Shown: positions 1 through 32,000 of the stretch, piece after piece
Position numbering within the stretch: position 1 is the first letter of the stretch
Layout of the letters: the number at the start of each line of letters is the position of its first letter
DNA from: Methanobacteriaceae archaeon
GTDB taxonomy: Archaea; Methanobacteriota; Methanobacteria; Methanobacteriales; Methanobacteriaceae
Assembly: GCA_030656015.1 (NCBI GenBank)
Contig: JAUSNX010000012.1
Coordinates: forward strand, 208,670 to 240,669
Direction: 5' to 3'
Length of the DNA: 32,000 nucleotides
The notes under the pieces: model-generated
Databases searched by the model: none
What the model saw: only the letters and a program-made list of their open reading frames with translations
What the model was told of the DNA's origin: nothing
Position numbers and translations under genes: made by a program

Positions 1-3000
1 GGCCAAAACCAAAAGGATACCATAATAAATGGAAGCAATACCGCCAGAATATTTTACATCAGAGATTCAGTTACAGTTACCATCACGAATTTAACCTTCG
101 TAAATGGACGTGCAACAGGCATCCTTCCGGTTACAGGTGGTGCCATTAGTAATAATGGTACTCTGAACGTTGTTAACTGCAATTTCACAGATAACTACGC
201 ACATAACTATGGGGGTGCAATCCACAACAACCCAACTGGAACTTTATCAGTGCACAATAGCACCTTCACAGGTAACGAGGCGGGAAATGGTGGTGCTATT
301 TCCAACTGGGGTACATTGGTCGTGAATAACAGTACCTTCAATACTAACAATGTAATTAACTTCGGTGGTGCTATTTACAACAACGGTGACAAAGCTCAAA
401 TTATTCCTTATGTGGGTAATGTGACTTTAACTAACTCTACTTTCACCAGAAACATTGCAGGTACTTATGATGCTGGTCAGGGGAGTGGTGGTGCAATTTA
501 TACTCAACTCGGTGATCTGACTGTGGATAACTGTATTTTCACAGGCCAAAATGCATTGCGTGGAGAAGGTGGTGCTATCTACAGTGTGAGGAGTACTTCT
601 AAATTTAGTAACAGCAGCTTCACAGACAACTGGGTCTATCGTGGAAGTGGTGGAGCCATCAAAAGTGAAGGTACATCCCTCGATCCAAATGTGTTGACCG
701 TGATCAACTGTACTTTCACAAGTAACAGTGCACAAGTCAATGCAGGTGCTATAGGCAGTTGGGGCACTTCTATTATTAATATAACTGGCAGTAATTTCAC
801 AAACAATAGTGTAAATTATTACTATGGTGGAGCCATCGAAATCTACGGTACATTAACTGTTACTGATTGCAACTTCGAAAATAACACGTCAACAGGTTTC
901 GGTGGAGCCATCTACAATCATGGTACATGCACAGTAACAAGTAGTAATTTCCTGAATAACACTTCAAAAGAAGGTGGAGCCATATGGGGCAGTAAAGGTT
1001 ATTTAAAAGTTATTAATTCAAATTTAACAGGTAACCTAGCAACTAATACTAACTGGGGTTATGGTGGAGGTGCCATCGGTACCACAGGTGTGATGGATGT
1101 GATTAACTGTACATTCACAGCCAACAATGCAAGTTACGACGGCGCTGCCATATGGAGCAACAACGTCACACAAATAGTCAACTGTACATTTACCAAAAAC
1201 CATGCAGAAAGTGGTGCAATATGGAACACAGGTAATGGTATTTGCACAGTAACAAGTAGTAACTTCACAAACAACACTGCAGGTTTTGGAGCTGGTATTG
1301 AGAACTATGGTATCCTGACCATCAACAGCTGTAATTTTACCAATAACAGTGCAAGTTACGGTGGGGCAATTTCCCATTTAGGTAAGAACCTGATCATCAC
1401 AAACAGCAACTTCACGGGTAACCGTGCAACATCATCCGGTGGAAATGGTGGAGTTATCTGGGCTAATTACAATACTCAGTCATTAACAGGTCCTTTTACT
1501 ATAACTGACTGTATATTCACAGATAATAGTGCAACAGGACAGGGTAGTGTTGTATGGAATAACAGAAATTTAGATAGTGGTGTAATGCACTTCAACCGCA
1601 TATTTGAGAATATAGGAAACTACGATGTGTACTCTGCCAGTGGAGCCATAGATGCAGAAAACAACTGGTGGGGTGACAACTTCAATGGAACCAATCCAAT
1701 TGCAGCCGTAAGGGTAAACAATAATGTTGATGCTGATCCATGGATCGTACTTAGATGGAGTGCGTCTCCTACCACTTTGGTGGGTCTACTAAGTACTTCA
1801 ACCGCAACTGCAGATATGAGGTACAACTCCAACGGCTTTATTCCAAGCGGAACACTGCCAGATGGAACTGTCAGATTTACAGTCAATAATTCAGGAAACT
1901 TCAACCCATTAAATAGAACCATAGGCAGTACAATAGTTACAACAATATTTACTCCTACGAAGTACGGTTTGAGCACAATAACCGCGACTGTGGATGGTTT
2001 TTCACTCAGTAAGTCAGTTCTTGTGGAGGGAACAGTAACCAGTTTAACTGTCAGCACTGTTTCGGGCTACAAAGGAGACACCACAACACTAACAGCAACA
2101 CTATGGGACACAGCCCATGCCAGAGCAGTTGTGAATGAAAAAGTTGACTTCTACGTAAACGGTGATAACGTAGGCCAGGGCACCACTGATAACAATGGAT
2201 TGGCAACCTGCAACTACAACATCATACAAAACGTTGGAACCTACACCATAAACGCAACCTTCAACGCAACCACACAATACGAACCCAGTAACGGAACAAA
2301 TAATCTAATTGTGAACGCAACACCAACCAATTTAACCATTGATGTAGCTTCAGGCTACAAAGGAGACAAAACAACACTAACAGCAACACTATGGGACGCA
2401 GCCCATGACAGAGCAGTTGTGGCTGAGAAACTTGACTTCTACGTGAACGGAGTCTATGTAGGCTACGGAACAACTGATGTCAACGGTATTGCAACCTACA
2501 ACTACAACATCGCAGAAAACGTTGGAACATACACCATAAACGCAACCTTCAACGCAACCACACAATATGCAGCCAGCACCAGAACAAATAATCTAATTGT
2601 GAATGCAACACCAACCAATTTAACCATTGACAATGTAACGGGAAATAAAGGAACAAATGTGACTTTGAAAGCAGTTTTAACTGACACTGCCCATAATTTG
2701 GCTATCAGCGGTAAAAACGTGACTTTCAAAGTTAACAGTATAGTTGTGGGTAATGCTACTACTGATACTAATGGTGTGGCCACCTTAACGTACTACATAG
2801 ATATTGTAGGTGGAAAATACACTGTTGATGCAGTATTTGCCGCGGATAACCAGTATGCAAGTTCTAATGTCACAGGAACACTCAAAATTCCCCAATCCAG
2901 TGTCTACGTTGTGGTAACAAGCAGTAAAAAGGATCCAAAGATTGGTGAAACATTCACCCTGACTTACAAACTCGGAAACAATGGACCAGACCCTGCAGAT

Positions 3001-3378
3001 AATGTTACAATAACTATTCCATTACCAGAAAGCTTTGAAATATCCAATGTCAATGGTGATGGAAATTGGACCTACAACGAAAAAACAAGAACCATAACTT
3101 GGACCTTCACAACCCTTGTAGTGGGTGATCCATATCTATATGTTACTGGAAATCTCACAAAAGCAGGTGCGTATCTCTTCAGTTTATCAATAGCCACAGC
3201 CACCTACAACGGAGATACACAAGAAATAACACCGATCACAATAAACGCTAAAAATCCCGCGCAAGTAAACGCAGCAAGCAACACAATAACCATGCAGAAT
3301 ACTGGTACACCAATAAACTACTTAATAATGGCAATATTAATGATTTTAAGTGGATTATTAGTATCTAAAATAAAATAA
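1..3378 (+). CDS. Adhesin-like cell-surface protein, 5' end outside window: PbH1/right-handed beta-helix repeats, 3 tandem Ig-like domains, DUF11/CARDB-like domain, C-terminal TM anchor
   Basis: Frame +1 is open from base 1 (GQNQKDTIINGSNTARIFYIRDSVTVTITNLTFVNGRATG...). The track's 'M' at 250 is therefore an internal GTG (Val) and the gene continues upstream. About 18 rungs counted by eye of the motif GGAI(Y/W/S)N.G.L.V.N(S/C).FT.N. The helix ends with NNWWGDN...DPWIVLRW. It is followed by three 96-aa Ig-like units and then PKIGETFTLTYKLGNNGPDPADNVTITIPLPE (DUF11 'conserved repeat domain' signature). The protein ends ...MQNTGTPINYLIMAILMILSGLLVSKIK*. Confidence 0.85.
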   Translation, partial: GQNQKDTIINGSNTARIFYIRDSVTVTITNLTFVNGRATGILPVTGGAISNNGTLNVVNCNFTDNYAHNYGGAIHNNPTGTLSVHNSTFTGNEAGNGGAISNWGTLVVNNSTFNTNNVINFGGAIYNNGDKAQIIPYVGNVTLTNSTFTRNIAGTYDAGQGSGGAIYTQLGDLTVDNCIFTGQNALRGEGGAIYSVRSTSKFSNSSFTDNWVYRGSGGAIKSEGTSLDPNVLTVINCTFTSNSAQVNAGAIGSWGTSIINITGSNFTNNSVNYYYGGAIEIYGTLTVTDCNFENNTSTGFGGAIYNHGTCTVTSSNFLNNTSKEGGAIWGSKGYLKVINSNLTGNLATNTNWGYGGGAIGTTGVMDVINCTFTANNASYDGAAIWSNNVTQIVNCTFTKNHAESGAIWNTGNGICTVTSSNFTNNTAGFGAGIENYGILTINSCNFTNNSASYGGAISHLGKNLIITNSNFTGNRATSSGGNGGVIWANYNTQSLTGPFTITDCIFTDNSATGQGSVVWNNRNLDSGVMHFNRIFENIGNYDVYSASGAIDAENNWWGDNFNGTNPIAAVRVNNNVDADPWIVLRWSASPTTLVGLLSTSTATADMRYNSNGFIPSGTLPDGTVRFTVNNSGNFNPLNRTIGSTIVTTIFTPTKYGLSTITATVDGFSLSKSVLVEGTVTSLTVSTVSGYKGDTTTLTATLWDTAHARAVVNEKVDFYVNGDNVGQGTTDNNGLATCNYNIIQNVGTYTINATFNATTQYEPSNGTNNLIVNATPTNLTIDVASGYKGDKTTLTATLWDAAHDRAVVAEKLDFYVNGVYVGYGTTDVNGIATYNYNIAENVGTYTINATFNATTQYAASTRTNNLIVNATPTNLTIDNVTGNKGTNVTLKAVLTDTAHNLAISGKNVTFKVNSIVVGNATTDTNGVATLTYYIDIVGGKYTVDAVFAADNQYASSNVTGTLKIPQSSVYVVVTSSKKDPKIGETFTLTYKLGNNGPDPADNVTITIPLPESFEISNVNGDGNWTYNEKTRTITWTFTTLVVGDPYLYVTGNLTKAGAYLFSLSIATATYNGDTQEITPITINAKNPAQVNAASNTITMQNTGTPINYLIMAILMILSGLLVSKIK
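2038..2901 (+). repeat. 3 x 288-bp in-frame tandem repeat encoding Ig-like (Big-type) domains inside the adhesin gene
   Basis: Unit starts are at 2038 (accagtttaac), 2326 (accaatttaacc) and 2614 (accaatttaacc), giving a period of exactly 288 nt (96 aa). Copies 1 and 2 share long exact runs, e.g. acaacactaacagcaacactatgggac and tacaccataaacgcaaccttcaacgcaaccacacaata. Copy 3 is clearly more diverged. Confidence 0.9.
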
Positions 3379-3386
3379 TTTCCCCA

Positions 3387-3404
3387 TTTCTTTTTTTCTT
3401 TTTT
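3387..3404 (+). terminator. Oligo-T archaeal terminator candidate downstream of adhesin gene
   Basis: tttctttttttctttttt begins 9 nt after the TAA at 3376-3378. Archaeal RNAP terminates at T-tracts. Confidence 0.5.
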
Positions 3405-3693
3405 GGTTCAATTTAACAAGTTTTAAACATATTCTTGGAATTATATATTTTAAAATCAGTTTTGAAATTAATTTTTTAGGCCTTAGATTTTGTGAAATTT
3501 TAAGTTTTTTTATTGATTATTTTCTTTATTTTTAGGATTTTTTGTATTTTTAGGGTTGAATACGATTTTTGATGCCACTATTGTGGATTTAGAGTTCAAT
3601 TGACCTGAAAACATGAAGTAAGAATATTTAAAAAAGTTGAATTTAAAATGAAGCTATTCTTCATCAAAAAAGTTATTGCAAGCTAATTCTGGA

Positions 3694-3731
3694 TTTAAAA
3701 AATCAATAAAATTGAAACCTAAAGGTTTCAA
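3694..3731 (-). terminator. Hairpin plus T-tract terminator candidate downstream of albA
   Basis: Perfect 9-bp inverted repeat ttgaaacct-aa-aggtttcaa at 3712-3731, about 35 nt past the albA stop. On the minus strand it is followed by ATTTTATTGATTTTTT. Confidence 0.35.
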
Positions 3732-3765
3732 AGGAATAATTCTAAAATAAAATACTATAGTATAT

Positions 3766-4044
3766 TTAATTATCTTTTTGAAGTAGTATCTCAATAGCCG
3801 AAACATTAGTGGCTGTTCCCTCGTTACCAATGATTTCCTCGGTGCTTATGTCAATATTCTGAACATCTATGTCTGTTATAAACCTGTTTCTTACTATCTC
3901 AGCAACGTCCACAGCGCGACTAATGGCTCTTCCTCTAGCTTTCAGAACCACTTCATTACTTCCACCATTCATCTGGGTTACAACTGCTAAGACATAGTTC
4001 ATTACGGGTTTGTTTCCAATGTATACAACATTTTCCTCTGACAT
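3766..4044 (-). CDS. albA: Alba (Sac10b) chromatin / DNA-RNA-binding protein
   Basis: [24 protein letters not shown]...[24 protein letters not shown] is the canonical Alba sequence. The track ORF starts at GTG 4047. The ATG at 4044 is preceded by GGAGGT at about 8-nt spacing and is the more likely start. Confidence 0.93.
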
Positions 4045-4090
4045 CACTTTAACCTCCGAAAGAATGACTATTATTCTTTCAGTAACCCAT

Positions 4091-4108
4091 TATTATATAT
4101 ATTTTGTG
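4091..4108 (-). promoter_or_regulatory. Candidate BRE/TATA promoter of albA
   Basis: The minus strand reads CACAAAATATATATAATA about 50-60 nt upstream of the albA ATG. This fits an archaeal TATA box with a short leader that carries the SD. Confidence 0.35.
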
Positions 4109-4317
4109 ATATCCTTGCAAAAAAGAATAATACAGAAAATCTTGTTTAAAAAGCAGTATTGGGAGTCAAATACTGAAATAAAATGATTTTAATTCTATTT
4201 ATCATGTGAAAATCTGATTTCAGAATGTATTCATATTAAACATTTAAAAAAAAAATAGATTAAAATGGCCATTTAAATTAATTAAAACATTAAATTAATT
4301 TAAGAAGGATGAATGAA

Positions 4318-5079
4318 CTAAAGGCCATTGAATACAATTACCCATCCATCAATTTTTCCATTTAGATCTTTAGACGGATTTAAAGTTCCACTAATTTTTA
4401 TTTTTACCCCAGCCTTAGTTCTAATTAGTTCATCTGAAAATTCTAATGGGCGGGCCATAGAAATATCTTCCGTATCTAAAAGGCCTAATTGGCCACTGAT
4501 GGGATTTAAAACCTTCATGAGATCCATTCCAATTGCATCCTCTTTTAACCATCCAGTGATGTCTTCTGCTTTAGAGTTTATCAATCTTACTTGTCTTTTC
4601 GAGTCAGTAGATATAATTGCGTCAGAAACATTTCTTAATATATTTTCCATCTGCTGCTGGTTTTTTATAAGGCGCAATTCCATTTTATGTTTGTAAAGTG
4701 TAATTTCAATTGCAGTATGGAGGTCACTATCATCAAAGGGCTTGCTTAAGAAACTTGAATCTCCTTTAAGAATATACCCCGAAGGTTCTGTTATTTTAGC
4801 TCTTTCCACTGTACTTTCATCACTATAAGCAGTTAAATAAATAACTGGAATCCCAAATCTGCGCCTAATTTCTTGTGCGGCTTCAATACCGTCCATTTTA
4901 CCTTTTAAACGGATATCCATGATAATTATATCTGGTGAAAGCTCTTCTGCTTTTTTAATTGCTTCCTCCCCAGTTGAAACCGCTGCTAGAACATCATAGC
5001 CTAATTCTACAAGTCCTTCACTGATGTCATCTGCAGTTATACTTTCATCTTCTACAACCAATATTTTGGCACTGGCCAT
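4318..5079 (-). CDS. Response regulator: receiver (REC) domain + PAS domain, no recognisable output domain
   Basis: N-terminus KILVVEDE...DIIIMDIRL...PVIYLTAY...KPF shows the REC acidic pocket, phospho-Asp and T/K signature. The C-terminal half, ENILRNVSDAIISTDSKRQVRLINSKAEDITGW, is a PAS core. GGGGAGAT SD lies upstream of the ATG. Confidence 0.85.
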   Translation of the reverse strand: MASAKILVVEDESITADDISEGLVELGYDVLAAVSTGEEAIKKAEELSPDIIIMDIRLKGKMDGIEAAQEIRRRFGIPVIYLTAYSDESTVERAKITEPSGYILKGDSSFLSKPFDDSDLHTAIEITLYKHKMELRLIKNQQQMENILRNVSDAIISTDSKRQVRLINSKAEDITGWLKEDAIGMDLMKVLNPISGQLGLLDTEDISMARPLEFSDELIRTKAGVKIKISGTLNPSKDLNGKIDGWVIVFNGL

Positions 5080-5359
5080 TTTTTATCTCCCCAATTGCAC
5101 CTATAAATGTTTATTACATTTTATACAATTAAAAATTGACTTAAATATCTTTATTTGATAATAGAAAATTTATTACTAATTATTTATGTTTTAATCATAT
5201 AAAATATATCTGTTTTTTTACTTTTATTTTAGAATTATAAAATCAAAAGATAAACAGAACACTAAAAAATAGCTAAAAAAAAAAATAAAAATAAATTTAA
5301 GTATTTAATAAAAAATTTAATAATTTAAGCGTTTGAAAAACTATTTTAATTTCAGAATT

Positions 5360-6883
5360 CTACCTAACCATCAAAATTTTGTTTATTGAATCTAAAACTG
5401 CTTCTACACTGGCCATGACCACATCGTCTCTGGTTGAGCGTCCAGTAGCATTATTTCCATCAGTATCACTCATTATGACAAATACTTCAGCGAGAGCATT
5501 AGTTCCACCAGTTATAGCATCTATATGATACTCTTGAAGTTCAATGTCCAGAGTATCACTCATTAAACTCTGAATAGCATTAATTGCAGCATCTACCGGA
5601 CCCACACCTGTTTTAGCAGCAGATTTGATTTCATCGTGTATGCTGAGCTTTACTGTAGCCGTCGGCATTACATTTTCCCCAGTCATAACGGCAATTCCTT
5701 CCAGTTTAACTATTTCTTCCTTGGCTTTACCTAAAATAGTCACTGCAATGGCCTTTAAATCAGCATCAGTAACCTTTTTACCCTTATCTCCAAGAGTTTT
5801 AATCTGATCATAGACCGTGCAGAACTGGTCTTCATTCATTTCAATACCATATTCATCTAATTTTGATCTAAGGGCATTGGCTCCAGTATGTTTTCCTAAA
5901 ACAATTTTGCGAGTGTGACCAACCATTTCAGGACTAATAGGCTCATATGTTTCTGCATTTTCCAGAATACCATGCACATGAATACCAGACTCATGAGCAA
6001 ACGCATTTTCTCCCACAATAGCCTTGTTAGGTGGCATTTTTATCCCCGTGATTCTGGAGACAAATTCCGATAGATTAACTAGCTGCTGAGTTTTGATATC
6101 TAAAGGGAAATCATAACGAGCGATTAAGACCATAACTACTTCTTCTAAAGAAGCATTGCCTGCCCTCTCACCCAGACCATTTACAGTAGCATGTACCTGT
6201 TCTGCTCCAGCTTCCACTGCAGCCAGCGAATTTGCAACTGCCAGTCCAAAATCGTCATGACAGTGCACACTTATACTCGACTTAATAGTTTTTTTAAGTT
6301 CTTTAACCAGCCAGTTCATAGAACCTGGGATCATTACCCCTACCGTATCGGGTACATTAATGAAATCAACCCCGGCCTCATCCACGGCTTGGTAAATCTC
6401 AGAAAGGTATTCAAATTCAGTTCTGGTAGCGTCTTCTGCCGAAAATTCAGCCACTATACCATGGTCTTTTATATATTCCACAGCATCAACTGCTTTACTT
6501 AAAATATCTTCTTTAGTCATTTTAAGCTTAAATTCTCTATGCAGAGGAGATGTACCAATAAATGTATGAATATAATCAACTTCGCAATCTATTGCAGCAT
6601 CCAGGTCACCTTTCAAAGTTCTTGCCAAACCACAAACCTGGGCATCCAGGCCCAGAGATAATATTTCACGAGCTGCTTCTTTTTCTCCTTCAGAAGCCGC
6701 AGGGAATCCAACCTCAATTGTTTTCACACCTAAATGGTCCAGCTTTTTAGCTATCCGTATCTTCTCATCCACGGTCAGGGCCACACCGGGTGTTTGTTCA
6801 CCGTCTCTTAAAGTAGTATCAAATATTACTACCTCTTCCGGTAAATTCATGGTTTTTTTTACTTTCTCAATGTACATAGACAT
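5360..6883 (-). CDS. leuA: 2-isopropylmalate synthase / (R)-citramalate synthase (LeuA/CimA family, with C-terminal LeuA-dimer regulatory domain)
   Basis: [45 protein letters not shown] and AFAHESGIH are the DRE-TIM HMGL-like signature motifs. The 507-aa length includes the C-terminal regulatory domain, which excludes short homocitrate synthase AksA. LeuA versus CimA cannot be resolved by eye. The start could instead be ATG 6877 (better SD spacing) or 6850. Confidence 0.85.
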
Positions 6884-7100
6884 TCCTCTTTGGTTTGGCT
6901 AGGCTCAGAAAGAATCTGATCCTGTATTTGCTGATTTTCATCCTATAAATCATTAATCCCAATGAAATAATGAAATTAGGACAAAATTTCGTTTAAACAG
7001 TTATATTTCAGGACCTTATCTAATAAAAATATTTGCCGAGAATGGTTAAATATTTCTAAAAAATGAAGTTGGAAAAAAATATATTAATAATAATTATTAT

Positions 7101-7916
<816 letters not shown>

Positions 7917-8053
7917 AATTAATCTAATCTGTACTGTTTACATTTAATAATATCTCTTGAAATTCGATCCCAATACAACAATGAGATGATGATAATAAAA
8001 ATCTGAGTTTAAATAATTAGAAATTCAATCTTATTTTTTATTATGAGTTAAAA

Positions 8054-8090
8054 CTGATAACTTATAACTTATAATTTAGAACTTATAATC
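8054..8090. repeat. Copy A of dispersed intergenic TTATAAGTT/AACTTATAA element (three direct ACTTATAA units)
   Basis: ctgataACTTATAACTTATAAtttagaACTTATAAtc. Its reverse complement aligns with 17161-17192 as TTATAAGTTnTAAn(+7-nt TTATAAG unit)TTATAAGTTATCAGTT, with only 2 mismatches apart from the 7-nt insertion. Confidence 0.75.
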
Positions 8091-8256
8091 AATTTTTTTA
8101 AGAATCAAATTAGAAAAAAATAATTATTTAAAAGGTTAATTCGACTTGAATTAAATTTTAAACCATTTTAGTGTGATTATTTTATATTAGATTTATTTGA
8201 TATTAAATAAAGCATCACAATAAGTAAATAAAAAAGTAAGACTTTTTTATAAATAT

Positions 8257-8913
8257 TTAATATTCGTAAACACGCTTAATTTTTTTATTGATAACTTCTT
8301 TGAGTATCAAAGGAAGTGGAGTTCTATCACCATAAGCTGTGGTTTTTCCAGCTTTTATGGATTTTAAAATACTTTCCACCGAAAAATCAGCGTCTACATC
8401 AGTCACACAACTTCCCACCGCACCTACAAAATGCGAGTCGCTAGCCCCAATTTCAGGTATGTTTTTTTCAATGGAGAGTTTTTTGGCCCGCCAGTTAGAA
8501 TATCCAAAAATATAACGAGAATTCATGGTTTCAATAGCATCCACCGGCATGTGCTTAATTTTTGCAAATAAACCATCCCTATATCTTACAAAAGGATGGG
8601 GTACAATCGCTATTCCATCCATATCGTGAATTAAATCTACAGTCTCCTCAGGAGAAAGATTTTTTTCAATCTCTTCATTTATCCCTAAGGCCACAATATG
8701 GCCCTTGTTAGTGGTAATTTCCATGGCAGGGATTATGAGTATATCTTTAAATTCTTTTACTTCTTCCTGGGCGACTAAAGATCCTTTCATAGTATTGTGA
8801 TCAGAAATGGCTATGGCATCCAGGCCTATGCTTCTAGCCCTTTTTATTATCTCCCTAGGCGTTCCAGTAGCGTCGCCGGAATAAATAGTGTGAATGTGTG
8901 AGTCAATTATCAT
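8257..8913 (-). CDS. PHP-domain metal-dependent phosphoesterase
   Basis: MIIDSHIHTIYSGDA...AISDHNT...HIVALG...VPHPF...ASDSH shows the His/Asp metal ligands of the PHP (polymerase and histidinol phosphatase) fold in canonical order. Confidence 0.85.
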   Translation of the reverse strand: MIIDSHIHTIYSGDATGTPREIIKRARSIGLDAIAISDHNTMKGSLVAQEEVKEFKDILIIPAMEITTNKGHIVALGINEEIEKNLSPEETVDLIHDMDGIAIVPHPFVRYRDGLFAKIKHMPVDAIETMNSRYIFGYSNWRAKKLSIEKNIPEIGASDSHFVGAVGSCVTDVDADFSVESILKSIKAGKTTAYGDRTPLPLILKEVINKKIKRVYEY

Positions 8914-9030
8914 ATTATCATCTGTTATGTTCGATTGATTAATAATGTATTTTTGTGAGTTAGATTAGGAATATGATTTCATATTTAATATCAATTTAGG
9001 ACATATTATAACTTCTAATCCTAATGACTG

Positions 9031-10077
9031 TCATTTATTCTTATTCTCAATTCGGTGATTAATACAGTTAATTAAACCGACTGGTCCCGTCATCATTACA
9101 TCACCAGCGGGGGCCGCATTATAAACCGGAAATTGAACTTCATCCATCAAACTGCGCCGGGGTCCAGTTACCACCACCTTTTCAATTTCAGTTATGGACT
9201 CCAGAGCCCAAGCCCCATGGCCATGGTCTTCATGTACCTCTTCATGAGTTATAGTAGCATCTGCCAGTTTTTTTAAGTAGTATTCTATTTTTTCAGGAGT
9301 AAGGGAACTGGTATGGTGCTCAAATATCCCCTTTATTTTCCCATCTTCAATGGATGCCGCCAGTGTGTGCCCATTGCCTACATCCATAACAATATAGCTG
9401 TTTAATTCCTGGGCCATTGGATCAGCAGTGGCACCACAAACTGAAGCGAACTTGGAATCCATTAAAAATGGATCAAAATTAGATAGGGTCCTGGAAACTG
9501 CTTTCATTCTAGTGAAGTAATCAGGAATATCCCGGTGAAATGAAAATTCTTCTGGGGCTAATGGTTGGCTTAATTTTTCCCTTATTTTTAAAAATCGGAA
9601 ATTACGATCCCCCATATCCTCATTATATCCATGATCCTGTACAGCCACCCCCACATAATCAAAATCCAGATTTACACCGAAATATGAGAGTGATGAAGCA
9701 ATACTCTCTAAATCAACGTCTTTTAATTCTAATTTTGCAAAATCGTCGTATTTTACTCGACTTTCATCATGAAAAACTATTTTAATCCCTAGTGAAGCTA
9801 CTTTTTTAAGATCGTCCCTTATGGTGCGGGCTGCATTTTCTTCCATAACCACTTGATAACCTTTTTGGATATGTTTCTCTATGGCCTGATTTATAGGGCC
9901 TCCGCCCATGGTTTCTCCACTTATAAAAAGATTTTTATTAATTTTAGATATTTTTGAAGCTAATATGCGAGTAGGTGAAGGTAAAACAAGTTTTACAGAA
10001 TTTTCCATGTTTTGATGTGAATCAAAAAGCATAATATCTTGAGTACCTTTACCCACATCCACGGCCAGTATTTTCAT
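9031..10077 (-). CDS. ASKHA-fold (actin/sugar-kinase-like) ATPase-like protein, DUF1786-type
   Basis: N-terminal ILAVDVGKGTQDI (phosphate-1-like DxGxGT) and internal VMDVGNGHTLAA (phosphate-2-like) motifs. The 348-aa size and pattern match the archaeal DUF1786 family. The substrate is unknown. Confidence 0.65.
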   Translation of the reverse strand: MKILAVDVGKGTQDIMLFDSHQNMENSVKLVLPSPTRILASKISKINKNLFISGETMGGGPINQAIEKHIQKGYQVVMEENAARTIRDDLKKVASLGIKIVFHDESRVKYDDFAKLELKDVDLESIASSLSYFGVNLDFDYVGVAVQDHGYNEDMGDRNFRFLKIREKLSQPLAPEEFSFHRDIPDYFTRMKAVSRTLSNFDPFLMDSKFASVCGATADPMAQELNSYIVMDVGNGHTLAASIEDGKIKGIFEHHTSSLTPEKIEYYLKKLADATITHEEVHEDHGHGAWALESITEIEKVVVTGPRRSLMDEVQFPVYNAAPAGDVMMTGPVGLINCINHRIENKNK

Positions 10078-10409
10078 GGGGATACTTCTGAATTATTAAT
10101 TATTAGTATTTAGTGGTAAAATTATAAATTAAATAGAATTAATTAATTAATTTAAATTATTTATATCTAATAATCTAATTCCTAAAACTAAAATCAACTG
10201 AAATAAATTAAGAAAATAAGATTAAATTAAGTACAAATAAAGTATATTTTATTCTATTAATAATTCATTCTGCCAATTAATTAATGATTATGGATGCAAT
10301 TCAAAGTACATATTTGTACAAAAAAGATTTAAATAGTACGGTGTGGTATTAATAAATAGCATATTAAGAAATTATGGGCAAATAAAATAAGATAAAAAAT
10401 GGTGATTAA

Positions 10410-11711
10410 ATGTACAAAATTACACTATCCTCAGATGAAATTCCAAAAAAATGGTATAATATAAATGCAGATTTACCGGTTCCTTTACCAGAGTATAAGG
10501 ACTCTGAAGAAGGTGGAAACCTTGCAAATCTTCCAAAAATCTTTTCAAAAGGTGTTCTAGAACAGGAAATGTCTCAAGAAAGATGGATTGATATTCCTAA
10601 AGAAGTAAGAGATGTTTACAAAATGATAGGAAGACCCAGTCCCCTATTTAGAGCTAAAAACCTGGAAGATCAACTTGACACCCCGGCCAAAATCTACTAC
10701 AAAAGGGAAGATTACTCTCCTACTGGCAGTCACAAGCTAAATACTGCTATTGCTCAAGCATATTACGCTAAAAAAGACGGAGCAGAACGTTTAACTACTG
10801 AAACTGGTGCTGGACAATGGGGAACTGCTTTATCCCTGGCATGTTCCATGCTGGAGATGGAATGTAAAGTGTACATGGTAAAAGTATCCTTCAACCAGAA
10901 ACCTTTCCGTAAAACCATTATGCAATTATATGGTGGAAATGTTATCCCCTCACCAAGCCCAGACACTGCATATGGGCGAAAAATATTGGCTGAAGATCCT
11001 GATCACCCCGGCTCATTAGGTATTGCTATTTCAGAAGCTGTGGAAGAAGCATTACAAGATGATAAGGTTTACTACACTTTAGGAAGTGTTTTAAACCACG
11101 TATTGCTCCACCAAACAGTTATTGGATTGGAAACTAAAAAACAGTTAAAAATTGCTGATGAAAGTCCAGATGTCATGATTGGTTGTGTAGGTGGAGGAAG
11201 TAACTTTGGTGGGGCTGTTTTCCCATTCATTAAAGACCAAATTGATGAGAAAATTGACTGTAAATTTATAGCAGCCGAGCCAAGTTCCTGTCCAACACTT
11301 ACCCAGGGAGAGTATTGTTATGACTTTGCAGATTCTGGTGAGATGACTCCTCGAATGAAAATGCACACCCTAGGCCACAGCTTTGTGCCCCCATCAGTAC
11401 ATGCCGGAGGACTCCGTTACCACGGAATGTCTCCACAAGTAGCTTTACTGGTTAAAGAAGGTCTTATAGAAGGTAGAACTGTAACTCAAGATGAAGTTTT
11501 CCAAAGTGGAATCACTTTTGCTAAAGCAGAAGGAGTAGTACCTGCTCCAGAAACTTGCCACGCTATTAAAGTGGCTATTGACGAAGCTAAAGCGTGTAAG
11601 AAAACTGGAGAAGAAAAAACAATTGTGGTCAGCTTCTCAGGCCATGGAATGCTTGATTTACAAGGATACGATGATTATTTGAATGGTAAACTTCCTAAAG
11701 ACAGCAAGTAA
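10410..11711 (+). CDS. trpB2: TrpB2-type tryptophan synthase beta-subunit-like PLP enzyme
   Basis: The long N-terminal extension ([17 protein letters not shown]) is typical of TrpB2. Also present are the PLP-lysine motif [10 protein letters not shown] and the GGGSN phosphate-binding loop ([10 protein letters not shown]). GGTGAT SD lies 4 nt before the ATG. There is no trpA neighbour. Confidence 0.9.
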
Positions 11712-11749
11712 TCATTAAAGTACCAAAATTAATGTATTGAAATTGAAAA

Positions 11750-11782
11750 AATAAGATTAAAGATTTAATCTTATTCTTTTTT
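11750..11782 (+). terminator. Intrinsic-terminator-like hairpin + T-tract after trpB2
   Basis: Perfect inverted repeat aataagattaaa-ga-tttaatcttatt (12-bp arms) is immediately followed by cttttttaactttt. It lies 39 nt after the stop codon. Confidence 0.5.
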
Positions 11783-12090
11783 AACTTTTAAATTATTTTT
11801 TTTAATGCTAATCAGCAAATAGAGTTCATTTGTTAATTTTTAGTGGATTTTATAATGTAAATAAGCTAAATAAAGAGATATATTTTTTAATAATTTTTTA
11901 TAATTTCTACAATCCAATAAGGCCCGTTTATTAAATAAATTTTACTTTAAAATCAGTTATTTATTAAAAATAAGCTTTATAAATGATTAAAAAATTATCT
12001 TCGATATATATAAATATCATCATTGATTATCTAAAATAAAAGATTGATAACTATCAACATATTTTTACTAAATTTCATTAAGGTGATAAA

Positions 12091-12378
12091 ATGGATTATA
12101 AAACTGTTGTCATAGCATTTATGGCCGTCATAGTTGTCTTGCTGGCCGGAGTAAATGCAATTTTCTTAATAAGTCCGTCAGAAGACCTAAATAATAGTAC
12201 CCTAGCATTAGGCAATAATACAACTACCAATACTTCTTACTCAGTTAATAACAGTAACTCTACTGAAGAGCCAAGCCATAAGGTGGCCTACAAGAAAAAA
12301 ACAAATAATACCAGTCATAACACAACTAAACACAATACTACTCCCTATATCAAGCCTAACAATACACCAGAAACATAA
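12091..12378 (+). CDS. Small N-terminally anchored Asn/Thr-rich protein, dense in N-glycosylation sequons (hypothetical)
   Basis: AGGTGAT SD lies 3 nt before the ATG. There is one N-terminal TM/signal helix (VVIAFMAVIVVLLAGVNAIFLI) followed by low-complexity N/T/S/K sequence with many NxS/T sites. It has no homology that I recognise. Confidence 0.55.
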   Translation: MDYKTVVIAFMAVIVVLLAGVNAIFLISPSEDLNNSTLALGNNTTTNTSYSVNNSNSTEEPSHKVAYKKKTNNTSHNTTKHNTTPYIKPNNTPET

Positions 12379-12565
12379 ACACAACAATTCTACTATTTTT
12401 TAATTTTTATTCAAATATTTTTTAAAATTATTTTTTTAAAGACAAACATGGAAACTCTTTTTATTTGCTAATTTTTCTACTACTACCATAGAAAATATAA
12501 ATGGATTAAATAAATAATAATTATATATAAATAAAACTATATTTTTGATTGGATTATCATTCAAT

Positions 12566-12580
12566 GGTTTATATTAATAT
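12566..12580 (+). promoter_or_regulatory. Candidate TATA box for fae-hps
   Basis: ggTTTATATTaatat lies about 45-55 nt upstream of the ATG at 12622. A strong AGGAGG SD sits at 12610-12615. Confidence 0.3.
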
Positions 12581-12621
12581 TATAATCAAAAAACCATGAA
12601 ATTCTATAAAGGAGGACTTTA

Positions 12622-13842
<1,221 letters not shown>

Positions 13843-14071
13843 TCTTAATTGATTGATAACTCGATTTATTTATTTTTTTACTTTTTTGTTCTATTTATTT
13901 CATTTATTTTTTTACCATTCTTATTTATGATATTTATGGCAAAATAATCGTTTTTTAAAATTATATTTTTTTAAATATAGTATTAAAAGCTAAATTTTAT
14001 TAGAATAAAGCTACTAATCTCTAACTATATAATTCTTATAAATTTTTTTAAGATTTGACGAGGTAATCATC

Positions 14072-14674
14072 ATGATAGTGGGAATATGCGGCAGTCCAAG
14101 AAAAAAGGCCACAGATCACGTTTTAAAAGAAGCTCTCACCATGTTGGAAGATAAGGGTTTTGAAACAACATTTTATGGAGTAAGAGGCAAAAATATTGGG
14201 CCTTGCAAGCACTGCGATTACTGTCTAAGAAAAAAAGAGTGTTTCCTAAAAGATGACATGAGCGAAGTATATGAATTACTGAATAATGCACAGGGAATTA
14301 TAATAGCCAGCCCCATGTATAATGGTGGAGTAAGCGGACAAATAAAGTGTATAATGGACCGGTGCCGAGCCTTAGGAGCAGCAGATTACGATTCTCTACG
14401 GGGAAAAATTGGAATGGGTATTGCTGTGGGCGGCGACCGTTCCGGTGGTCAGGAGATGGCCCTGCTACAAATTCACACCTACTACATATTAAGTGGAGTA
14501 ATTCCCGTGAGCGGGGGATCCTTTGGGGCCAATTTAGGGGCCTGTTTATGGTCTAAGGATTCACTTGATGGCGTTAAGGAAGATAAAGAAGGTTTCCGGA
14601 CATTACGAAAAACCGTGCATATGTTTGCAAGATATCTAGAAAATTATAATCCGGAAACTCATAAAAAACCTTGA
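14072..14674 (+). CDS. Iron-sulfur flavoprotein (Isf; NADPH-dependent FMN reductase fold with compact 4-Cys cluster)
   Basis: The flavodoxin-like start IVGICGSPRKK is followed by CKHCDYCLRKKEC (C-x2-C-x2-C-x5-C), the Isf-family [4Fe-4S] motif known from methanogens. Confidence 0.85.
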   Translation: MIVGICGSPRKKATDHVLKEALTMLEDKGFETTFYGVRGKNIGPCKHCDYCLRKKECFLKDDMSEVYELLNNAQGIIIASPMYNGGVSGQIKCIMDRCRALGAADYDSLRGKIGMGIAVGGDRSGGQEMALLQIHTYYILSGVIPVSGGSFGANLGACLWSKDSLDGVKEDKEGFRTLRKTVHMFARYLENYNPETHKKP

Positions 14675-14856
14675 TTTTAGTATTTTTTTATTCCTAAATT
14701 ATTTCTTATGTTAGTTTATTTTAGGCAAAAACTATTAAAAATATACCAGCCATTAAGCAAGTTTATAAACTAATATTCTAAATAATATTTAGTTTAATTA
14801 AATTTTATTTATTTTACGAAATCATACTCGACTAAATATGATTTCCCGGTGATTCA

Positions 14857-16416
14857 ATGAGTACAAGTAAGGGCACAGCAAAGCTACTTAGAGGAAGTTT
14901 CCTCTTAATGATTAGTAATCTCCTATTTAGAGTAGGAGGTTACGTATATCGATTTTTAATGGCCCGAATGCTGGGCCCTGAAGGATACGGAATATTAGGA
15001 TACACCTTATTTTTCCAAGGAGTATTTCAGGTCCTATCCGCCGGAGGACTGCCTCCAGCAATCGCCAAATATGTTTCTCAGCATAAAGCCCTTGAAGAAG
15101 ACCAAATGGCCAGTCAGGTGGTTTTCACATCATTAAAATTTATGATGTTTCTGGGAATTTTATTTTCCATAGTTATGTTTTTCATTGGGCCAATGATAGC
15201 CAATAATATATGGCATAAGCCCGCTGCAGCTCTTCCTCTTCAAGCAGTAGCACTAATAACTCCTTTCAGCGTTATAGTTGGGGCTTTCAGAGGCGCATTC
15301 CAGGGAATATATAAAATGGAATATGTGGTAATTACCCGAGCAGTGGAACAAGTTTTCATGATTGTTTTTGCAGTCATTCTAGTTATGCTCGGATTTTACG
15401 CCGCAGGAGCTGTGATTGGGACAGGAATAGGATTTATGGCCTCTGCAGTTTCTGCAATCATCATTTTTAGAAAATATATGTGGAAATATCTACCATCTCT
15501 TGATCCAGAACATAAATTCAATTTTAGGCAAGAACTGGGGCTTATCAAGACTCTTTTAATATTCTCCATACCCGTTATCATCACCGCATTATCTGAAATG
15601 TCTATTTATGGAGCAAGTATATTTATATTGGGAATTTTTATGGCTACCAAATTTAGTGGTTATTATAACGCCGTGGATCCTATAGCTCGCCTTCCACTAG
15701 TAATTTCTCTCTCAGTAGCTACGGCAGTACTTCCAGCCGCGTCTGAAGCCTTTGCTTTGAAAGATAAAGCATTATTAACAACTTATATAGTTCAATCTTA
15801 TCGTATGGTAGTTTTAACTGTTCTTCCTCTCTGTATTGGTATTGCTATTTTTTCTGGTCCTCTTTTGGAGCTTCTTTTTGGTGTTAATTATGTATATGGG
15901 GCAGGAGCATTAAGCATACTAGTAATTGGAATGGCATTTTATACGTTATTCATGGTCTCTTCTAGTATAGCCCAGGGATTAGGCTATCCCAGATTACCCA
16001 TGTACATTTTAGTAGTAGGTAGCGTGGTAAATATAACTTTGAACTGGTTCCTCATACAATTTTACGGAATAATTGGTGCTGCATTGGCTACAACTATTAC
16101 TGCGTTTGTTATAATGATCCCCATTTTGTGGAAAACCTACAAAATTACTGAAGTGAAGTTACCATTTATGTCCTTTGCTAAAATAACTTTAGCATCTGCA
16201 GTCATGGGATTAGGAATGTTTTTTATCCCCCAAACAATCTTCGGGCTGATTCTAGCTATTATAATTGCACCAATAATATATGTAATAGCTTTTACATTTT
16301 TAAAAGGATTTGAAAAAAGAGACATCCGTATGATGCGCCGGATGGGAACTAAATTAGGTCCATTATCCAGTATCAACGAAAAATTGGTTAAGTTTATAGA
16401 AAAGTATTCCCTATAA
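14857..16416 (+). CDS. MOP-superfamily flippase (Wzx/MurJ-like polysaccharide or lipid-linked-oligosaccharide exporter)
   Basis: 519 aa with about 14 TM helices. The N-terminus LLRGSFLLMISNLLFRVGGYVYRFLMARMLGPEGYGI is typical of 'polysaccharide biosynthesis protein' (Polysacc_synt/MVIN) families. Confidence 0.8.
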   Translation: MSTSKGTAKLLRGSFLLMISNLLFRVGGYVYRFLMARMLGPEGYGILGYTLFFQGVFQVLSAGGLPPAIAKYVSQHKALEEDQMASQVVFTSLKFMMFLGILFSIVMFFIGPMIANNIWHKPAAALPLQAVALITPFSVIVGAFRGAFQGIYKMEYVVITRAVEQVFMIVFAVILVMLGFYAAGAVIGTGIGFMASAVSAIIIFRKYMWKYLPSLDPEHKFNFRQELGLIKTLLIFSIPVIITALSEMSIYGASIFILGIFMATKFSGYYNAVDPIARLPLVISLSVATAVLPAASEAFALKDKALLTTYIVQSYRMVVLTVLPLCIGIAIFSGPLLELLFGVNYVYGAGALSILVIGMAFYTLFMVSSSIAQGLGYPRLPMYILVVGSVVNITLNWFLIQFYGIIGAALATTITAFVIMIPILWKTYKITEVKLPFMSFAKITLASAVMGLGMFFIPQTIFGLILAIIIAPIIYVIAFTFLKGFEKRDIRMMRRMGTKLGPLSSINEKLVKFIEKYSL

Positions 16417-16435
16417 TAAACTAAGAGGTTTTATC

Positions 16436-17128
16436 ATGACTAGGGCACGGAAAGCAGAGTACAATTTAAATATTAATGGCAAGAACATGCTCATGGATAG
16501 CCGCAGGTTTGAGCTTTTAAAGAAAATTGATAATTGTGGCTCTATTATGAATGCCTCCAAAAAAACAGGGACCCCCTATAGAACTGCCCTAAAATACATT
16601 GAAGTAATGGAAGAAACCATGGGCCATGAAGTTGTTTTCACCACTCGCGGGGGACGTGGAGGTGGAGGAGGGAGCAAATTATCTTCACTGGGTAAAGAGA
16701 TTGTGAAAGAATACACCAAAATTGAAAAAGTTCTTCAAAAAGTTTCCCAGACTAATGAATTGGGCGGAAAAATTTCTTTAATTGATGAAGAAGGAAAAGT
16801 AATGCATATTGACTTCAATGGTGAAGACATAGTATTGCCCCTAAATGTGGATTTTAAAATTGATGATGATATAATTCTCCTTATAAGTCCAGAAGACATC
16901 ATTATAATGCTCGAACCTCAAGAATCCAGTGTTAGAAATATAATCGAGGGGAAAATAGTAGGTTTAAAACTTCATGATGATATGGTAAGACTTGAAATCC
17001 AATTAAATAACAAAGAAACTCTAGATGTTGATGTTACAGAATTTTCAAGAGAAAAGTTAGGATTAGATCTGGGAAAAGTTGTTTTCATAGGGTTTAAGGC
17101 AGTTTCACTATCTGTAGTTAAAGGCTGA
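16436..17128 (+). CDS. ModE-like transcriptional regulator (ModE N-terminal HTH + TOBE/Mop-type domains)
   Basis: RFELLKKIDNCGSIMNASKKTGTPYRTALKYIEVMEE...TRGGRGGGGGSKLSSLGKE matches the ModE N-domain HTH and Gly-rich loop. The C-terminus VRNIIEGKIVGLK...VRLEIQL...V.FIGFKAVSLSV is a TOBE domain, preceded by a second, degenerate TOBE-like segment. AAGAGGT SD is present. The gene starts 19 nt after the flippase stop. Confidence 0.8.
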   Translation: MTRARKAEYNLNINGKNMLMDSRRFELLKKIDNCGSIMNASKKTGTPYRTALKYIEVMEETMGHEVVFTTRGGRGGGGGSKLSSLGKEIVKEYTKIEKVLQKVSQTNELGGKISLIDEEGKVMHIDFNGEDIVLPLNVDFKIDDDIILLISPEDIIIMLEPQESSVRNIIEGKIVGLKLHDDMVRLEIQLNNKETLDVDVTEFSREKLGLDLGKVVFIGFKAVSLSVVKG

Positions 17129-17158
17129 TTACAATAGTATGAAATTCATTAAATAGCT

Positions 17159-17193
17159 AGTTATAAGTTGTAACTTATAAGTTATCAGTTATC
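17159..17193. repeat. Copy B of dispersed TTATAAGTT/AACTTATAA element (perfect 9-bp inverted repeat, 2-nt spacer)
   Basis: agTTATAAGTTgtAACTTATAAgttatcagttatc lies between the modE-like stop (17128) and the ferredoxin start (17209/17215). It could overlap the TATA box of the fdx-hisB unit. Confidence 0.75.
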
Positions 17194-17208
17194 ATTATAT
17201 CACGAGGA

Positions 17209-17448
17209 ATGTTTATGAGAATAGAAGTTGATCAAGAAAAGTGCACTGGTTGCGGTAACTGCCTGGAAATCTGTCCAAAAGGATATAGAATCTGGAAAAA
17301 GAATTCTGAAGGGAAAGCTGAAATAAAAGATTTAACTTTATGCCATGTTTGCACATTATGCGCCAGTAAATGTCGCGCAGATGCTATAAAAATCGTAAGG
17401 GATGCTAATGAACAAAAGGAAAATGAAATTAAGCAGGAAAACCTCTGA
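17209..17448 (+). CDS. 2x[4Fe-4S] ferredoxin-type protein
   Basis: It carries [12 protein letters not shown] and [11 protein letters not shown] cluster motifs. The GAGGA SD fits the second ATG (17215) better than the first. Confidence 0.8.
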
Positions 17449-17989
17449 AACTGATATTGAAATCATTCTAGATTTGGATGGTCAGGGAAATTATGATATC
17501 CAAACCGGTGTGGAATTCTTTGACCACATGTTAGAATCATTTGCCAGACATGGATTTTTCGATCTAGAAATTAAGGCCACCGGTGATGTGAGCGTAGATG
17601 ACCATCACACCGTGGAAGATGTGGGAATACTTTTAGGCGAAGTATTTAACCAGGCAGTAGGCGATAAAAAAGGGATAAACAGAATATCCCATTCATTGGT
17701 ACCCATGGATGAAGCATTGGCCATGGTGGCCGTGGATATAAGTGGCCGAAGCTATTGTGTAATGGATATGCAATTTACCCAGCAAAAAGTTGGTGAATTA
17801 TCCACTGAGAATGTGGAACATTTCTTAGAATCCTTTGCCAGCAGCGCCAGAATAAATATTAATGCCAAGGTAGAAGGTGAAAATGACCACCACCAGATTG
17901 AAGCACTTTTTAAGGCACTGGCCCGAGCTCTTAAGGACGCTTTACAAGTGGAACATGATCAAATACCTAGTACTAAAGGCATATTATGA
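17408..17989 (+). CDS. hisB: Imidazoleglycerol-phosphate dehydratase
   Basis: [38 protein letters not shown] and [17 protein letters not shown] are the canonical IGPD metal-binding motifs. The ORF is open from 17402. Possible ATGs are at 17402, 17408 (TAAGGGAT SD) and 17423, and all of them overlap the ferredoxin 3' end. Confidence 0.92.
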
Positions 17990-18318
17990 TAATTGTAAAT
18001 TTTTGGTCAGATATTATAAAATAAAAAAAACTCTGGGTTTTAGTTTTTTATATGATATTAATTTACTGATTATGGCTTTAGTTTCCATAGCAATTTAATT
18101 TATTTATCCTTTCTGTAAATTGATAATTTAGTTATATCTTGTGGAATTATTAGTTCTTCCTCTGTTTTATAAAGTGTAGCTAAACGAAAATATAAAATAA
18201 TCGGCTTAAGTATATATGCTCCATATGGGAATTGTTTATTGTCTTGAATTTGTTATTTTAAAAAGAAATTAAAATAAAAATTTAATTAATTCTTAAAAAA
18301 GATAAAAAAGAATAATAA

Positions 18319-18618
18319 TTAAATCAAAGAACTATATTCTTTTCTCAGTAAAATCAATTCTCTTTCCATGTCACTTAATTCATATGATTCTATATGAATG
18401 TCCAGTTGGTTGTAATTATCCAAAACATGCTCAATTTTGTCTAAAACCAAGTCAATTTTATTAATCTGAAACTTAATATAATCTATGTAATGTGAAACAT
18501 CTTCCTGTGTGGAATCTGTAAGATCTTTCGTCTTAATTTCAGACAATTTAGCTGTGGAAGAAACATTTATTTCATTGTATTCATCAAATATACTATCTAT
18601 TTCTGATTTTGAAAACAT
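18319..18618 (-). CDS. Small acidic, predicted all-helical/coiled-coil protein (hypothetical), operonic with the HD protein
   Basis: AGGGGAT SD lies 4 nt before the ATG, which is 28 nt downstream of the HD-gene stop. The 99-aa product is rich in D/E/I/L/K with a heptad-like pattern and belongs to no family I recognise. Confidence 0.6.
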   Translation of the reverse strand: MFSKSEIDSIFDEYNEINVSSTAKLSEIKTKDLTDSTQEDVSHYIDYIKFQINKIDLVLDKIEHVLDNYNQLDIHIESYELSDMERELILLRKEYSSLI

Positions 18619-18646
18619 TGTAATCCCCTAAATAATTATTCTTTAA

Positions 18647-19873
18647 TTATTCTTCAATCAATTCCTCTAAACTATGGAAAATATGGCCAAAATCGTTGCC
18701 AGAAACTTTTTTAGATTTCCAATCACCCATAATGCTTTTTTGAGCATCTTCCAAATCTTTAGAAGTGACTCCATGACGAATAGAAATCTTGGCCTCGGCA
18801 AAGGCTGCTAGTTGATCACAGGCCTTGACCAGTTCCCCATCTAAAGGATAATATTCATTTTTGTTGTATTTTTTATTTAAATCATTAAATGAAACGAACT
18901 TAATATTTTCAGAATCCTTAATTTTATTTTTAAATTCATCACCCGTGAAATAAAGCATCTCTTCATGCCAGGTCTTGGGAAGAAGAGGTAATAATTCCTC
19001 TTTCATTTGATAATCTTCATATTCTTTTATAATATCATCCAGTCCTTTAACTGAACGCTTCACCGGTGAAATTATATCTTTAGTCATTACTTCTGGCAAA
19101 TCGTGGAATAATCCTGCGAAAAAGTTGTTATAAATTCGTTTTTCACATGCTTTAACTCCCATTTCCAAGGTACAAAGATAAGAAGTGGTAGCGACTATCA
19201 ACATATGGCCCAAAACAGATGTTTCCGGAATTCGTGGCGAGTGTGCCCATCTTTTCTGGAATCTAAGCTGTCCGCAAAGATCAACGAATCCGAATGACTT
19301 CTTCTCCAACATAATCTTTTGAACACCTATTAAATCATAGTGATCTTCAATCTGGTTCTCTATTCTTTCTTTAGTTTTCTCAATTCCATAGATAAATGGA
19401 GCCGTATTATAGATTATCTTAAATTCCCAGTTAGTGGCTAAATAATGGGCTGCTCGAAGAATTCTCTTTTCCAAAGTGCTTTCTCTACTGGAAAGATAAT
19501 TTTTAAATTTTTCTTCAAAAGATGTATCCTTAAACCCGTTTAAGTCATGTTTCAATTCATTTAAAACATGCTGATTTAGTTCTTCTCTCTTTTCATCCAT
19601 CATTCGATGAAATACAGATGGTTTTAGGTCCGTTAAAACTAATCTATGTAAAAAATCAAATAAAAATCCTTCAATGAGATTAATCCAATTAATAGAATCT
19701 TTTCCTCGGCTATCTTCTTCAATCTTGGCTAAAACATATGCTATAATCATTTTATGGGCCTGTTTATCCAGTTCTGTAAGCTGCACAGGCCGGATATGAT
19801 CATTCCATCTTTCCATGGTGGCCGCCTTGAAGAAGCGTTCTATGAGGTTTTCTATCATTATTTTTACCTTCAT
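18647..19873 (-). CDS. Tandem HD-domain phosphohydrolase, YfbR (5'-deoxynucleotidase)-like: degenerate N-terminal copy + intact C-terminal copy
   Basis: The C-terminal half, RWAHSPRIPETSVLGHMLIVA...GLFHDLPEVMTKDIISPVK...DQLAAFAEA, matches the YfbR/HD_3 pattern (RW...E..seH...HD.sE..tGD.ptPvK...D). The N-terminal half repeats the scaffold (ERWNDHIRPVQLTELDKQAHKMIIA...GFLFDFLHRLVLTDLKPSV), but the HD dyad position reads DF. The true start may be ATG 19858 (AAGGT SD). Confidence 0.7.
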   Translation of the reverse strand: MKVKIMIENLIERFFKAATMERWNDHIRPVQLTELDKQAHKMIIAYVLAKIEEDSRGKDSINWINLIEGFLFDFLHRLVLTDLKPSVFHRMMDEKREELNQHVLNELKHDLNGFKDTSFEEKFKNYLSSRESTLEKRILRAAHYLATNWEFKIIYNTAPFIYGIEKTKERIENQIEDHYDLIGVQKIMLEKKSFGFVDLCGQLRFQKRWAHSPRIPETSVLGHMLIVATTSYLCTLEMGVKACEKRIYNNFFAGLFHDLPEVMTKDIISPVKRSVKGLDDIIKEYEDYQMKEELLPLLPKTWHEEMLYFTGDEFKNKIKDSENIKFVSFNDLNKKYNKNEYYPLDGELVKACDQLAAFAEAKISIRHGVTSKDLEDAQKSIMGDWKSKKVSGNDFGHIFHSLEELIEE

Positions 19874-19998
19874 TTAATGATTTATTAATTGATATTAGAA
19901 TAATATTAAATATATATTTATTTATTAATATTTTAAATCAGATTAATAGCCTACTTTAAATCATGAAAGTTCTTGAATTAATTTGCAGATACTTTAAT

Positions 19999-20017
19999 TA
20001 AAAAAAAGAAAAAAGAA
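19999..20017 (-). terminator. Oligo-T terminator candidate after the second adhesin gene
   Basis: The minus strand reads TCTTCTTTTTTCTTTTTTTTAATT immediately after the stop at 20020. Confidence 0.5.
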
Positions 20018-20019
20018 GA

Positions 20020-22266
20020 TTAATATCTTCCTGTTTTGAATTTAATGACATATCCTGGAGACAAAGCATTACCTGCAAGATCACTTATTGATGAAGAAGG
20101 TATGTAAACCGAGTAATAGGAATTAATGCTTCTTTTGTTGCTGGTTTTTATGTAAAGAATGTTTCCTGAAATCCACTTGGATATATTGACTATTTTTCCA
20201 TATTTGTCTTTCACTATAATCTTAGACCAATTGATACCTAATTTAATGTTTTCACTGAATTTAAGATAAATGATCTTTGTTCTTGGAACACCAGTAGCAG
20301 ACTTCTTAGGATATGTATAAGTCACCTTAGGTGGAATTAAATCTATTTTAACCGATTTATGTATACTCTGACTACCAGTACTGGCTGCAACATCAGCATA
20401 TCCTGCTTTTGAACCGCCTTTTAAAGTAGATCTGGCCACGCCGTTAATCATGGAAACATATGTGGTTCCAATTGTTCCTAAGTTAGAGGAAAATTTCACC
20501 ACTATACCATCTGGAACATGGCAATTGTTCGGGTCGTGGTAGACGCCATTAACATCATGGAGTAAGTCTGCCGTTAGTACAGCAATTCCGCCATTTTTAA
20601 TAACAGCCGTGCTCGGATTAAATCTTAAAACCAGCCAGGAAGAAACATTGGAATCAACAACACGATCTGATGGATTTTGATTGGAACCCCACCAGTTGTA
20701 TCGAGCATCAACGGAGCCTCCTTCATTGTATATATCTTCTGGATAGTATCCGTCCATACCATTTTCCATGATCTGACAGAAGTGAACCCTTAGGATGCCT
20801 TCATTGTAGAAAACATCACCATTCATATTAGCGCCGTTCCTTCTGAAAACACTGCCAGATACGTTTACTGTGGAATTGGCCCAGTTAGAAATGGCCCCGC
20901 CCAGATCCGCATAATTATCAGTGAAATTACTATCATAGACACTAGAATTACCGTAATTAGAAATGGCACCACCATCAAAAGCTAAATCGTCCAAACCACT
21001 GGTGGCAGTGTTTTCTACGAATATACTATTTTTAACAATTAAATAGCCCATATTAGAAATAGCAGCCCCACTATCTGCCAGATTACCAGTGAATTCACAG
21101 TTCCTCATGGAAGTTGTGCCTTCATAATTGGAAATAGCACCACCACAATAAGTTGTATCATTATAAGAACTTTTTGCAGTATTATTTGTAAATTTGCTTG
21201 AATTGATGATTAAAGCGCCAGCTCCAGTAAAAATAGCGCCACCGAAACATCCCGTATCATTATTCAAACTATTAACTAAGTTATTTGTGAAATTATTTGC
21301 ATTAATGGTCAAATTTCCGATATTGTAAACAGCACCACCATATTCTGCAACATTTAATAAGAATTCACAATCAGATAAAGTAGAATTACCCTGGTTTGAT
21401 ATGGCCCCTCCACCAGTGGCAGAATTCCTTGAAAATGAGACTTTATTAGAAATAAACTTACCTCCATTATCTATGGCTCCACCAAGAAGATTAGCTTCAT
21501 TATTCACAAATTCACTTTCATTGGCACTTAAATTCCCATAATTACCAATAGCACCACCATAGGATATTCCATTTAAATTACTGGCAGAGTTATTGTTAAA
21601 AACGCTGCGAATAATTTTTAAATCTCCTAAATTAAGAATAGCACCACCAACAGCTCCGGAATCATATGTTGCAAAGTTATTGTTAAAAATACCATCATTG
21701 ATAGTCAAATTACCATAATTAAAAATAGCACCGCCTAATCCTGCTTTGTTAAATGTAAAAGATGTTTTTAATAAGCTCAAAGTCCCATTATTATAGATAG
21801 CACCTCCGATTGAGCCATTACCATTAGTAATAGTCAAATTCATGATAATAACTGTTATATTTGATTTAATCAGAAATATTTGGGCAGAATTAGTCCCATT
21901 TATGATAGTGCCATCACGGCTCTGGCCTTGAATAGTCATATTCTTATCAAGAGTTATATTATTGTTATTCTCCCCAGAATATAGTCCATCAGCGATATTA
22001 ACTATTCCTCCATCAGATACGGTTCCTGTAGCATTTTTAATAGATTTTTTAGGCCCCACCGTACTTATTCCATCCCACACATCTGATTCACCATCCCAGC
22101 TATCATTTCCTGAGGAATCATTCACATAAATAATGCCTGGATTAGCAGAAACATCACCTATAGAAGCTAAGGAAATTATTCCGAATACCAGTAATATAAA
22201 TAAAACAATTACTGGACTTTTAAGATTATTAGTTGTATTTGTAATCCTTTTCACCTCCAAATTCAA
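20020..22266 (-). CDS. Adhesin-like secreted protein: signal peptide, PbH1 beta-helix repeats, Ig-like domain, C-terminal SbsA-Ig/Big_5-like domain
   Basis: The N-terminus has a hydrophobic core and ...SIGDVSA/NPG cleavage-like site. About 12 GGAI.N.G.L rungs are present. YNWWGSN...SSWLVLRF is the same junction motif as in the first adhesin. The C-terminus PPKVTYTYPKKSATGVPRTKIIYLKFSENI...DLAGNAL is SbsA_Ig-like. There is no C-terminal TM anchor. Confidence 0.88.
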   Translation of the reverse strand: MNLEVKRITNTTNNLKSPVIVLFILLVFGIISLASIGDVSANPGIIYVNDSSGNDSWDGESDVWDGISTVGPKKSIKNATGTVSDGGIVNIADGLYSGENNNNITLDKNMTIQGQSRDGTIINGTNSAQIFLIKSNITVIIMNLTITNGNGSIGGAIYNNGTLSLLKTSFTFNKAGLGGAIFNYGNLTINDGIFNNNFATYDSGAVGGAILNLGDLKIIRSVFNNNSASNLNGISYGGAIGNYGNLSANESEFVNNEANLLGGAIDNGGKFISNKVSFSRNSATGGGAISNQGNSTLSDCEFLLNVAEYGGAVYNIGNLTINANNFTNNLVNSLNNDTGCFGGAIFTGAGALIINSSKFTNNTAKSSYNDTTYCGGAISNYEGTTSMRNCEFTGNLADSGAAISNMGYLIVKNSIFVENTATSGLDDLAFDGGAISNYGNSSVYDSNFTDNYADLGGAISNWANSTVNVSGSVFRRNGANMNGDVFYNEGILRVHFCQIMENGMDGYYPEDIYNEGGSVDARYNWWGSNQNPSDRVVDSNVSSWLVLRFNPSTAVIKNGGIAVLTADLLHDVNGVYHDPNNCHVPDGIVVKFSSNLGTIGTTYVSMINGVARSTLKGGSKAGYADVAASTGSQSIHKSVKIDLIPPKVTYTYPKKSATGVPRTKIIYLKFSENIKLGINWSKIIVKDKYGKIVNISKWISGNILYIKTSNKRSINSYYSVYIPSSSISDLAGNALSPGYVIKFKTGRY

Positions 22267-22494
22267 GAATATTAAAGTATTAATTTACTAAGAATAATTA
22301 TAGAAAATAATACTTTAAGGTTTCTATTTAATTCTCGAAGTTTGAAGATTTCAATAAAATATTTACTAAAAAATAAAACCAGTTTAAATATTTATTAAAT
22401 GAAAGTATTGAAAAGAATAAGACTTATTGGAAGGCTAAAATTGGCCAAAAAGTAAAATCAAGACATAGAATATAATTTATTAAGATATGTATGA

Positions 22495-22533
22495 TTTCAA
22501 AAAAACAAAAAATAAGCAGTCCAGAGGACCGCT
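22495..22533 (-). terminator. Hairpin + T-tract terminator candidate after mtd
   Basis: The minus strand reads AGCGGTCC-TCT-GGACTGCT (7 bp including one G-U) followed by TATTTTTTGTTTTTTTG. It starts 12 nt after the mtd stop. Confidence 0.5.
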
Positions 22534-22544
22534 TTAAAACACAA

Positions 22545-23375
22545 TTATTGTGGTTTTTCCATTAAAACTGATTTAGCCATGGTTTGTCCTTTTCCACCGT
22601 GTGGAGTTCGGACAACAGTGTCATTGGCCTTTTCAATTTCTCTTGCTTCAGCAGCGAGTTTAGCAGCAGTAGTAATCATTTCGTGAGCAGAAGCTACGAT
22701 TGGTATGTACTTTTCTGCATCTTTAGTCATGAAACATCCTTCGACGTCAATATCAGCTACTTTGGTAGCGATGTCGTAGGCAGCCATGGCTTTAGCTTTA
22801 GCGTATGGGCTGGAGAATTGAGCAGCTGCAACAGCTACATCTCGGGAAATTACCACTTTAGGTAATTCAATTGCACTTCCAGCTTCAACAGCATTTACTG
22901 CTGCATCAATAGTGTCTTGTACAACTCTGTAAGCACCAGTTAAAGCTAATACTTTAATTACATCAGCATTGAAGGAAGCCATTTCAGTTGGGTCCAGGAA
23001 TTCTCTTCGTGCACCGATCATTGGGTCGGCCTTCACAATAATGTAACCTAAACCTTGTTCTTCCATTTCTTCTTTGGATCGTAGACCAGGAGCGTCACCT
23101 ATGATGATTGCAGGGACATCTGCATCAGATAATAATTCTCTGGCTTTAGCAGGTCCTGGAGCACCTGGGTTAGGGCTTATGAATATGACAAAGTCCCTTT
23201 CCATTTCAAGCATTAATGGTACGGCTTTTTCGATTTCTTCTGGGTTCATTTTAGCCCCAGATCCTATTACACATACGTCTATGTTTGGTCGGTCTGCTCT
23301 CTCGTCGAGTAATAAGTCCAAGACAGGAGAAGTACCGATGTTACCACATTTAATTATACCGATTTTTACAACCAT
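22545..23375 (-). CDS. mtd: F420-dependent methylenetetrahydromethanopterin dehydrogenase
   Basis: MVVKIGIIKCGNIGTSPVLDLLLDERADR...FISPNPGAPGP is the highly conserved Mtd N-terminus. The protein is 276 aa and has a GGTGAT SD. Confidence 0.95.
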   Translation of the reverse strand: MVVKIGIIKCGNIGTSPVLDLLLDERADRPNIDVCVIGSGAKMNPEEIEKAVPLMLEMERDFVIFISPNPGAPGPAKARELLSDADVPAIIIGDAPGLRSKEEMEEQGLGYIIVKADPMIGARREFLDPTEMASFNADVIKVLALTGAYRVVQDTIDAAVNAVEAGSAIELPKVVISRDVAVAAAQFSSPYAKAKAMAAYDIATKVADIDVEGCFMTKDAEKYIPIVASAHEMITTAAKLAAEAREIEKANDTVVRTPHGGKGQTMAKSVLMEKPQ

Positions 23376-23585
23376 TATATCACCAAAATGTGTTATCGAT
23401 TGAGATATTAAGTACTTTTTGATTTAAGTGCAATGGGTAAGTTTTTATATTAGTAGTATGAATCGTGCCAGCATATTAATGAAAATTGGTGATTAAATTT
23501 ATTCCATCTTTCTGGGAGCAAATTTGACTTTGATATGAGAAAAATCGGTCAGAAATTAGTTTCAATATGTTTTACCGAATATATT

Positions 23586-24002
23586 TTATTTATATACAAT
23601 TAGTGCATTGCCAGAATATATCTTAAAAAAGTAATTTTTGGTCAATTCAATTTTTCCCAGGGCTGGATCAGATAAAATCACTGTATTTTCATTTATTTGG
23701 TTAATTACACTGTAATGACATTTTCCATCAATATTCAGAAATACTATATTATCAGAATCCAAATTTTTAGCATGAATTCTCATTCCACGAGCATTCAATC
23801 CCTTTTTTATGGCAGCTTTCATTAATCCATACATAGTAGTCCCCGTATCATCAGTGCCAGCCATCTTAGCCAATTCATTTTCATTACATTTTATTCCCAT
23901 TTTCTGAAGTACCGTGGCTAGTGCTGCCGGGCCACAATTATAGCTAGTACTTTGCATCACGATTTCTGATTTTATAGAATTATCATCTGAAAGAGTATTC
24001 AT
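23586..24002 (-). CDS. Stand-alone peptidase C39-like (papain-fold) cysteine peptidase domain protein
   Basis: 138 aa. QSTSYNCGPAALATVL holds the catalytic Cys in the Q..x.CG.a.l context of C39. HYSVI holds the His, and LSDPA has the Asp-Pro that follows it. There is no signal peptide, TM segment or ABC-transporter domain. Confidence 0.7.
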   Translation of the reverse strand: MNTLSDDNSIKSEIVMQSTSYNCGPAALATVLQKMGIKCNENELAKMAGTDDTGTTMYGLMKAAIKKGLNARGMRIHAKNLDSDNIVFLNIDGKCHYSVINQINENTVILSDPALGKIELTKNYFFKIYSGNALIVYK

Positions 24003-24148
24003 AATACTTACAACCTTTTTAGTAATAATTAGTTAATAAGTATTATTATATTTAATATTATTGTTTTAAAAAGTAATAATAATTATATAATAAATTTTGT
24101 AAATAAAACATTAAAAAAAAAATAGAAAATAAACGATTTTAATTTTAA

Positions 24149-25231
24149 CTATCTAAATTCTGACCGAGCATTCCAAATCTTTTTTAAGGTTTTAAAACCA
24201 CTCTTAGATTTTTTTAAGTCTTCAAAATGATTAATAATATCCAGCAAATTGTCAACTGATTTTTCAGCATGATTTACCATTTCTGAGCCACCAACAGGTG
24301 CATTGACATTCTCCATTTCCTGAGGAATATTTTCTAATTTTGCTACACTAATTCCTAATTTTCGGGCCAAATCAACACTGGAATGTTTGTGATGGAATCC
24401 TGCTATTTTGATAGATGGAACATTCAAAACACCTGCTTCAATGGTTATTCCCATTCCGGCCCCATAGATTAACAAATCAGAAGCATTCATAATACTGGGA
24501 AGATCAACAAAGCCCTCTAAAACTTTTATTTTAGAAGAAAATGAAGGAGATATTAGACTTTTTACATAATCCCTTTCAAATCGGAACGGGACAATTAAAG
24601 TAGTCTTATCTAAAGATTCAATTATTTTTATTAAATCAGGGATTTGATAGGCTTTTAAATCGCCACCAAGGGCCACTAAAATAAATTCATCAACATCATA
24701 TAAATCTTTCAATTTATTTTTATCCATTAGATTCATTTTATCTATAAATGAGGCCATAGGATATCCACCAATATTTTTCACATTTTTTATGGAGTATTGA
24801 TTCTTTAAATAGTTTTGATAGTCCTTAGATGGTGCTGTAACCATATCCGCGAAGGAAATCATTTCAATAGGATTGTAAATATCCTGTTCAATATGCAAAG
24901 TCGGTATTCTAAGTAAATTAGCTGCAGAAAGTCCTTTTCTAACATCTCCTGCATTCCCACAAGTGATTAATAAATCAATTCCCTTTCCTCGCATGGCTTG
25001 AGCCGTTTTTATGATGTCTTTCATCACCAAATATCCAATCTTTGAATTGGATCTTTTTTGGGCCCCTGCACCACGACCCTGGCCAATAGAATAAATTTCA
25101 GAACAATATTGAGTTAAAAGTTCTTCAGCACCATTTCCATGTGCCAATCCCATAACTTCAGCATCTAGTTTTTCCAGAACTGGGATTATGGTTTTAGCAG
25201 GAGCTAGCTCAGCTGCAACTGCAATTTTCAT
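24149..25231 (-). CDS. GT-B-fold glycosyltransferase-like protein (MurG / DUF354 / WecB-like; exact family unresolved)
   Basis: N-domain: KIAVAA...IIPVLEKL ... DLLITCGNAGD...LRIPTLHIEQD (compare MurG ..GGy...P.v.HEQN, WecB ..GDt...ip..HvEAG). C-domain: ILVALGGDL ... ASDLLIYGAGMGITIEAGVLNVPSIKI (compare MurG aDlvIsRaGa.T..E....g.P.i.vP). Its ATG overlaps the upstream gene's TGA (ATGA at 25231-25228). Confidence 0.6.
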   Translation of the reverse strand: MKIAVAAELAPAKTIIPVLEKLDAEVMGLAHGNGAEELLTQYCSEIYSIGQGRGAGAQKRSNSKIGYLVMKDIIKTAQAMRGKGIDLLITCGNAGDVRKGLSAANLLRIPTLHIEQDIYNPIEMISFADMVTAPSKDYQNYLKNQYSIKNVKNIGGYPMASFIDKMNLMDKNKLKDLYDVDEFILVALGGDLKAYQIPDLIKIIESLDKTTLIVPFRFERDYVKSLISPSFSSKIKVLEGFVDLPSIMNASDLLIYGAGMGITIEAGVLNVPSIKIAGFHHKHSSVDLARKLGISVAKLENIPQEMENVNAPVGGSEMVNHAEKSVDNLLDIINHFEDLKKSKSGFKTLKKIWNARSEFR

Positions 25232-26526
25232 GGGTCTTCCCGCTTCATGTCATTTCCCATCACTTCATCAAGTTCATATCCATTCATATAATTCCTATGA
25301 TTGAAATAAGCATATAGAATCAAAAGAATAGAAATAAGATAGAATATCCATACAACCAAATCTGTGGGGCCTGTTTCAATCCATACCAATGTTTGGGCCA
25401 ATATTATGGCATAAAATACTGTAAAAATTCCTTTTTTTACTTTTTGAATTAAATGCATTAATTTAAGAATCAGACCTAAAAAGAACATTTGCAAGGCCAG
25501 AGCCCAGACCCCGAAATCTAAAAGGGCTGGGCCAAATATAGTTGATGTAGCAGAGTGTTTGTATCCCAGAACCACTTCCCCTACAATAGCCCGTGGATCA
25601 GCTGCCTGGAAAAATCCAGTGAGGGAATAATAGGTTAATGTTCCATGGGTCGCCCCTTGCATCCCAATTAAGGTGTTAAAAACTGTGAGGGTATATCCTG
25701 CTCGGTAAAAAAATAATTCCAATGGATTTAAAGTCCAAGTTTGCCATTCAATAGATTTAGCAGATATATATCCTACTAAAAGGCCTATTCCAACCAGACC
25801 AATAATAAAAATAGCGAAATATATCCATTTAAGATTTTTAGAGAAATTTCGAGTGTAATATAAAGTAATGAATACACTTAAAATTATAACGATGGTGGTA
25901 GTCCTATAGCCAGTCAAGGCAAAAATAGCTATTCCAAGAATAAATAGAATATAATAATAGCTCCTGTTGAATCGGGCCAGCAAAATATTTATTCCCGGTA
26001 GAAACAAGAGGTAAGAAAATATCCATATTTTAGTGACTGCTTTAGCCTTCAAATAACCACTTAAAAGGGGTATGCCTCCTGAATAAATCAAATTAATAGC
26101 TTGGAGAGATAATCCCAATATAACTATGGCTAAAATTACTAGTTCTAGAAGAGAAAAACTTTTAAAAAAGCTTTTTTTAATATTGTTCGATTTATCTGGA
26201 GATTTATTTTGATTAAGATTATTTATTAAATATTCTTTTTGAGAATATAATTGATTTAAAAAGTTATTTAAATTTTTAAATCTTTTAAAGTTGAGTTTAT
26301 AGAATATCTTAGGAAAAATTATTCCCAAAAGAAAAAAACAGCAGCCAAATAAAATATAGAAATAAACCCCTATAGAAGGTGCCTGTAATCCCTTTATTTG
26401 ATAAAAAAATCCGACCAATCCAAATAATACGTACAAAAATATGGCAAATATAATTAAATAAGGAGAAAATACGTCAATTTTATTAGTTAAATTCATGTTA
26501 TCGGCCTTGAAATAATTAATTATCAA
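25228..26526 (-). CDS. Polytopic membrane protein, Wzy/O-antigen-polymerase-like (oligosaccharide repeat-unit polymerase family, tentative)
   Basis: 432 aa with about 10-12 TM helices. It has a K/N-rich cytoplasmic loop after TM2 and a large loop (EWQTWTLNPLELFFYRAGYT...GATHGTLTYY...) of the kind seen in Wzy/ligase-type enzymes. It is translationally coupled to the GT-B gene. Confidence 0.55.
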   Translation of the reverse strand: MIINYFKADNMNLTNKIDVFSPYLIIFAIFLYVLFGLVGFFYQIKGLQAPSIGVYFYILFGCCFFLLGIIFPKIFYKLNFKRFKNLNNFLNQLYSQKEYLINNLNQNKSPDKSNNIKKSFFKSFSLLELVILAIVILGLSLQAINLIYSGGIPLLSGYLKAKAVTKIWIFSYLLFLPGINILLARFNRSYYYILFILGIAIFALTGYRTTTIVIILSVFITLYYTRNFSKNLKWIYFAIFIIGLVGIGLLVGYISAKSIEWQTWTLNPLELFFYRAGYTLTVFNTLIGMQGATHGTLTYYSLTGFFQAADPRAIVGEVVLGYKHSATSTIFGPALLDFGVWALALQMFFLGLILKLMHLIQKVKKGIFTVFYAIILAQTLVWIETGPTDLVVWIFYLISILLILYAYFNHRNYMNGYELDEVMGNDMKREDP

Positions 26527-26579
26527 TTAAACACAGATATAATGGATTAAATAGCATTAATTTAATAATTTTACATTTA

Positions 26580-27938
26580 TTAGATTTCCCAAGCGTTTTT
26601 AGTTAAGTTAGAAGCAAAGCCAGGACATGCTGCAGCGTGAGTATGCACATAGCTAGCCACCGTGTTTTTAGATATTATTCCATCTTTTGAATCTATTATT
26701 CCCCTTCCACGAAGAATTTTAAATGCAAATTTCGGATTAATGGTTGTATTTGCACTAATATCCACTTTAGAATAGTGAAATTCATGACCTCTATAGATAT
26801 CTCCTTTTTTAGAGATTATATTATCTTGCTGAGCCTCAGAAATAACATAGCTTAATCCCTGAACTTTATCCGTCATCAGGGAGGGATAAGGGAATACATC
26901 ACACATTTTATGCCCATTAATAGATTTTGTAAGGTACATTAACCCACCACATTCACCATAAATTGGCCTTTCATCTAAATGGAACTTTTTAATGGAATTA
27001 CGCATGGAATAATTTTTTTCCAGTTCTTTAGAGAATATCTCAGGATAACCCCCACCTATATAAAGTGCATCCACATCAGGGAGATTTTCATCATGATAAG
27101 GACTAAAAGGAACTATTTGAGCGTGGTTATCTTCCAGAGCTTCTAAATTTTCCTGATAATAGAAAGTAAAAATTTCATCCTGGGCCACCCCGATTTTCAC
27201 TTTTTTGGTATTTTCCTTTTTCCAGAGTTGTTCGCGTTCTGCAGGAATCTTTCCATCACTTTTCATAATATCTTTCAAAGCATCAAGATCAATGTTTTCA
27301 CTTACTACCTGACCCCATTTTTCGATAAACCCTAATAAATTTTCCCTTTCAACCGCAGGAACCAGGCCCAGATGTCTTTGCTCTACAGTCAAAGAATCGC
27401 TCCGGGGTATGCCCCCAATTACTTGAGTATTGGTCAGCTTTTCCACCGCTTCTTTAGCCTTCAAGTAATGGCGCTGATTTTTGACATGATTTAAAATTAC
27501 TCCCTCAATCTTTATCTCAGGATCTAAGGATTTAAATCCTAGTACTACTGCTGCCGCACTTTTTACCAGACTTCTAGCATTTAAAATCAAAATGACAGGA
27601 GAATTCAGAGCTTTAGCTGCAGATGCTGTGTTTCCGACATCTCCTGTAGGACTAATTCCTTCATAAAGACCCCTGACACCTTCAATTATTCCCATTTTCG
27701 AAGCTGTAATCGCCATAGCCCTTTCAAAGGCCTCTCTTATCTGGCCATCCGACATGAAAAATGAGTCTAAATTACGAGACCTATTTCCTGTGGCCAAGGT
27801 GTGATAAGTAGGATCAATATAATCTGGTCCAACCTTAAATGGTTGAATCTTAGTTTCTTCTGATAATGCTTTCATTATACCCGTGGAAATTGTAGTTTTC
27901 CCCACAGCACTTCCAGTCCCAGCCAATACTATTCTCAT
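26580..27938 (-). CDS. cbiA: a,c-diamide synthase of the CbiA/CfbB family (cobyrinate or Ni-sirohydrochlorin a,c-diamide synthase)
   Basis: It has the P-loop [13 protein letters not shown], the motif [13 protein letters not shown], the GATase-3 domain with GECGGLMYL (nucleophile Cys), and HEFHYS. At 452 aa it could act in either the cobamide or the F430 pathway. The two paralogues cannot be told apart by eye. Confidence 0.88.
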
Positions 27939-28172
27939 AGTCTATAATCAACTCACATTTTATTTAAATATTTAATATAATGATGATATTTTAAATCGGT
28001 GTGATAAAATAGGGCATTGATAAAAAGAAAAATATTTAGAAATAAAGTGAATTCTTACTAATAAATTAAGTAATTTTTAATATTAATTAATTCTAATTAA
28101 TATTCTAAATTAATTTTATTCTTAATTAAATTAAAATGAAAAGATAGAATTTAACTCTATCCATACCGTGAC

Positions 28173-28694
28173 TTAAGATTTGGTTAAGTATTTTGCCTTG
28201 GTTACATGAGATTTTCCATGAACCAGACAGAAATCCGCGTCACAGTTACTGCATACCCACATACCTTCAGGACATGACCTTCCCCGTTCGTATTTTAGTT
28301 TTCCTGACTTTTTACAGTAGGGACAGTAATTTTTAAATTGTTCTGAATGTAATTTGTAATCTTTGTGTAAGCTACAAGAACATCTAGCTGTGGAGTCTAC
28401 ATATTGGGAAGTTGCTGTAACACTGGTTGCTCCCACATTTGGTAAAGTAGATTTAGTAGATTTTTTCTTGGTTTTTTTCTTTTTTGTAACATAGAAATAA
28501 GATGCATTTACTGCAGGTGCTTTAACAACCTGTGCAGTTATTTTAGTAGTATCTACGTTTTTGGAGCTAAGTTCTCCAAAAATCGGCACACCTGACACTA
28601 CCATACAGGATACTAGTGCCACGGCCATAATAAGTCGTCGCGTAATTATGCCCGCCTCCATGTCCAAATTTTGAAAATACTCAATTAAGAGCAT
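28173..28694 (-). CDS. Signal/anchor-bearing protein with Lys-rich spacer and C-terminal Cys/His-rich zinc-ribbon-like domain (hypothetical)
   Basis: A hydrophobic N-terminal segment (ITRRLIMAVALVSCMVVSGVPIF) is followed by KKKKTKKKSTKS. The C-terminal pattern is C-x-C-x16-C-x2-C-x13-C-x6-C-x2-C-x4-C-x2-H-x3-H. TTTATATG (TATA-like) lies about 35 nt upstream of ATG 28694. ATG 28661 is an alternative start. Confidence 0.6.
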   Translation of the reverse strand: MLLIEYFQNLDMEAGIITRRLIMAVALVSCMVVSGVPIFGELSSKNVDTTKITAQVVKAPAVNASYFYVTKKKKTKKKSTKSTLPNVGATSVTATSQYVDSTARCSCSLHKDYKLHSEQFKNYCPYCKKSGKLKYERGRSCPEGMWVCSNCDADFCLVHGKSHVTKAKYLTKS

Positions 28695-29355
28695 CTTCCA
28701 GACAATTGCTAATTGACGTTACATTGCATATAAAGGTTTTGGTCAAAAATTAGAAAAAAAGAAGTTTTAAGGCTCTTTTTTCCTTTAACGCACTTTAAAA
28801 ACGTATTTAAAAAAGAAATTGTTTATGTATGGCAATGAATTGTAATTTGAACCTAATACTAGCTTATTATACTCTTTTTGTAAAAAAAGGCTTTTTATTT
28901 AGTTTTACAATTACCCACCATCACTTAAATCCAATTTGAATATGGCCAAATGGTCAGTTTTGACATCAAAAAGACGTTATTAATTAGTTTTTAAAGTAAA
29001 AAAAGGTTATAAATGATTTTTTTAAAAAAAGACATTAAAATATTTAATTCATGTTAAAAACATTTATAAAGTTTTTTTTTATTTTTTTAGGCCAATATAA
29101 ACCGATTTATATTTAATTAGTTTTTAAAAAACATACCCCAAGGTTTAAAGGTGTTTTTAGATATTAAAATGAATTTATAATAAATTTCAGAAATATTTCA
29201 ATTTTAAAAAAATCCGATTAAATACTGTTTTAGCCAAAATAAGGTCATTTTAAGAAAATTCTGAAGTAGAAATTAAATTTCAAGAAGATATTCCACAAAT
29301 ATGTACATCACATGTTATCTTCAACATACATTCAATTAATTTTAATAGTTTCCAG

Positions 29356-30522
29356 ATGGCCTACCATAAGACAATTATAGTTATCCGAACAAATTGTTAT
29401 TCAATGAATACTATGCGTAAAATGCAGGTCCTAAGTGATACTGCCCAGTTTGATCTCTGCGATTATGTGAATCACCAAACAAGCTCTCGGCCAAATTTAC
29501 CTGGAATTTACTACAGTACTGCCCACGGAGGATGTCAAGTTCCCCTATTTAAGGTTTTAATGACTAATAAGTGCATTAATGATTGCAAGTATTGTGTGAA
29601 TCATAGTAAAAGAAATTTTACCCGGATGGAACTCAGCCCTGAAGAATTAACCCGCGTTTTCTTGAATTACTATCAAAAAAAATATGTAGAAGGGTTATTT
29701 TTAAGTTCTGGAATTTCTGGAGACATAGACCCATCCATGGAAAAGGTGGTGGAAGTGGCACGACTTCTAAGATTAGAACACGGTTATTCTGGATATATAC
29801 ACCTTAAAATTCTTCCAGGTTCATCAAAAGACCTCATTAAAAGAGCCATGGGCTTGGCCAATCGAGTTAGTGTTAATATTGAAGCTGCCACTCCAGATGG
29901 TCTGGCTGAACTTTCCAGTACCAAAGACTATCAAAAAGACATTATGCGGCGTCTAAAATGGATAAAAAATATCCATAACAAAGATCCCCTTTATGCACCT
30001 TCAGGCCAAACCACCCAGATGATTGTAGGGGCCACTGATGAAACTGATGAAGATATTTTAAATAGAGTTAAATGGCTTTATGATAAGTTAGATGTTAAAA
30101 GAAGTTATTTTAGTGCTTTTAAACCTTTAGAAGACACTCCCCTAGAATCCAGAGCAGAACCTCACCATAATAGGCCTAATAGGCTTTATCAGGCCGATGC
30201 ACTTTTAAATTCATATAATTTTAATTTAGAAGAACTAGTTTTTAAGGAAAATGGACTTTTAGATGTGGACGAAGATCCAAAGTATTCTGCTGCTAGGTCC
30301 ATGGATATTTTTCCAGTGGAAATCAATCATGCATCATATCATGATTTAATCCGGGTCCCGGGGATTGGAACTATTTCAGCTGGAAAAATAATTGCTATTC
30401 GTAAAAAACATACATTTACTAAATTGGAAGAATTAAAAAAGTTAGGTGTTGCAGTAAAACGTGCGGAACCATTTATAAAACTTAAAGGAATTTATCAAAC
30501 ACCTTTAGATTTTTTTAATTAA
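29356..30522 (+). CDS. Radical SAM protein with C-terminal helix-hairpin-helix ('putative DNA modification/repair radical SAM protein' family)
   Basis: The CINDCKYC (CxxxCxxC) cluster motif follows LFKVLMTNKC. The N-terminal VLSDTAQFDLC motif and C-terminal LIRVPGIGTISAGKIIAIRKK (HhH) are also present. The real start is probably one of the internal ATGs at 29401, 29410 or 29419. No SD is evident at any candidate. Confidence 0.8.
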   Translation: MAYHKTIIVIRTNCYSMNTMRKMQVLSDTAQFDLCDYVNHQTSSRPNLPGIYYSTAHGGCQVPLFKVLMTNKCINDCKYCVNHSKRNFTRMELSPEELTRVFLNYYQKKYVEGLFLSSGISGDIDPSMEKVVEVARLLRLEHGYSGYIHLKILPGSSKDLIKRAMGLANRVSVNIEAATPDGLAELSSTKDYQKDIMRRLKWIKNIHNKDPLYAPSGQTTQMIVGATDETDEDILNRVKWLYDKLDVKRSYFSAFKPLEDTPLESRAEPHHNRPNRLYQADALLNSYNFNLEELVFKENGLLDVDEDPKYSAARSMDIFPVEINHASYHDLIRVPGIGTISAGKIIAIRKKHTFTKLEELKKLGVAVKRAEPFIKLKGIYQTPLDFFN

Positions 30523-30610
30523 TAAATAGCTGATAATTTCTTATTTTTAATTAAAATTTTTTAAATTGATTTTAAGATATAGCTAATAATATATCAAAAT
30601 GAATAATTTA

Positions 30611-30652
30611 TTATAACTTAGATGTTATAAGTTATAACTTTTAACTTATAAT
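30611..30652. repeat. Copy C (diverged) of dispersed TTATAAGTT/AACTTATAA element
   Basis: ttataacttagatgTTATAAGTTataacttttAACTTATAAt has 9-bp inverted arms with a 9-nt spacer, plus the inner palindrome AGTTATAACT. It lies in the convergent gap between the radical SAM gene and the ParA-partner gene. Confidence 0.65.
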
Positions 30653-30691
30653 AAAAATCTATAAAAAATTAAAGAAATTTAAAAAAATAAA

Positions 30692-31237
30692 CTATATCTC
30701 ATCGAAAAGATCCCATATTTCAGGATATTTTTCTTCAACTGCTTCTTCAATTAATTTTGACGCTTCTTTACTGATACTAAATTCTGGTTGTGTTTTTTTG
30801 AGATATCTTAAAACAGCTGCTGAGCGAGAAGACCATAGCGTAATTCGGGGATTCTTTTTAACATCACTAATCACCATATTTATTCTCTGATTTTCAGCAG
30901 AATCGGCTTCATCTGCGTCATTGGTAGTTGTAGATTTTGAAATTAAAGATTTAATTGGCTTTTCAACTTTGGGAGATGAATTATCAGAAGGTCTGGAAAC
31001 AGGGGTTTTAGTTTTAGATGAATCCGCTTTTACAGATTTTCTAGATTTCTGAGATTTAGAAGATCTGTTATTCTTTAAATCCTCAGATATTTCTATTTCA
31101 TCAGAACCACTTTTTAGTTGATTTTCTTCAGTTTCATTATTCTCATCCCGGGTTTTGGCCTTAATCAAAGCATCCAAGCCCATTCCTAGACCCGTGCTTT
31201 TTGATGGGGGAGATTTACGACGGGCCATATTAACCAT
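30692..31237 (-). CDS. ParA-partner protein: ParB-type N-terminal ParA-interaction peptide + disordered linker + putative C-terminal RHH (SegB/ParG-like role inferred)
   Basis: (MVN)MARRKSPPSKSTGLGMGLDALIKAK matches the conserved ParB/Spo0J N-terminus (GLGrGLdALl). About 100 aa of S/K/D/E/N-rich sequence follow. The C-terminus is NPRITLWSSRSAAVLRYLKKTQPEFSISKEASKLIEEAVEEKY. ATG 31237 overlaps parA by 8 nt. The alternative ATG 31228 lies 1 nt after the parA stop and follows GGATGGT. Confidence 0.7.
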   Translation of the reverse strand: MVNMARRKSPPSKSTGLGMGLDALIKAKTRDENNETEENQLKSGSDEIEISEDLKNNRSSKSQKSRKSVKADSSKTKTPVSRPSDNSSPKVEKPIKSLISKSTTTNDADEADSAENQRINMVISDVKKNPRITLWSSRSAAVLRYLKKTQPEFSISKEASKLIEEAVEEKYPEIWDLFDEI

Positions 31238-32000
31238 CCCGGTTAATGAGTTCCTGAGCCAGTTTTAAATAGGCAGTAGTGCCGGCACTTTCCTGATCAT
31301 ATAATATGCATGGTTTTCCATAGCTAGGTGCCTCTGCCAAACGAACATTACGTGGAATTGTAGTTTTAAATATGTATTCTTCCTCACCAAAATATTTCTT
31401 AACCTCTTGGTGAACATCTCTGGCTAAACGTGTCCTAGAATCGTATAAAGTTATTAAAATACCCTTAATATTAGCTGAAGTCTTTAAACGCTCTTCAACA
31501 AGATTTATAGTTTTTAATAAGTCAGCCATTCCTTCCAAAGCATAATATTCCGCCTGAATAGGAATGATAACACTATCTGATGCAACCAGTGCATTTAGGG
31601 TGAGTATGCCAAGAGAAGGAGGAACATCAATTAAAATATAGTCAAACATTCCCTTTACACTTTTTATGGCATCTTGAAGAATAGAATGATATCCAATCTC
31701 CCTACTAAGTTCTACTTCAGCCCCACTAAGTGAAATATTACTGGGGACAATGTACAAATCATCTAAAATAGTAGGAATCATTACTTCTTCCATGTTATTT
31801 TGCCTGCTCAACACCGTGTAAATAGTATTTTCCAGTTCGCCTTTTTGAACTCCAAAACCTGTTGTAGCATTACCTTGTGGGTCTAAATCTATTACCAGAA
31901 CCTTTTTATCCATAAGGGCTAGTGCAGTTGATAAGTTCACAGCAGTAGTTGTTTTTCCACAGCCACCTTTTTGATTAATTATTGAAATTACTTCTCCCAT
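31230..32000 (-). CDS. parA: ParA/Soj-family partition ATPase (deviant Walker A)
   Basis: ISIINQKGGCGKTTTAVNLS (deviant Walker A KGGxGKT), VLVIDLDPQGNAT and DYILIDVPPSLG are present. The protein closely resembles bacterial chromosomal Soj at 256 aa. Its ATG falls on the last three bases of the window, so the upstream region is not visible. Confidence 0.9.
   Translation of the reverse strand: MGEVISIINQKGGCGKTTTAVNLSTALALMDKKVLVIDLDPQGNATTGFGVQKGELENTIYTVLSRQNNMEEVMIPTILDDLYIVPSNISLSGAEVELSREIGYHSILQDAIKSVKGMFDYILIDVPPSLGILTLNALVASDSVIIPIQAEYYALEGMADLLKTINLVEERLKTSANIKGILITLYDSRTRLARDVHQEVKKYFGEEEYIFKTTIPRNVRLAEAPSYGKPCILYDQESAGTTAYLKLAQELINRDG

Follow-up and report, generated by a model that had tools for sequence, protein, structure and literature searches.

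The last part of the window (the whole 32,000-nucleotide stretch of Methanobacteriaceae DNA that was analyzed) carries two adjacent genes on the minus strand, parA and a segB homologue, and an array of 7-bp repeats just beyond them (Table 1). The parA start codon falls exactly on the window edge (base 32000), and its TAA stop occupies 31232-31230. The segB gene could begin at ATG 31228, which lies 1 nucleotide past the parA stop, or at ATG 31237, which gives an 8-nucleotide overlap with parA. Because parA's own last codons make up ATG 31237, position 31228 is the likelier start, and the corresponding MARRK start is the one chosen by gene callers and in several close orthologues. Given the Shine-Dalgarno-like site inside parA and the 1-nucleotide junction, segB is predicted to be translationally coupled to parA. 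An earlier note on this DNA had proposed the same coupling, and its positions for parA, both segB starts, the GLGMGLDALI segment and the C-terminal module of the partner all proved correct. The tight spacing recurs widely: parA and segB are adjacent in 65 of 65 species-level loci (those in which both genes are readable), with a gap of -11 to +11 nucleotides in nearly all, and three distant loci have a 4-nucleotide overlap. SegB homologues number 1314 at E<=0.01, and an identical SegB protein (P0001) is called on eight contigs.

Table 1. Genes, predicted protein segments and repeat arrays of the parA-segB locus and its window
Feature	Position	Strand	Details
parA/soj-type partition ATPase gene (SegA counterpart)	31230..32000	minus	256 aa; deviant Walker A KGGCGKTT
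Shine-Dalgarno-like GGGATGGT	31233..31240	minus	within parA 3' end, 5-12 nt upstream of segB ATG 31228
segB homologue	30692..31228	minus	178 aa; alternative start ATG 31237 gives 181 aa
ParB-type ParA-binding motif (predicted)	31163..31192	minus	GLGMGLDALI; G-L14-G-M16-G-L18-D-A-L21-I22
Disordered S/K/E/D/N-rich linker	30914..31162	minus	SegB residues 23-105
SegB-type ribbon-helix-helix DNA-binding/dimerization domain (predicted)	30695..30913	minus	residues 106-178; alpha1, strand, alpha2, alpha3, alpha4
Predicted DNA-reading beta-strand NPRITLWS (SegB signature)	30830..30853	minus	residues 126-133; aligns to Sso DPKIGVWS
Heptad array, candidate segS site	30611..30652	.	40 nt downstream of segB stop; TTATAAC TTAGATG TTATAAG TTATAAC TTTTAAC TTATAAT
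Second heptad array	17161..17195	.	5 units; intergenic, ~210 nt upstream of hisB (IGPD)
Third heptad array	8041..8089	.	7 units; intergenic, PHP-domain gene / DUF63 membrane-protein gene

The product of parA matches the AAA_31 (3e-65), CbiA (4e-26) and ParA domains. Its best solved relative is Myxococcus xanthus ParA (8RAY; 6e-76, 49% identity), followed by the Soj proteins of Helicobacter pylori and Thermus thermophilus at about 1e-60 (6IUB, 5e-62; 1WCV, 1.5e-60). Close kinship to SegA of Sulfolobus solfataricus (Sso) was not found; the match to 7DUT (2.3e-20, residues 4-170) is weaker than that to Pyrococcus MinD. By its sequence, the protein is a bacterial-type chromosomal ParA/Soj, and its synteny marks it as the predicted functional counterpart of SegA. 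The putative pocket for a ParB peptide comprises V96, L130, I132, L135, L167 and L172, and the DNA-binding arginine is R220. All six pocket residues that have been defined by mutation are kept or conservatively replaced.

The partner protein has no match in Pfam or NCBIfam and therefore no ParB/Srx or HTH domain. The earlier proposal that it lacks a ParB core thus holds, and its assignment as a ParB/Spo0J was rejected on the same ground. The C-terminal module that had been taken for a ribbon-helix-helix (RHH; 30853-30695, SegB residues 126-178) is supported by both sequence and structure searches. SegB matches Sso SegB (7DUV) with a phmmer E-value of 8.5e-8 and a profile E-value of 4.7e-13, and the orthologue from Methanothermobacter matches the characterized SegB at 3e-8 with phmmer. 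An AF2 model of the C-terminal domain (pLDDT 83) has helices at 9-29, 38-50, 56-71 and 73-78 (domain numbering), and at the strand position it has an extended segment that is unpaired in the monomer. Foldseek with this model returned 7dv2_A as the sole real match (probability 1.00, TM 0.68/0.73, rmsd 2.3 A); with the full-length AF2 model it returned only noise, because 60% of the SegB chain is disordered. Residues 124-133 (KKNPRITLWS) agree with the SegB C-terminal signature K/R-D/N-P-K/R-I-G/T-V/L-W-S (PMC12139799). The residues with which Sso SegB contacts bases, K52, W56 and K75 (PMC8682754), align to R128, W132 and S151, and a diverse 20-sequence alignment shows no variation at N126, P127, R128, I129, L131, W132 and S133. 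Judged from sequence and model, the relation of the last ~70 residues to the Sulfolobus SegB RHH is one of true homology and not of mere resemblance. The linker that precedes this domain has AF2 pLDDT values of 50-60 and no secondary structure. Its columns in the 20-sequence alignment are gap-rich and almost unconserved, and it accounts for the difference in length among SegB homologues, which have 97 to ~330 aa.

A canonical ParB gene just outside the window was considered and rejected. In locus L003, the sequence beyond base 32000 consists of a 339-nucleotide intergenic region and then a divergent DDE transposase, and a scan for ORFs with a GERRxRA box within 10 kb found none in any related locus, whereas its positive control worked. 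No full-length ParB of the kind that would have contradicted the earlier note was thus found beyond base 32000.

Basic MARRKSPPSKST stands before the SegB N-terminal motif, and KAKTR stands after it. The motif had been likened in the earlier note to the ParB peptide that contacts ParA. In M. xanthus, this ParB motif is L11-G-R13-G-L15-x-x-L18-I19, and each of its four hydrophobic residues is needed to bind ParA (PMC12462528). The SegB peptide agrees with the experimentally defined motif position by position, with the four hydrophobic residues and both glycines present. The motif is conserved in orthologues: it is found in 117 of the 120 closest SegB homologues and in all 106 proteins of a wider euryarchaeal set, and L14, G15, G17, L18, L21 and I22 are invariant in the diverse 20-sequence alignment. 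This conservation, together with the constant adjacency of parA and segB, amounts to more than chance. The central residue of the motif is less uniform, being K in 33, R in 21, M in 8 and L in 3 of the 65 loci, and it is Met in this genome. Because Met replaces the central R/K, the M. xanthus R13A result leads to a prediction of ParA binding without strong ATPase stimulation. Covariation was sought across the 65 loci between the central residue (M/L versus R/K) and the ParA positions equivalent to Y81, E82, D110 and E117, and none was found; the equivalents of Y81 and E117 are invariant in 65 orthologues, and the remaining two vary without pattern.

Three palindromes that had been picked out in the window (30611-30652, 17159-17193 and 8054-8090) turned out to be arrays of one heptad, which flanks the operon across the order. 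The unit is the 7-bp palindromic TAA(C/G)TTA, repeated in tandem. In the window, 18 heptad matches were observed and 1.15 were expected, and each of the seven most enriched 7-mers beside the operon is a rotation of TTATAAC. A weight matrix of the heptad was built from 1115 units. Arrays were found upstream of parA in 46 of 49 cases and downstream of segB in 22 of 38 (58%), versus 25 of 330 (7.6%) other intergenic segments (p 3e-37 upstream; Fisher p 8e-13 downstream). Other Methanobacterium loci likewise have an array beside the hisB operon (for example, L041 18757-18886). The heptads also immediately precede parA in three GC-richer loci, one from Archaeoglobaceae, one Methanothrix-like and one unassigned. 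In genomes of other orders with 42-48% GC, the heptad beside parA-segB stands out from its surroundings. In locus L089, heptad arrays are located inside the segB coding sequence. Known SegB sites are 7-bp periodic and just upstream of segA, with TCTAGA(w)TCTACA (core AGA(s)TCT) in Sso and [AGNGTNN]3 in Sulfolobus acidocaldarius. The arrays that flank the operon are probably its centromere.

Other explanations can be offered for both the peptide and the arrays. The likeness of the SegB peptide to that of ParB might be convergent or coincidental, in which case SegB would contact the ATPase in another way, of the sort proposed for ParG-ParF or omega-delta, or the amphipathic helix would have some other role, for example in self-association or membrane contact. 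The motif has just nine residues, so convergence could produce it. No ParB chain was recovered through the motif when a profile of the SegB alignment was searched against PDB, a phmmer search of PDB with the 38-aa N-terminal peptide gave no match, and a tblastn search of 7.3 Gb of plasmid records with a Methanobrevibacter N-peptide had as its best match residues 1-23 of an annotated ParB adjoining ParA, at E = 2. Because HMMER statistics cannot score so short a peptide, the link to ParB consists of the positional motif match and this weak tblastn match. Also, SegB of Sulfolobales has the second half of the motif only (MSELDFLLKKK), and two clades do without the central R/K. However, the flanks and linker drift freely around four invariant hydrophobic residues and two invariant glycines, the partner is a Soj-type ATPase of bacterial kind in particular and retains the corresponding pocket, and R or K at the center of 54 of 65 motifs is close to the mixture reported for bacterial ParB. 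Convergence is regarded as quite improbable.

The heptad arrays might instead be sites for another DNA-binding protein, or a generic AT-rich feature of promoters or terminators. Only 58% of loci carry an array downstream of segB, and 7.6% of unrelated intergenic segments also have one. The heptad is thus not restricted to the operon, and some other factor could use it. Two of the window arrays are far from segAB, and the AT-rich TTATAA core resembles the archaeal TATA box. On the other hand, the enrichment beside the operon has an odds ratio of 187, and the heptad persists at parA-segB in the 42-48% GC genomes of other orders. Its 3-nucleotide inverted arms, central C/G and 7-bp period reproduce the layout of experimental SegB sites, and the predicted reading-strand residues are invariant wherever the heptad is conserved. 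That the arrays are not SegB sites seems unlikely. Alternatively, SegB could be mainly an RHH transcription factor or nucleoid organizer, with the arrays as operators of parA, hisB and the DUF63 gene, and with a ParA that modulates or positions it and is no true segregation motor. Omega, ParG and similar RHH partition proteins also act as repressors, and the arrays occupy promoter-proximal intergenic DNA, often right against the parA start. Moreover, SegB of Sulfolobus compacts DNA and has many binding sites on the chromosome (PMC12284271). Yet the coupling to ParA is strict at every locus, the predicted ParA-docking peptide is conserved over several archaeal orders, and arrays also occur downstream of the operon, where they serve no promoter, and within the segB coding sequence of L089. 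A mainly regulatory SegB is given a low probability.

The SegAB systems of Sulfolobales (S. solfataricus SSO0034/SSO0035 and S. acidocaldarius) have the identical gene order, with overlapping or abutting genes. Their SegB has a homologous C-terminal domain with a K-N/D-P-K/R-I-T/G-L/V-W-S strand in an alpha1-beta-alpha2-alpha3-alpha4 arrangement. It also has an unstructured N-terminal tail, and in Sso SegB the N-terminal 21 residues are required for ~1000-fold stimulation of the SegA ATPase (PMC8682754). Like the candidate sites described here, the SegB sites repeat every 7 bp, are located immediately upstream of the ATPase gene and are found in extra copies elsewhere on the chromosome. In contrast, SegA of Sulfolobales has 220 aa and an atypical dimer, whereas the ParA described here is Soj-type. 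The Sulfolobales SegB tail (Sulfolobus N-terminal peptide, MSELDFLLKKKRK) holds only MSELDFLLKKK and not the full ParB motif LG(x)GLDALI, the base-contacting K75 of Sso SegB is replaced by Ser, the repeat unit is TAA(S)TTA instead of AGA(S)TCT or AGNGTNN, and the hosts, unlike Sulfolobales, are rod-shaped methanogens.

Bacterial ParABS systems (Soj/Spo0J; M. xanthus) share with this locus the ATPase subfamily, the conserved peptide pocket and DNA-binding arginine, and the position of parA before the partner gene. Unlike ParB, SegB has no ParB/Srx CTPase domain, HTH or ParB C-terminal dimerization domain, and therefore no CTP-gated clamp, sliding or parS. DNA would instead be read by the RHH on heptad arrays, and the tails, which clamp closure brings together in ParB, would be juxtaposed by dimerization and side-by-side packing on the array.

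The type Ib proteins omega (pSM19035, with delta) and ParG (TP228, with ParF) are also small dimeric RHH proteins, and each activates its ParA-type ATPase through a flexible N-terminal tail. The sites of omega are unbroken runs of 7-bp heptads, direct as well as inverted, which serve as centromere and operator, and the arrays described here closely resemble this layout. Single-sequence and profile searches of PDB for homology to omega or ParG returned only SegB. Membership in the ParG/omega group was rejected because this sequence signal is absent, and the likeness is one of architecture and logic only. SegB further differs in its extra helices alpha1 and alpha4, its ParB-type tail motif and its location on an archaeal chromosome. 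The AspA-ParB-ParA system of the Sulfolobus plasmid pNOB8 likewise combines a bacterial-type ParA with a partner that has a ParB-like N-terminal part, and with an archaeal DNA-recognition module. However, pNOB8 uses three proteins, in which the ParB N-terminal domain is genuine and AspA acts as a separate HTH adaptor, whereas here a single polypeptide joins a short ParB peptide to an RHH.

On the basis of these comparisons, the locus is likely to be a chromosomal SegAB-type cassette for partition and organization, a variant whose two proteins interact through the interface known from bacterial ParA and ParB. SegB dimers would read the heptads with paired beta-strands (R128 and W132) and coat the array side by side, as Sulfolobus SegB does on the 7-bp-periodic segS and omega on its heptads. 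The flexible N-terminal tails of array-bound SegB would fold into short amphipathic helices, and their docking would tether the complex to ParA and, with DNA, trigger ATP hydrolysis and the release of ParA. In these rod-shaped cells, segregation would then be driven by a diffusion ratchet like that of ParABS. The array that immediately precedes parA probably doubles as an autoregulatory operator. In the Met clade, stimulation may be weak, or perhaps it depends on the basic K-x-K-T-R run after the motif, comparable to KKKRK in Sulfolobus SegB. Against this reading, the Met center and the M. xanthus R13A result speak against efficient ATPase stimulation in this genome, and Sulfolobus SegAB is reported to be unlike ParABS in vivo (PMC12139799).

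A broader proposal is offered only tentatively, as somewhat doubtful when all of its parts are taken jointly. The SegB tail would be the tail device of ParB. Euryarchaeal SegAB would then be chimeric, with an archaeal RHH joined to a bacterial parAB module (Soj plus ParB N-peptide), MSELDFLLKKK of Sulfolobales would be a shortened derivative, and all SegBs would activate their ATPases via the ParB cleft. In addition, TAA(S)TTA arrays would serve as centromeres in Methanobacteriales and in several further lineages of methanogens and Archaeoglobus. In some lineages, the array would be written into the linker-coding sequence of segB, so that the 7-residue-repeat linker would be partly a by-product of a centromere at the DNA level.

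The earlier note suggested that this cassette might be the methanogen counterpart of SegAB. The homology to SegB is confirmed, but the idea is not new, because SegB homologues in Methanobacteriales have already been reported (PMC5120986, PMC12139799, PMC12284271). In contrast, the ParB-type peptide and the repeat arrays of methanogen SegAB are apparently new. SegB has been called archaea-specific and "evolutionarily unrelated to ParB", and the way in which the SegB N-terminus activates SegA has been described as unanswered (PMC8682754, PMC12284271). A literature search that covered papers citing the 2012 PNAS study in which SegAB was defined found no account of a ParB-type peptide in SegB, and the citing papers do not mention a ParB-like motif. 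No published description of the repeat arrays was found either, and a literal search for the heptad dimer returned a single, unrelated phage paper.

The canonical ParB-type docking peptide of euryarchaeal SegB and the intact pocket of its Soj-type ATPase represent a concrete structural hypothesis that is accessible to peptides and point mutants, and their pairing suggests module exchange as the relation between the two kinds of partition system. We know of no centromere in Methanobacteriales, and the heptad arrays are a candidate for the whole order, which includes the main archaea of the human gut and the rumen. Within the peptide, the Met and Leu variants at the "arginine" position constitute a natural experiment on the role of the central residue.

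The parA gene of the window, which encodes a Soj-type ATPase, is followed directly by a gene whose product ends in a SegB-like domain (hereafter segB). Coordinates of the operon and of nearby DNA repeats are provided in the table; those in the earlier note all agreed with our rereading of the sequence. The segB frame could begin at either of two ATG codons. The 178-aa reading from the downstream ATG is likelier, because GGGATGGT at 31240-31233 lies at Shine-Dalgarno distance from it, because the upstream ATG is built from the last codons of parA, and because its MARRK start is chosen by gene callers and found in several close orthologues. An oligo-T run follows the segB stop.

Features of the parA-segB operon and its heptad arrays (window positions unless another contig is named)
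Feature	Coordinates	Strand	Basis or remark
parA ORF, 256 aa	ATG 32000 to TAA 31232-31230	-	ORF reading
segB ORF	ATG 31228 (or 31237) to TAG 30694-30692	-	ORF reading
Heptad array TTATAAC TTAGATG TTATAAG TTATAAC TTTTAAC TTATAAT	30611-30652		
Heptad array, five units	17161-17195		
Heptad array, seven units	8041-8089		
Fourth heptad array	L003 1611-1640, ~100-130 nt upstream of parA		just outside the window

The cassette itself is already known: earlier papers describe euryarchaeal SegB homologues encoded beside ParA, among them those of M. thermautotrophicus and "the ancestor of Methanobacteriales" (PMC5120986, PMC12139799, PMC12284271). In the published view, SegB is unrelated to bacterial proteins or to ParB, the euryarchaeal SegB N-terminus is merely poorly conserved relative to Sulfolobus, the mechanism of SegA activation is left open, and no convincing SegB sites are reported outside Thermoproteota (PMC8682754, PMC12284271). 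[quoted passage not shown] As far as that search reached, the new part is a ParB-type motif on SegB together with heptad arrays.

Pfam and NCBIfam have no match anywhere in the partner protein, and in a search of solved structures SegB is its only match (7DUV, 8.5e-8); the same search leads to SegB from a 99-aa Methanothermobacter orthologue (3e-8) and from a 20-sequence profile (4.7e-13). In the full-length AF2 model, disorder extends to about residue 105 and is followed by alpha1, an extended segment and alpha2-alpha4, which is the topology described for S. solfataricus SegB (PMC8682754). A domain-only model (pLDDT 83) has a single real Foldseek match, the S. solfataricus SegB-DNA complex 7dv2_A (prob 1.00, TM 0.68/0.73, rmsd 2.3 A, 31% identity). 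These matches bear out the ribbon-helix-helix (RHH) fold that had been proposed for the C-terminal module. The published SegB signature K/R-D/N-P-K/R-I-G/T-V/L-W-S (PMC12139799) appears as KKNPRITLWS. Base-contacting residues K52, W56 and K75 of S. solfataricus SegB (PMC8682754) correspond to invariant R128, W132 and S151, and the serine in place of K75 is compatible with an altered DNA specificity.

The N-terminal peptide resembles the M. xanthus ParB motif L11-G-R13-G-L15-x-x-L18-I19, in which all four hydrophobic residues are required for ParA recruitment, and in which R13A still binds but has lost nearly all ATPase stimulation; Lys occupies the R13 position in about half of bacterial ParBs (PMC12462528). 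The window protein reads L14-G-M16-G-L18-D-A-L21-I22, preceded by a basic stretch. Across a diverse set of aligned sequences, L14, G15, G17, L18, L21 and I22 are invariant, and the region between motif and RHH drifts; 117 of the 120 closest homologues carry the motif. A tblastn search of 7.3 Gb of plasmid records with a 25-aa Methanobrevibacter N-terminus, MAKKKKTGLGRGLDSLIPDFPEDDE, gave two matches, the better of which falls on residues 1-23 of a protein annotated as ParB and encoded after a ParA (MAGQKKGGLGRGLAALIPTGPEEG), at an E-value of 2 that is non-significant alone. Because of the invariant positions, the conservation and this match, the earlier identification of a ParB motif is sound, except that the activating Arg or Lys is absent from the window genome. 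The central residue across 65 species-level loci is K in 33, R in 21, M in eight and L in three; the Met and Leu forms include those of the closest relatives of the window genome and that of a Methanothermobacter locus, and are followed by K-x-K-T-(R/K). By analogy with R13A, Met16 predicts weak ATPase stimulation in the window genome, unless K23, K25 and R27 provide the positive charge.

The ATPase carries the deviant Walker A sequence KGGCGKTT and has strong ParA/MinD-family matches (AAA_31, 3e-65). Its best solved structure is M. xanthus ParA (8RAY, 6e-76, 49% identity), with H. pylori Soj at 5e-62, T. thermophilus Soj at 1.5e-60, and S. solfataricus SegA (7DUT) at only 2.3e-20 over part of the chain. 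Its sequence is that of a bacterial-type Soj; its place in the operon makes it the counterpart of SegA. Mutagenesis and NMR place the ParB peptide of M. xanthus in a ParA pocket formed by V116, L150, L152, L155, L187 and L192, with its central arginine at Y81, E82, D110 and E117 (PMC12462528). The pocket equivalents in the window are V96, L130, I132, L135, L167 and L172; Y81 and E117 equivalents are invariant across 65 orthologues, and DNA-binding R238 is R220.

One scan of species-representative genomes found relatives in 248 genomes, and 80 loci, mostly from metagenome-assembled genomes, were kept; 79 have Methanobacteriales-type or unassigned-archaeon titles and one is titled Bacteroidaceae. 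The expected parA synteny holds throughout, with parA immediately 5' of segB in 65/65 loci where both genes are readable and a gap of -11 to +11 nt in nearly all. A canonical ParB beyond base 32000, a possibility raised earlier, was not found: on L003, a contig identical over the operon, parA is preceded by 339 nt of intergenic DNA and then a divergent DDE transposase. An ORF carrying the ParB GERRxRA box is lacking within 10 kb of segB in every locus, in a search whose positive control worked.

The three palindromes that the earlier note listed as candidate binding sites are all arrays of one common heptad, and their binding is predicted. The dimer TTATAACTTATAAC (at most two mismatches) occurs 18 times versus 1.15 expected. 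In an unbiased 7-mer count over 350-nt operon flanks of 65 loci, the top seven are rotations of TTATAAC, 13- to 27-fold enriched. Three or more in-phase units form an array in 46/49 intergenic segments upstream of parA (Fisher p 3e-37) and 22/38 downstream of segB (p 8e-13), each versus 25/330 other intergenic segments; away from the operon, their density is estimated at about one per 22 kb. The heptad is a 7-bp palindrome whose 3-nt arms flank a central C/G (weight matrix of 1115 units: T.76 A.82 A.84 S.82 T.88 T.89 A.84). SegB sites have been determined experimentally in S. solfataricus (TCTAGA(w)TCTACA, with an "almost invariant core AGA g/c TCT"; PMC12284271) and in S. acidocaldarius (three [AGNGTNN] repeats at -25 to -6 of segA and 51 double repeats elsewhere on the chromosome; PMC12139799). 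The window heptads match the layout of both. Contiguous heptads are also reportedly bound by omega of pSM19035, where they act as centromere and operator. Because of this shared layout, we read the arrays as candidate segS (SegB-binding) sites, an assignment to SegB that is correlative, and the array upstream of parA is probably an operator as well. The five-unit array lies beside an operon with hisB (imidazoleglycerol-phosphate dehydratase), as do L041 18757-18886 and arrays at the equivalent spot in about a dozen Methanobacterium loci, constituting a positionally conserved second site 8-13 kb from segAB.

When 1.84 billion representative proteins were searched with a profile, 283 clusters matched. 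Many distant members, including those from Methanothrix, Archaeoglobaceae and Methanomicrobiales, combine an N-terminal (K/R)(K/R)x-L-G-(K/R)-G-(L/V/I)-x-A-(L/I)-(I/F) with an NPRI(S/T)LWS domain. In three distant loci parA and segB overlap by 4 nt, and TTATAAC-type heptads immediately upstream of the parA start stand out in DNA of 42-48% GC. The full motif occurs in 0/45 Sulfolobales SegB proteins, 43 of which start with M-S-E-L-D-(F/L)-(L/I)-(L/I) and a basic run. MAFFT aligns their LDFLLK beneath the LDALIK half of the euryarchaeal motif. The match is short and of only moderate weight; it hints that every SegB tail is a variant of a single amphipathic docking helix.

At the sequence level it is established what the three protein modules are, that a single operon couples them, that motif and pocket are conserved, and that the arrays keep their positions; all functional statements about the system are inferred from sequence, comparison and analogy. 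RHH dimers would coat the heptad arrays, and the many flexible tails of the array-bound protein would dock in the cleft of ATP- and DNA-bound ParA dimers. Docking would act as a tether and, with DNA, would trigger hydrolysis, as ParB does. Two tails would come together through packing on the array, a substitute for the CTP-dependent closure of a clamp. Reach would be set by the linker, which accounts for most of the length range of 97 to ~330 aa among homologues.

In a distant homologue (L089, 3042-3111; also L086, ~3037-3106), the linker DNA right after the N-terminal motif consists of ten in-phase heptads (TGATAAC TCAGAAG TTAAAAG TTCTAAC TTAGAAG ...). They are of one family with those of the array upstream of parA and encode the 7-residue repeats SEVKSSN LEVRTSK SEVISSN. 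Comparable SEVIS/LEV repeats recur in many linkers of the wider family. A centromere may be embedded in the segB gene, and part of what shapes the disordered linker may act at the DNA level. In L086, from Archaeoglobaceae, parA-segB lies between two Cdc6/Orc1 genes (1-1236, 4933-6225) alongside a PIN/RHH toxin-antitoxin pair, and is either origin-proximal or part of a plasmid or an integrated element. Neighbours in L087-L089 include mobile-element or defence genes (GmrSD, DDE transposase, HicB).

The transposase gene on L003 (1-1401; DUF772 + DDE_Tnp_1) lies just past window base 32000, and contigs L001 and L002, the same sequence in other assemblies, end 260-355 nt before parA starts, a kind of break that a repeated IS element would be expected to cause. 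Convergent with segB is a radical SAM protein gene with a C-terminal helix-hairpin-helix (HHH_3; 29356-30522, +), which is the neighbour in all contigs of this genome; the 30611-30652 heptad array lies in the 169-nt gap between them. A 173-aa ORF (28173-28694, -) has no Pfam match and encodes an N-terminal hydrophobic segment, a lysine-rich stretch and a cysteine-rich C-terminus with several CxxC pairs. Two large genes (250-3378, +; 20020-22266, -) encode proteins with Chlamydia-PMP repeats, Big_3_5/Big_5 and DUF11 that look like adhesin-type surface proteins, and an MTD gene (22545-23375) confirms a hydrogenotrophic methanogen. Many SegB homologues (window 30692-31228, P0001, P0003, P0006, P0026, P0065 and others) are named 'AAA family ATPase' at NCBI and have no P-loop or ATPase domain, which looks like a propagated misannotation, perhaps originating from the neighbouring ParA. 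The locus in the bin labelled Bacteroidaceae (L034, CAVDAS010000003.1) has the typical Methanobrevibacter-type arrangement of parA, segB and heptad arrays, and its label is probably a binning error.
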